NCBI GenBank assembly: GCA_963804955.1
Contig: CAWDSQ010000008.1
Location: 113,757 to 177,756, forward strand
Length of the DNA: 64,000 nt
Direction of reading: 5' to 3'
From: an uncultured delta proteobacterium
Lineage (GTDB): Bacteria > Desulfobacterota > WTBG01 > CAIYCZ01 > CAIRTM01
Both the position numbers and the translations under genes were made by a program. The number at the start of each line of letters is the position of its first letter. Position 1 is the stretch's first letter. Positions 1 through 64,000 of the stretch are shown here, in pieces. The notes below the pieces were generated by a model. The model was given only the letters and a program-made list of their open reading frames with translations, was not told where the DNA came from and made no database searches.

Positions 1-152
1 TATAAAAAAGGCGATTCTTCCACCGGTCTTTGATAACAGCAGGGAAAACCGCACAGAGCTTTTCAACCATATCCCTCTGGCCGTCCTGCCACTCAATCTG
101 TTTCATGGTGCTCTCCCTGAAAAATGCGGTTTTACCGGATCAGCAGAACATA

Positions 153-632
153 TTATTCAGCCCGGGTAATTTTGAAACAGCACTCACTGTCGCCGGAAGG
201 CATATGCTTTACCCTCTGCCACTTTGCCACCTTGTATTTTTCACCCAAAACACAGTCCATGTCACAGACGATCGGGCAGGGATCGGGAAGGTTGCGCTTT
301 CTGGTCGCTTCCAGATGCGGGCAGCGCTCCAGGTGCTCATACCAGACCGGCTCTCCGTTTTCTTCACCCTTTTCCACCCACAGCTGCCAGCCGTTGGCCG
401 GAAACATGTCTATCTCATACATGATAATATCTCCGAAATCCCTGCCCGCAAACATACCTGTTCGCTTTTTGAAATTGGCCTCAAAAATATCATTGTAAAC
501 ATCCCTGCCTTTTTTTTCGCCGTATATCTCAATAAGGGTTTGATACAGCAGGGGAAGCTTTAAGGCTGTCTGCGCGAGAAGCAAATCGCGCTGCTTTTCT
601 ATCGGCATTTCTTTTCCAATTATTTTTTCCAT
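153..632 (-). CDS. L-2-amino-thiazoline-4-carboxylic acid hydrolase-like family protein
   Basis: 159 aa ORF with CP..(x)..C.IVCDMD and G...CCF motif pattern; upstream gaaagga RBS-like sequence. Confidence 0.6.
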   Translation of the reverse strand: MEKIIGKEMPIEKQRDLLLAQTALKLPLLYQTLIEIYGEKKGRDVYNDIFEANFKKRTGMFAGRDFGDIIMYEIDMFPANGWQLWVEKGEENGEPVWYEHLERCPHLEATRKRNLPDPCPIVCDMDCVLGEKYKVAKWQRVKHMPSGDSECCFKITRAE

Positions 633-922
633 TGAGATACTTCCTTTCTGTGCGGAAATGTTTTAAGGCGCATATTCTGCTGAAAAACCGGCCACGTCAA
701 GCCGGGCAATATCTGTAAACGGTCTTAACTGCCGGCATGCGGAAAGAAGACTGGTGAAGGAGCAATGAGCGCTGCGCGTGCCGCCCTTTGAGATGCAATG
801 AATTTTGCACACTGGTTCACCTTTTTCCCGTTGTGCAGGGCTGAACTCCCGGCAATGGAACTGCCATACTATTTCTACAGTCAAGCAGAGCAGGTACCGC
901 TAAGAAATGCGATTCGAGTATT

Positions 923-938
923 TGCAAATATATTGCCA
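923..938 (-). promoter_or_regulatory. possible sigma-54 (-24/-12) promoter
   Basis: minus strand TGGCAATATATTTGCA has GG-N10-GC spacing; ~290 bp upstream of the 153..632 gene. Confidence 0.3.
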
Positions 939-1461
939 GCAAAGCTTAAATTCAAGTACTTTTTTCCCCAAATAGTTTTATTTTCATACTATTTGAAAAT
1001 CGTAGCTGGTTTCGAGAAAGATCAGTTTAACCCCAATGAAAAATTGTTGCGTCTCTTGTCTCTACATTCATTCCTCTCCGAAACGACTGAACAGACCGGG
1101 TGCTGCCCCGGCCTAAGCGTACAGTACCCTCCCCGGGCCCTGTTGCGGCAGCTCCGGTGAGCCCAGAAGCAGAAGGCCCGATCCGGCAAGGAGACGGATT
1201 TTTTTGTATGACGATGCCCTGGAGATGCCTCTAAGAATAAGCGCCCGGACTAAACGTGCAGAGGCCCGGGATGAGTACGCGAACCTGTTGAGAATACGCG
1301 CCTTTCAGCGAGTGCCAACCGTAAACCAATTAATTTCCTGCAGTTTGTCTGCCTGAATTGTTCGCTTGTCTAAACTAGTCGTGCCCGGTACGGAAATAAT
1401 AGTTTACCCGAGTCTTCACAAAATACTATAGCCGGAGAAAAACTGTCCGATAGATATACTC

Positions 1462-1821
1462 GTGAAGCCTATATCGATTCAAGTACGCATACGCATAGTC
1501 GCGGCCTGCGATGCGGGTGAAGGCACCCGTAAGGAGATAGCAGAGCGCTACGGTGTATCTCTGGGCATGGTTAAAAAATTACTGGCCCAGCGCAAAAAGC
1601 TGGGTATTCTTGATCCGCAGAACCACCGCTGCGGGAGAAAAAGCATACTGTCGGAACAGGATCTGGCCTGGCTGCGCAAAACCGTTGAGCAGCGGCAGGA
1701 TTTAACCCTGGAGAAACTGTGCCGGGCATACAAAAAGCCCTGCAGCGTTATGACCATAAGCCGGGGGCTTCAAAAGCTCAGGGCTTTGCAGGATACGTAT
1801 GAGCAGGTCATTGCGCCGTAA
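1462..1821 (+). CDS. IS630-family transposase N-terminal HTH-only protein
   Basis: MKPISIQVRIRIVAAC..IAERYGVS..GRK..DLTL..L..SVMTISRGL resembles IS630 orfA HTH; no DDE domain follows. Confidence 0.6.
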   Translation: MKPISIQVRIRIVAACDAGEGTRKEIAERYGVSLGMVKKLLAQRKKLGILDPQNHRCGRKSILSEQDLAWLRKTVEQRQDLTLEKLCRAYKKPCSVMTISRGLQKLRALQDTYEQVIAP

Positions 1822-1914
1822 TTTTCCGCAGGGCGCGTGAATCTGCTGAAGGCTTTTCTAAGCCGAAAAATCTTATGCGGTAATGTCTTTTTGAAGAAAA
1901 GGGAGTAAGCTTAT

Positions 1915-3981
1915 ATGCAGGCCTCGAGTGCAGAAATAGATTTCCAATCTTCCAAATCTTTTTTATCCAGCGTGTTCGACAAGGTTGAAACCGGCATCAT
2001 ACTGTCGGACCTGAAAGGCCATGTGCTTGAGGCAAATCCGTTTTTCCTGAATATTATCGGATTTGAAAGAAATGAAATCGTGGGTAAAAAGCCCAATGAA
2101 TTCATGCCGACCCAGGGAGTCTATACCTCAAGACTGGGCCAGGTATTCGAAATTGGTAATGATTATTTTACCGAGACCCTCAATAAACTCTCCGTTTTAG
2201 ACAAAACAGGGGAAATAAAAGATTGGGCGACATTTTACGTCGATAAAGCAGGAAAACTGGTGCCGGTTCAGCAGACTGTCTGTCTGCTGAAAGATTCACG
2301 GGGCAACAGTCTTGCTTCAATGTGCCTTGTCAAGGATGTTTCAGATAAACAGAACCTGGAAGCTGAGCTTGAAAAGGCTAAAAAGCTGGCTGAGTCGGCA
2401 AAAGAGCTCAAGGAGTTTTTTCTGTCAAAAATCTCCAATGAAGTAAGAATACCAATGAACGGCATTTGCGGTTTTACGGAGCTGCTGATTGAGAATGAGC
2501 AAATTACGGAAGAATATAAAGAGCATCTGCATGTCATCAAACAGAGCAGCGAAGATCTGCTCAGCATGATCAATAATGTCATTGACTATGCGAAGCTCGA
2601 GAACGGCAAAACTGAAATTGCCGATATCGGGTTCGATGTCGAGCTTCTTTTTTACAATGTTATAATGGACACAAAGGCCAAGCTTGCCGGCAGAAGCATA
2701 GAACTGCATCATGAAATAACCAATCAGGTTCCCTTTCTGCTGAAGGGCGACCCCAGCAGGATCAGGCAGATTGTGCTGAAGCTTCTTGACAATGCAATAA
2801 AGTTTACCAAATCCGGCAGCATAAAAGTAATGCTCGACGTTGAGGATGAGCATGAACATGATATTAAAATACGGCTTCAGGTACAGGATACCGGCATCGG
2901 CATAGCGCAGGACAGCATAGAGTCTATTTTTGAAATGGCTGACAGGGGGGCGGGGGCATTAACAAAACAGGGCAAAAGCCTCGGCCTGGGGCTGCATGTA
3001 TGCCGCAGCATTGCCCGCCTCATGCGCGGGGATTTAAATGCTACCAGCGAGCTCGGCAAGGGAAGCTGCTTTTACTTCACGATAACGCTGAACAAGGCTG
3101 AAAAATGGCAGACGGTGAAGTCTGACGTCAATGTCAATCTTGAAGGCAAAACGGTTTTTATTCTCGATTTTGAGAAAATACATCTGGGCATTTTATCAAA
3201 ACTGTGCCAGCAGGCGAACATGCAGGTCATTACCTGCGGAAAAATTCATACTGTCTCCGCTAAATTCGAAGATTTAATTATCAGCAAGACCAGGGTTGAT
3301 CTTTTTGTGATAGATGTATCCACTTCATTTGAGGATATTGCAGATATTATTGAGCTGATACGCGAGAATTTCGGCCTGCATGTTCCGCTTTTGGCGTTTA
3401 CGTCTCCCAACAGGGGGTCGGCAAAAGCATGCCAAAACATGGGGTTTAACGGCTGCCTGTCAAAGCCCGGCTCAAAACTTTCTTTTTACGAGATTATCAA
3501 GCACCTGCTAACGGAAAATTTTGATGCAACGGGCCCCCGGGAAATCCTCACGCGATACTCTCTGTCGGAAAAGATAAAACACAACTTAAACATTCTTGTT
3601 GTTGATGATAACCGCGTCAACCAGATGGTTGCCATGAAAATACTCACCCAGTCCGGCTATGCCGTCGACTCAGCAAATGACGGGCTGGAGGCGACAAATA
3701 AAGTGCTGGCCGACCCGCATAAGTATGATGTCATACTCATGGATATTCAAATGCCCATTATGAACGGCGTTGATGCAACGATTATGCTCCGGCAAAACCA
3801 TGTGATGACCCCCATCATTGCGTATACGGCCAATGCTCTGCAGGAAGACTATGAAAGATACATGAAAGCCGGCATGAATGACAGCATTCCAAAGCCTCTC
3901 AACAGAGAAATAATACTGGAAAAGTTTTACAATCTCTGTTTTAGGCCCGAATCCAGGGCGATTTTGGAACTGCCCAATTGA
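1915..3981 (+). CDS. PAS-domain hybrid sensor kinase with two receiver domains (degenerate H-box)
   Basis: PAS; HisKA-like FLSKISNEVRIPMNG; HATPase LLDNAIKFT and DTGIGI; C-terminal REC VDDN..LMDIQMP..PKP. Confidence 0.9.
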   Translation: MQASSAEIDFQSSKSFLSSVFDKVETGIILSDLKGHVLEANPFFLNIIGFERNEIVGKKPNEFMPTQGVYTSRLGQVFEIGNDYFTETLNKLSVLDKTGEIKDWATFYVDKAGKLVPVQQTVCLLKDSRGNSLASMCLVKDVSDKQNLEAELEKAKKLAESAKELKEFFLSKISNEVRIPMNGICGFTELLIENEQITEEYKEHLHVIKQSSEDLLSMINNVIDYAKLENGKTEIADIGFDVELLFYNVIMDTKAKLAGRSIELHHEITNQVPFLLKGDPSRIRQIVLKLLDNAIKFTKSGSIKVMLDVEDEHEHDIKIRLQVQDTGIGIAQDSIESIFEMADRGAGALTKQGKSLGLGLHVCRSIARLMRGDLNATSELGKGSCFYFTITLNKAEKWQTVKSDVNVNLEGKTVFILDFEKIHLGILSKLCQQANMQVITCGKIHTVSAKFEDLIISKTRVDLFVIDVSTSFEDIADIIELIRENFGLHVPLLAFTSPNRGSAKACQNMGFNGCLSKPGSKLSFYEIIKHLLTENFDATGPREILTRYSLSEKIKHNLNILVVDDNRVNQMVAMKILTQSGYAVDSANDGLEATNKVLADPHKYDVILMDIQMPIMNGVDATIMLRQNHVMTPIIAYTANALQEDYERYMKAGMNDSIPKPLNREIILEKFYNLCFRPESRAILELPN

Positions 3982-4327
3982 TCGAGAGCCGGCACAGGGG
4001 ATATCTGCGATGCAGGCCCCGACTGCGGCAGCGATGGCCAGCCCGTGCGTGAGGCTGTTTGCAGGCTGCACGGTGAAGGTAGTTGTTTTATCAGATAAAG
4101 TGTTATGCATGCCCGGCCGCTATCTGCAGCGGCCGGGCATTTGATTATATAAAAGTGCAGATACAGTATCATTCTATTGAAAGAGCAGAAAGGCCATACT
4201 TTTTGCCCCCATGTTCTCATATGTAATTTGGTAAAACAGGCCCAGGTAACTGCGGGCTCGCCAATACGGTCGCTGCCGGTTGTTTGCTCTGTGCCGGTTC
4301 CGGGTGTTTTCTCGCAGGATAACGCCA

Positions 4328-5293
4328 TCAGGAGTCTTTAGGGGGCGGGGGCAGTTCAAGCTTCTTGAAGTCCGGCAGCTGCTCTTCCATATACGTCCTG
4401 ATTTTACCGACAAGACGGGATTCGATCTGCCGCACGCGCTCTTTGGTAATGCCGTATCTGTCGCCGATGGACTGCAGCGTGACAGGTTCTTCGGAAAGGA
4501 TGCGCTGTTCCAGAATCTCAAGCTCCTTGGCATCGATGGTTTCCTTGAAATCGAGCAGCTTGCTGCTGAATATCTGCTGAAGTTCGGCGTTTGCGATCCG
4601 GGTATCGAACAGTTCGGTCATGTCTGAAATCATATCGCCGCGGGTTTCGCGCCAGTCATCTCCCACGGGGTGATCAAGCGACGGCTCCCAGTCACCGAGG
4701 CGCTGCTCCATTTCGATCACCTTATCCTCCCCGGTTTCAAACGCTTCGGCCAGGCGCGCCGGGCCCGGATAGAACCCCATTTTTTCAAGCCGGTTTTTTT
4801 CCTTCTGCAGGTTGAAGAAAAGCTTGCGCTGCACCTGCGTGGTGCCGATTTTCACCAGCCGCCAGTTGTCCATGACGAATTTCAGAATATAGGCCTTAAT
4901 CCAGTATGAGGCATAATAGGAAAGCTTGGCGCCGCGGTAGGGGTCGAAGTTTTTCACGGCCTGCATGAGACCGAGATTACCCTCCTGAATGAGATCCATG
5001 AGATTGAGCATCCACTGGCGCTGATAGTCCAGGGCAATCTTGACGACAAGGCGCAGGTTTGCCGTCACAAGGTGATAGGCGATTGCCCTGTCTCCCGTTT
5101 CGCGGTAACGTACGGCAAGGGCTTTTTCCTCCTCGGGAGTCAGCAGCGGTATGCGCCGCACTTCGGCAAGATAGGCCTGCAGCGGGTCGGCGGAAACAGG
5201 CACGGGCGGCAGCGGCAATCCCTCCTGCCCGTTCTTTTCGTCATCACTTTCCAGTTCGTGGCCGTCTAAAGGCTCAAGAAGTTCATCGTTCAT
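4328..5293 (-). CDS. rpoH: RNA polymerase sigma-32 (RpoH) family sigma factor
   Basis: [20 protein letters not shown], RpoH box QRKLFFNL, region 4 TKERVRQIE. Confidence 0.85.
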
Positions 5294-5753
5294 GAAATTC
5301 GACCAGAAAAAATTAGCTTAGTAGTCCTATTATTCCTATGATTGGCGGGTATTTGTCAATTGCGAAATACGGCAGCAGCCGGCGCCGCCTGGGCATGCTG
5401 CTGCTCAACTGTGTTCCGAAAGCGGCAAGGCTGCACCACAACTTCATTTTGTTTCCCGCAGAAACAGACCGGCTTGCGCGGTTCTTTTGAAAGGATGTGT
5501 TTTAATGCGAAGATGAACTGTCTCAATAACCACGCAGTACGTATTTTGAAAACGGAAAACAACGCGTTTGGCGGTAAAATCCACCGCAGCAGGGTGCCCG
5601 CCACACACACTTTAAAAAAACGCTCAAAGAGCCTATCGTACTATTAATAATCGAATATCTAAAATAAAGTGAAGTATTATTGATTCTAATGTATTAATAC
5701 ATTATACTTACTTCAGAAAACGAACTTAAATCCGGGTACAGAAAGGGGCTGCC

Positions 5754-6312
5754 ATGATACGAGAAAGCGTTGCAGGGGATGTTCCAAGAATTGACAACAC
5801 GGCTTTTGTGGATCCGGCGGCTGTCATTATCGGCAGAGTCAGCATAGGCCCCAACTGTTATATCGGGCCGGGGGTGGTCATCAGGGCCGACAGGTTTTCA
5901 AGCGACGATGACATTGCACGCATCACCATCGGCAGCGGCTGCTGCATTCAGGATCTTGCGATATTGCATGTGCATGCTGAAAACTCCATAGTCCGTGGGC
6001 GACGATACGGTCATCAATCACGGCGCCATTATTCACGGCACGACCGCCATCGGCCGGAACTGCTTTATCGGCGCCAAAAGCGTCATAACCCATGCATTCC
6101 TTGGCGACAATGTCTTTACCCGGGTCATGTCGGTGATTGAAACCGTTAATATAGCATCAGATCGCTATATAGAAATAAACGCCGTCATCAATACGCAGGA
6201 TGCCTCAGACCGCCTGCGGCAGATTACGGCCAAGGAACTGGACTTTATGAAACGCGCCGTGCTGGAAAACAGGGAATATGCCGTGCGGTACAAGTATTCT
6301 CTGGAAAAATAG
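5754..6312 (+). CDS. gamma-carbonic anhydrase-like hexapeptide-repeat protein (frameshift ~5990)
   Basis: AFVDPAAVIIGRVSIG..IRAD..IQD..LH continues in another frame as VINHGAIIHG. Confidence 0.8.
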
Positions 6313-6437
6313 AGATCTGCCGTCAGGGTTCAGACAGGCGCGAGGTCGACTTTCTTGCGCCCGGCAAAAAAAGACAAACAGAGACTCTTCTTTACCGCAG
6401 CGCCATAAGGCAGGGCTCTGTTATTTTGGAAATTGAG

Positions 6438-6863
6438 CTACAGGGCTTTTCCCGCCTTGCGCCACCGGTGCAGAAAATACTCTTCCACGTATTTTTTTTT
6501 ATACGGCCTCCCGAGAAAGGTATTTTTGCAGCCCATATAGGCGCTGCACTCAAAAGGCTTTGCCCCCTGTATGGTGCAGCTGCCTTGCTCATCAAGAAAC
6601 ACGCATACCCCGCGCTCCTGGGCATAGTAATCAGGAGCAACCGTGCCCGGCTCTGCGACGAAGCGCTTGCCCTTGCGCTTGGCAGGCGCCAGGGCATAAA
6701 TCGCGTCTTTGGGGCAGAGAAGAATTTTTATCAGATACTGCTCCCGCAGCCCGGCTTCTGTCAGGCCGAGCAGGCGGGCAAGTTTCTGCAGATCTTCTGG
6801 AACGAGCCTTCCCGGGTCATTGCGGCAGGCGCTGATGCATACCGGGCAGTTGCAGCTTTCCAT
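6438..6863 (-). CDS. YkgJ-family cysteine cluster (putative Fe-S/Zn) protein
   Basis: CNCPVCISAC ... CVFLD..GSCTIQGAKPFEC. Confidence 0.75.
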   Translation of the reverse strand: MESCNCPVCISACRNDPGRLVPEDLQKLARLLGLTEAGLREQYLIKILLCPKDAIYALAPAKRKGKRFVAEPGTVAPDYYAQERGVCVFLDEQGSCTIQGAKPFECSAYMGCKNTFLGRPYKKKYVEEYFLHRWRKAGKAL

Positions 6864-7074
6864 GCCTTGCGTCCTTTCGTAACTTGATGCATTTTTTATA
6901 CAGCATGTTTGTATCAGCAACCTGCTGTGCTGTCACGTGCTTTCTCCGGAGCTGCCACTGCAGCCTTTGCCATTGACATCTTTATGAACCGGGTGTATGT
7001 GCTCACGGTGATCAGGGCCTGGCCCCGCCGGCAGCCCCTTGATTTACACTACTATCAAGCTTATTATACACTGC

Positions 7075-7890
7075 ATGCTTTCCAAAAAACTCCATGCCTA
7101 TCTTGAATCCCTGTACGTCACCTACAACCGACGCGAGTTCGTAGCTCCCGATCCGCTGCAGTTTTTGTATGCGTATGCCGACCCCGGCGACCGGGAAATT
7201 GCAGCCCTTGTCTGCTCAACGCTTGCCTATGGCCGGGTGGTGCAGATACTGCGCAGTCTCGAAACGGTGCTGGCCCGGCTCGGACCTCACCCTGCCGACT
7301 TTATTGTGAAGGCCACACGCGGTGAACTGAGGCTTGCACTGTCCGGCATCAAGCACCGGTTCACGTCAGGCGAAGAGCTCGCGCACCTGCTGTCCGGCGC
7401 GAAGAAGATACTGCGCAAACACGGCTCCCTCGGGCAGTGCCTGAGAAGCCATATCTCTCCTGGCGATACAACCATTCTTCCCGCCCTTGAACGGTTTACA
7501 ATCGATCTGCAGGAAGCTTCAGGCGGGCTTGATCTCTATACGCTGCCATCGCCCGCCCGCGGCAGCGCCTGCAAGCGGCTGAATCTCATGCTTCGGTGGA
7601 TGGTCCGCCGCGACGATGTAGATCCGGGCGGATGGCCGGGCATTTCGCCTTCGCTGCTTGTCATTCCGCTTGATACGCATATGGATGCCATCGGCCGGTC
7701 GCTCGGATTCACCTGCCGCAAACAGGCGGATTTGAAGGCAGCCCTTGAAATTACTGACGGGTTCAGAAATCTCTGCCCCCATGACCCTGTGCGCTATGAT
7801 TTCGCCCTCACGCGCTTCGGCATACGAAGCGATCTTGAAATCAAGCATGTCACCGGAGCCATTAAAGATCTGTGCAAGCCTCTGCCATGA
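7075..7890 (+). CDS. TIGR02757 / DUF2400 family protein
   Basis: DPLQF, LAYGRV, SACKRLNLMLRWMVR, IPLDTH, DPVRYDFAL motifs. Confidence 0.85.
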   Translation: MLSKKLHAYLESLYVTYNRREFVAPDPLQFLYAYADPGDREIAALVCSTLAYGRVVQILRSLETVLARLGPHPADFIVKATRGELRLALSGIKHRFTSGEELAHLLSGAKKILRKHGSLGQCLRSHISPGDTTILPALERFTIDLQEASGGLDLYTLPSPARGSACKRLNLMLRWMVRRDDVDPGGWPGISPSLLVIPLDTHMDAIGRSLGFTCRKQADLKAALEITDGFRNLCPHDPVRYDFALTRFGIRSDLEIKHVTGAIKDLCKPLP

Positions 7891-8027
7891 GGGTATGACG
7901 CACCGCTCTGCACATGTGCTGAAACCCGCAGGCCGATTGAGTCCGCCTGCTGCTTCTTCTGCAATTGTATAGTGGGCCGGGCTGCAGGGCTCTAGAAATC
8001 TCATGGGGCAGGCACACCGGTTTGCCC

Positions 8028-10517
8028 CTACTCCGGATTGTCCACAAGGGGAATATCAATGCTGCCCACATCCCATATATCGCGGGCATACTCGGCAATG
8101 GTGCGGTCGCTTGAAAACTTGCCGCATCGGGCCACATTGAGAATGGACATGCGCGTCCAGCGCTTTTTCTCAAGATAGGCCTTTTCCGCCTGGTCCTGAG
8201 CGGCAACATAGGCGTCGAAGTCGGCCATCAGGCAGAATTCGTCATGGTGCAAAAGCTCATCGTAAATAGGGCGAAACAGGCCCGGTTCATGAGGCAGAAA
8301 AAAATCTGTTCCGATCAGCCGCATTACCTGCTGCAGCATGGCCGATCCGGCCACATACTGGCCGGGATCATATTTCCCGCGTTTGAGATCGACAACCTGA
8401 TCGTTATTGAGGCCGAAAATAAAAATATTTTCAGGCCCGACTTCCTCAAGAATTTCCACATTGGCGCCATCGAGCGTTCCGATGGTGACTGCACCGTTCA
8501 GGGCGAACTTCATATTACCCGTTCCTGATGCCTCCTTGCCGGCCGTTGAAATCTGCTCGGAAAGGTCGGCGGCCGGTATCAGGCGCTCGGCAAGAGACAC
8601 CCGGTAGTTGGGCAGGAACACCACGCGCAGGAAATCGTTTACATCGGGGTCATTATTGATGACCTGGCCGATGGCATTGATGAATCGAATAATGAGCTTT
8701 GCCTTGTGGTAGCCGGGCGCTGCCTTGCCGCCTATAATGCAGGTGCGGGGAAGGCGACGCGCGGAGGGTATGTCCTTCAGCTCCAGGTACTTTGCGGTAA
8801 TGTACAGCGCGAAGAGCAGCTGCCGCTTGTACTCGTGCATGCGCTTGACCTGCACATCGATAAATGAATCCGAATGAATCTCTATCCACTCCTCGTCCCA
8901 GATCGATTCGGCAAGGCGGCGCTTGCAGGCAAGCTTCACCGCGCGCCAGCGGTCCTGGAAACCGCCGTCATCGGCAAAATTCTCAAGCTCCCGCAAACGG
9001 GTAAGGTCCTTGACCCACCCATCGCCGATGGCCTCGGTAATGAGCTCGGAAAGGCCCGGATTGGCCACTCGCATCCAGCGCCGCGGGGTAACGCCGTTGG
9101 TCTTGTTGTTGAACTTGTCGGGCCAGAATTCGTGAAAGTCCCGCAGCAGCGTTTCCCGCAGCAGCCGCGAGTGCAGCTCGGCCACGCCGTTCACCGAGTG
9201 GCTGCCGACAACGGCAAGGTGGGCCATGCGTACGCGCTTTTCAGAGCCTTCGGCCACGATGGACATGCGGCCGATGCGCGCCTCGTCGCCGGAAAAGCGC
9301 GCGGCGACAGCCTCCAGAAATTTATGGTTGATGAGATAGATGATCTCCAGATGCCGCGGCAGCACGCGCTGAACAAGAGACACGGGCCACTCTTCGAGCG
9401 CTTCGGGCAGCACAGTGTGGTTGGTGTACCCGAAGGTCCGGACAGTTATATCCCAGGCTTCGTCCCAGCCCATGTTCTCTTCGTCGGTCAGGAGCCGCAT
9501 GAGCTCGGGAATTGCCATGGCAGGATGCGTGTCATTGAGCTGGATTGCGACCTTTTCAGGCAGAGCTTTCAGATCGCTGTTTTCGCTTTTAAACCGCCGC
9601 AGAATATCCTGGAGAGCGGCCGACACGAGAAAGTATTCCTGCCTGAGGCGCAGTTCCCTGCCCTCGAAAAAATTATCATTCGGATAGAGCACCTTGGTGA
9701 TATTTTCGCTTTTGACCTTGGTCTGGCAGGCAGCCATATAGTCGCCGGCATTGAAGTCATTGAGTGAAAATTCCTCCGTGGCTTTCGATGACCACAGGCG
9801 AAGGGTGTTGACATTGTTGATGTCATAGCCCGGTACGGGTGTGTCATAGGGCATGGCGATTACCTCTTCGCCGCCCCACCACACGGTCTTTGACCTCCCG
9901 AACACGTCGGGCTTGTGGTCGACGGCGCCGCCGAAGCGCACCTTGAAGGTATACTCGGGCCGGGGCACCTCCCAGGGATTGGTGCGGGCAAGCCAGTTGT
10001 CGGGCGTCTCTATTTGAGCGCCATGCACAATCCGCTGGTTGAAAAGGCCATACTCATAGCGCAGTCCGTAGCCGTGGGCAGGAATTCCCATTGTTGCCAT
10101 GGAGTCGATAAAGCATGCCGCCAGCCGCCCCAGCCCGCCATTGCCCAGGCCGGCGTCAACTTCATAGCTGCGGATGGTCTCAAGGTCCATACCGAGCTCT
10201 TTCAGCGCTTCGCGGCAGGCATCATGGAGGCCGAGATTCGTCAGGCTGTCTTCCAGGGAGCGCCCGAGCAGAAACTCCATGGACAGATAATAGACGCGCT
10301 TGACATTGCGGTTGTGGTAGGTCTGCTGCGTCGAGATCCAGCGCTCAACCAGGCGCTCCAGCACGGCATAGGCCGTGCTCAGGAAGCGGTCATAGGCTGT
10401 GGCGCTGTACTGGTCTTTGGCCAGGCGGTATTCAAGGTTTGAGAGAATAGATGCCTTGAATGCCTCAATATCATTGCCCTTGTGGTGGATGTGCCAATTG
10501 AATGATGCTGCTGTCAT
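8028..10517 (-). CDS. glgP: glycogen/starch phosphorylase
   Basis: GLGNGGLGRLAAC, IQLNDTHP, VKRMHEYKRQ, PLP site EASGTGNMKF. Confidence 0.97.
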   Translation of the reverse strand: MTAASFNWHIHHKGNDIEAFKASILSNLEYRLAKDQYSATAYDRFLSTAYAVLERLVERWISTQQTYHNRNVKRVYYLSMEFLLGRSLEDSLTNLGLHDACREALKELGMDLETIRSYEVDAGLGNGGLGRLAACFIDSMATMGIPAHGYGLRYEYGLFNQRIVHGAQIETPDNWLARTNPWEVPRPEYTFKVRFGGAVDHKPDVFGRSKTVWWGGEEVIAMPYDTPVPGYDINNVNTLRLWSSKATEEFSLNDFNAGDYMAACQTKVKSENITKVLYPNDNFFEGRELRLRQEYFLVSAALQDILRRFKSENSDLKALPEKVAIQLNDTHPAMAIPELMRLLTDEENMGWDEAWDITVRTFGYTNHTVLPEALEEWPVSLVQRVLPRHLEIIYLINHKFLEAVAARFSGDEARIGRMSIVAEGSEKRVRMAHLAVVGSHSVNGVAELHSRLLRETLLRDFHEFWPDKFNNKTNGVTPRRWMRVANPGLSELITEAIGDGWVKDLTRLRELENFADDGGFQDRWRAVKLACKRRLAESIWDEEWIEIHSDSFIDVQVKRMHEYKRQLLFALYITAKYLELKDIPSARRLPRTCIIGGKAAPGYHKAKLIIRFINAIGQVINNDPDVNDFLRVVFLPNYRVSLAERLIPAADLSEQISTAGKEASGTGNMKFALNGAVTIGTLDGANVEILEEVGPENIFIFGLNNDQVVDLKRGKYDPGQYVAGSAMLQQVMRLIGTDFFLPHEPGLFRPIYDELLHHDEFCLMADFDAYVAAQDQAEKAYLEKKRWTRMSILNVARCGKFSSDRTIAEYARDIWDVGSIDIPLVDNPE

Positions 10518-10683
10518 GACGGTCTCCCCCGCGATACCGGTCAAATATTTGTCGGGTTATGTCCGCCTCGGCGGATCAATCCGGCCTGCGAGCCGGACAG
10601 GATGGGTTTCAAACAGATCTCTGCAAATCAATGTCCAGTGTGTATACAGCGTAGCATACCCCGCCGGTTCGCTCAAGGCAGGT

Positions 10684-12060
10684 TTAATCTTCATAGACTA
10701 TGCCGTACTCGGCAATCTTACTCAGCAGCGCGGGATAGCTCAGCTCGAGCAGCCTGGCTGCCTGGCTTTTATTGCCATGGGTGCGCTTGAGGGCCTTGCG
10801 GATGAACTGCTCCTCGATTATCCGGCTCATGACTTTTATTGAAAAAATGTCATCGGTGAAACGCTTGCCGCCCTGCTTCTGGAACTGGGCAACGGGCGCG
10901 GGGATGTCATCGGCGTCGATGCGGTCTTTTTCCGAGAGTATCATGGCGCGCTCGACCATATTTTCAAGCTCCCGGATATTGCCGGGCCACGGGTAGGCAA
11001 GCAGCAGCCGCATGGCCGCGGGCGTCGCACCCGTGCAGGCAAGGCCATGGCTTTTATTGTATTTTGCTATGAAATGATCGACCAGCAGATGGATGTCTTC
11101 CAGCCGTTCGCGCAGCGGCGGCAGATGAACAGGCAGCACATTCAGGCGGTAGTACAGGTCTTCGCGAAAAGAGCCTTTTTCAACCTCGACCAGCAGGTCC
11201 TTGGCCGTTGCCGCGATCACGCGCACGTCAACCGAAACAGCCCGCTCTTCGCCAACCCGCCTGACCTCGCCTTCCTGCAGCGCCCGAATAAGCTTCACCT
11301 GCAGGTTAATCGGTATATCGCCGATTTCATCCAGGAAAAGCGTGCCGCCGTCAGCCTCTTCAAAAAAGCCCTTGCGGTCCTGAATGGCGCCGGTAAACGA
11401 GCCCTTTTTGTGGCCGAACAGTTCGCTTTCCAGCAGGCTGTCTGGTATGGCGCCGCAGTTGATGCCCAGAAACATACGGTCTTTGCGGGGGCTGGTTTCG
11501 TGGATGGCCCGGGCCACAAGCTCCTTGCCCGTGCCCGATTCGCCCGTGATGAGAACCGAGCTTTTGAATGCCGCCACTTTTCCAATAAGCTCGCATATGC
11601 CCTGCATCTGCGGGCTTTTGCCAATGAGATTCTCAAACCCGTACAGCTGCTTGAGCTGGCCGCGCAGCTGCCGGTTTTCTTTTTTCAGCCGCTCCCGCTC
11701 TTCCGCCTTTTTCAGCACCAGAAGAATTTCAGCCGGCTTGAACGGCTTTGAAATAAAGTCGTAGGCTCCGAGCTGCATGGTCTCGATGGCAAGATCCATG
11801 GTTCCATAGGCCGACATGGTGATAATGGTGGCGGTGCTGGTGCGGCCGGCGGCCTGCTTCAAAAATTCAATGCCGTCCATGCGCGGCATGCGCAGGTCGC
11901 AGAGAATGATGTCGAAGTCCTGCTGTTCAAGAAAGGCAAGGGCCTCCTGGCCGTCTGCGGCAAGGCAGACTTCAAAGCCTTCCTTTTCAAGCATCGACCG
12001 GAGCAGATGCCGCAAATTTTCTTCGTCATCAATGACGAGCAGTCGTTTTTGCTGTGTCAT
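10684..12060 (-). CDS. sigma-54-dependent response regulator (NtrC/PilR-like)
   Basis: REC, AAA+ [21 protein letters not shown], Fis-type HTH. Confidence 0.93.
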
Positions 12061-12099
12061 TATCTCCCCGTTCTTAAAAGCGTCAAGGGTTGACGCGGG

Positions 12100-13606
12100 C
12101 TACTGCGGCGCCGCGGCAGGAAAGTGTATTGTAAAGGTTGTGCCCTGGCCGGGCTGGCTTGCAAAGGCAATGGAGCCTTCCATCACCTCGACAATGCGGT
12201 GCACATTTGCAAGCCCGAGCCCTGTGCCTTTAGCTCTGGTTGTGAAAAAGGGATCAAAAATTTTTCCCTGATGCTCGGGCGCAATGCCGTGGCCCGTATC
12301 TGCCACCGCAAGACAAATGCTGTTCCGGCCGGCGTCAGGCGTCGTTGTTATCGTCAGAGTGCCGCCGGAGCCTGCCATGGCATCGCAGGCATTGAGCGCC
12401 AGATTTAAAAGCAGTTGCCGCAGCAGCCGGTCATTGCCCCGAACGGCAGGCAGCTCGCCTGCCGGATTCTGCAGGATCCGGATATTTTTGAATTCATTGT
12501 GGCAGGCAATCATGGCGCAGGTGTCATGAACGATATCATTAAGCTGCAGCTCGGTGATTTCCTGGGATGAAGGCTGGGCGAAATCCAGCAAATCGCCGAT
12601 AGTGTTTTTCATCCGCTCGGTTTCATGCTCCATACGATTAAGGTAATCGGCGCGTTCAACATCGGTAACATCGGGAGAGCGCAAAAGGTGGATATACCCG
12701 AGTATGATGCCCGAGCGGATTTCCCACCTCATGGGCGATGCCCGCAGCCAGGCGGCCAACGGAGGCAAGCTTTTCCGTCTGGATTATTTCCCGCTGGGCC
12801 TGGTGCAGCTGAACGTTTTTCTCCTCAAGGGCCTGCATCTGTCCCCGCAGCCGCCCGCGCTCTGTTTTGAGATTATCAGCAAGGGATTTCAGGGCTGAGG
12901 AAAGCTTCTGCAGTTCATTGCCGCCGGACAGGAATAAAGGCAGACCGCTTACGTTTTCCCGGGCAATATTTTCGGTCTGCCCGATGAGGCGCTGCATGGG
13001 GCTCACCAGGTAACGGCTGAACAGCAGAAACCCGACGATGAGCAGAATAACGGCGCTGGTGATGATATAGAGAAAAATAATGGCATATGCTTTTTTCATG
13101 CTGCGATGAATATCCTGCAGCGGCAGCAGGGCCTTCAGTACCCCGACGGGCTTTCCGGCAATGCGCAGGGGAGCGGCTGCAATAAGGCGGGGCCCGCTTG
13201 CAGCAAAGCGGTTTTCAATGCGTGTGGAGAGAGCTCCGGTTTCCAGCGCCCGGACGATATCGCCGTCAAACAGCAGGCGGCCGACCCGGCCCTGCGATGC
13301 CGCCAGCACCCTGTTGTCCCTGTCAACCAGAACAAGCTCAAGGCAGGTTCCGGAATCTATATAACGCCTGAACAGGGCCTGCAGCTCAGACCCTTCGAAA
13401 GGCGATTCCAGAAGCCCTGAATCCTTTTCAAGCATATGGGCCGCACCTGTCTCAACTGCGGCAAAAATAGCTCCGCCTGAAAGCGCGCCCTCTCTGAGCA
13501 GCTCTTTCTCCATGACGCGGTACACCACAAAACTTATAAGTGCTGCTGCAAGCACCATAAGCAGTGAGAGATTCCAGAAAACGGTTGTGCGCAGGCTAAC
13601 GTACAT
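12100..13606 (-). CDS. membrane HAMP sensor histidine kinase (frameshift ~12715)
   Basis: two TM segments, H-box AAGIAHEVGNP, then HATPase LNACDAM, DTGHGI, FDPFFTT..GTGLGL in the next frame. Confidence 0.88.
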
Positions 13607-13612
13607 GATTAT

Positions 13613-13821
13613 GATTTCGGAGTTTGGATTTTGGATTTTTCAAAATAGTGCCTGCTGCACAGTTTATTTTTTTGCGCATACCTGTTTCTCCCTGCGGTTT
13701 AAACGGCTGCGTGCCGAGCCAGCTGAAGGCCGGTATAAAAACCGTATGTCACCGGCATTATTTCAAAAGGCGCTGTCCGTATCGGTATCTGTTCCGCAAT
13801 CGGCAATCCAAAACCCGCAAT
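13613..13821. repeat. inverted heptamer tandem repeats (GATTT[C/T]G / C[C/G]CAAT type) flanking ~150 bp
   Basis: gatttcggagtttggattttggattt at 13613 and ttccgcaatcggcaatccaaaacccgcaat at 13792. Confidence 0.55.
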
Positions 13822-13825
13822 ACTA

Positions 13826-14602
13826 TTACCCTTTTCCAAGCGTCAGGTACCAGTGCAGCAGTTCCGCGCCGTACAGCAGCGAGCAGAGCGCGCCCAGAGA
13901 CAAAAACGGCCCGAAGGGAACGGCGTATTTCATGTCTTTGCCCTTGAGCATCATGACCGTAACGCCGATGATGCTTCCGGCAAAAGCTCCCACAACCAGC
14001 GCGACGAGCGCTCCTTTCCAGCCTAAAAATGCGCCGATCATGGCAAGCAGCTTGATGTCTCCACCGCCCATACCCTCTTTTTTTCTGAGATAATAATACC
14101 CTGCCGCCACGCCGTACAGCACGCCGCCGCCTACGAGAATACCGATGGCGGACTCAAGCGGCGTTGTCCAGGGTACGACAAAGGAGCACAAAAAACACAG
14201 GGGTATGCCCGGCAGGCTTATCACATCAGGAATAATCTGCAGCTGCAGATCAATAAAGGTGACGACGATAAGCGCGGCACAAAAAATGAAGCTTAAAGCC
14301 AGAGGCAGCGAGAGGCCATACCAGAAGTAGAGGCCGGGAAGCACCGCTGCTGTGAGCAGCTCAACAACAAAATACCTGAAGGGGATGGGCTGTTTGCAGT
14401 GGCGGCACCGGCCCCCCAGTATGATATAGCTGAGAAGCGGGATATTGTCATAAAATGCGATAGGCTGTTTGCATTTCGGGCAATGCGAGGGCGGCATGAC
14501 GATGGAGAGCTTTTCGGGTATGCGCACGATGCATACATTGAGAAAGCTTCCCACAATTCCCCCGAACACGAAGAGCAGGATCAGAATTAAAATTTCCGTC
14601 AT
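13826..14602 (-). CDS. pilD: prepilin peptidase / N-methyltransferase
   Basis: GSFLNVCI.R, SHCPKC..DNIP..GRCRHC, FID, MGGGDIKL, PFGPFL. Confidence 0.95.
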   Translation of the reverse strand: MTEILILILLFVFGGIVGSFLNVCIVRIPEKLSIVMPPSHCPKCKQPIAFYDNIPLLSYIILGGRCRHCKQPIPFRYFVVELLTAAVLPGLYFWYGLSLPLALSFIFCAALIVVTFIDLQLQIIPDVISLPGIPLCFLCSFVVPWTTPLESAIGILVGGGVLYGVAAGYYYLRKKEGMGGGDIKLLAMIGAFLGWKGALVALVVGAFAGSIIGVTVMMLKGKDMKYAVPFGPFLSLGALCSLLYGAELLHWYLTLGKG

Positions 14603-14731
14603 ACAAACAGCCCCTGTTCTGAAAAGGATGAATAGTGCACAGCGTCTTCTGGCAAACGGCGATGCTTTTTTATACTCTTTTCGGGGATTTTTGGAAATTA
14701 AATTAAATGCGCGCGGGAAAAGGGGGGAAAT

Positions 14732-14825
14732 TGGCGGAGAGAGAGGGATTCGAACCCTCGATACGCTTTAAAGGCGTATACTCGCTTAGCAGGCGAGCGC
14801 CTTCGACCTACTCGGCCATCTCTCC
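14732..14825 (-). tRNA. tRNA-Ser(GCT)
   Basis: GGAGAGATGGCCGAGTAGG..CTCGC-CTGCTAA-GCGAG, long variable arm, GGTTCGAATCC, encoded CCA. Confidence 0.96.
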
Positions 14826-14892
14826 GCGATACGTTCTGAAAGCCCCTCAGCAGCGGTATGCTGGAAACGGAGCTTTCCCGGTGATTGCAATG

Positions 14893-14978
14893 TGGCGGAG
14901 GGAGTAGGATTCGAACCCACGGACGTTTCCGTCAACGGTTTTCAAGACCGCCGCCTTCAACCACTCGGCCATCCCTCC
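14893..14978 (-). tRNA. tRNA-Ser(TGA)
   Basis: GGAGGGATGGCCGAGTGG..GCGGT-CTTGAAA-ACCGT, variable arm, GGTTCGAATCC, encoded CCA. Confidence 0.96.
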
Positions 14979-15066
14979 GAGGGGAAAAACACTACCATTA
15001 TCGGGCTGTGCAAGTCAAGTGCCGTTTTTTGGCGGACGCCGCGGCAAGAGCTGTTTTTACGCAGGG

Positions 15067-16345
<1,279 letters not shown>

Positions 16346-16393
16346 GGTGTACACCATCCTTGATTATATTTTGCCTGCCGGCTTGGGGTGCCT

Positions 16394-16522
16394 TCACATT
16401 TTATTTTGCAGTCTGCCCCTACCTCAGTGCGTCGCCCTGTCTCGAAGAGGCAGTTATTTGTCCGTACGTCGGGTGAGGCTTGAAGCGCAACGAGCTTGTT
16501 GAATTCATAATGTAAAATGTGA
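16394..16522. repeat. small element bounded by a perfect 10-bp inverted repeat (MITE-like)
   Basis: tcacatttta (16394) and taaaatgtga (16513) enclose hairpin-rich intergenic DNA. Confidence 0.35.
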
Positions 16523-16532
16523 TAGCCTGCTG

Positions 16533-17042
16533 CTAGGCGCTTTTCAGCCACTTCTGAAATTTTTTATACCCCGCGTCCTTCCACTGCTCGCCGTGCACGT
16601 CCATAAGAAACTCGGTGTACAGCCCGTCCAGCAGTGTATTGAGCGACTCTATGCACATGATGCGGCCGAAGAACTGTTCGTCCTTGTCAGCAGCTTTGGG
16701 CATGTCGATCTTAAGGCCCGCAAGTTCCATGCGGTCGCCCCGCAGGGTGAATGTCCAGGTGTTTTCCCCCTTCTCGATGCGCAGCCTCGCCTCGCGAGCC
16801 TTCTTGCCCGCCCGCACCGCAAGCTTGATGTCCTGATTGGTGAAGTCATCGCCCGTATAGGAGACGCTGTTGGGAGGGGCGGCCCGGTCGTCTTCCATGA
16901 CGATCTTGCCGTCGATCCAGAGAAAAAAGATGTCGCCCGAGGCCATCTCAATCTTGCCCGCGCTCTGGTCGGTTTTGTAGCAGAGCCAGGTGAGAAAATC
17001 ACGGCCGAAGGTGTTCTGTTTGCGGATGGCCTCGTCATTCAT
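16533..17042 (-). CDS. hypothetical protein, RdgC-associated
   Basis: FGRDFLTWL..AVRAGKKAREARLRI; overlaps the upstream RdgC-like gene. Confidence 0.6.
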   Translation of the reverse strand: MNDEAIRKQNTFGRDFLTWLCYKTDQSAGKIEMASGDIFFLWIDGKIVMEDDRAAPPNSVSYTGDDFTNQDIKLAVRAGKKAREARLRIEKGENTWTFTLRGDRMELAGLKIDMPKAADKDEQFFGRIMCIESLNTLLDGLYTEFLMDVHGEQWKDAGYKKFQKWLKSA

Positions 17043-17646
17043 TGGTAAAGCTCACTGTAGGGAAACGGATTTCAATGCCGGGATGCTTCTCTGCGGCAGC
17101 GCCGGCCAGATCATAGGGCAGCAGCCGGCCAAGCTTGAGGCCGAAGGCGCGAAAGAACCAGCCCATGAATTCCTCGTTGGCCGCAGCGCTGTTTGCAAAG
17201 AAGAGTATCTCGTTTGTCGCCGTATTCCAGCACACGTCAAAAAGCGTTGGCGCCGGCAGCGACCTTTTCACCAGTTCCTGCCGCACCTGCTCCTTAAGCA
17301 GATCCTTGTCTTTTTTCCGGAGCACCTCAAGGCCGGAATTTTTTTTATATTTGATCTCTTCCCGCAGCATGGCCGCCTTCATGGCAAGGCCCGGCACGCG
17401 GCGCACGTCGATACGCAGCGAAAAAACGATATAGGGCCCTTTGGAAAAATGCAGGTCGTCGAAAAACGTGGAGGCCATGTTTTCGGCAGACACCCACCCG
17501 GCTGATTTTTCGTTCAGGGTGCCTGTCTCGATCTCGCGGAAGGAAAACTCCTTGAGCTTCTCAAGAGCAAATTCCTTCACCCGCTCGGGCGGATCATCGA
17601 TCAGGCGGTAGCGCACATAGCTTGCAGAGCCGGTATAGAGGCCCAT
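17035..17646 (-). CDS. recombination-associated protein RdgC-like
   Basis: MGLYTGS.S..RY, S.GWV, FSLRIDVRRVP, DVCWN; upstream ggag RBS. Confidence 0.65.
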   Translation of the reverse strand: MGLYTGSASYVRYRLIDDPPERVKEFALEKLKEFSFREIETGTLNEKSAGWVSAENMASTFFDDLHFSKGPYIVFSLRIDVRRVPGLAMKAAMLREEIKYKKNSGLEVLRKKDKDLLKEQVRQELVKRSLPAPTLFDVCWNTATNEILFFANSAAANEEFMGWFFRAFGLKLGRLLPYDLAGAAAEKHPGIEIRFPTVSFTNE

Positions 17647-17856
17647 AGATATCTCCAAAATGGTCATTTCAAAATAGCTTATATTTATACCTTCACGGCA
17701 GGCAAATGGCAAGGACAAAGCTAGTGGCGACCTACCCTCCAACAATACGTCTACCATTTGAAAATCTTGCCCTTTTCTTCCTTCGCATGATATAAGTTTG
17801 GTACAATTCTTCCGAAGTTCAAATAATTAAACATAACCTAATTGGATATCAAATAA

Positions 17857-19836
17857 ATGGCTCTCTCCCTCAACAAACCCAAACTTGATAATCTTGCCGG
17901 TGAGATATGGAAATCCGCGGAGCGGCTGCGCGGAAAATTCAAGGCTTATGAATATCAGACTGTCGTTTTGCCCATCATCGTCATCCGGCGGCTTGAATGT
18001 GTTCTGCTGAAATGGCGTGAGGATAAAAAGGCCGAGATTCGGTCAAAACAGCCAAAGCTTTCCGATAAGGATCTTGATGCTCTGGTCAAGAAGCTGGAAC
18101 AAAACCCGCAGCAGGCGCCTTTCTCAAATAAAACCGACTGGACCCTGCGGAAAGTCTACGAAGAAGACCACGCACTTCTTGAAGAAAATTCCGTGCCTAC
18201 CTCAACGGCTTTTCAAAAAACGTTGACGATATTATCGAGCATTTCAATTACCGTGGCACCATCGGCCAAATGGTAAAGAACAATCGGCTTGCGCCCATTC
18301 TTAATCAATACAAGGAACTTGACGTGGGCCCCGATCAGCTTTAACCGCTTGAAATGGGATATGTTTACGAAGAACTTCTTAAACGTTTTTCCGAGCAGAG
18401 CGGCGAAGAGGCTGGTGATCATTTCACGCCGCGTGAAATTATCCGCTTGATGGTCGAATTACTTGAAATACCCATACCCGATAAAAATATTTCAATCTAT
18501 GATCCCGCGGCCGGAAACGGCGGCATGTTGTCGGTTGCAAAAGGAACACCTGCTTGATCGAGCAAAAAATGAAGCGGAAAAAGAGCGGGTTGCAAAGCTT
18601 CTTACGATTTATGGCCATGAGTTTTCTCCCACCAACTATGCAATTTGCATGGCTGACCTGCTTATCAAGAACGATCAGCAGGCAAAAGTATATTGCGGCA
18701 ATTCGCTTATCCCGCACGATAAAAACAGCCGGGAGCCGGGCGACCAGTTGCCGGAAACAACATACCATTTTGATTTCATGCTCAGTAATCCGCCCTTTGG
18801 CGTGACCTGGGGAGGTAAAGACGGCTATGAGACCGAAGCACGAAAGCTTAAAAAGACCCGCTATCAGGCAGGCATGCCGCGCACCAATGACGGTGCATTG
18901 CTTTTTTTGCAGACCATGCTCGCCAAAATGCAGCCACCGGAAAAAGGCGGTAGCCGCATTGCTATCGTTTTTAACGGCTCACCGCTTTCTAATGGCGACT
19001 GCGGCTCCGGTGAAAGCGAAATTCGGCGCTGGATTCTGGAGAACGACTGGCTCGACGCCATCGTGATGCTGCCTGATCAGCTTTTCTACAATACCGGCAT
19101 ATTTACCTATATCTGGCTTCTGCGCAACGAGAAGCCCGCAAGTCATAAGGGCCGGGTGATGCTCATAGATGCGCGAAAACAGTTTGAAAAAGAGCCGAAA
19201 GCGTTCGCCAGCAAACGCAACCGCATGACCGACGTGCACCGCGACTGGATTGAAGAGCGCCACCGCAAAGGCTGTGCCAAGTATTATCAGGATGAAAATG
19301 TAAAACTTTTTCAAACAAAAGATTTTGCCTTCCACAAGGTGGCTGTTGTTTTCTGGCAGACCGATGAGAATGACCAGCCCGCTATTGTCACCGAGCCCTA
19401 TGAAAAAGCTTTCACAGCGGCGAATGTAAAAAAGGAACAGGAGTTCTACGACAGCGATTTAACCTTCCGTATCCGGCTGAAGAGCGGAAAAAGTGAGAAA
19501 GCAGTAACTCTGGCTCTTTCCCCGAAGGATAATGCGGCTAAAAAGTTGAAGACAGTGATGGATGACAAGCCGGAGATCATCTCGGTTGAATGGACCCACC
19601 GCCACTATGTGAAAGATGATGAATACATCCCCTACGGCGAAGACATCGAAACATTTCTGAAACGTGAGATAGGCAAGCCCATCATCCGCTGGGAAGACAG
19701 CCCCCAACTGGGCTATGAAATTTTGCCAAATAAATATTTTTATCGTTATCAGCCCCCAACGCCGGCAAAAGAATTGTTGGCGGAGTTCTGGAAATTGGAA
19801 AAAGAGGCGGAGAAGATGCTGGAGGGGTTAAATTGA
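17857..19836 (+). CDS. hsdM: type I R-M methyltransferase subunit (several frameshifts 18190-18545)
   Basis: IWKSAERLRG, GDHFTPREI, motif I YDPAAGNGGML, motif IV NPPF, LFYNTGI. Confidence 0.92.
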
Positions 19837-19837
19837 G

Positions 19838-21133
19838 ATGTCAATAACTTGTCAGACTTCTAATGCGCCCTGGCTTTACACAATACCGCGCGATTGGCAG
19901 ACTGATCGGCTGAAGGACATTATTCCGCGCATACTCGGCGGTGGGACACCACCAAGTTCGGACCCTGATTGCTGGGAAGACGGAGATATTGTGTGGGTGA
20001 CACCAACTGACTTCTCCCGCTCCGAAAACAGTTCAGAGATTTCTGATTCCGAACGAAAGATTACGCGCACTGGGTTGAACTCCTCTGCAGCTATTCTGTT
20101 GCCGCAGGGCACCGTAATTATGGCTAGTCGCGCAACAATAGGCACCGTGCGCCTTGCTGGCACCGTGCTGACGACAAACCAAGGGTTCATCTCGTTCATT
20201 TGTGATGCAAAAAAACTCCACCGGCGTTTTCTTTACTACGTGATTTCCGGTTTTCTTGGGGGGTATTTTGCCGAGATAGCGCCAGGAACTACCTTTCGAG
20301 AGATAAGCCGGGGCAAAGCCAAACTAGAGCCGATAGGCTTTCCGCCCTTCCCCGAGCAACACCGCGTTGCGGCATATCTGGATGCGAGTTGTGCGGCGAT
20401 TGATGTGGCGGTGGCCGCCAAACGCCGCCAGCTTGAACTTCTCGACGAACATCGTAAGTCCATCATCCATTCTTTATTTGCAAATCTGAGCGGTACAGCT
20501 AACGAGCGAGTTAAAGACATAGCGGCAAAAATTACGAGCGGGGTAACTCCGGATGGTGGTGCTTCCGGCTATCTCGATAGCGGTATACCATTACTGCGCA
20601 GCCAAAACGTCCATTTTGACGGTCTTCGCCTTGATGATGTGGCCTTTATTTCAGCTGAAACTCATGCCGAAATGAGTGGAAGCCAATTAAAACCAAGGGA
20701 TGTGCTACTCAACATCACCGGAGCCTCGATTGGCCGTTGTTCTTTCGTTCCAGATGGGTTTGGTGAAGGCAATGTCAACCAACATGTTTGTATAATTCGT
20801 CCCGGCCCATGCATTGATTATAGATTCCTCACCGCGTTCCTTTCATCACCAATGGGGCAAGATCAGATTCATTCGACATTTACCGGTGCGTCTCGCCAAG
20901 GGTTGAGCCACAAGGATCTCGGTCTAATCCGTATTCCATTTCCGAAGTTACAAGTGCAGCAGGTAGTCGTTACTAAAATTGAGAACCATGATGGTCAGTA
21001 CGATCAACTTCGTCGTTGTATTATCTCCCAAATCACCACTCTTACCGCCTACCGCAAGTCGCTCATTCACGAATGCGTGACCGGGCAGCGGCGGGTGACG
21101 GAAACGGATGTGGCGCGGGTGCTCCGGAATTGA
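19838..21133 (+). CDS. hsdS: type I R-M specificity subunit
   Basis: two TRDs (GGTP..SRATIG..TNQGF; SGVTP..GASIG..NQHV), PPFPEQ, YRKSLIHECVTG. Confidence 0.92.
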   Translation: MSITCQTSNAPWLYTIPRDWQTDRLKDIIPRILGGGTPPSSDPDCWEDGDIVWVTPTDFSRSENSSEISDSERKITRTGLNSSAAILLPQGTVIMASRATIGTVRLAGTVLTTNQGFISFICDAKKLHRRFLYYVISGFLGGYFAEIAPGTTFREISRGKAKLEPIGFPPFPEQHRVAAYLDASCAAIDVAVAAKRRQLELLDEHRKSIIHSLFANLSGTANERVKDIAAKITSGVTPDGGASGYLDSGIPLLRSQNVHFDGLRLDDVAFISAETHAEMSGSQLKPRDVLLNITGASIGRCSFVPDGFGEGNVNQHVCIIRPGPCIDYRFLTAFLSSPMGQDQIHSTFTGASRQGLSHKDLGLIRIPFPKLQVQQVVVTKIENHDGQYDQLRRCIISQITTLTAYRKSLIHECVTGQRRVTETDVARVLRN

Positions 21134-21244
21134 GGCGGGAAAAGCTTATTGAAAAGATTGTGCAGACACTGATTGCACTATTCGGTAGTGGGTAACTACC
21201 CACTATACCTTTCCGGGAGGCTTCCAATTTTTGGAATGACAGCA

Positions 21245-21320
21245 CAAAAAGAAATGCCCCTCCGAATCTCGGAAAGGGCATCAGGCTGGAGATGCTATCT
21301 CCAGGGCTGTTATCTACTTA
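21245..21320 (-). ncRNA. candidate ~75-nt small RNA divergent from the NYN gene
   Basis: minus-strand TTGACA at 21346-21351; two hairpins (CTGGAGAT/ATCTCCAG and ATGCCC..GGGCAT), the second followed by a U-rich tail. Confidence 0.4.
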
Positions 21321-21394
21321 ATGTATATAGCTCGGGTAAAAAAATTGTCAATAAAATAATAGCAAACTAAGTAATTATAGGCTAAAGAATCGCA

Positions 21395-22003
21395 ATGGAG
21401 CGAGTAATTTCATATATAGACGGATTCAATCTGTATTTCGGCTTAAAGTCAGCCAGACTTAACCGCTACCTCTGGCTTGATCTCCATAACCTCTCGATTA
21501 ATCTTCTTAAAAAACCACAGCAGTTGGTAAAAGTGAAGTACTTTACTGCCAGAATAACCGGCCCGCCGATAAACAGAAACGCCAGTCCACATATATTGAA
21601 GCGCTTGAAGGGCTTTCAAACCTGGAAATATATTACGGAAAATATCAGCTAAATCCTCAAACAGCCGTAACTGTAATTTTCAGAGCATGGTGCCAAGTGA
21701 GAAAATGACAGATGTTAACATTGCCGTACAAATTCTGATCGATGCTTATCAGAATAATTACGACACTGCGCTTTGATCTCCGCTGACAGTGATCTTATCG
21801 GCCCCATTACTGCTGTTAGAAAATTATTCCCCATGAAGCGAATTGTTATTGCATTTCCACCCGACCGGTTCTCTCGGGAACTTGCCAATAATGCAAGCGG
21901 CTATTTTGTCATAGGGCATAAAAAGTTTGCACAAAGTCAGTTTCCGGAGACTGTGACAAAACCTGACGGGTTTGTACTGCGCCGTCCTGAAAGCTGGAAA
22001 TAA
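21395..22003 (+). CDS. NYN (LabA/DUF88, PIN-like) domain nuclease (frameshifted)
   Basis: YIDGFNLY, YFTA, EKMTDVNIA, ISADSDL acidic motifs spread across frames. Confidence 0.85.
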
Positions 22004-22073
22004 TAATAAAAAGTCCTTTAACTTTATTGATGCCACATTGATATCTGAAAGCTAGGATGCGTAGAGACTGATT

Positions 22074-24998
22074 ATGGCACGGAAAAAAGCCCCTGAAATT
22101 AAGTTTCAAGAGCATATCGCCGCTTACCTTAACGCTAAGCACGGTTATCCTGTGCTTGAACAAACCGAAATTATAGACTCGGAACACTTCATCGCAGAGG
22201 ATCATCTGTGGAGTTTTCTCAATGCTACGCAGAAAGACACTCTTGACAAACTGGCTGCCGATTATGGCATTGATGCGCGGGATGAGGTGTCTAAAGCTCT
22301 ACGTGCAGAACTGAATTATACACCGCTATGGATGCTTTTGCGGCATGGGTTAAAGGTTCGGGGGCTGGAGTTTCGTCTTTTTATACCCAAACCACGATCA
22401 AGCGAGAGCATAGCAAACGCACATTACGGCCAAAACCGCATTACTTATAGGCACCACTTCTTTTTCGGAGAAACAAATCAAGAAATTGATTTTGTCCTCT
22501 TCCTTAATGGTCTGCCCATAGTAGCCCTAGAGCTGAAGCACGATAAAAACCAGACCGTTCATGATGCCGTAGCTCAGTTTGCCAGCCGCGACCATGCACA
22601 CAAAATTTTTCAGCATCCGTTTCTCTACCTCGCTGCCGATACAAGCGATGTGATGGCAGCCACCGACCCGCGCCGTGAGGAGAATTTCCGCTGGCACAAT
22701 ACGGGACTTAAAAATGAGCCTCTGAACAGTGATGGCAAGGAATATCCGGTTGAGTTCCTTTACCGCGAAGTCCTATCGAAGGAACATTTGCTGGAGGCGC
22801 TTTCGTTCTTTCTGGTCCGTGTGCCGCACCGTGATGCCGAGGAGGATAAACCGGAGAGGCCTGCCTTTACCCTGTTTCCCCGCTATCATCAAAGCCGCAT
22901 GGTGCGGAAGGTGACAGACGATGCTCTGACGCACTTCACCACAAATGGCGATATCGGGCGCAAATATCTTATCAATCACTCGGCAGGCAGCGGAAAGACG
23001 CTTTCCATCTGCTGGTTGGCTGATCGTTTGCACAGCCTGTATAAACCGGGCACAAACGAAAAGTTGGTCGACATGGTGTTTATTCTCACTGACCGCAAGT
23101 CGCTTGATAAAAACATCAAGGACGAAATCGAAAATTTCACGCATCTCAAGGATGTGATCGGTCTTGCGCGGGAAGCAGATGACCTGCCGCGCTTTTTTGC
23201 ACAGCGAAAATCCATCGTCGTGACCACCCAGCAGAAATTTACCTGGATATTGGAAAAAATTAAAAGCGATCCGGATCTGAAAAAACGGCGTGTAGCCTTC
23301 TTGATTGACGAGGCGCACCGCTCGCAGGAAGGAAAGATGGGCGCTGCTATTCGCGTGCCATTCCGCGATGTCGAAACACCCGATACCGATGAACCAGAAG
23401 AAGACGAAGAAGAAAAGATTGCCAAAATTATCCGCGAGCATGATAGCAATCAACTTTTTGTCGCTTTTACCGCCACACCCGCACCCGCCACCGTGACGCT
23501 TTTTGGCGAACCGTTCGATGCGTATACGGAGGCTGAAGCCATTGCCGAAGGGTACATAGTTGATGTTGCCGCCAGCATCATTTCTTATGAAACGCTGTAT
23601 CATTTACAGTGTCCTGTTGTCGTAAAACTTGGCGAAGAGAAAGTTTATCCGGCAGGCGTGGTGGCGAAAGCGCTCAAGAATGTGGCGTTTCAGGATGAAG
23701 GCCTTATTCAATACAAAGCTGAAGTGATGCTCCGCATTTTTGAAGAAAACGTGATGCATCTTATCGATGGCAGGGCCAAAGCGATGATTGTCACCAGTTC
23801 CCGCGTGGCAGGCCTGCGGTATTTTGAGATTATTAAGCAGAAACTCATAGAGCGTGGGGTGGGCTATAAGGTTCTCTATGCATTCTCCGATTTTGTTCAT
23901 TACAAAACGAATGCGGCTGTCAGCGAACATGCGGTAAACGAACTTAAAGACGGTGAGCTGATTGAAGATCGTTTCGACGGCGATGATTACCGTTTGATGG
24001 TGGTGGCCAACAAATTTCAGACGGGTTTTGACCAACCACTTCTGGCCGGAATGTTTCTTGATAAACCGGTTATGGACCGCAACGCAGTCCAGACCGTTTC
24101 TCGTTTGAACCGGTGCCATGAAGGCAAAAAGGATGTCGTGGTTGTTGATTTTACGAATAATGCCAGGGCCATCCTCAAGGCATTCATGAAATATCGGAAA
24201 GGCACCCCGTTTGAACCGGGAGAGCCGGACGACCAGCAGTGCATTCGCCTGTATGACGAGATTATCGGGGCGGGTGTGTTCACGCAAAAGGATGCCGGTG
24301 ATATAGTCGTATCTCTGGCAAATGAAACAGACGCACAAACGCAGCTCCGAGTTGCTGCGCTACGCCAGCGTTTTGAGGATACAATCAGCGGCATAGACCA
24401 GCGTAAAGCCTTTGTGTATCTGCTGGAAAAATTTGTGAAAAGTTATCATTTCCTGACTTCCTTTTTTACATATTCGGTTGAGATACAAGAGTTTGCCGCT
24501 TTTGCCGAATATGTGGGGCCACAGCTTATTAAAAAGGGCACTGTTTCAGAGCTCATGCAGCAAATCCGCCAAACAGAAGTTGTCAAGGCGGCTGTCAAAT
24601 CTCTGGGGGAAGTGCGCAGCGGCGGTACAGTAAAACTGAAACCAGGGAAAGGGAATACGGGCGCTGGTCCGCCGATTCGAAAAGTATCCGTGCAGGATAT
24701 GATTGATGAGATTCGCACTCGGTTTACCATCACGGATGAAGAAGCGCTGTTAATACGGCAGGTAACCGATGAAAAAGCTCATGACAGGGAGATCCATGAA
24801 ACGGTCATTTCACATCGGGATAATCCTGTCTTTATAGAAGAAACTTTCAAGGAACGAGTCGATGGTTTGATCCAGCGCCGCTATGAAGAACTTGGCCATA
24901 TAAATGAGCTTTTCGATCCACGCTACATTGATCAGGGTGCAATTTTTGATATTATGGCCGGCACGGTGATTCGACATCATCTGGAGTGCGCAGCATGA
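22074..24998 (+). CDS. hsdR: type I R-M restriction/helicase subunit
   Basis: nuclease IDFVLFLNGLPIVALELK, HSAGSGKT, DEAH, FTATP, TGFDQP, QTVSRLNR. Confidence 0.93.
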   Translation: MARKKAPEIKFQEHIAAYLNAKHGYPVLEQTEIIDSEHFIAEDHLWSFLNATQKDTLDKLAADYGIDARDEVSKALRAELNYTPLWMLLRHGLKVRGLEFRLFIPKPRSSESIANAHYGQNRITYRHHFFFGETNQEIDFVLFLNGLPIVALELKHDKNQTVHDAVAQFASRDHAHKIFQHPFLYLAADTSDVMAATDPRREENFRWHNTGLKNEPLNSDGKEYPVEFLYREVLSKEHLLEALSFFLVRVPHRDAEEDKPERPAFTLFPRYHQSRMVRKVTDDALTHFTTNGDIGRKYLINHSAGSGKTLSICWLADRLHSLYKPGTNEKLVDMVFILTDRKSLDKNIKDEIENFTHLKDVIGLAREADDLPRFFAQRKSIVVTTQQKFTWILEKIKSDPDLKKRRVAFLIDEAHRSQEGKMGAAIRVPFRDVETPDTDEPEEDEEEKIAKIIREHDSNQLFVAFTATPAPATVTLFGEPFDAYTEAEAIAEGYIVDVAASIISYETLYHLQCPVVVKLGEEKVYPAGVVAKALKNVAFQDEGLIQYKAEVMLRIFEENVMHLIDGRAKAMIVTSSRVAGLRYFEIIKQKLIERGVGYKVLYAFSDFVHYKTNAAVSEHAVNELKDGELIEDRFDGDDYRLMVVANKFQTGFDQPLLAGMFLDKPVMDRNAVQTVSRLNRCHEGKKDVVVVDFTNNARAILKAFMKYRKGTPFEPGEPDDQQCIRLYDEIIGAGVFTQKDAGDIVVSLANETDAQTQLRVAALRQRFEDTISGIDQRKAFVYLLEKFVKSYHFLTSFFTYSVEIQEFAAFAEYVGPQLIKKGTVSELMQQIRQTEVVKAAVKSLGEVRSGGTVKLKPGKGNTGAGPPIRKVSVQDMIDEIRTRFTITDEEALLIRQVTDEKAHDREIHETVISHRDNPVFIEETFKERVDGLIQRRYEELGHINELFDPRYIDQGAIFDIMAGTVIRHHLECAA

Positions 24999-25657
24999 GC
25001 AAAAAAATTAGTCAAATCCCTCCCCATGATCGGCCGCGAGAAAAACTGCTCGCAAAAGGGGCTGCTGCGCTTAGCGACCAGGAACTAATTGCCGTCCTGC
25101 TGGGTAAGGGCACTCCTCAAATGGATGTAATGGCCCTTGCTGCCAGGGTGGCTCGTGTCATTGATGAAAAAGGGCTTGCTGTCCGAGTGGAAGATTTGAC
25201 AGGGTTTGATGGGGTTGGAGCCGCCAAAGCAACGCTTATTCTGGCTGCCATTGAGTTTGCACGACGCCGCATTAAGCCTGAAGGCTTAAAGATTGCTACC
25301 CCTGCCGACGTGCTGCCCTTAATCCGGCATTATGCCGATCGGAAGCAGGAGCATTTTCTTTCAATAACCATTAACGGGGCGAATGAAGTGTTGAGTGTAC
25401 GGGTTGTTTCTATTGGCCTTGTTGACCGCAGCCCTGCACACCCTCGTGAAGTATTTGCTGATGCGGTGTCAGATCGCGCCTCAGGTATTATCGTAGCGCA
25501 TAACCATCCGGCAGGAAGTCTTGAACCCTCACAATTTGATGTAGAGATAACAAGCCAGTTAAAGCAAGCCGGTGAGATTGTCGGAATTCAGCTTCTTGAT
25601 CACATCATTTTCAATCGGAATGGTTATTACAGTTTTTTAGAAGCTGGATGTTTATAA
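24995..25657 (+). CDS. radC: RadC / JAB-domain protein
   Basis: RPREKLL..G..ALSD.EL, HPREVF, AHNHPAG..PS..D, LLDHII. Confidence 0.92.
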   Translation: MSKKISQIPPHDRPREKLLAKGAAALSDQELIAVLLGKGTPQMDVMALAARVARVIDEKGLAVRVEDLTGFDGVGAAKATLILAAIEFARRRIKPEGLKIATPADVLPLIRHYADRKQEHFLSITINGANEVLSVRVVSIGLVDRSPAHPREVFADAVSDRASGIIVAHNHPAGSLEPSQFDVEITSQLKQAGEIVGIQLLDHIIFNRNGYYSFLEAGCL

Positions 25658-25683
25658 GGACGATCGTTTTGAGAATGTAAGCG

Positions 25684-28069
25684 GTGACAAAACATTACGA
25701 TAGTCATGAAACGAAGCAAACAGAAATCGAACAGCTTCGAGAGGAAAACCAGCGTCTTAAGTCACTGCTTGACGCTCACGGTATTAACTGGGAGCAAGAT
25801 CCTGTAACCTATGCCGTAACCCATACCACGCCGACCGCTGCACACGAAAGCGGCCCCCAGTTAGATTCTTCCACAAAAGTCGCTCTTTTTCGCAGCCTTT
25901 TCCGTGGCCGCACCGATGTGTATCCTCTGCGCTGGGAATCGGCCAAAGGGAAATCCGGCTATTCTCCCGCCTGTGCTAATGAATGGCGAAGCGGTGTGTG
26001 CGGAAAGCCCCGGACAAAGTGCGCCGATTGCGAGCAGCGAATGCTGCTGCCTGTCACCGATCAGGTTATTGTTGATCATTTGACCGGACGGCAGACTATC
26101 GGCATTTATCCGCTGCTTACCGATGATACCTGCTGGTTTCTGGCGGTCGACTTTGACGAAGCCGACTGGCGCGATGATGCCCATGCTTTTATGCAATCGT
26201 GCCGTGAGCTTGGCGTGCCTGCGGCGCTCGAAATATCACGCTCTGGTGATGGCGCGCATGTCTGGATATTTTTTACTGAGGCCGTGCCTGCACGTGAAGC
26301 GCGCAAGCTGGGGCGGCGCTTATCAGCCATACCTGCGCACGCACACGGCAGTTGAGTCTTGCAAGTTATGACCGCTTTTTCCCTAATCAGGACAGCCTGC
26401 CTAAAGGCGGCTTCGGGAATCTGATTGCGCTGCCCCTGCAGAAAAATATTCGCGAACAGGGTCGCAGTGTGTTTGTCGATGAACGACTTTAATCTGCTGC
26501 CTGATCAATGGACGTTTTTGGCTTCACTTGCCCGGATGAGTTTACTTGAGGTGGAAAACGCCATCCAAAGGGCGACAGGAGGGCGCTCATCCTCTTGATG
26601 TGGCGTTTGTGACGGAGGAGGATGAGCGCGAACCTTGGAAACGACCATCTGCGGAATTTACTGAAATTCCGGGGCCGTTGCCACCCTCGCTTAAGCTTGT
26701 TCTTGCAAATCAGATATTTATTGAAAAAGCTGCATTATCGCAGCCGCTTGCCAACCGCTTGATTCGCCTTGCAGCTTTCCAGAATCCGGAATTCTACAAG
26801 GCACAGGCCATGCGCTTTCCGGTTTGGGACAAGCCGCGAGTTATCGGGTGCGCAGAAAATTATCCGCAGCATATCGGCCTGCCCCGAGGCTGTCTTGAGG
26901 CAGTGTTTGATCTTCTGGGCAGGCATAATATCCGCGCTGAAATTCTGGACGAAAGAGTTCCGGCGAACCTGTCAGCGCTGTTTTTACTGGAACTTTGCGA
27001 GAAGATCAGGAAGCGGCTGTTGAGGCAATGCTTGCGCACAAGACAGGAGTACTCTGTGCTCCGACAGCCTTCGGCAAAACCGTCACCGCCGCAGCGCTGA
27101 TCGCCCGAAGGCAGGTCAGCACGCTTGTGCTGGTTCACCGCAATGAACTGCTCAAGCAATGGCAGGAGCGATTGACAGTTTTTCTTGAAGCACCTAAAGG
27201 CTCCATCGGCGTGATCGGCGGCGGTAAAAAGAAGCCTTCAGGCTGCATCGATATTGCTGTTATGCAGACATTGTCGCGCTATGAAAATCTGCCGGAACTG
27301 CTTGACCGGTATGGCCAGATTATTGTCGATGAATGCCATCATATTTCAGCTTTTTCCTTTGAAACCATTCTGAAGCAGTGTAAAGCCTCTTTTGTTGTGG
27401 GGCTGACGGCAACACCGGTGCGCCGCGACGGGCATCAACCGATCATTTTCATGCAGTGCGGCCCGATCCGCCATAATGCTGCACGACCGGATTCAGCGCC
27501 GACACAGTTGGAAGTCTGGCCGCGCATGCTGCAGGCGCCGCCGCTTGCACCGGAAGCTGCAATTCAAGATGTGTTTCGCACCCTCACAACCGATGCGCAA
27601 CGCAATCAGCGCATTGCACGGGATATTATTGATGCATTCCGTGAAGGTAGAAAAATTCTTGCTTTGACTGAACGGACCGAACAACTGGAACTGCTGCGGA
27701 CGGCTTTTGGTGATGAGGTGGCGACCTGTTTCATGCTGCATGGCAGAATGTCGAAGAAGCACAGAGCAGAAGTGATGGAAATGCTTTGCTGCGCTTGACG
27801 GCTCAGCACCACGAGTAATTCTTGCCACAGGCCGCTTAATAGGCGAGGGCTTTGATCATCCGCCCCTTGATACTTTGGTGCTCTGCCTCCCGATTTCGTG
27901 GAAGGGAACGCTTCAGCAGTATGCGGGCCGCCTTCACCGGGAGCATGCAGGCAAGCATGATGTGCGGATTTATGACTATGTTGAATTTGACCATCCGCAG
28001 CTTGCCCGCATGTGGGACAAACGTTTGCGCGGGTATCGCAGCATGGGCTATACGGTACACACGGATTAG
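25684..28069 (+). CDS. AEP primase-like domain fused to SF2 DEAD/DEAH helicase (TOTE-type), multiply frameshifted
   Basis: LFRGRTDVY, AVDFD..EISRSGDGAHVW, GFGNLIALPLQ, APTAFGKT, DECHH, GLTATP, QYAGRLHR. Confidence 0.8.
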
Positions 28070-28087
28070 AGAAGATCAAGGCCCAAA

Positions 28088-28894
28088 CTACTCATCCCCC
28101 ACGATCACGCCCCGGCCCACATGCATGACAAGGGGCCTCTTGGCGCTTTTCACGAAAGAGATGAATTCTGCCGCCTCCGGAGAGATGAATCCTGCCGCAT
28201 CAAGGGCCTCGATAGCCTTTTTTTTACCATAGCCAGAGAGATACAGGATTTTGTAGGCTTCTTTGATTTCGCGTATGGTCTCTCGTGAAAGCCCGGCCCG
28301 CCGCAGGCCCACAAGGTTGAGCCCTTCCACGCGGTTTCGTTCCAGCGCCACGAGAAACGGCGGTATGTCGCGGCTGAAGCGGCCGTTGCCGCTGAGCATG
28401 GCAAACCGTCCCACGGTCACAAACTGATGCACCATGACGCCGCCGGAAACAAATGCCCGGTCTGCCACGCTTACATGGCCGGCAAGGCAGGCATAATTGG
28501 CGATGATCACATTGCTGCCGACGGTGACATTATGGGCAAGATGACTGCCGCCCATGAGGAAATTGCTGTTTCCCATACTGGTTTTGCTGTCGGGCTTGGT
28601 GCCGCGGTGAATGGTCACATATTCGCGAATGACATTATTGTCGCCGATTTCGACATAGCTGACCGTATCTTTGCTGAAGCCAAGGTCCTGCGGCTCGTGG
28701 CCGATGACCGCGCCCATATGTATTTCATTGTTGCAGCCGATGGTGGTATAGCCGGTCAGATAGGCATTGGCATAAATCTTCGTGCCGCTGCCGATGGTGA
28801 CATGTTCGTCGATAATAACATTGGGCCCGATTTCAACACCGGCAGCAATCTGCGCCCCGGGGCTCACCATGGCGGTTGGGTGAATTGTGCTCAT
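28088..28894 (-). CDS. lpxA: acyl-ACP--UDP-N-acetylglucosamine O-acyltransferase (LpxA family)
   Basis: IHPTA.V, IGHEPQDL, IREYVTIHRGT, VHQF, GLNLVGLRRAG. Confidence 0.85.
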   Translation of the reverse strand: MSTIHPTAMVSPGAQIAAGVEIGPNVIIDEHVTIGSGTKIYANAYLTGYTTIGCNNEIHMGAVIGHEPQDLGFSKDTVSYVEIGDNNVIREYVTIHRGTKPDSKTSMGNSNFLMGGSHLAHNVTVGSNVIIANYACLAGHVSVADRAFVSGGVMVHQFVTVGRFAMLSGNGRFSRDIPPFLVALERNRVEGLNLVGLRRAGLSRETIREIKEAYKILYLSGYGKKKAIEALDAAGFISPEAAEFISFVKSAKRPLVMHVGRGVIVGDE

Positions 28895-28980
28895 CGAAAA
28901 ACTCCTTGATGCAGTATAAGGTTGGCAAGCACTTTAGTCAGTTTGCCCCCTGTTTGCAAGCAAAAGCTTATGTAGCTGCG

Positions 28981-29051
28981 CAGGGATCAGGGTTCGGGGG
29001 GCAGGGTTCAGGAACAGTATACCCGATCCCAATCCTGATCCCTGAACCCTG
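28981..29051. repeat. heptamer-repeat palindrome (CAGGG[A/T]T)n ... ([A/T]CCCTG)n
   Basis: cagggatcagggttcggggggcagggttcagga ... tcccaatcctgatccctgaaccctg. Confidence 0.6.
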
Positions 29052-29053
29052 TC

Positions 29054-29866
29054 TTACTCCACCAGCGGTTCTGCATAGCAGTACAGGCAGCCATTGGGGC
29101 ATTTCTGGCTGTACCAGCCGATATCAATGCTTTCGGTGCAGCCGCACAGCTTGCGCTGCCCCTTTGCCCGCTGTGTCGAACAGATTTTTCCATCCGGGTG
29201 CAGCCGGCTTAAAAGCTCCCCGTCGATGCAGCTTGAGCGGGGGCAGCCTTCAACCGAGCAGTAGTGCAGGCTCATGCCCAGGCCGGCAGCGGTCTGCTCA
29301 AGCAGCTGAACGTGTTCTTTTCGCTCCTGAGCAGTGTAGGGTTAAGGCGAACTCCTTTCTTCTCCAGACGCCGCAGCACCTTGCGGTATGGCTCAACCCA
29401 GCTTGTGCGGCAGGTGCTGACTCCTGCTGCGGCCATGCTGCGGGCAAGAGCATCAAACATCTCAATATTGCTTATAGGGCTGCCATGGGCCATGCAGCGC
29501 ACGTATGGGGTCAAAGCGCCAGCAAATCCGCTCGGGGCCTTTAACCAAAGCTATGAGGGCGGGCACCATCTGCCGCAGCGTTTCCCATGGTGGGATATGG
29601 GGTTCAAGCACCGTGCCGCCCAGGCCCGTAATGGTCAGATGCACATACAGCTGGCGGTAGCGCTCAAGGGTGTCGCGCAGCGCGCCGGGGGCGATCATGT
29701 TCTGCGGATTTTTTGTCCAGATAACAAGGCTATGCACCTGTTCGGGCGGATAGTCGCGAAGCTTTTCAATGAGAAACTCGGGATAGCAGGCAACCAGATC
29801 CGTGCGCCGGCTTGCCGACAGAACGATATGCTGCTGCTCGGGGGGAAATAAGGTTGGCTGCGTCAT
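29054..29866 (-). CDS. DUF1848 family protein (two frameshifts)
   Basis: SASRRTD..WTKNP..TITG..WRFDP and C-terminal CGC..SIDIG.Y..CPNGCLYCYA. Confidence 0.8.
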
Positions 29867-29892
29867 TTTGCCACTGTGCATGCAGGCCGCGG

Positions 29893-30549
29893 TCAGGACT
29901 GCGGGCCCGTTTTTCTGTATGCCGCCCGGTAAATCGGCAGGCCGTGCATGAAGAACCTTCGCTCATAGTGTGTAGCCGCAGATTCAGGATCGACGCCGGC
30001 GGGATCTATGGTGCGGCAGTAGAGCTCTTCAAGCCCTGCACAGCCCCTGCCGGTCTTGAGCATGATCTCGAAATACCGGGCAAAATCCGTGGCAAGATGA
30101 ATGCAACCGCCCGGAACCAGCCTGCTGCGCAGCAGTTCAAAAAACTCCGGATTAACAATGCGTCGCCTGCGATGTTTTGTTTTGGGCCAGGGATCGGGAA
30201 AATAAATATGAAATGCCTGCACCGACTCGGGCGGAACATATCCCCATATAAAATAGTCGGCTTCAGCCCGCAGCAGGCGCACATTGCCGACCCGCGCCTG
30301 TTCCACCCGCTCTTTCATGAAGTGAAAAAATTTATTGGCCCTCTCAATGCCGAGATAGTTGATATGCGGGTTCTCCTGTGCGCTTTTGATGATAAAGCGG
30401 CCACGGCCTGACCCTATTTCAATCTCTATGGGATTGCTGTTGCTGAACATGCCGCTGAAGCTCAGCCCGTCGTCAAACTGACGAATGCCTATTTCTACAT
30501 CACGGGCAGCAGGAGCATCCTGCTGCGGCTCAGCACCAGGAGATATCAT
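29893..30549 (-). CDS. trmB: tRNA (guanine-N7)-methyltransferase
   Basis: EIGSGRG, YLGIE, FPDPWPKTKHRRRR, LATD, THYERRF. Confidence 0.92.
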   Translation of the reverse strand: MISPGAEPQQDAPAARDVEIGIRQFDDGLSFSGMFSNSNPIEIEIGSGRGRFIIKSAQENPHINYLGIERANKFFHFMKERVEQARVGNVRLLRAEADYFIWGYVPPESVQAFHIYFPDPWPKTKHRRRRIVNPEFFELLRSRLVPGGCIHLATDFARYFEIMLKTGRGCAGLEELYCRTIDPAGVDPESAATHYERRFFMHGLPIYRAAYRKTGPQS

Positions 30550-31575
30550 TTCTGCCGCCGCCTTTTACCTTGTACATGCGATCATCAGCCAGATGCAGAA
30601 TCTGCTGATTCGTGTCGCCGTCATCGGGAAATGTGGCAATGCCGAAGCTTGCCGTAAGATGAATGGCAAGGCCCTTCTGCTGCAAGAAACACAGTGCTGT
30701 TGAGCTTGCTCTGCAGCTCACGGCAGAAGGCCAGGGCCTCCTGCTTTCCGGTATCGCGCAGAATGATGACAAACTCATCACCCCCGTAGCGGGCGCCGAA
30801 ATGATTTTCACCGAGCATACCGGCGATAATAGCGCCCATTTCTCCTAAAAGGCTGCTTCCGCACAGATGCCCGTGCGTATCATTGACCAGCTTGAAAAAA
30901 TCAAGGTCGAAAAAAATCAGTGAGCACTTGCCCCCCAGTTCCAGAGCGCGGTCGATTTCCTCCTGCAAGAATGATATGCAGATGACGGGAATTATACAGC
31001 CCCGTGATGTCGTCGGTAATGGTAAGCTTGCTCACCTGCTCAAAGTTGCGGGCATTTTCAAGGGCGATTGCGGCAAAGTCCGCAACCGTGACGAGCATTT
31101 CTATGTCGAAGTCGTGTATCGACGCCACATCATTTCTGTTCACAAACTCGATCACCCCAAGCACTTTATCGCGGATCTTCAGCGGTATGCAGATGATGGA
31201 CTCGGTTGAAAATGCGGCTGCATCATCAACCTTGCGGGTAAACCGGGGCTCCTTGTCAACGCTGGGAACCAGCAGCGGCCGGCCGGTCTTGGCAACCCAG
31301 CCGGCAATGCCCTCCCCGATCTTCAGGCGCGTATCTTTTATTTTCTCAGCCTGGCCTGTTGCGCTGACCACGATCTCGAAATACAGCTCCTGCCGCTCAT
31401 GATCCACCAGCAGCAGCGACCAGTTCTCCGGGCTGAACAGTTCGGCCACCTTGTAAAATATCTGCTGCACCACCTCTTTCACGGTCAGGGATGAGGTGAG
31501 TGTTTTGCCGATTTCATGAATGATCGTTATGCGCCGCTTGATCTTCTCAAAACTGGCCAGTTGCGCCTGCGTCAT
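30530..31575 (-). CDS. GAF-sensor diguanylate cyclase (frameshifted)
   Basis: GAF GEGIAGWVA..., DDITGLYN, DLDFFKLVNDTHGH, RYGGDEF, TASFGIA. Confidence 0.88.
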
Positions 31576-31588
31576 GGTTTCCCCTTTT

Positions 31589-32300
31589 TTAAGTATATGA
31601 GCGATCCCCGAAGAGCAGCGTGCCCACCCGCACAAGGGTGGCGCCTTCCTCAATGGCCGCTTCAAAGTCGGCTGACATGCCCATGGAAAGCTCGGGCAGC
31701 CCGCCGCATCCGGGCAGCTGCCGCACAATATCATCCCGCAGCCTTCGCAGGGCACTGAAATAAGGCCTGGACAGCTCGGGGTCATCTGATAGCGGCGGCA
31801 TGGTCATAAGGCCCTGCACGCGCAGATGCTGCAGGCTCGCAGCTGCTGCAATCAGCCCGGGCACATTATCCGGCCCGCTGCCGCTTTTGCTCTGCTCGCC
31901 TGAAACATTCACCTGCACCAAAACCTGCAGCACACGGCCTCTTTTTTCGGCCTCGCGATCCAGGGCCTGCGCCAGCGGCAGGCTGTCAAGGCTGTGGACC
32001 ATATCAAAAAGCGCGGCTGCATATTTTGCCTTATTTGTCTGCAGATGGCCGATATAATGCCATGAAATTCCGCTGATTGTCTATAATGGGAATTTTTTCC
32101 CGCGCCTCCTGAATATAATTCTCACCAAGCAGAGTAACTCCGCAGGCCAGGGCCTGCCTGATCCTCTCCGGCTCCACGGTCTTGGAAACCGCAACGAGCC
32201 TGACGCCTGCAGGGTCGCGGCCGCAGCGGGCACAGGCCCGCAGCATGCGCTCCTGAATGCCTGCCAGCCGTTCGGCAATATCCGGCAATTGATTCGTCAT
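31589..32300 (-). CDS. yggS: PLP homeostasis protein YggS family (frameshift ~32070)
   Basis: LVAVSKT, GENYIQE, GLMTMPP, LSMGMSADF..AIEEGATLVRVG. Confidence 0.92.
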
Positions 32301-33470
32301 TGGATTTCCCCCTCAGCTGCGGCCGGCGCCTCATCAGGAAGGAAACGGCCGGGTGCAAAGTCGAGCCTGTTGACAAGAAACAGATCGGCAAGGCTCAGCA
32401 CGCCCGCAACGATCATGGCGGTGCGGGGCCCCAGCCCCTGCATGATGGCCCCGCTGGCAAGCGCTCCGGCAAAGGTGCCGAGCACCGCTACCTGGGCAAT
32501 GAAGCCCGAGCCGCCGCCCACGCGGGAGCGGCTGAACATATTTGAGGTCATGACATAGGAAAAAACCATGAAAGAGGCATCTCCCAGTTCATGAATGATG
32601 CGGAACAGCCAGGCCTGAGCCTGGGTCTGTGATAATGCCAGCAGTATATGCCCGCCCGCAGACAAGCCCAGGCCAGCTATGATGAGGCGTCGCAGCGATG
32701 CCGTGCCCCGGTCAAGCAGCCTGCCGTAGATAAGGCAGGAAAGGGCCAGAGCGATCACGGTCAGGCCGATAAAGACGCCGATGCCGGCCTGGGAAAAGCC
32801 GAGCGACTCTTTCAAAAACAGCACATACACGGTTTTTTCCGCTCCCCAGTGATAGGTATACAGAAATGTCACCAGGGCGAACATAACAACGTCGCGCCGG
32901 AATATTTCTTTTTTGTACACCGCGGGCTCGAAAATCTGGGCAAGGGTGCCCGGCAGCAGCAGCCCCAGCGGTACGATCAGAAAAAACAGAACGCCGCAGA
33001 CGCGGAAGACCGCCGGAAAGCTCAGCCACCCCAGCAGCAGCCCCCCGAGCAGCGCGCCTGCTGCGATGCCCATATGCTCGGCAAAAGCTATGGTCGAGAA
33101 TCGCCTGCCCTTGCCATCTATCTCCCGCGGTTTTATAGAAAAGCGACCGCATGGAAATCTGCCCCAGATTGTACCACGTGCCGTAGCACATGATCAAAAG
33201 CAGCAGCACGGCAAAAGACGTGCTGAACGACAGGGCAAAATAGGTGAAGCCCAGCGCGCCAAATGAGCTTGCCACAAGCATGCGCGAGGGGAACATATCG
33301 TTTGAAACGCCCATGGGCAGCGTGGTCAGCAGCGTCATGAGCGAATCAATGCCCATGAGCAGCCCTATCTGCCAGCCTGAAAAACCCAGGTCTTTCAGAT
33401 ACACCGGAAAAAAGAACAGCGTCGTGAAGATGATCAGCCGCACGATAAAGAAGAGATATCCCGTGAGCAT
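32297..33470 (-). CDS. MFS transporter (frameshift ~33105)
   Basis: two hydrophobic halves with ~6 TM each; YGRLLDRG loop motif. Confidence 0.78.
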
Positions 33471-33881
33471 GAGCTTACCCTTCTCTGCCGGGGCCGCGCC
33501 GGTCTGTGCGTGTTTGAGCGTCCGCCATCTGTTATATACCTGCCTGTTTCCGAGCTGCGTTCAAAAATTGCGTTGAAAAACCCGTCTTTTATAACGTGTC
33601 CAACCTGCCTTGACAATAAAAAACCGGCGGAATAACAGGCCCAAATTGCCACAGCACGGCTGCTCTTTAACTTACATATTCTAATTTAGTAATCATCTAA
33701 AATCATAAAGATAAATCAATTGCACAATAATCTGTTGCAGGCTATGATTTCGGCGTTATTCAGCATGAAATATTTGATTCGAAGCGGAAGAGAAAGTGAA
33801 GGGCGCGGGCTCTTTACACCTCAGAGAGCTTATTCAGGGCTCATTTTAGACGAGCCTATAGCTTGATACTGCTCTCCGAGA

Positions 33882-35634
33882 TTACTCCAGCACTGCCGAG
33901 CGCAGGCGGTCATAGGCTGTCATGAGCGACAGGGCCATGGTAGCGGGGCTTTCGATGCGGTACAGGGTGCCCCCGGCGGAGGAGGTTATGCGGCGCGCCA
34001 TATCATCGGCATAGTCCCGCCAGAGATGCCGCTCATCCATGAACTGGTAAAAGCTGAAAAGAATATGTTCCTGCCGCAGCAGGCGCGCCTGCTGCAAAGC
34101 CCGGTCGATATACTCCTGATTATTTTCCATGAACCGGTAAAACCCTGCCTGGTCGCCGCGAGCCGGCAGGCCGTCGCCCAAGAGTATCACTACGGGCACG
34201 CGGTCGGCATCTTTGCGCAGAATGTCGCGGCAGCTGGCAAGACAGCCGCCGATATCCTTGCCTGCGCCATTGACAGCGCGCAGACGCCCGACATCGGCAA
34301 AGGGAACAATGCGGGCGGACTCATGATAGGCGACAAAGCGCACCCGGTCGGCAGGATGGAAACGGCGGAGATAGTAGGCAAAAGCCATGCAAGCTCTGCG
34401 AACGCCCTGTATTCGTTTGCCGAACTGAACAGCGCCGGACACGTCGAGGGCCAGAACCACCGAACAGCCAACCCTGGCGCGCGTTGCATATTCCATAAGA
34501 TCATCCTCATCAAGCAGCGGCGCATACGGGCTTAAGGCGCGCCGCCGCAGGCTGCGGCGCAGCGTGTGCAGCACGGCGATGCGTGAGCTCAGGCGGCGTG
34601 CCGGCTGTACGCGGTCGGGCAGTACGGTCTGCACGCCCCGGCTGCCGCTTGCATGGGTGCCGCGCTGCAGGGGTCGCCTGCGGGGCATAAGCCGCTCAAG
34701 GGCAAGGTATGCCTTTTTTGCCAGCAGCCATGCCGCGGCGTCGCGGTTCACGAGATAGGTGTCTTCAAACAGCGGGCTCACCAGGGGCAGCTGCAGCAGC
34801 TGATCCACTGCCGCTGCAAGGTCCTGAGGGTTAAGGGTCTGTTCGGTATGCCGGGCTGCCTTGCGCTCGCAGCGGTGATGGTCGGCAAGAATCTGTTTGA
34901 CTGCTCCAAGCAGCCCGCTGAGCTGTTCACGGGGCCCCGCAGCTTCTACCTGCCGCAGATCACCGGGGTCGTCTTCCTGATGGTCGATGCCGTTGAAGAG
35001 CTCTTCATCAGGAGGCTGTGCAGCGCTTCGGGGGAAATTATCTCCGGGCTCAAAGAGTCCGTCGCGGGCCTCTGGAGCAAAACCGCCGGGGCTGCCATCC
35101 TGCCTGCTGCCGCCGGGTATGCCGTCATGCTCGGCAGCAATTTCATCGCCCTGTTCACCGCCGCTGCCGGTTTCCTGCCCCAGGCCCGCTGCCTTCTGCG
35201 CCGAGTTCCTTCTCCAGCCGGGAGACAAAACTTTCAAGCTCGTTTACTGTTGCGACCTGTTCTGCTTCGGCGGCAAGAGCGCTTGCAGCACCTGCTGCCG
35301 CAGCAAGCTGGCGGGCAGCATCGGCAAAGGCAGAGCTGCTGCCGGAGGCTGCGTCGCTTTCCCCTGAAGGCTCAGCCTGCCCGGTATCTGTTCCACTCTC
35401 TGACGGGCCGGACAGAGCTTTTTGAAGCTCCCTGGCTGCCTGCTCCTCAAGCTGCCGGCCTGCCTGCGGTGAGGGCAGCCCTTTCAGCGCCTCCTGCACA
35501 GCCTGTTCGAGCTCATCCCGCGAGATTTCCTGCCGGTCCTGCATGTCCCGGGCAAGGGAAAAAAGCTCGCTGTTTGACATGGGCCGCGGCTTTTCCCGCC
35601 AGCACCATGCCTGCAGATCAGCCCCTGCAGTCAC
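33882..35634 (-). CDS. VWA-domain protein with low-complexity linker (frameshifted; start uncertain)
   Basis: C-terminal LALDVSG, LLGDGLP VWA motifs; TLRRSLRR segment; overlaps the ATPase stop. Confidence 0.65.
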
Positions 35635-37001
35635 AGCCTGCGCTCCCTTTTTCATATGCCGCCAGATATTCAGCCATAATTGCGGCAAAGCCGGTCCGGC
35701 CGGCAGGCTCATGCGCCCGGCACCAGGCTGCAAAAGCATCAACTGCAGCAGATTCGGGCAGGCTGCGCAGACCTGCCGCGCACCAGACTGCACCAGGCCC
35801 GTGAGTCTGGCGAAAAATAGTCACGATTTCAGCAAGGTCGATGCCGGCCAGATGGCGCTTGAGGTAGGCGCCGATATCGGGAAAGACGCCGTCGATGCGG
35901 CTCTCCACATCCGCCTTGTCTTCAAAAAATGCCTTGCCGAGAATCGCGGTATAGATGCCTTCTTTTGTGTCGCAAAAAGATGCCACCCGCCGGCCTTCGA
36001 GCATGGCCGAACTGCGGGCTATGAGAGCGGCATTGATGCTTGCCCTGGGCCCGAGCTCCAGGCGATCATCAGCGCGCAAGGCGCGCACGGTCTCCACCAT
36101 CAGGCGCAAAAACAGCTGCGGGATATAGACCTGCGGCTTGAGCTTTGCCGCCTCCTTGGCCGCAATGCGCATTTCGTCCTCAAGCCCGACAAGGGGGATG
36201 CTGATGCTTACCAGACGGTCGCGCACAGCGCCGCACAGGTATTCTTCATCGCGAGGGTTGGTGGTTGCCACCAGCAGAAAATCGACCGGAAAAGTCCGCC
36301 TGCTTTTTGACGGCGTGACAATACCTTCCTGCCCGGCCTGAAGAAGGGCATGCTGCGCCGTCTCCGGCAGCTTGCCGATTTCGTCAACAAACAGGAGCCC
36401 CCGGTTGGCCTGGCCGATTTTGCCCGGCTCGAACACGCGGGGATCGAAGGGGTCGCCGATCTGGGCGAGCTTTAAGAGGTTGTAGGTCCCGACAATTTCC
36501 TCCGGCAGCACATCGCCGCCGCCCTGCACGCGGGCAAAGCCCCTGCCCTCCTCAAGCCGGCTGAGTCGCGCCAGGGCTATCTGCGAACAATCATCCGGTG
36601 CAGTATCAAGCATATGTGCTGCAGATCGGGCAGGGCGCGGTCTGGCAACCGGTTTTTTTACCCGCCCTGTGCGCTGCGAGTATGGCCGGGTCTTCCTGTA
36701 TGGGGCAGCGCTCAACGGCAAAAAGCGGCGATGCTGCGCAGGCTTCGTTGAGCAGGGTAAGCACATGCTTGGCCAGATCCGTTTTGGCCACACCGTACCG
36801 GCCCGTGAGGATAACGCCCCTGCCTGTGGCCAGCACTTCAACAATGCGCCGTTTTTCAAAGGACAGGCCGAAGATGTCGGGAAACAGGTCATGACCGGCG
36901 CGCAGCTTGCGGCGCACCACAGCTGCAAGCAGGTCGCGCACCGGCACGAAGCGGTGCTCTGCAGCTGAAAACTGCTCAAGGGTTGCAGGGTGTTTTTCCA
37001 T
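35618..37001 (-). CDS. AAA+ ATPase, Mg-chelatase ChlI/MoxR-like (frameshift ~36610)
   Basis: Walker A-like GRYGVAKT, CPIQEDP, ANRGLLFVDEI, ATTNP, RDRL, R finger. Confidence 0.75.
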
Positions 37002-37250
37002 GGGCTTCCTTTCATGCAGGCAATGGGCAACAGTACTCTTTCTTATATAGCCATCTGCCTGCACGGCGTCAACCGGCCCGGCTGTATTCTTTATCTGTGT
37101 ACCGGCAAGAAGGCCCCCTTATAATGATTCTTTTTTTGTGCTATCTTTTAAAAGCTTTCAGGAAAAAGCAGCTTCCGGCAAAACAGCAGCCCCGGTTCGC
37201 AATTTTTGAGCAAGATCGTATAATCATGTATGACGCAATAAGGAGGGAGT

Positions 37251-37699
37251 ATGAAAAAAGTTCTGATTGCCTATATCAGCCGGGCAGGCCATACGAAGCA
37301 GATGGCCGACTATATCGCAGAAGGCGTGCGCATGACAGGGTGTGAAGCCGAGCTGAAAACAGCCGCCGCAATTAAAACAGAGAAGGATCTTGCCGGGTAC
37401 GACGGCTGTATTTTCGGCTCGCCCGACCTATCACCGCACCATGCCGCCTATCATGGAGTCATTTCTCTTTATCGCTCAGCTGGCCGGGCTTGCGGGCAAG
37501 CCCGGGGGCGCATTCGGACTCATACACGCACAGCGGTGATGCACCGCTGCATATTTTCGACACCATGGATCATGTGTTTAAAATGGCCATGACCAGCCTT
37601 GGGCCGTTCAAGCTGCTGGAGCATCTTGTTGATACGCCGGATGGCATGCGGGCCTGCCAGAGCTACGGCAGGGCCGTGGCGCAGATGCTGGCTGATTAA
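37251..37699 (+). CDS. flavodoxin-family protein (frameshifted)
   Basis: AYISRAGHTKQMA.YIAEG, FGSP(TYH), SYTHSGDAP; aaggaggg RBS. Confidence 0.8.
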
Positions 37700-37704
37700 G
37701 CGTT

Positions 37705-37876
37705 CTGAACGGAAAGTCGTTTTATTGCAGGTTGGGTTAAGCCCGCAAAAAACAGTTGGGTTTCGTACCTCAACCGAACCAAAACTGCCGAAAGGTTGAG
37801 TCCGTTCGTGGTGAGCTAGTCGAACCATGAACGGGCAAAAATCTCCGCAACCTTCGACAGCCTCAGGGTGAACGGA
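37705..37876. repeat. REP/MITE-like palindromic intergenic repeat cluster
   Basis: gcaggttgggttaagcccg..gggtttcgtacctcaacc and ccgttcgtggt..accatgaacgg hairpins; homologous to the reverse complement of 58600-58680. Confidence 0.6.
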
Positions 37877-37973
37877 TAGGGCTTTCATTTTCGAAAAAAT
37901 TTTTATTTTTTTATAAAGACAACAGCTGGAAAAATGTTCTAAACCACACGTCGGTTCACGGAAAGAAAAAAGC

Positions 37974-38659
37974 ATGAAAAAATTTTTCAGCCATACCATG
38001 GTCCTCACGGTGCTGTGCGCCGCCGCCTGCAGCAGCGCACAGGCCGCCGCGCAGACAGTGCAGATAAGCCGGCTCGCTGTGATGCCGTTTGCTGAAGGTC
38101 TGCCTTCACCTGCAAGCGCACAAGGCATGAGCCTGCTTGACTGCCAAGAAGCGGAGTTGACAGCACAGGGGCAGGCAGCGAGCCCTTCATGCCGCAGGCG
38201 GTTGTGACGGGCTGCCTGCAGCAGGCCCTTGAAAAAGAGCTGCCCGGCCGCGTGGTGCCGCAGAATGAGACTGCAGGGGCTGAAGAGCTGCTTGCGTATA
38301 TGAAAAAAACCGCAACGCTCAAGGCCCATGCCCTCAAGCTTGGCGCACAGGTGCAGGCAAGCCATGTCTTGCCGGCACGGTGCAGCGGTACCGGCAGCGC
38401 AAAGGCACGGCCTACGGCGCAGACATGCCCGCATCGGTGGCATTTTCGGTGTATCTGCTGGATGTTGCAGCCGGAGAGATTGTCTGGAGCGCGTGCATTT
38501 GATAAAACCCAGCAGTCGCTTTCGGAAAACCTGCTTGATGCGCCGGCATTTTTCAAACACGGGGCCAAATGGCTCACCGCAGAAGAGCTGACACGCGGCG
38601 GGGCGGAAACGATGGCAGAAAAGCTGAAAGGCGCCTTAACCGGCGCAGGCGGGAAATAA
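37974..38659 (+). CDS. putative lipoprotein (frameshifted)
   Basis: signal peptide with LCAAAC lipobox-like motif; C-terminus FDKTQQSLSENL..KWLTAEEL. Confidence 0.6.
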
Positions 38660-38695
38660 GGTCTGCCGGGCCTGCACACCATCAGTATAAAAAAC

Positions 38696-38725
38696 AAAGG
38701 CCGCACAAATGTTTGTGCGGCCTTT
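38696..38725. terminator. bidirectional intrinsic terminator
   Basis: aaaggccgcacaa-atgt-ttgtgcggccttt between convergent genes, with A/T tails. Confidence 0.75.
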
Positions 38726-38758
38726 ACTTTTCTGTATTTATGAGCGATTGCGCGAAGG

Positions 38759-40158
38759 TTACCAGCCAAGTCTGCAGAAATTTGTCTATCGAGTCTGCGG
38801 CAAGGCGGCCCGCGCCCATGGCAAGAATAACGGTGGCAGCGCCCGTGACGATATCGCCGCCGGCCCATACCCGGGGCTTCAGGGTTTTGCCTGTTTCAGG
38901 ATCGGCTATAATATAGCCCCACTTATTGGTCTTAAGGCCCGGCGTGGTGCTGGTGATGAGCGGATTGGCATTTGCGCCCACGGCGATGACCACCATATCC
39001 GTATCGATTATAAAGTTTGAATCCTTGACCGGAACCGGGCGCCTGCGGCCTGAATCATCAGGCTCGCCAAGCTCCATGCGCAGGCATTCAATGGCCTTTA
39101 CCCTGCCTTTTTCATCGCCAATGAAACGCACGGGCGCGGTCAGCAGATGCAGCTCGATGCCCTCCTCTTCGCCGTGATGGATTTCCTCGGCCCGGGCCGG
39201 CATTTCCTCGCGCGAGCGGCGGTACACGATGCGCACCGTGTCTGCCCCGAGGCGCATGGCTGTGCGGGCCGCGTCCATGGCGACATTGCCCGCTCCCAGC
39301 ACGACCACATTTTTGCCGCGCACGATGGGCGTGTCATACTGCGGGAACAGATAGGCTTTCATAAGGTTTGAGCGGGTCAGGTATTCGTTTGCCGAATAAA
39401 TGCCGATGAGGTTTTCGCCGGGCACATTGAGAAAGCTCGGCAGCCCCGCGCCCACGGCGAGAAAGACCGCGTCATGCAGCTCCAGCAGCTCATCAACGGT
39501 TTCGGTTCTGCCGATGACGGCGTTCACCTCGAATTTCACCCCGAGCTGCGCAAGGTAATCGACTTCGGCCTGCACAATGGCCTTCGGCAGGCGGAATTCG
39601 GGGATGCCGTACACCAGCACGCCGCCTGCCTTGTGAAAGGCCTCATACACCGTCACGTCATGGCCCTTGAGAATCAGGTCGCCGGCAACGGTAAGCCCTG
39701 CAGGACCTGCGCCTACAACACCCACGCTCTTGCCGGTCTTGGGCGGCAGCTGCGGCAAGTGCTGACTCGCCTTGAGCGCGGCCCCAGTCAGCGGCAAAGC
39801 GCTCAAGGCGGCCGACGGCCACGGCCTCACCGGTTTTGGCAAGCACGCAGCGCTCTTCGCACTGGGTTTCCTGCGGGCAGACGCGGCCGCACACGGCAGG
39901 CAGGGCGGTTTTTTCTTTGAGCTTTGCAATGGCGGCGGCAAAATCGCCGTCGCGCAGGGGGCGGATAAAGCCCGGTATATCGATTCCAACAGGGCAGCCC
40001 GCGACGCAGGCAGGATTTTTGCACTGTATGCAGCGGCTTGCTTCGAGCATGGCTGTGTCGGCAGCATAGCCCAGGGGCACTTCTTCAAAATTGCGGCGCC
40101 GCTTTTCAGGGGCCTGTTCGGGCATGGGCTGACGGGGAACTTTTTTCTTGTCTGTCAT
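38759..40158 (-). CDS. nfnB: NfnB/SudA-type NADPH-dependent glutamate synthase small-subunit homologue (frameshifts)
   Basis: RCIQCKNPACVAGCPV, CGRVCPQETQCE, GAGPAG, YGIPEFRLPK, GAGNVAMD, GGDIVTGAATVILAM. Confidence 0.88.
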
Positions 40159-40167
40159 GTGAACACC

Positions 40168-41020
40168 TCACCTATCCTGTCCAAGTTTACAGCTGTGGCT
40201 GCTTTCATCCATTGCCCGGGCTTCTTGCTTCCTTGTAGGCGGAAAGCCGCTGCATGAGCCCGTCAAAATCGACCTGATGGCCGTCGAATTCGGGGCCATC
40301 GACGCAGGTGAACTGGTTTTTGCCGCCGACCGAGACGCGGCAGCCGCCGCACATGCCCGTACCGTCGATCATGATGGAGTTGAGGCTCACCAGCGTTTGA
40401 ATGCCATGGGGGCGGGTCATGTTCGCGATTGCCTTCATCATGGGCACGGGGCCTGCTGCCACGACCGTTGAAATTTTCTGGCCGCTGTCGATAAACTCTT
40501 TAAGAATATCTGACACAAAACCATGATGGCCGCAGGAGCCGTCGTCGGTGCAGACCTTGAGCTGGCTTGAGGCGGCAGTCATTTTATCTTCCATAATGAG
40601 CAGGTCTTTGGTGCGGGCGCCGATGATGGCAATGACCTGGTTGCCCGCATTTTTAAAGCCCTTGGTAATGGGATGCACAACGGCCGTGCCCGTGCCGCCG
40701 CCGATGCAGATGACAAGGCCCTCCTGCTTTTCGACATGGGTTGGCTGCCCGAGGGGGCCGAGCACATCGGTAAATCCCTGCCCGACCTGCAGGGTTTTGA
40801 AAAGGGCGGTTGATTTGCCCACGACCTGGTAAATGATGGTTATGGTTCCCTGCGCGGGATCAGTATCGGCCATGGTGAGCGGTATGCGCTCGCCGGTCTC
40901 ATTTGCCCGCAGTATGACAAACTGGCCGGGCCGTGCTTTTGCCGCAATTTTGGGCGCGCGGATCACGTTCATGACCACGGTGCCCTGTGCCATTTCCGAG
41001 CGTTCAAGAATTTCAAACAT
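40168..41020 (-). CDS. nfnA: NfnA/SudB-type FAD/[2Fe-2S] ferredoxin-NADP+ reductase subunit
   Basis: PGQFVILR..GERIPLT, GPLG, GGGTG, DGTGMCGGCRV, CVDGPEFD; directly upstream of nfnB. Confidence 0.88.
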
Positions 41021-41095
41021 GCAAACCTCCGTCTTTTTAGAATATTTTACAGCGCTATAAGCAAACAGCAATTATTGCTCAATTTAAAATATTTA

Positions 41096-42563
41096 TTATG
41101 AATGAACTCCGGGGAAAGTCAATACAGCACTCACGAGACACGGTGACAGGTTTTGGATGAATTGTGAACCGAAAGTGGCAATCACTGTTTCCGTGACCGT
41201 TCGTATTGCATCAAAAACAACGCTGCAGAGCGTGTCGATTTCTTTTTCTCTGATCGCAAGCGGCGGCATGAGCACGATAACATCGCCAAGGGGGCGTATG
41301 ATGACGCCGTGTTTTCGCGCCTCCAGTATCACCCGGTGCCCGATGCGCTCCTGCGCGGTGTAGGGCTTTTTTGTTTTTCTGTCGGCCACAAGCTCTATGC
41401 CGACCATGAAACCGCACTGCCGCACCTGCCCGACATGCTTAAATGCTTTCAGTTCCTCAAGCCGGGCCAGAGCTGCCTGATCTTGGGCTGCAGGCGCGGC
41501 AGGACTTTTTCTTTCCGGAAAATATCGATATTTGCGCATGCCGCGGCACAGGCAACCGGGTTGCCCGTATAGGTGTGGCCGTGATAAAATGTTTTGCATT
41601 CATGCACTTCTCCCAGAAAAGCGCTGTAGACTTCATCTGTTGCAAGGGTTGCGGCAAGGGGCAGCGTGCCGCCGGTAATGCCCTTGGCAATGGCCATGAT
41701 GTCGGGCCGTACATTTTCATGTTCGCAGGCAAACATGCGGCCTGTTCTGCCGAATCCCGTTGCGACCTCATCGGCAATACACAGCACATTGTAGCGCGAG
41801 CAGAGCTCGCGTGCCCCCGAGCAGTAGCCTTTCGGGAACACGATCATGCCAGCGGCGCCCTGCACCATGGGCTCCATGATAAAAGCTGCTGTTTCACCGT
41901 GACGGGCGCGGAGAATGTCCTCAAGGGCATTCAGGCAGTGCAGCCCGCATGACGATTGCGTCTTATTGTACGGGCAGCGGTAGCAGTAGGGAGACGCCGC
42001 TTTGAAAGTCTTAAAAAGCAGGGGCCGGTAGATTTCATGGAACAGATCGATGCCCCCGACGCTTACCGCGCCGATAGTGTCGCCGTGATAGGCATTGGCG
42101 AGCGATACGAACTTTTTCTTTTTCTTCGTCGCCCGCGATATCTGCTGCCAGTACTGATAGGCAATCTTGAGAGCTATTTCAACGGCCGTGGAGCCGCTGT
42201 CGGAATAAAATACTTTTGTGAGCCCTTCCGGGGCAATGGCGACGAGCTTTTCTGCAAGCTCGATGGCCGGCACATTGGAAAGCCCCAGCAGCGTGCTGTG
42301 GCAGATTTTGCCGACCTGGGCTGATGATGGCGTCATCGATCTGTTTTTTCCGGTGGCCATGAACAGTGACCCACAGCGATGAAACTCCATCGATGTATGT
42401 AGTTGCCGTCAATATCATAGAGATAGGAGCCCTTGCCGCGTTCTATGATGAGCGGCTCGCTGCGGCTGTAGTCCTGCATCTGGGTGAAGGGATGCCACAG
42501 CCATGTCGTGTCAAGGTGCTTGAGGCGTGTAAGCGCCTGTTTGTTGCGACGGGGCTTTTCCAT
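41096..42563 (-). CDS. bioA: adenosylmethionine--8-amino-7-oxononanoate aminotransferase (frameshifts; true stop uncertain)
   Basis: LWHPFTQM, SDSGSTAVEIALK, YHGDT.GA.SVG, DEVATGFGRTG, AKGITGG, HGHTYTGNP, RPLGD. Confidence 0.92.
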
Positions 42564-42660
42564 GCTTGTTATCCGGCTGCAAGGTTGGTATAATAATTTA
42601 TTAAACAGCGCAGCATGCTAATGCAGAAAACAGCTCTTGTCAACGCACAGATGGAACTCT

Positions 42661-43255
42661 ATGGACGATCAGCAACAGACCACAGCATTTGAATTCGAGC
42701 CGGAGCATTTTTTTGATACATTTATCGGGGTTGCACGGCAGCTGATTGTGCAGCCACGTGAGTTTTTCAGGCAGCTGCCCGGCGCAAAATCCCTGAGAAA
42801 CCCCGTTGGCTTTTCTGATGGTCTGCTCTTTCCTGACGGCACTGTTCGTGGCAAACGCGCGAGGCGGCGGGATTCAGCTTTTTATACTGCTGTGCTGCGC
42901 CAATGTTTTCTCGACGATACTCGGGAGCATGGTGATGCACATCCTGGCAAAGAGGCTGTACCGGTCGCAGGCGCCGTTCGGATCAACGCTGCGGGTTCTG
43001 GCCTATGCAAGCCTCATGGACACGGTTTCCTGGATTCCGCTTCTCGGTCCTCTTGCCTATTTCTACGGCCTCTACCTCATTTTTCTGGGGATTCAGGAGC
43101 AGCACCGGCTCACGCCCCGGCAGGCAGCGCTGACCGTCGCGATCATTGTCTGCATCGTGACGGCGCTGGCCATGGCCATCATGCTGGCATCGCCGGGAAG
43201 CTTTTCGCAGGCTTTGCAGATGCTTGACCCGCAGCAGGCGGAAAACAGCCTGTAG
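42661..43255 (+). CDS. YIP1-family membrane protein (frameshift ~42810)
   Basis: QPREFFRQLP, TLRVLAYAS, WIPLLG, YGLYL..LGI; five TM segments. Confidence 0.7.
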
Positions 43256-43260
43256 CCGGC

Positions 43261-44257
43261 CTAGTCGCTGTCATTGTCAGCGCCGACTTCAGCTCTCTTC
43301 ACAAGCCCTCCGAAGGACAGCTTTTGAAAAGGCAGCAATAGCAGCCCGATCAGAATAGCGGGCGACATCTGCAGGAAGTGCAGGGCCACGGCATAGGATA
43401 AAGCCTCTGATTTTGCTATGCCGAACGAGGTCAGCCCCAGAACGCAGGCATAATGATAGGTGCCGATAAATCCCGGCGCCGCCGGAATCATGACGCCAAG
43501 GGCAATAATGGCAAGAATGGCAAAAGCGTTAAAGATTGAAAGGTTCATGCCGAAAGCATAAAACAATACATAGTTGGAGACCCCGACCAGCAGCCAGTTC
43601 ACCAATGACAGCAGCAGGACCCAGAGCGTTTTTTTTACATCAGGCAGCAGCTGCAGCCCTTCCAGAAAGGAGTCCGCAAGATGGGCTGCGGGCTTGCCGA
43701 TCCGGTCAGGCAGGAACCCCAGGACTTTGCCGATTATCTGAGCGGAAAAATCCCGTTTGGTGCCGAGTATAATAAGCACGGTCAGACCGGTAAGAGAGAT
43801 CGTCAGCATGATGATGCCGGCTTTAAAAATCTCGGGCGGTAGCGAAATTTTGACAAGCACGACAAATAAAAAAATCATGAGGGTCAGCAGGTCAAAAACC
43901 CGCTCAAGCACCACGGTTGCCATGGTGGCCGACATCCGCACACCGCTTTGCTGCTTCACAAGATACGGCCGGACGAATTCCCCCAGCCTGGCCGGCAGAA
44001 CCCCTATGGCCATAAAACCGATAGAAGAGAGCTTGAAAAGCGTCCACTGGTCATAGGATACCAGCCTGTTCGAGCATGACCCCCCACCGGTATGACCGCA
44101 GATACAGGCTGGCAAGACTCGTCAAAACCACGGGAATAACATACCCGTACTGCATAGCGCTGAAGCTTGCCGCCACTTCGGAAAAATTGATGCCGCGCAG
44201 CACAAAGTAGATGCAGATGCAGCTGACGGCAATTCCCGCGAGGATATTTTTTTTCAT
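43261..44257 (-). CDS. lysylphosphatidylglycerol synthase-like TM / flippase domain protein (frameshift ~44065)
   Basis: LRSYRW, LPARLGEFVR, ERVFD, IPAAPGFIGTY. Confidence 0.82.
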
Positions 44258-44554
44258 AGCCCTCACCAGACAGCGCTTTTTTAATCAAGACCAGAACCGA
44301 CATGCCGATACTATAAAAACACGACGGTTGTATAAACAATCCCCGTACGCAGTGCTCAAAAGAGCCTACGCTACGGTAATTTTGTCAAAATAGCACACTA
44401 TCAATACAATATCTTTGTGATTTTTTGCAAACAAAAAACTTTACAAGTCGCTTGAAATCAATAAATAATATGAAAAAAACTTTTATTCTGTGCTGCAAAA
44501 TTTTTTGGCCTTTATGTCCGGAAGTCACAACCTGTTTTGCAAGGATTTCAGTAT

Positions 44555-46256
44555 ATGGCTGAAAAAATCGGCGGTTTGCTTTTAAAAAAGGGGGCCATTA
44601 CCCCTGAGCAGCTTGATGCCGCGCTGGCTTTTCAAAAAGAAAAAAATGTAAGGCTCGGCGTGGCATTGACACGCTTGAATCTTGTTAAAGAAAGCGTGCT
44701 GCTGCAGACCTTAAGCGAACAGCATGGCGTGCCGGCCATGAAGCTTTCGGAGTTTTCCATAGACCCGGATGTCATAAAAATCATTCCTCCGGAAGTCGCT
44801 GAAAAATATATGGTCCTGCCGATTTCGCTTAAAAATGCGACGTTGATCGTAGCAATGACCGACCCGTCAAACATTTTCGCCCTTGACGATCTGAAATTTC
44901 TCACCGGCTACCGGGTAGAGCCATTTGTTGCTGCCGATGAAGCGATTATGACCTCCATCGACCACTATTATCAGACAGCCACCTCGGCAGACAGTCTTTT
45001 GAGTAATTTTGAAGACACTGATGTTGAGAGTGTTGATCTATCAGATAATTTTGATCTCAATGAGCTTGCCCAGGAAAGCGAGGACGCGCCGATCATAAAA
45101 CTGGTCAACGCGGTTCTTTCGGAGGCTGTTGAGCGGGGGGCCAGCGATATTCATATTGAATCCTATGAAAAAAGCTTCCGGATCAGATACCGCGTCGACG
45201 GCACGCTTTCGGAAGTCATGAAGCCGCCCATGAAAATGCGCAATGCCATCGTGTCGCGCATCAAAATCATGTCAAAGCTGGACATTGCCGAGCGGCGGAT
45301 GCCGCAGGACGGGCGCATCAAATTAAAAATGGGCAAAAACCGCGAAATGGATTACCGCGTGTCGGTGCTGCCCACGCTGTTCGGGGAAAAGGTGGTCATG
45401 CGGCTGCTGGACAAATCAAATCTCCAGCTCGACATGACCAAGCTCGGATTCGATGAGCAGCAAATAGTTGATTTCAAGGAGGGCATTTACAAACCCTACG
45501 GCATGGTGCTCGTGACGGGGCCAACCGGCAGCGGCAAAACCACAACGCTCTACTCAGCCCTTTCAGAGCTGAACAAGGTGACGGAAAACATTTCAACGGC
45601 CGAAGACCCGGTCGAGTTCAACCTTGAAGGCATCAACCAGGTCCAGATTCATGAAGATATCGGCCTTAATTTCGCCTCCGCTCTGCGCTCATTTCTCCGG
45701 CAGGACCCCGATATCATCCTGGTTGGCGAAATCCGGGATTTTGAAACAGCTGAAATCGGCATTAAGGCCGCTTTGACGGGCCATATGGTGCTGAGCACGC
45801 TGCATACCAATGATGCTCCAAGCACGATCAACCGCCTGCTCAATATGGGCATTGAGCCATTTCTGGTATCATCGGCCGTCAATCTCATCGTTGCCCAGCG
45901 CCTTGCGCGCAAGATATGCCCCGACTGCAGGGAGCCCAGAAGCCAGGATTACAGAAGAAATGCTGGCAAAGCTGGGCCCGGTGCCCGAGGGCTTTCATGA
46001 TGCCGTTATGTATAAAGGCAGGGGCTGCGACACCTGCAAGGGCTCGGGCCACAAGGGCCGCATCGCGCTGTATGAAGTAATGACCATGTCAGAGCCGCTC
46101 AAAGAGCTCGTGCTGCAGGGTGCATCTTCCATTGAAATCAAGCGGGAGGCCATAAATCTGGGCATGAAAACTTTGCGCCAGAGCGGCATTCAGAAAATGA
46201 TTCAGGGCGTTACCACCCTTGAAGAGGTGCTCAGATCGTCGGTGCGCGATGACTGA
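44555..46256 (+). CDS. pilB: type IV-A pilus assembly ATPase (frameshift ~45935)
   Basis: MshEN-like N-terminus, GASDIHIE, DIAERRMPQDGR, GPTGSGKT, LRQDPD, TLHTNDA, Zn motif CPDC..CDTC. Confidence 0.95.
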
Positions 46257-46483
46257 AAACTTATCAGCGCTACTGATCAATAGCTTAAACGAAATGGTGC
46301 TTGAAATCCGATCGAATGAAGGCTGGCATAAACACTCTGTCGTATTTCGGATGCAGCAGGAAATGCGAGCCCCAGCCAAAGATTTCTCCCTTCGATTGAG
46401 ATAGCAGAATAAACAAATGATCTCTAGTGATAAATAAATATCCTAGAGTAAATCTCACGATTTCTATACAGGAGATATGACCA

Positions 46484-48043
46484 GTGAAAAAAACAATACC
46501 CGTAAAAAAAATGATTTTATATGGGTACACACTTTCCATCGTTTTGTGCATTGCCATAAGCGTATTCTCGATAGTGCAGTTCAAAACGACGATTCGTGCA
46601 ACGGAAAAAATGTCTGGTGGAACTGTACCGTTTTTGCTGAAGGTAAAAGATACGGCAAAGGATATTCCTTTGCTGCGGTGCTATGAAAAAGATTTTTTCA
46701 TGAACATGGGGAATCCTGATGTTCAGGAAAGTAAGCTTAAAAATTTCAATGCCGCACAGGCCCAGATACACGCAAAGCTAGATGAACTCTCAAAAATGCT
46801 TGCCGATATACAGGGTGCAGCAGATGACACAGCACAGCACCTTGCCTCTGCAAAGGGACATCTTGATCGGTACTCCCGGGGCTTTTACGATGTTGTACGG
46901 GAAACACGGGAAAACGCCGGCGGCACGACTGCATCATCAAACCTGCTTATGGAAAAACACGCCCCGCAGAGCGCTGCTGCTGAACAAAACTTCAGCGCCA
47001 TCAGTACGGCAGTAACACAGCTGTATGCTGCTAATTCTGCAGAACTCATGCAGCAGGCGGACCGCTCCTATATGATAATTCTTGTTACACTCCTTGCCGG
47101 CATCATTTTGCTGACGACTATGTCCTATTCTGTGGGGGCATATATCGTTGGGCATCTTACCCTCGCAATGGATTGCCTTAAGGAAACCTCAGGGGAAGTG
47201 AGCAGAGCTTCAATGCAAATTGCGGCCTCAAGCATGCAGATGGCCAATGGGGCAAATGACCAGGCGGCATCCATCCAAGTAACCTCGGCATCACTTGGGG
47301 TGATGTCTGCCATGACAGGGCAGAATGCCGGCAATGCCCGCCTGGCAAATGACATAATCAAGGAAGCAACTGATGCCGCCCTGCGGGGGGAGAGTGCCAT
47401 TCAGGATATGGTTGCGTCTATGGGGCGCATCAAATCATCGACCGGCGAAACCTCAAAAATATTGAAAACTATTGAGGAAATAGCCTTTCAGACAAACATC
47501 CTGGCACTCAATGCGGCCATAGAGGCGGCGCGCGCAGGAGAAGTCGGGCAGGGATTTGCGGCTGTTGCCAACGAGGTACGCAACCTTGCCAACCGCAGCG
47601 CTGAAGCCGCACAAATAACAGCCGGCCTGCTTGATGAATCACAGGCAAACGCAGACAACGGCACGCGGCTTGCTGGGGAGATATCAAAGCTGTTCGGCAC
47701 AATTGTAGGTCAAATCAAAAATGTCAACGAACTGTCCTGCGAGGTCGCTGCCGGCAACAATGAACAGGCAGGGGGCATTGACCAGATCAATCTGGCCCTT
47801 GCAAAGGTCACGGGGGTTACCCATGACAATGCAGCTAATGCAGAAGAATCATCAGCCTTCTGCCAGGAACTTGCATCGCAGGCCAGAGCCCTTGAAAATA
47901 TTGTAATTGATATTACAGCGCTGATTGGTAGCAAGTCGCTTGCGGGAAGGCGGGGTGATGCCAGTTTGAGTGCCGTAATATGGAATTTGGGCAGCAACAG
48001 CCAAGCATATGCACAAGAGGTTATATTTAGCGCTCAGATATAG
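46484..48043 (+). CDS. methyl-accepting chemotaxis protein
   Basis: two TM segments; [34 protein letters not shown]. Confidence 0.93.
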
Positions 48044-48322
48044 TAGTTCAGAGTAAGGCGTCAAACGACCCCTCCCGCCTCCCGCTGTCTTGGCCGCTTT
48101 TCACGTCCCGCCCATTGGGGATCACTGTTTCAGGTATTTACCTTAGCTCACCTCAACCCACGTCCTATATTCGCCCCATCAAAAAGCGATTTTTGTTTGT
48201 GGTTTGTGGGGTATATTTTGGTGAAGCTCTTTGAAGGCGGTTCATTAGGGTGTACAACGTCCCGGCAAGTGACTAGTTGCACTTCAGTGGATTCTGGTGT
48301 CATTTGGAAATTGCAACAGCAG

Positions 48323-48718
48323 TTAAGTAACCGCGTAAAACTTAACCTCGCTGGTCGATTTGGTGATGACAAAGATTCTTTCGTTATTGCTGTTAGGGTC
48401 AGCAGGGAAGACGATAAAACCCGGCCGGTTGGGTGTATATCCCTGAGTGTAGCCGATCAGGGTTTCGCAGTCCTTGAACACGACACGGATTTTTTTACCG
48501 AAACCTACGCGTTCGGCATCAATTTTTTCCTGATAGGCAGGATTGCCGACAAAGCTTTTAACGAAGAAGACTGCCTTCAAGTTGAGAAAATTGATCAGGG
48601 TATTGGTCCCCGTTTTTGTGTCTTTAACGTTAAAAGTCTCCTTGTTCGGGAAAAAGTCCTCGGTTGTTCCCTTCAGAATTTTGCCATCGACGAAATGGAG
48701 CACAACTTTATTTACCAT
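48323..48718 (-). CDS. conserved hypothetical protein with an internally duplicated beta domain
   Basis: KVVLHFVDGKILKG..F.P and KIRVVFKD.E.L.G...Y.P repeats; aggagg RBS. Confidence 0.7.
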   Translation of the reverse strand: MVNKVVLHFVDGKILKGTTEDFFPNKETFNVKDTKTGTNTLINFLNLKAVFFVKSFVGNPAYQEKIDAERVGFGKKIRVVFKDCETLIGYTQGYTPNRPGFIVFPADPNSNNERIFVITKSTSEVKFYAVT

Positions 48719-49746
48719 TACCGATCCTCCTGATCGTTTTTTGACTTGCAGTGATTTTATCGGTAGCCGGACTTAACACTTAAGTTGCTTAGGCAGATGT
48801 TGTTAATGGGAAATGCGCTCCCTTTAAGAACATACATTTGATGCCCATATATGGCTTGCCACCATGTGTTCATTAGGAGTAAATCTTTATGACAACTAGT
48901 GTTCATTTTGAACATATTGGCTGAAATAAACCCGCTCTTTTATGAGTAACCCAGAGTTGAATTGCGGATATGTATATAATAAAAAACAATTCTTTTTTGT
49001 ACTGGAATTTAAGAAAAAATAAGTTTTTTCAATATTATTATCGAAGCTATTAGCGTTTTTCAGGTTACTTTATCCTTATAAATGAATAGAATTTTTATGG
49101 CACAGTATGTGTATATTATAAAGATAAGTGAACTCCAGTGACAATGTGAGATGCAGTTACTGTTATTGATAAAAGATCGACAAGTTTTAGCAACCATAAG
49201 AGAGGGAGATAAACGATCATGAGTCCACTCATTGCAGCTAAACAAACCGGAAAAGAAATTGTAATAGCCATTTTGACATCCATTGGCTCCTTTTTCAGTC
49301 GGTTGTTTCGGAGAAAACAGCTGGAGCAGCAGCGAGCAAAAGATAGGGGATGTTGTTTTTGACCTAGAGAACCGTTTACGGAAGGTAACAATCGAGCTTC
49401 TGCGCGCCAAGGAGTTATCACCATCAAGGGTCCAGGAACTGACGCAAGAGAAGAACAAGCTGTTTGCGGAAATTGATGCCTTGAACCGTACCACTGGGGT
49501 TAATAGCACCCTCTGCTCATCAGTTCTTTAATAAGTTTATTGCACGCGCTCCTTCAGCTTTCATTTCCGTCAAAGTTTTGCGATGGCAACGAAAGATGAG
49601 ATGTGTGCGACACAGCATTAATGTTTTGGCTGGATTATCTAAAAATCACGCGATAAGTTGAGTTTAACTCCGAAGAAAAATTGCTTCTTACGCCAGGCAC
49701 AGATTATGTTGTAAAATTTTAAACCAGGACAGAAACAATGCAGAAC

Positions 49747-50110
49747 ATGGAAGAATCTATATATGCAAAGATGCGCGACAAGGAACGCTTCAATATCGAC
49801 CTCAAAGCTACCTACATTATCAAGGGGCAGGGTACACAGCATCAGGAATGCCAGATCGCCAATCTGAGCTCAAGTGGTGCTACAGTCCTACTTCCCGCTC
49901 ACTGAAAGTCTTAAGAAAGGAGCTGTTATTGTAATGGATATTTCCATACCGAACACGATTATGCATATTCCTGCTGAGGCCGCAATCATGTGGACCAAGC
50001 AGCGCCCCAATGAATTGATAAGCGGCATCAGGTTCAAGGCCATACTCAGTGCTACCATGATCCAACAACTCGTTAAAAAGACGTTGGAAGTATCTTATGC
50101 GGTCCAGTAA
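49747..50110 (+). CDS. PilZ-domain (c-di-GMP binding) protein (frameshift ~49885)
   Basis: RDKER (RxxxR) and NLSSSG (D/NxSxxG) motifs, then W...GIRF. Confidence 0.75.
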
Positions 50111-50162
50111 AAAGTCGTAATGGTAAATTTGAGTAACGAGTCAAGGACTCAATTATATTGTG
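50102..50162 (+). repeat. island arm F0 (degenerate forward copy)
   Basis: gtccagtaa-aaagt-CGTAATGGTAAATTTG-N16-CTCAATTATATTGTG. Confidence 0.55.
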
Positions 50163-50285
50163 ATGTGATGAAAGCTGAAGTTCATTGGCGGTAAGAAATA
50201 ACAGCGCACTTGTCGTTTAGTATGGCGATGTTAAAAAGATCGGAGTGTCCGACACTCTTAAATTCCGGCTTTATAGTTGGGCAAT

Positions 50286-50849
50286 TCATTTCTTTCCGGC
50301 CAACAATGCAACCAGCAACTTGTTTTCTTGCATCATCAGATTCATCATCTTCAGTTGGGCATTATTAGCTTGATATATCTGATAGTAAACCGATTGGGCC
50401 TTATCGGAATTGACAGCTTTCACGTAGTCTGTAAAAGTCTCAGCCCTTTTGGTTTCTATTTCCATGACTACCTTTAATGCCTCAGCAGAGGCTTCCTGCC
50501 GCTGCATCCGCTCATCGATGCTAAAATATAAGTCTACTGTTAGCAGCCCTGTGATGATCAATAGCAGGACCGTTGAGGCCTTGATACGCCTGGTTTTTTC
50601 TTGCTGGTGATGTTCACTGGGGCGAACTTTATCTTTCGTTCTTTGGGTTCTTATTGGTTCTTTTTGCTGTATGTTTAATCCAGCTATATCTTCCGGCTTT
50701 TCATTTTTCAATTCTTCAGCCCCAATCTTTTGCCTTTCTTCCAATTTTGCAAAATGTTTTTCGATAATCACACCGCATTCTGGACATATATTAAAATCTT
50801 CATCTGCGCTGTAGTAATTGCATTTGGGACAAAACGTGGTGTTTCCCAT
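50286..50849 (-). CDS. hypothetical zinc-ribbon membrane protein
   Basis: N-terminal CPKC..CPECG, one TM segment, coiled-coil C-terminus. Confidence 0.7.
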   Translation of the reverse strand: MGNTTFCPKCNYYSADEDFNICPECGVIIEKHFAKLEERQKIGAEELKNEKPEDIAGLNIQQKEPIRTQRTKDKVRPSEHHQQEKTRRIKASTVLLLIITGLLTVDLYFSIDERMQRQEASAEALKVVMEIETKRAETFTDYVKAVNSDKAQSVYYQIYQANNAQLKMMNLMMQENKLLVALLAGKK

Positions 50850-51019
50850 AGAGCCGTCACCCCTATTTAAATAGTTACTCCGATACTTTATAGAGAACTT
50901 TGTAATTTTTAACTCTAGACCTACAGACCATATTGCAAATGTTAAGAATATTGTCAAATCTATTCGGTCTAATTGTTGGAATGAATATTTTTGGGTTCTC
51001 GTGCGTAAAAAGGCATAAT

Positions 51020-51064
51020 TTCAACATATAGCAGTTATGCCTTTTTCTTAAAGTGCATATTACA
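51020..51064 (-). repeat. island arm R0 (inverted copy, upstream of the integrase)
   Basis: TTCAACATATAGCA-gttatgcctttttctt-AAAGTGCATATTACA-tgata; aligns with 55917-55968. Confidence 0.7.
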
Positions 51065-51187
51065 TGATACGTCTACCTATCGCTTTCTCTATAGCATAGT
51101 CTACATTACAAATCAGTAACCTTGTAAGGTCATAGAATCAGGACCTTACGTATATTTATTAACATCATGCATGAAGGGAGCTGTATT

Positions 51188-52025
51188 ATGAAAGTATCAC
51201 AGGCAGAAAAATGTTTCATTGATTACCACAGGCTAAATTCTAAAAAAAAATACGCTTATAAATTATGAGGCCCTGTTATCAAAATTCCTTGTAGGATTTG
51301 GCGAGAGGGAATTAGGCACTATTACCTCCGAAGAGATTTTGTTCTTTTTAACCAACCAGAGCAATAGCAAAAAGCAATCCACAAAAAGATTACGTTATAC
51401 CCTCCTGAAATCATTTTTCAATTTTATTGAAAATACGGTCGATAGCAAAATACAAAATCCTTGCAATACCCCGTTATTAAAAAAAATGTTCAGGATAAGA
51501 CAGACTGTCCAATGGTCAATCCTGGAAAAGGAATCAGTGGATGAAATGATATTCAAAACAGTGCGCCCGAGAAACCGACTTTTGCTGGAACTCATGGCCC
51601 GTGGCGGTATGAGAATTGGTGAAGTGTTAAAAATAAGGGCGAAAGATATTGAGGAGCGAAAAATCATCCTGCATGAACCCAAAAGCGGCAAGGAAACTGA
51701 AGGTGTATTCATTCCGCAAAAAATAGCTGACCGGCTGAAAGACTATATTCGCAACGAGGGGATCAAGGCTGATCAGAGGGTTTTTCCGTTAGTGTATGCA
51801 GGAGCAAGAGCAGTTGTGCGCGAGGCTGGCAAACTGGCAGGAATTACGCTTACTCCTCATGATCTGAGACGGCATGCTGCAACATTTGCTTCACGATCAG
51901 GAACACCATTAGAAATTGTAAGCAAAGTTATTTTAAGACATTCAAACTTGGCGACAACGCAGCGATATTTGGGCAAGGTCAGTGATGCAGAAGCAGTGCG
52001 GTGGATTGAACATCTTTATGGCTAA
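51188..52025 (+). CDS. tyrosine recombinase / site-specific integrase (frameshift in the A-run at 51242-51250)
   Basis: SAM-like N-terminus MKVSQA..NY..LLSKF; catalytic GMRIGE (R), KSGK (K), HDLRRH (HxxR), LRHSN..TTQRY (H, Y). Confidence 0.93.
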
Positions 52026-52032
52026 GAATCAA

Positions 52033-52072
52033 GGGCCAGGGGTGAATGTGTTATGGCCTTTGCCCCTGGCCC
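52033..52072 (+). terminator. hairpin after the integrase stop
   Basis: gggccagggg ... cccctggccc 10-bp stem; no clear U-tract. Confidence 0.45.
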
Positions 52073-52089
52073 ATACATAACGCAAAATG

Positions 52090-52193
52090 TGCATATTGCT
52101 TTTGGTAACCTTGAATTTTCAGGGGTCTATTTGTCCAGTAAGAGAGCCGTAGTGTTGAATTTTTGGGGCAAATCAAGAGCACAAGATGTTGGG
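52090..52193 (+). repeat. island repeat copy 1 (conserved ~60-bp flank plus arm F1)
   Basis: tgcatatt..tttggtaaccttgaatttt..tttgtccagtaagagagc-CGTAGTGTTGAATTTT-N16-CACAAGATGTTGGG. Confidence 0.85.
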
Positions 52194-52589
52194 ATATATC
52201 CCGCTTCCGCCTTTTCCTATTTTCCCATCCGTCCAAGATTTTTCTTATTTACTAAATATTCTATAGTAAAAAACATGAAATAATTTTTTTTTGTGCTAAA
52301 TAGAATTTATAAAGGCCCTTGTCAATGGGGGGTAGTGGATTTTGATTTTGATACCTGAAATCATCTGATGTTCCTTTTTCTTAGTTCCCCAAATTAATTT
52401 AATCAATAGCAGTACTAACAGCATCCCCTGAAACGGGGGTGTTTTTTGTACTTTCTTCGTAACAAAGAGATAACCACCGTTCTCATGTTTTGCGTAAAAA
52501 CGCAGGGACGTGTTGTAGGTGTGCAAAGAAAATAGGGAGGGACGGCATGTACTTTTCCCGTTTCACCTTTAATTAAAGGAGGTGTTTCT

Positions 52590-54098
52590 ATGAAGAAAGT
52601 TGTTTTTGCCCTATTGTGCATCGTGGTTTGTGCATTGTGCTCATCTACTGCCAAGGCTTGGCTGGTTCCAGACACGGGTGACCCGAACGAGCGCAACTGC
52701 AACACCCATTCCTACACTGATCTCGGCAGCGGTATCATTAAAGACCATGTTACCGGACTTATGTGGCAGAAAGCGACAGCCCCGGGGACCTATACCTGGC
52801 AGCAGGCAGTGGATTACTGCAATAATCTCAGTCTCGGCGGCCATACAGACTGGCATTTGCCCACCGTTAAGGAAATATCAACTCTTGTGGATGTCAGTAT
52901 CAAGTTTCCTGGTCCCCTTATCAACTCGACCTATTTTCCTAACACTGAACAGTCCGATTACTGGTCGTCTACGACCTTCTCTGATACTCCAGACTCCGCG
53001 TATTTTATGGATTTCGAGAACGGTATCGTCTACGGCTACAAAGATAAAATTGAAAATTCATATGTGCGTGCGGTGCGGGGTAATTCAGCACCTAATAATT
53101 TCGTCGATAATGGCGATGGCACAATAACCGATACCAGTACAGGCCTTATGTGGGAAAAATTAGCGCAATCGACTACCTATTTTTGGACCCAGGCAAAGGA
53201 CTATTGTGAAAACCTGATCCTTGGGGAAAAGAGCGACTGGCGGCTCCCAACAAGAAACGAGTTGCAGACGATAGTTGATTATACTCGCAAAAAACCGTCT
53301 ATTGATACCACTTTCTTTCCAGACACCGCGGGGGTGTCCGATTACGATTACTGGTCGTCTACTAAGTACGCTAACGATCCAGACGAAACAGAACAAGTAT
53401 GGTACGTGAACTTCTATAGTGGCTACATCAACCACACGGGTAAGAGGAATTACAACTTTGTTCGCGCGGTGCGTGCGGGACTGTGCGGGCCATTCTATTG
53501 TCCGATAACTGATGTGCTTGGTGCGGATAATCCGAAACTTAAAAATCTGCGGGCATTTCGCGATAGCAAATTTGCCCAAAATACGGTAGGCCGAAAAATT
53601 ATAGCAATCTATTACAACAACGCTGATAGCATAAATGCCGCCCTTGAGAAGAGCCCAGCTCTAAGGACAGTTTTCAAAAGAGTTCTTGAAGTGATTGCAC
53701 CGATTTTGGAAGGTAGAAAAGTTTCACATTTGAAACCCCACAAGGAGGAAGCCATGAAAAGGAAACTCATATTGGTTGCTCTTGTAGCGGCATTAATGTC
53801 TGGATGCATATATATGCCCGCTGGATTTGCTCCGTCATCAACACCTGTAGACAATAAAAAAATTACAGTTATTGGTCATGCTGAAGGAAGCACAGGGTAT
53901 TTTTCACTTTTTAGCGTTATCCCTTTCGGAAGTCCCGATTATGAAGGCGCTATTAAAGATGCAACCGCATCAAAACCAGATGGCAGTGCCTTGATAAATG
54001 TTCATTCTTATACCAGATTCTTATGGGTTGTTGTTGGGCATATACAGACCCTGTATGTTCAAGGTGATGTTGTGCGTTTGTCTGATAAAACAAAATGA
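52590..54098 (+). CDS. secreted tandem DUF1566/Lcl (C-type-lectin-like) protein with a CTERM-like domain; reads in frame into a downstream lipoprotein
   Basis: signal peptide; two D..TGLMW..W..A..YC..L.LG...DW.LPT..E..YWSST..VRAVR repeats; CP....LG....L..LR.FRD..G..II.IYY tail. Confidence 0.85.
   Translation: MKKVVFALLCIVVCALCSSTAKAWLVPDTGDPNERNCNTHSYTDLGSGIIKDHVTGLMWQKATAPGTYTWQQAVDYCNNLSLGGHTDWHLPTVKEISTLVDVSIKFPGPLINSTYFPNTEQSDYWSSTTFSDTPDSAYFMDFENGIVYGYKDKIENSYVRAVRGNSAPNNFVDNGDGTITDTSTGLMWEKLAQSTTYFWTQAKDYCENLILGEKSDWRLPTRNELQTIVDYTRKKPSIDTTFFPDTAGVSDYDYWSSTKYANDPDETEQVWYVNFYSGYINHTGKRNYNFVRAVRAGLCGPFYCPITDVLGADNPKLKNLRAFRDSKFAQNTVGRKIIAIYYNNADSINAALEKSPALRTVFKRVLEVIAPILEGRKVSHLKPHKEEAMKRKLILVALVAALMSGCIYMPAGFAPSSTPVDNKKITVIGHAEGSTGYFSLFSVIPFGSPDYEGAIKDATASKPDGSALINVHSYTRFLWVVVGHIQTLYVQGDVVRLSDKTK
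53754..54098 (+). CDS. putative small lipoprotein with its own RBS
   Basis: aaggagg-aagcc-ATG; MKRKLILVALVAALMSGC lipobox. Confidence 0.7.
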   Translation: MKRKLILVALVAALMSGCIYMPAGFAPSSTPVDNKKITVIGHAEGSTGYFSLFSVIPFGSPDYEGAIKDATASKPDGSALINVHSYTRFLWVVVGHIQTLYVQGDVVRLSDKTK

Positions 54099-54211
54099 GA
54101 ATTAGAATTTTATAATCCTGCTTTAACCATTTTTTAATTATTCACATGCTATATTTTAATCAGAATAAAGAGAGAAATTGAGCAGCAAGAAAACCGTTCT
54201 TTAAACTGATA

Positions 54212-54357
54212 GTGCAGGGAGTGTGTTCCCCCCCCTTTTCATGCTCCCTGCACGAATCAGAACCCTAAAGCGAAAGGATTGTTGCAGAGTAGTAGAAGTA
54301 CAGAATTCCTCAAAAACGTGCAGGGAGAATGTTCCCCCCCCTCATTTTCCCTGCACG
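54212..54357 (+). ncRNA. candidate sRNA with two poly-C-loop hairpins
   Basis: gtgcagggagtgtg-ttC8tttt-catgctccctgcac and cgtgcagggagaatg-ttC8t-cattttccctgcacg, with pairing-preserving differences. Confidence 0.5.
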
Positions 54358-54468
54358 CCTCCTCCTTCAAGATACTTTCACATTCCGATAAATTTTAATC
54401 AGGTACTGGGTCATTAAATACGGGCTTGTTCTAGCTCTGCTATGATCGCAGTTAACCCACGCTGTTTT

Positions 54469-54575
54469 TGCATATTACGTTTGATAATCTTGAATTTTCG
54501 GGATTTTGTTTTGTCCAATCATTAAGAGCCGTAGTGTGGAGTTTTGGCGGGGTGGCAATGGCTCTAGATATTGTG
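54469..54575 (+). repeat. island repeat copy 2 (flank plus arm F2)
   Basis: tgcatattacgtttgataatcttgaattttcgggattttgttttgtcca..agagc-CGTAGTGTGGAGTTTT-N16-CTCTAGATATTGTG. Confidence 0.85.
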
Positions 54576-54735
54576 ATACGTCCTATTTATAATCAGAAGT
54601 CCCGCCTCGTTCCGACCTCGTATGCTGTCCAACCCAAAGTCCCACCTTTTTTGAGAAGAAGGTATTGTCGTTGACCTAAATATTAAATGTCATTATATGT
54701 GAACTATTACTACTACCTTTTAAGAAGGAGGGGAG

Positions 54736-55879
54736 ATGGCGAAAAAACGGACTGCTCAACCACACAGTACCGAAGCGCAGAAACTTCTTGATGCAAAGCT
54801 GCTTGCCTACTGCGCTGTGGCTTCAGGGGCGCTGCTGGCGGCACCGCCGGCCAAGAGGCTGCGGTTGTTTACAGCGGAGTGAAAAATCTGTCGGTCGGGA
54901 GATCCAACCCTACAGTATCAGTGGATCTTGACAGTAACGGTGTAAATGATGTGCGGTTTGCAGCTGCAAACTATCGTAGTTTCTATGCCGGTTATAAGGT
55001 TTTGCTAAGCCCGCTTAATGATAATTACTTTGATGGCAGTACCTTTGTTCGCTGTATTATGAGTATTGTGTCCCACAGAGCATCAAAGCGGTTAACCTTC
55101 CTGCTGCAGCTTCAATAGTTCCCTTTCTCTGCCCTGGAAGCACGATGAGGGTATCCTCAATATGCTTATCCCATATAGTCCTAATTGGGGTTCATTTATA
55201 AACACAACAGGTTATATAGGGGTGAAGTTGGACATCCTCAGTGAGAAGCATTTCGGCTGGATACAGTATCATGGAACGCTTCCCAGGTACTTCCACCCCT
55301 GTGTTCTGGCTGTAATGAAGCCAGCGGCACCATCATAGACTGGGCCTATGAGAGCACACCCGATACTCCCATTACGGCCGGACAGTTAACAGCCCTAGTT
55401 GATACAGACGGTCACGGTACTTCCCATGCCTCTGACAACTGCCCGGCAGTAGCCAACCCGCAGCAGCTTGATGCCGATAGTGATGGAGTGGGCGATGTGC
55501 GTGCGACAACGAACCTGGCTGCGGAGGCTGCGGTCTGCCTGCCAGTATATTGATACAGACGGAGATGGCATACAGAATTATTATGACAACTGCCCCTCTA
55601 CAGCCAACCCTCTGCAGAAAGATGCCGATGACGATGGCATAGGTGACACGTGCGACCCGACACCTGGTTGCGGTGGAGGGTGCGGCCAGCAGCCGTTATG
55701 CGAGCCGCCGGCAGATACAGATAGCGATTATGTCATGGACTCACTAGACAACTGCCCGAGCGACTTCAATCCCAACCAGCTTGACGCCAATGGTAACGGC
55801 ACAGGTGATTGCTGTGAACACTGACCCCGGCTGCGGGGGGGTAGGCCAGCCAGTATGCGATGATTTTTGCTCGTTGTAA
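54736..55879 (+). CDS. secreted thrombospondin type-3 (Ca-binding) repeat protein (multiply frameshifted)
   Basis: aaggagg RBS; GYIGVK..FGWIQY..IDWAYE domain; repeated DxDxDG..DNCP...NP.Q.D.DxDG.GD.C. Confidence 0.75.
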
Positions 55880-55916
55880 TTGAGTAAGCGATTGGTTAAA
55901 ATATTCAAGGCCTAAC

Positions 55917-56106
55917 TACTAGATATAGTGGTTGGGCCTTTTCTCTAAAGAGTCAACATTACGTGATAACGCTTTTACTGCAGTACCACAGTTGATTTAT
56001 TTTATGATACGTTTGGTAATGTTGAATTTTGAGGATTTTGTTTTGTCCAGTTAGAGAGCCGTAATGTGGACTTTTGGGCAGCAACTCATGGGCACAACAT
56101 ATGGTA
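55917..56106. repeat. back-to-back arms R2 + 96-bp spacer + F3 (~190-bp imperfect inverted repeat)
   Basis: TACTAGATATAGTG-N17-AAGAGTCAACATTACG ... gtttggtaatgttgaatttt..ttttgtccagttagagagc-CGTAATGTGGACTTTT-N17-CACAACATATGGTA. Confidence 0.85.
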
Positions 56107-56281
56107 TCATTTATATGTACTTCTTGAATAAAACTTGGCTTCATCCTTTGTTGGGCGTTTATTCAACCTTTAAATTGTTTCCATCATTAAAAACATTTAA
56201 TGCAATATACTACTATTTATATGATAAATCTGAGCAGTGTCCCTTGTGAAAAAAAATAATCAACTTTCATGAATCGGTATC

Positions 56282-58224
56282 ATGAGCTTTCTGAAAAAGA
56301 ATCTTTCTTTCCTTAGCCCCCTGCATCCCATCATTATCTTTTATCTTCTTGGACTGGTGATCTTTTTTATTTTCAGGTCAGCGCTCTGCCTGCAATATTA
56401 TGCAAGAGTCATGGAAGTTGAGAACAGTCTTCTTAGCTTTGCCATAGGGGTAAGGGTTGATACTATTCTGCTCTGTTATTGTCTGATGCTACCGACACTT
56501 GCTCTTCTTATCCTTCCAGCCCCTGTAATCAGCAAAATACGCTGTTTATTCTCACTGTACTTTGCACTGCTTGTCTCTTTATTTGTATTTCTGGAACTAG
56601 CCACGTTCCCGTTTCTGGCAGAATTTGATACCCGGCCTGATCGTGTTTTTCTGGAACATGCCGTGCAGATCCGAGAGGTTGCGAGCATGATTTTGAAGGG
56701 GTATACGATACCGCTGCTTTTTACTGTATCGGTAACACTGTTGATAAGCTGGGGCAGCTTCAGATTTTTTCAGGCAGTTTTTGAAGGCTTTATTCCTAAT
56801 GGACTTGCAAAAAAAGTGCTTTTTTTCTTTATCATTACGCCACTTCTGGCTTATGGCGCTCGCTCAAGTTCAAGCTTTGGGGATCCTGCAAATCCCAGTG
56901 ATTTTGCATTTTCTAAAAGCCATCTGGTAAACCAGCTTTGTCTTAATACAACCTATAATCTAGTGTATGAGTATTGCAGCCAGAAAAATGCGGAAAAAGA
57001 CCCGGTAAAATTTTATGGTAACATGGATACGCAGGAAATGCTGGACAGGGTGCGCAAAACCGCAAACATATCAAAAGAGGGCTGTACAAACCCCAACATT
57101 CCGCTGCTTCATAAACAGCAGTCAAGCGTTCAGCGAACAAGCCCCGTCAATTTAGTTATCATAGTAGAAGAGAGTTTGGGCGCTGAATTTGTGGGCTGTC
57201 TCGGGGGGCTTCCCTTAACCCCCAACTTTGATGCGCTCAGTAAAGAGGGACTTTTGTTTACCCGCATGTATGCTACCGGCACACGCACGCTCAGAGGCCT
57301 TGAAGCCGTCATTTCGGGATTTCTTCCCACGCCAGCTAAAAGTGTTTTTAAACTTGGACTGTCAAAAGAAACTTCTTCACCATTGCTGAACTTTTTGAAA
57401 GAGGCGGGTATATAACTGAGTTTATCTATGGCGGGGAAAGCAATTTTGACAACATGCATTCGTTTTGTCTGAACAATGGTTTTCAGAACATTTATGATGA
57501 GAAAAACATACCAGCACCGGTCTTCAAGGGGAGCTGGGGGGTCTCGGATGAAGATCTTTTTGCAAAAGCAAATGAGGTATTCAAATCTCATGGCAGAAAG
57601 CCATTTTTTGCGCTGCTGCTTACTACATCCAATCATGATCCTTTTGAATTTCCCGACGGCCGGATTGAACTGTATGAAAAGCCGAAAATGACCCGGAACA
57701 ATGCTATCAAGTATGCGGATTACGCGCTAGGAAAATTTTTTGAGTCGGCAAAAAAAGAAGCCTATTACAGTAATACGATATTTTTGATTATCGCCGACCA
57801 CAGTACACGGCTTGGCGGGAAAGACCTGGTGCCGATACACAAATTCCATATTCCGGCCTTGATTATCGGACCCGATGTACAACCGGGAACATTTGACAGG
57901 GTGGCAAGTCAGATTGATATGCCGACGACCCTTCTTGATTTAATGGGGTTCAGTGCCGAGGTGCCTCTTATCGGAAGATCCCTTGCCCATCTTTCTGACA
58001 GTGTCAAAGGCCGGGCTATCATCCAGTATGGCGAAGACAATGTGTATCTGGAAGATGATCAGGCGGTTTTGCACCGACCCAAGAAAGAAGCAGCACAGTT
58101 CACGTACAAGGATGAAAGATTGATCCCGACACCGCTTGATCCTGAGCTTTTAAAAAACGCACTTGCACATGCACTGCTGCCGGGATACCTCTATTATAAC
58201 TTTTTACACCGCCTTCCTGAGTAG
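56282..58224 (+). CDS. LTA-synthase-family membrane sulfatase / phosphoglycerol transferase (frameshift ~57375)
   Basis: five TM segments; IVEESLG, TGTRT.RG, TTSNHDPF, IADH, SQIDMPTTL. Confidence 0.9.
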
Positions 58225-58329
58225 ACTGTGCGCAACTGGGAATTTGAAAACATAGCCCTAAGGATGGAAGGCTAGTAGTTCTTTCCTGTTGAAAAGTCGA
58301 ATAAAAGCGAAGTTATAGCGGCTCCGCTT

Positions 58330-58375
58330 TTCTATATATTGTGGTCAGGACAAATCAGAAAAAGTCCACACTACG
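58330..58375 (-). repeat. island arm R3 (inverted copy)
   Basis: TTCTATATATTGTG-N16-AAAAGTCCACACTACG-tgata; the 16-mer reverse complement is CGTAGTGTGGACTTTT. Confidence 0.85.
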
Positions 58376-58499
58376 TGATATATGTTGGCTGAGCAGTCCG
58401 CAAAAATTTATTACAGGTTTGCTCTGATAATATATCATTGTCCGCTAAAGCCGGGCAGGCTGTGGTTGGTCCGCCGCAGCGGACTTTGTCCAAACAAAA

Positions 58500-58691
58500 G
58501 ACTTTTCGTTCTGGTACTAATTAGTGGCTAAACGAAAACCCGGAACCATACATGTGTCGGGTTCGCCCTTATGCCGGTACTTCTTCGTAAGCAATTGTTT
58601 TTGCGCAGGGTGGTTTAAGGTGCGAACCCCATCGATTTCTTCCGGGCTTAACCCAAAATACATGACTTTTCGTTCAGGTGCGAATTAGCGG
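58500..58691. repeat. REP/MITE-like composite: 28-bp direct repeats enclosing a long hairpin
   Basis: gacttttcgttctggtactaattagtgg (58500) vs gacttttcgttcaggtgcgaattagcgg (58664), 24/28 identical; inner cccggaa/ttccggg and gggttcgc/gcgaaccc stems. Confidence 0.65.
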
Positions 58692-58748
58692 AAGGCTTAA
58701 AATTTTTGACCCCTGCGATTTGTACATGCCGCAGGCGGGAAAAGCGTA

Positions 58749-59279
58749 TCAGGCAGCACCGTACTGCTCAGCGCAGGGGATACAGATGACTTTTCCTGTC
58801 ACCTGTTTGAGCCGGGTCTCCATGACCATTTCCCCGCACTGGGCGCAGGCAATAGAGCGGTGCATCTGGGCAGGCTCCGGCTCCTTCATCAGCTTTTCTT
58901 CAAGCGACAGAAGCGCATCAACGGGCGCCTCAAGAACCCATTGAGCAAAAGCCACCTTGTCTTCGCGCAGGCCATCGGGAACTCCCCGGCCGTGGAATGC
59001 CACCCGCACGCCCCTGCTGGTTGTGCGGGAATACAGGGTATAGACATGCTTGCCGTAATCCCGGAATATGAGATTGCCCTTGCCGAAGGTGCATCCTGTT
59101 ACGCACTGAAGTGCGTCGACGCCGCAGGCGCTGTTCTCGACTATTGCCACCATCGCCTCATCGTCAGAGTGGGAGGCGTTAAGGACTTTCATGGCCGCGC
59201 AAGCCATGCGGTAGCCGATGGCAAGGCCGGGGCACATGTGGCCGTGAAACCGCACAACTTCATCAAATGTTGGAAGCAT
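58749..59279 (-). CDS. FmdE (formylmethanofuran dehydrogenase subunit E) family protein
   Basis: FHGHMCPGLAIGYR, CGVDALQCVTGCTFGKGNL, C-terminal CAQCGE..CIPC. Confidence 0.88.
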   Translation of the reverse strand: MLPTFDEVVRFHGHMCPGLAIGYRMACAAMKVLNASHSDDEAMVAIVENSACGVDALQCVTGCTFGKGNLIFRDYGKHVYTLYSRTTSRGVRVAFHGRGVPDGLREDKVAFAQWVLEAPVDALLSLEEKLMKEPEPAQMHRSIACAQCGEMVMETRLKQVTGKVICIPCAEQYGAA

Positions 59280-59580
59280 AGCGACCCTCTCTGTGCTGGA
59301 TAAAAAATGGGGGTAAGTTGCCGCGCAGCTTGCGCGATAGATTTTCATCATAGCACGGAGGGCATATTTTTCAAGGCCAAGTTTTCAGGGCTGTGCGCCG
59401 GGGTACCGCCTCCCGCCTCCGGCAAGGAGCGGCTTTACGGAGCAGGGGGGGCCGGAGGACTGTGTGTCCGTAATTGCTGCGTGGCAGGGCTGCGCAGGGA
59501 TGATGTGAAGGTCTGAAAAAATTAAGGCGCCCTGCCTGAACAGGACGCCTCGTGTGATCTGGTGCTTCCGGCCGCCGGGA

Positions 59581-61284
59581 TTACTGCTTTGTCCGCACCA
59601 CCAGGGTCTGGCCGGGCATGAGCGGGCGCTCCGGGTAAGCTTGTTGAGCTTGAGCAACTCATCGAGTTTCATATTGTATTTTTTTGCGATTTTGCCGGGG
59701 AAGTCGCCTTTCTGAACAGTGTGGGTGGCTGTTTTGCGCTTTTTGAGCGTATCGGGGCTTGCGGTAATCTGCAGCACCTGGCCCGTCATGAGGCTTGTTG
59801 ATGAAAGCTGATTGAGGGACTGAATAACCTTGACCGAGGTATTGTGCTTCTCGGCAATAGTCCAGATCGTATCGCCCTGCTTGACAACATATTCGATCAA
59901 ATTGTCTTTGATGACTTTCGAGTGTATCGGCTCCTGCACATCGGGCGAGGAAATGCTGCGGGCAGCAGGAAGTTTCACGCGCGTGCCGGCCACCAGAGGC
60001 TTATCAGGCTTAATTTTATTCATGGCCATAATGGCCTTTTCCGAGGTCTTGTACTTTACCGCCAGGGTTGAAACGCTGTCGCCCTTGCGTACCTTATGCA
60101 CGGCATAGGTCTGGCTCGACGGAACCCAGAGCGGAATATCGGACAGATTTGCCATCAGAACTTTGGCTTTGCCATGAGGCACTTTCAGCGTATAGGGGTC
60201 AGGCGGGGTCACATCATGGCGCAGGTCGGGATTGAGCTCTTTAATGCTGTCCACGGATACGCCGATGGTTTGAGCGATGGTATCCAGATGCACCTGCCGG
60301 TCGATGGCCACCTCTTCATAGGTAAGCTCCCTGTCCGGGGCCGGCAGCGTGAAGCCGTATTTCTGGGGGTTCGACACGATGTGCAGCACGGCCAGAAACT
60401 GGGGGAAATACGATGCGGTCTCCTGGGGCAGCCGGCGGTAGAGGTCCCAGAAATTATCAAGATAATTGACATTCTGCGTCCGTATGACCCTGAGCACTGT
60501 GCCTTCGCCGCAGTTATAGGCGGCAAGCGCCGTTGACCAGTCGCCGAACATGCCATGCAGTTCCTTAAGGTAGGCAATGGCGGCCTTGGTTGACTTTTTC
60601 GGGTCCATGCGCTCATCGATCCATTCATTGCGCTCCAGGCCGAACTTATAGCCCGTTGAGGCGATGAACTGCCACATGCCCAAAGCCCGCGCGCAGGATA
60701 GCGCCCTCAGCTTATAGCCGCTTTCGATAAACGGCAGCCATGAAATTTCCTCGGGCAGACCTTCTGCCTTGAGCGCTTTTACCATCATGGGCCGGTACTG
60801 CCCGGACCGGGCATAGGTATCCATGAAAAAACTTGCGCTGCGAGCCCTGAAATGCTTCAATAGCCCGCTTAACATCTGCATTCATGACAAGCGGAATGGC
60901 CTTGTTGTAGCCATTGGCGACATTGAAGCGGGAGGTGTAAATTTTCGTGATCTGCTTTGTTATGGAAAAGCGCAGGTCTTCGCGCTGCTGCAGAATGCTC
61001 TGATCGGCGTCTTTGTTTACCTCGAGCACCATGATATAGGCCTTGTCCAGCGTTTCTATGGCGTCATCGATCTTGCCCTTTTCATAGAGCTGGTTGGCCT
61101 TTTCGCATTTTTCCAGGGCTGCATCCAGCAGCGCCTGATTTCTGTCCTTGCCATTTTTTGAGCAGCCGTTCAGGTCGGCATCATTTATGTCCAGCAGCCC
61201 GCTTGAGCCGGTGCTGCTGGCGCACCCTGACAACAGCAGCGCTGAAAACAGTACAAGAATAGAATATGTTTTTATTCTCCGCAT
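59581..61284 (-). CDS. MltD-like lytic transglycosylase lipoprotein with LysM domains (frameshifts ~60830 and ~59620)
   Basis: lipobox LLSGC; SLT motifs IESG, GMWQF, ALAAYNCG; three LysM repeats (V.KGD / V.QGD). Confidence 0.88.
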
Positions 61285-61508
61285 GGTTTTGTCCCAAGAG
61301 TTTATTCTTTAGAAACGAGGCAAGAGAATTTTTGCCGTAGAGGTTTGCCCCATTGTATATGTTTTATAATTATTGTAAACAAAAATTAACAGTGTGCTTT
61401 TAATGACGGATGGCTCCTGGATCAGGCGGCGGCGGAAATTCTTTAGTTGCTATTAGCAACTTTTATGTTATTAAAATAGTAGAAATAATTTAATGTTGGG
61501 AATTTTTT

Positions 61509-62159
61509 ATGAAACCATTACAACCAATCATACTTTTTTTCGCTCTGCTGTTTTTTGCCGCAGCAGGTGATGGAGGAGCCGCTGCCATGTCAACGGACAA
61601 TCGCTCAAACCCGACATCTGCCGCCAGGCTTGAAACCGCCACCTTCGGTGCGGGCTGCTTCTGGTGCGTGGAGGCGGTTTTTCAAAACCTGAACGGCGTG
61701 GCCTCTGTCGAGTCCGGTTATTCGGGCGGCACGGTCGACAATCCCACCTATGAGCAGGTCTGCTCCGGCGCTACAGGCCATGCCGAGGTCTGCCAGATAC
61801 ACTTTAACCCGGCACTGATAAGCTACAGGGAGCTGCTTGAAGTATTCTGGCAAACCCATGACCCCACCACGCTCAACCGCCAGGGAAATGATGCCGGCAC
61901 GCAGTACCGCTCCGCAATTTTCTATCACAGCGACCAGCAGCGGCAGACAGCCGAGCTGTATAAAAAAGAGCTCATGGCGGCAAAAATATGGGGCAGCCCC
62001 ATCGTGACGGAAATCGTGCCGTTTAAAAAATTCTATAAGGCCGAGGACTACCACCAGAACTATTACCGCCAGAACGCCGGCCAGCCCTACTGCCGGTTTG
62101 TGATAACGCCCAAGGTTGAGAAGTTCAGAAAAGTATTTGAAAAAAAACTTACGCGGTAG
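61509..62159 (+). CDS. msrA: peptide-methionine (S)-S-oxide reductase with signal peptide
   Basis: GCFWC, GYSGG, TGHAE, HDPT, QYRSAIF, AEDYHQNY. Confidence 0.95.
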   Translation: MKPLQPIILFFALLFFAAAGDGGAAAMSTDNRSNPTSAARLETATFGAGCFWCVEAVFQNLNGVASVESGYSGGTVDNPTYEQVCSGATGHAEVCQIHFNPALISYRELLEVFWQTHDPTTLNRQGNDAGTQYRSAIFYHSDQQRQTAELYKKELMAAKIWGSPIVTEIVPFKKFYKAEDYHQNYYRQNAGQPYCRFVITPKVEKFRKVFEKKLTR

Positions 62160-62176
62160 AGCAGGGAGGCTGCAGG

Positions 62177-63275
62177 ATGAAACAGGAACTGAAAAGCTTT
62201 ATGAAAGAGCGCAGCCCCGATGTGCTGCTGGGCATAGCGCCGGCTGATGATTTCACCGGGCAGGAAATGGCGGCCATGCAGCGCATGAATGCCGTTATGG
62301 CACAGTACAGCCCCATGTACTTTGCCGAGAGCCCTGTGGTGCAGCCCCGCGATTTTCTCGACAATGCCCGCGCGGTCATCGTGCTGGGCTTCAACTTTTA
62401 TTTCGGCAGGCCCGAGCTGCCGGGCAGGCCGCCGCGCGGGGAGATCATGAATTTTTATGTCAACCCGGGCTGCCTTGCCCATCTTGCTTCAAAAACCGAG
62501 CTGGTAACCGGCTTTCTTGCCGAGCGCGGCTACAGCGCTGCGCAGGCGGTGGCGGGCATTTCGGTCAAAACGATCGCGGCCCGCTCCGGCATCGGCGCCT
62601 ACGGCAAAAACGGCATTATTCAGACGCCGGAGCTCGGCAGCGCGATCGGCCTGCTGCTGCTGGTGACCGATGCGCCGCTGGAGCCCGACACGCCCCTGGA
62701 GCGAGCCCTGCGGCTCCTGCACGCTGTGCCGCCAGGCCTGCCCGACGGGCGCCCTTGATACGCCCTATACCTGCGATATCGAGAAATGCCTCACCCTGCA
62801 CATGGTCAACAACAAGGGCGATCTGCCGGAGCATATCCGCGAGAAAGCCGGCACCTGCATTGCCCAGTGCAATATCTGCGTTGACGTGTGCCCCAAGAAC
62901 AAAAAGCTCACCGTGCAGACCGCAATTGACAATCCTGAAGAGCTTGTCTATCCCGATATCGCAGGCCTGGTGAATATTTCGCAGGAGCGCTATCAGGAGA
63001 TGTTCGGCGACACGTTTTTTGATTTCATGTTCATGGATAAAAAATATATACAGCGCAATGCCGCCGTAGCCCTGGGCAACTATGGCGATCCGGCCTATAT
63101 CCCCGACCTCCGGCAGGCTCTTGCCGCAGACCCTGAGGAGATCGTGCGCAGCCATGCTGCCTGGGCCCTTGGCAGGATAGGCACGGCAGAGGCACAGCAG
63201 GCGCTTGAGCAGCATCTGGGCGACCCATCAGCTGCGGTGCAGGCGGAGATTGCGCGCGCTCTCAAGCGGAGCTAA
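62177..63275 (+). CDS. epoxyqueuosine reductase (QueG)-like Fe-S protein with HEAT repeats (frameshift ~62695)
   Basis: AARSGIGAYGKNG, CGSCTLCRQACPTGA, C.ICVDVCP, RNAAVALGN, HAAWALG. Confidence 0.75.
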
Positions 63276-63361
63276 TGCCTCCCGCAGGCTGTTTTTTCTT
63301 TGCATCACCTGCTGCCTGCTGCTATCATGGCGGCAACAAAAAAACAGCCTGCAGACCCGTC

Positions 63362-63964
63362 ATGATCATTCAAACCTATGAACAGAATCCGCAGCCGCGC
63401 GCCATCCGCACAGCCGTTGAGGTGCTGCGCGACGGCGGGCTTATCGTCTACCCGACAGATACCATCTACGGGCTTGGCTGCGACCTGCACAATAAGCGGG
63501 CACTTGAAAAGCTGTACCGCATCAAGGGCATGGACGAAAAAAGCCCGCTGAGCTTCATCTCGCCCGATCTGAGCAAAGTGTCGCAGTACGCGCAGGTCGG
63601 CAACCGCGCCTACCGCATCATGAACAAATGCCTGCCCGGGCCTTTCACCTTTATCCTGCCCGCCATGAAAGAGGTGAACCGCTACATGCTCTACAAGCGC
63701 AAGCAGATCGGCATCCGCGTGCCCCAAAGCAATGTGTGCCGCATGCTCACGCAGGAACTCGGCAACCCGATCATCAACACGAGCGTTCCGCTGTGGGGAG
63801 AAAAGGTGCTGAACTCCGGCGATGTCATCGACGAGCATTTTGGCCGGCAGATCGACCTGGTGTTTGATATCGGCGTGCTGGTAAGCGAGCCCTCGACCAT
63901 AGTTGATCTTTCGGGCGACGAGTTTGCCATTATGCGGCAGGGCAAGGGCGAGATAACGCTGTAG
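63362..63964 (+). CDS. Sua5/YciO/YrdC family (threonylcarbamoyl-AMP synthase-like) protein
   Basis: YPTDTIYGLGC, LPGPFTFIL, IGIRVP, PSTIVDL. Confidence 0.9.
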   Translation: MIIQTYEQNPQPRAIRTAVEVLRDGGLIVYPTDTIYGLGCDLHNKRALEKLYRIKGMDEKSPLSFISPDLSKVSQYAQVGNRAYRIMNKCLPGPFTFILPAMKEVNRYMLYKRKQIGIRVPQSNVCRMLTQELGNPIINTSVPLWGEKVLNSGDVIDEHFGRQIDLVFDIGVLVSEPSTIVDLSGDEFAIMRQGKGEITL

Positions 63965-64000
63965 CGCGGCAAAAAACAGGGGGCTGCATGTGTAGCACTC

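Follow-up and report, generated by a model that had tools for sequence, protein, structure and literature searches.

Integrons, among them sedentary chromosomal integrons and CALINs, hold rows of single-gene units that have a common boundary site and lie beside a tyrosine recombinase gene. The cargo at one place differs among relatives, single units are scattered elsewhere, and the site by the recombinase gene is a switch from conserved to variable DNA. The pdif modules of Acinetobacter plasmids are gene modules located between inverted XerC/XerD sites; these pdif sites are 28 bp long, dif-like (11-6-11), and used by host XerC/XerD. SEs are mobile units with tyrosine recombinases, a circular intermediate, defined termini, and cargo genes. 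They need an intA-tfp-intB operon and srap, have a median size of 15.7 kb with 1–2 copies per replicon, and their core genes tfp and srap have been detected in Gammaproteobacteria only. In insertion sequences of the IS1 and IS3 types, the transposase requires programmed slippage or frameshifting. Inversion systems that generate surface variation include the R64 shufflon with Rci, the Mycoplasma vsa/vsp/vpma loci with Xer1, and the Bacteroides invertons.

Here, we describe a locus in a 64,000-nucleotide stretch of DNA (the window) from an uncultured delta proteobacterium, which can be compared with each of these systems. The integron traits listed above are all present, but the IntI insertion is absent from the recombinase, which falls far short of the IntI models in score, attC-type ends are missing, and a bipartite arm of ~47 bp marks the boundary, in inverted copies at the two cassette ends. 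In addition, the cassettes come with 5' regions and terminators of their own, and the recombinase module, which has the orientation of the cargo and is recoded at an A run, is nested in a junction between cassettes. As with pdif modules, inverted recombinase sites enclose discrete modules, the presumed mover is a Xer-type enzyme, and the context changes exactly at the sites; the differences from pdif are the long similarity that flanks the arms, a candidate enzyme that is dedicated, recoded, XerA-like, and junction-encoded, and a chromosomal, genome-wide setting. With SEs, the system has defined termini and cargo genes in common, and perhaps a circular intermediate; in contrast to them, it has a single 278-aa recombinase and dozens of 1–3 kb units. 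A compact module of ~1.1 kb with sharp ends in unrelated contexts, and an enzyme that would be made only after a slip at a homopolymer run, are reminiscent of the IS1 and IS3 types, but the enzyme is a tyrosine recombinase rather than a DDE transposase; terminal inverted repeats belonging to the module itself were not detected across its family, nor was a target duplication seen. Likewise, inversion systems pair a small tyrosine recombinase with numerous inverted sites that surround surface-protein genes, but variation here is by presence, absence, and context rather than by orientation. We propose, with a probability of about 0.5, that the locus represents a single array within a family of self-contained cassettes specific to this genus, for which the recombinase would be the mover. 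The most likely interpretation is that these are swappable single-gene cassettes, integron-like without forming an integron, which a small nested recombinase would move.

The arms consist of the 16-mer CGTARTGTKGANTTTT, a spacer of 16–17 bp, and a 14-mer box, and occur in forward (F) and inverted (R) copies (Table 1). The 16-mer is exact in F1–F3 and R3 and has one mismatch in R2; the window contains 14 matches with up to three mismatches, against 4.96 expected (14 or more in 0 of 100 shuffles). F1–F3 are preceded by a flank of ~60 bp ending in TTTGTCCA..AGAGC, and TGATA follows all three R arms of the window. These features were described correctly in the preliminary description, as was the lack of an R arm closing the DUF1566 unit (unit 1), which both the sequence and profile searches confirmed. 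This F1-to-F2 unit has F arms as its sole bounds, and F-only units are also present in a sister genome. Five of the seven arms originally listed are strong, whereas R0 is a weak one and F0 has no profile support: R0, too degenerate for a pattern search, was recovered at E=6e-4 by an R-arm profile built without it, and F0 gave no match to the F profile at E≤10. Three cargo genes had been thought to be enclosed by F and R arms; the F0–R0 unit is not supported and is doubtful as a cassette because F0 is not significant, its Zn-ribbon gene runs against the direction of the remaining cargo, and a sister genome has the entire block in synteny (the gene together with R0, in G003:C48).

Table 1. Features of the array, with positions in the window.
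Feature	Position	Strand	Evidence
F0, degenerate F-like arm, doubtful member	50116..50166	+	16-mer with 3 mismatches; F profile negative
Zn-ribbon membrane protein gene, against F-to-R direction	50286..50852	-	ORF list; weak Zn-ribbon Pfam matches below cut-off
R0 arm	51009..51069	-	hairpin 51008-51045, degenerate 16-mer 51049-51064, then TGATA
Xer/XerA-like tyrosine recombinase, ~278 aa	51188..52025	+	Pfam PF00589, 73.9 bits
Type-A flank, 3' tail of the recombinase module	52086..52147	+	ends in AGAGC, abuts F1 directly
F1 arm (16-mer, spacer, box)	52148..52198	+	exact 16-mer at 52148; F profile E=1e-14, arm among profile seeds
Unit 1 cargo: two Lcl_C/DUF1566 domains and lipoprotein	52590..54098	+	ORF of 502 aa; Lcl_C 224.6 bits
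Type-A flank and F2 arm	54465..54580	+	exact 16-mer at 54530; F profile E=7e-13
Unit 2 cargo: thrombospondin type-3 repeat protein, split over several frames	54737..55880	+	TSP_3 55.1 bits on the 55468-55821 piece
Complete junction R2-F3	55907..56110	+	R2 hairpin, 16-mer 55948-55963 (-), TGATA, 96-bp interior, AGAGC, F3 56060-56110 (exact 16-mer at 56060)
Unit 3 cargo: sulfatase-family (LTA-synthase-like) membrane enzyme	56282..58224	+	sulfatase Pfam matches on both pieces
R3 arm and outer flank ending in ..ATTGTCCG, array end	58320..58452	-	exact 16-mer 58360-58375; R profile E=8e-12

The flank in front of F1 belongs to a direct-repeat family with 54465–54517 and 55997–56049. Each of F1–F3 has a weaker second 16-mer-like copy, GGTAAYNTTGAATTTT, 45 bp upstream, which in the interior of the R2–F3 junction lies at 56015; contigs from other samples break at 55907 and 56076–56082 in this junction. 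In unit 1, the lipoprotein ORF (ATG at 53754) follows the DUF1566 part in frame with no stop between them, and the LTA-synthase-like gene of unit 3 has a 1-nt gap (indel) near 57364. The arm layout differs from the canonical core site of two 11–13 bp half-sites around 6–8 bp, which is a counterpoint to the cassette interpretation.

The arms are not a feature of this locus alone but a family dispersed genome-wide and genus-wide. Genome G000 has 34 matches to the 16-mer at up to one mismatch (4 for a reversed control pattern), exact copies number 16, 9, 12, 42, and 16 in the five genus genomes, and a single match was found in 1 of 36 relatives outside the genus. A profile search of G000 (E≤1e-3) gave 28 F and 23 R arms, 8 and 10 of which, respectively, were outside the seed set. 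Pairing of these arms gives at least 20 F-to-R units, 0.7–2.8 kb long, with unrelated cargo. In 17 units beyond the window, the 23 cargo ORFs include Lcl_C (5), TSP_3 (3), and LRR_5 (3), with TSP_3 and LRR_5 together in two ORFs, and single cases of NHL, sulfatase, SOD, bilin reductase, FMN reductase, PQQ_2, and TPR; one further ORF has a DUF2142 match below the cut-off, and six have no family.

Comparison of genomes bore out the expectation that cargo varies while arms and flanks persist. G003:C48 tracks the window through R0, the left border of the recombinase-holding junction; its homology stops exactly after TGATA, and it then equals the right flank of a G000:C5 cassette. G003:C37 matches the cassette at G000:C5:4241 up to the hairpin, switches at the 16-mer, and is 95% identical past this point to the R3 flank of the window (from 58360 on). 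These two context switches map to the 16-mer. The match between the cassette at G000:C5:240694 and G003:C22 spans only the interval from 7 nt before the F 16-mer to 10 nt after the R 16-mer, a 2.46-kb cassette on C13 is missing from G001, G003, and G004, which have 61–64 bp in its place, and 52107–54112 is, relative to G003:C6, an insertion between the recombinase tail and hairpin repeats. The LTA-synthase block of unit 3, almost identical between two genomes that have more diverged flanks, is a further case of discrete exchange. In the assembled contigs of other samples, where arms are joined to other DNA, no clear circle or empty junction was found, which is a counterpoint to the cassette interpretation.

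The recombinase is most similar to XerA_Arch among the NCBIfam models (114 bits; cut-off of 220 not reached), and a profile search of solved structures found XerA and no IntI at E≤1e-5. It is a two-domain XerA-like tyrosine recombinase and not IntI. Its ATG frame runs as far as an A9 run (51244–51252), where a one-base shift separates it from the main frame. This shift had been taken for a frameshift in need of correction, but 70 of 73 A-run-bearing homologues are likewise out of frame; the run is a conserved recoding site, and the enzyme is not broken. In the numbering of the 254-aa main frame, the catalytic residues are R118, K141, H200, R203, H227, and Y236, all of them invariant in alignment A1. 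AGAGCCG begins 117 nt after the stop codon, at the same place as the heptamer ATRGCMG of the family, which occurs 89–142 nt after the stop in 28 of 71 members (background, 0.078 sites per 220 nt); the F-side flank is the homologue of a site that family members conserve ~110 nt past the stop. Alignments of related modules break off ~100 nt upstream of the ATG and ~120 nt downstream of the stop codon despite kilobases of available flank, and G036 has a junction repeat in at least 20 copies with the module nested at a single point within it. Outside the module, the DNA of the family has no inverted repeat of its own (own-locus mean of 16.5 vs 16.2 for cross-locus pairs; 2 of 55 loci above the cross-locus 95th percentile), and repeated sites within 3 kb of the gene were found at only five metagenome loci; both results are counterpoints to the cassette interpretation.

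Alternatively, the arms may be long terminal inverted repeats of non-autonomous cargo transposons (MITE or "transporter IS") that some transposase moves, the recombinase being a neighbour or passenger. The imperfect inverted ends are similar for 75–140 bp past the 16-mer and contain several 16-mer-like copies, as in long transposon ends, the units are scattered over at least 15 contigs, and the recombinase gene is present in G000 as a single copy for ~50 arms. Furthermore, it was not found in three of the five genus genomes (G001, G004, and G002, where only recombinases of 27–28% identity were detected; completeness of 76–90%). The long end similarity and this patchy occurrence are also counterpoints to the cassette interpretation. 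In contrast, none of the 23 ORFs in the 17 units is a transposase or recombinase, and the window contains no transposase. The one empty site compared lacks a target-site duplication, tandem junctions have one common 96-bp interior rather than two full ends, hundreds of relatives conserve the F-side flank as the tail of the recombinase module, and the gene lies at the same position within the R–F junction in all three copies seen in the genus (the window and two in G003:C6). We consider this explanation unlikely.

It is rather improbable that the arms are passive repeats, R being a shared terminator and F an operator or leader of a surface-protein regulon, spread by duplication and ordinary homologous recombination with no dedicated enzyme. 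Terminator-like hairpins with a U-run are present in R2 (-24.2 kcal/mol, z -5.0) and R0 (z -2.5), with a small hairpin only in R3, F arms lie 100–450 bp upstream of cargo start codons, and the cargo is functionally coherent, consisting mostly of secreted or envelope repeat proteins. Moreover, block 56120–58229 (LTA synthase) is 99.67% identical to G003:C34 with flanks of 87–94%; it ends within the arms and not at the 16-mer, indicating that some exchange occurs inside the arms, which is a counterpoint to the cassette interpretation as well. However, the R 16-mer is past the hairpin and U-run and hence outside the transcript, unrelated genes have the same 16-mer at either end in inverted orientation, no significant fold and no Rfam match were found for the F arms, and some cargo is cytoplasmic (e.g., bilin reductase and FMN reductase). 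In addition, the two context switches map to a 16-bp element to within a few bases, and homologous exchange is not efficient over so short a length.

An inversion switch of the shufflon or inverton type, in which the recombinase flips cassettes or junctions between inverted 16-mers to turn surface genes on and off, is very improbable. Inverted 16-mers surround every cassette and every junction, the cargo is surface-exposed, and such switches are driven by small Xer-like recombinases in other bacteria; PsrA is named in a preprint (bioRxiv 10.1101/542381). However, 0 of 26 R arms in five genomes are in the flipped configuration with the F-type AGC prefix (in G000, 16 of 18 F-class and 0 of 8 R-class arms have it), all paired cargo is oriented from F to R, and presence, absence, and context switches would be left unexplained; no support was found for shuffling by inversion. 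The two arms of a cassette, F and R, have opposite orientations, so a simple F x R event would flip the cassette rather than excise it, and the lack of flipped arms is in this respect a counterpoint to the cassette interpretation as well. A diverged classical integron (IntI, attI, and attC cassettes), to which the array of single-gene units beside a tyrosine recombinase and weak partial matches to integron-integrase models would point, is refuted as regards membership by IntI scores far below the cut-offs (52.6 of 265 and 40.9 of 435 bits, only residues 2–164 aligned), the structure-profile result, RYYYAAC...GTTRRRY pairs at chance (2 observed vs 1.99 expected), the cassettes' own 5' regions and terminators, and the location of the gene within a junction, co-oriented with the cassettes.

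Taken together, the preliminary interpretation is partly supported: the system is cassette-like, not an integron, and linked to the recombinase family, while we infer the action of the recombinase on the arms. In the cassette interpretation that we favour, a cassette comprises its own 5' region, a gene or a pair of genes that mostly encode secreted or envelope repeat proteins, and usually a terminator. Its left border is the F arm (AGAGC, then 16-mer, 17 bp, and box), and its right border the R arm, in which 17 bp separate a box or terminator hairpin from the inverted 16-mer, followed by TGAYA. Neighbouring cassettes are joined by a junction of ~96 bp, whose right part is the conserved 3' tail of the ~1.1 kb recombinase module; the gene of the window lies inside such a junction. 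Full-length enzyme would be made only upon loss of one A at the A9 run, most likely through transcriptional slippage, and would stay scarce. The recombinase would bind the 16-mers, with strand exchange at or beside them. Like-oriented arms of two junctions may recombine to release a circle of cassette plus junction, which may enter another arm by the reverse reaction. In this way, arrays would be built, single cassettes scattered over the chromosome, and flanks swapped between loci.

The arms that the preliminary description had placed in the window were borne out by direct reading and by repeat and pattern searches (see the table), and its observation of them stands as a whole. When up to three mismatches were allowed, the 16-mer matched the window 14 times against 4.96 expected, a number reached in 0 of 100 shuffles. 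F0 was not recovered by the arm profile, and each of the left-border arms F1, F2 and F3 has a weaker second copy of the 16-mer 45 bp upstream. Terminator-like hairpins are present within the right-border arms R2 and R0, the hairpin of R3 is small, and a significant fold was not found in the F arms. The order of the array was also as originally read, F0-[Zn-ribbon gene]-R0-[integrase]-F1-[DUF1566 + lipoprotein]-F2-[TSP3]-R2/F3-[LTA synthase]-R3, but the F0-R0 unit is doubtful as a cassette, because its gene points the opposite way and the block is merely syntenic in a sister genome.

Arms and recombinase gene in and near the array (window coordinates)
Feature	Position	Strand	Basis or remark
16-mer CGTARTGTKGANTTTT, exact	52148, 54530, 56060	+	pattern search and direct reading of 49500-59200
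16-mer CGTARTGTKGANTTTT, exact	58360	-	pattern search
16-mer, 1 mismatch	55948	-	pattern search
16-mer, 3 mismatches (F0)	50116		pattern search
R0 arm, degenerate	51009-51069		recovered by profile, E=6e-4
F-like arm, 2 mismatches in 16-mer	47974-48022		profile, E=0.0012
Tyrosine recombinase gene	51188-52025		sole copy in G000, the window's genome

The F-like arm outside the array falls within the 3' end of a methyl-accepting chemotaxis protein gene. Immediately to the left of F0 is a small PilZ-like gene pair (49709-50082), which has many ~80% identical copies in the sister genomes and no Pfam match at E<=0.01. Just past the other end of the array lies a MITE-like element of ~165 bp (58517-58688) with 22-bp inverted ends (CTAATTAGTGGCTAAACGAAAA / TTTTCGTTCAGGTGCGAATTAG). 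All four sister genomes contain dozens of copies (80-94% identity), and a further one is inside a cassette on contig C13 of G000, while G003, one of the sister genomes, lacks the element at the orthologous spot. An Rfam search gave no match except a sub-threshold one to RAGATH-25 at 52424-52494 (E=0.24). A consensus promoter scan was at background (22 sites vs 17.9 expected), and the R hairpins were missed by scan. Each cassette has 150-450 bp of upstream DNA of its own, and most end in a hairpin.

The arms belong to a dispersed family that is confined to one genus. In G000 (36 contigs, 87% complete), 34 matches to the 16-mer were found at no more than one mismatch, compared with 4 for a reversed control pattern. 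The five genomes of the genus contain 16, 9, 12, 42 and 16 exact copies, and among 36 relatives from other genera one copy was found, in one genome. In a scan of 185,579 species genomes, the genuine members were confined to four MAG records of uncultured delta-proteobacteria / Thermodesulfobacteriota and to one contig binned elsewhere; the other matches were either as many as expected by chance or an unrelated repeat, as with an Acidobacteriota chromosome that has three F-pattern matches. Scanning with profiles of the arms had been suggested in the preliminary description, and profiles of both arm types recovered 28 F and 23 R arms in G000 at E<=1e-3, including 8 F and 10 R arms that were not seeds. 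Pairing of these arms gives at least 20 units, 0.7-2.8 kb long, in which all cargo runs in the F-to-R direction.

AGAGC precedes the F arms, with AGC as the last three bases in 16 of 18 F-class arms, and TGAYA directly follows the R arms. In tandem cassettes, ~96 bp joins an R arm to the next F arm. The outer flank of a lone R arm is a shortened tandem junction ending in ..TTGTCCG, and that of a lone F arm is either the right part of the junction (type A) or an inverted copy of the R flank (type B), so that type-B units have inverted ends of 90-190 bp. Some units have F arms only, for example the one between F1 and F2 in the window and those in a row of four F arms on contig C34 of G003. We also considered whether the junction is an attC-like folded site. 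In a small sample, the three complete junctions of G000, this had no support: between the 16-mers of R and F there are 1-3 differences, none of them compensated, and complementarity was not found between the 17-bp spacers. The C13 cassette (locus L184; 3400-3490, 5990-6070) lies between two tRNA genes, beginning at the 3' end of the first, and the F arms C13:129088 and C22:100484 likewise adjoin tRNA genes; a preference for tRNA-flanking DNA is possible.

The window has three cargo products: a protein with two Lcl_C/DUF1566 domains that continues into a lipoprotein ORF, a TSP3-repeat protein whose gene is broken, and an LTA-synthase-like enzyme of the sulfatase family. Beyond the window, we scanned 23 ORFs from 17 units. 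Among them were 5 Lcl_C, 3 TSP_3 and 3 LRR_5 proteins (two ORFs having both), single examples of NHL, sulfatase, superoxide dismutase, bilin reductase, FMN reductase, PQQ_2 and TPR, one DUF2142 match below the cut-off, and 6 ORFs without a family; none was a transposase or recombinase. Given that the arms accompany such unrelated genes, simple paralogue expansion is excluded. The DUF1566 protein and the lipoprotein (ATG at 53754, lipobox LMSGC) share a frame without an intervening stop (52590-54098), so that the two are either truly fused or have lost a stop. At its end, the DUF1566 protein has ~60 residues (53512-53704; ..LRAFRDSKFAQNTVGRKIIAIYYNN..ALRTVFKRVLEVIAPIL) that form a C-terminal module for which no covering Pfam family was found. 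It is common to many cargo proteins of different families in all five genomes and may be a sorting or anchoring signal. The LTA-synthase gene (57364) and its near-identical copy at locus L100 (G003:C34) each have a different single-base gap, which could be an assembly error or independent decay; a paralogue on G000:C26 is intact (647 aa).

Comparison with the sister genomes pointed to exchange at the arms. Contig C48 of G003 shares synteny with the window from 48248 up to and including R0 with its TGATA, and beyond this point it continues as the right flank of another cassette of G000 (contig C5). A cassette on G003:C37 is 88% identical to G000:C5:4241-5785 as far as the hairpin, and from the 16-mer onward the sequence is 95% identical to the R3 flank of the window and the DNA to the right of R3; its place is occupied in the window by the LTA-synthase cassette. 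For the cassette at G000:C5:240694, the match with G003:C22 spans only from 7 nt before the F-arm 16-mer to 10 nt after the R-arm 16-mer. Identity to G003:C34 is 99.67% over the LTA-synthase block (56120-58229), compared with 87-94% for the flanks of the two genomes, and this block leaves out the arms. In place of the C13 cassette and its flanks (2.46 kb), G001, G003 and G004 have 61-64 bp, and no target duplication was found at the boundaries of this empty site, the only one compared at the base level. Clean empty sites were not found at C16, C10 and C26, where the sister-genome counterparts are divided among contigs or rearranged. At 54212-54362 lie two hairpin repeats of ~45 bp (GTGCAGGGAG..CCCCCCCC..CTCCCTGCAC), 106 bp apart. 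In G003:C6 this pair is found after each of the two integrase copies, which shows that unit 1 of the window (52107-54112) is an insertion relative to G003.

Sequencing runs from other samples each contained no more than 27% of the sampled words, and four of them were compared as contigs. The contigs break at arm edges (54517, 55907, 55965 and 56076-56082). A joint leading back from 58223 to 54471 appeared in two runs and matches the G003:C34 arrangement, and it is not proof of a circle. The joints 52108>56054 and 54507>56044 are explained by the likeness between junctions. Circular or empty-site junctions had been proposed as a check on the system, and no recombination product was seen in the contigs of these four runs.

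The recombinase (PF00589 at 73.9 bits; ~278 aa in total) has a core-binding and a catalytic domain with the R-K-H-R-H-Y set and no arm-binding domain, as do the simple Xer-like recombinases, whose classification, including an integron-like subgroup, is treated in bioRxiv 10.1101/542381. When six family members were aligned, R118, K141, H200, R203, H227 and Y236 (numbered in the 254-aa main frame) proved invariant. The nearest model, XerA_Arch (archaeal XerA), scored 114 bits, below its cut-off of 220, and the enzyme is therefore a relative rather than an equivalog. With a profile of the six members, the closest solved structures were XerA 4A8E and 5HXY, and no IntI structure was found at E<=1e-5. 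In the sister genome G002, two other tyrosine recombinase genes, 25-26% identical to the integrase of the window by tblastn and 27-28% in another comparison, lie side by side just outside the F arm of a cassette (L026, G002:C379, 5585-7163).

The gene has a one-base frame shift at an A9 run. The preliminary description had implied that this frame needs correction; instead, the slip is conserved, and judging by its conservation the shift is not damage. We compared 85 homologues with a 5' end (76 metagenome loci and 9 genome copies, some of them near-duplicates), leaving out four more loci that had none. One base too many was present in 54 of the 85, 53 of these with the A run, and one base too few in 17; the in-frame genes comprised 3 with the run and 11 without it. 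A slip is needed by 70 of the 73 genes with an A run. The peptide N-terminal of the run is conserved and thus translated. Transcriptional slippage would fit better than a fixed ribosomal shift, since some templates are one base too long and others one base too short. Slippage also limits enzyme supply in IS elements, a feature that the window recombinase would share. Conserved A-run slip, of which we found no prior description for a tyrosine recombinase in a literature search, is an unusual and testable control of such an enzyme.

The link between the enzyme and the arms is circumstantial. The integrase gene lies between R0 and F1 in the window, G003:C6 has the order F..R-int-F..R-int-F..R, and the type-A flank corresponds to the ~60 bp from the terminator of the integrase gene to F1. 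Relatives are encoded in at least 431 metagenome stretches. In 28 of 71 loci, a conserved segment with ATRGCMG at its end follows the stop codon at 89-142 nt (background, 0.078 per 220 nt), and AGAGCCG of the window is at the same place, 117 nt after the stop. Between related modules (78-97% identical), the alignment often ends ~100 nt ahead of the ATG and ~120 nt past the stop despite up to 3 kb of available flank, indicating that the integrase module is a discrete ~1.1-kb unit in variable DNA. G036, a genome from another family of the same class, has three copies of the integrase, one of which is embedded at one exact position within a junction repeat (~345 bp, at least 20 copies) that ends a row of secreted-protein genes; in this array (G036:C4, locus L022), the module follows directly after ..CTTGCAAT in one junction. 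The repeat itself comprises a dockerin-like C-terminal module of secreted proteins and a terminator. The integrase was not found in G001 and G004, and G002 has only the distant recombinases adjoining one cassette (genomes 76-90% complete). Repeated flank pieces near integrase homologues were seen at 5 metagenome loci only, most contigs being too short to judge. A palindromic target is rejected as a general rule for the module: the inverted-repeat score was 16.5 within loci versus 16.2 across loci, and 2 of 55 loci exceeded the cross-locus 95th percentile, so that across the family no inverted repeat proper to the DNA beyond the module was detected. Nor is the short junction a deletion derivative of the integrase module, of which only the tail (the type-A flank) is clearly homologous and the head is not.

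Among bacterial platforms that gather and exchange individual genes through site-specific recombination, integrons are, to our knowledge, the only one that is well understood. Their cassettes are mostly promoterless and expressed from a platform promoter, their integrase IntI has extra helices in the catalytic domain, and attC sites end in RYYYAAC/GTTRRRY. As the preliminary description had suggested, the enzyme here is not of the IntI type, and such ends are at chance level. The alignments to the IntI models TIGR02249 (52.6 bits, cut-off 265) and NF011946 (40.9 bits, cut-off 435) cover no more than residues 2-164 of 254, and 2 RYYYAAC/GTTRRRY pairs were found in 50000-58600 against 1.99 in 200 shuffles, both being one palindromic stretch read on two strands. 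The system is thus not an integron, though it would work like one. As in a TIR transposon or MITE, the 16-mer and box are inverted at the two ends, and similarity extends 75-140 bp further out in type-B units, so the units look transposon-like in their long end similarity; a target-site duplication at the C13 empty site and a transposase among the 23 cargo ORFs were not found. The inverted F and R arms of a unit would by themselves predict inversion, as in a shufflon or inverton. A second orientation was not found, and in the consensus assemblies of the five genomes 0 of 26 R arms were flipped, all 26 having an R-type prefix and none an F-type one. The system shares with pdif modules the idea of a module between inverted Xer-type sites. 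Those modules are flanked by 28-bp dif-like XerC-spacer-XerD sites, and the arms here (16-mer, 16-17 bp, box) differ from the canonical core site and show no 11-6-11 palindrome at the boundaries. Integrative elements that circularize with a strand bias (SEs), which PMC10214605 defines by an intA-tfp-intB operon and srap at the left end, have a tyrosine recombinase and a circular intermediate in common with the model proposed below; by that definition the system is not an SE, as the junction has a single recombinase ORF and no neighboring tfp, intB or srap-like ORFs.

The most likely mechanism is recombination between arms that share an orientation but belong to different junctions (F with F, or R with R), which would release or insert circles of a cassette plus a junction, in the same way as the attC x attC and attC x attI reactions of integrons. 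Such circles would account for the F-arms-only units, the way in which tandem junctions are circularly permuted relative to the two flanks of lone type-A units, the start of the array right after the integrase tail, and its end in a half junction; the model does not yet explain the type-B (inverted-flank) units. The original reading of a cassette-moving recombinase is partly supported: the system is cassette-like without being an integron, its cargo changes around persisting arms, and the recombinase would be the enzyme acting on them.

Taken together, we regard the system as a recombinase-driven cassette platform of a new form, and we found no description of such a system, including integron-like arrays or a DUF1566 link, in a literature search. 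In its full form, to which we assign a probability of roughly 40%, this reading holds that a second, integron-independent gene-cassette platform exists, in which a recoded XerA-like recombinase, encoded by a cassette-like ~1.1-kb module nested in a junction, captures, excises and scatters self-expressed genes via a new bipartite site; the family would be widespread in sediment and freshwater anaerobes, and in this genus it would have colonized the whole chromosome and driven surface-protein turnover. If the mechanism holds, the platform would be a second one that collects genes, with a different recombinase and site, carrying genes with their own expression signals and working across the whole chromosome. 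It would also provide a new, small recombinase with its site that could be tried out as a tool. If true, cassette-based genome plasticity would have arisen more than once, and the rapid turnover of surface proteins in a group of uncultured anaerobes would be explained.
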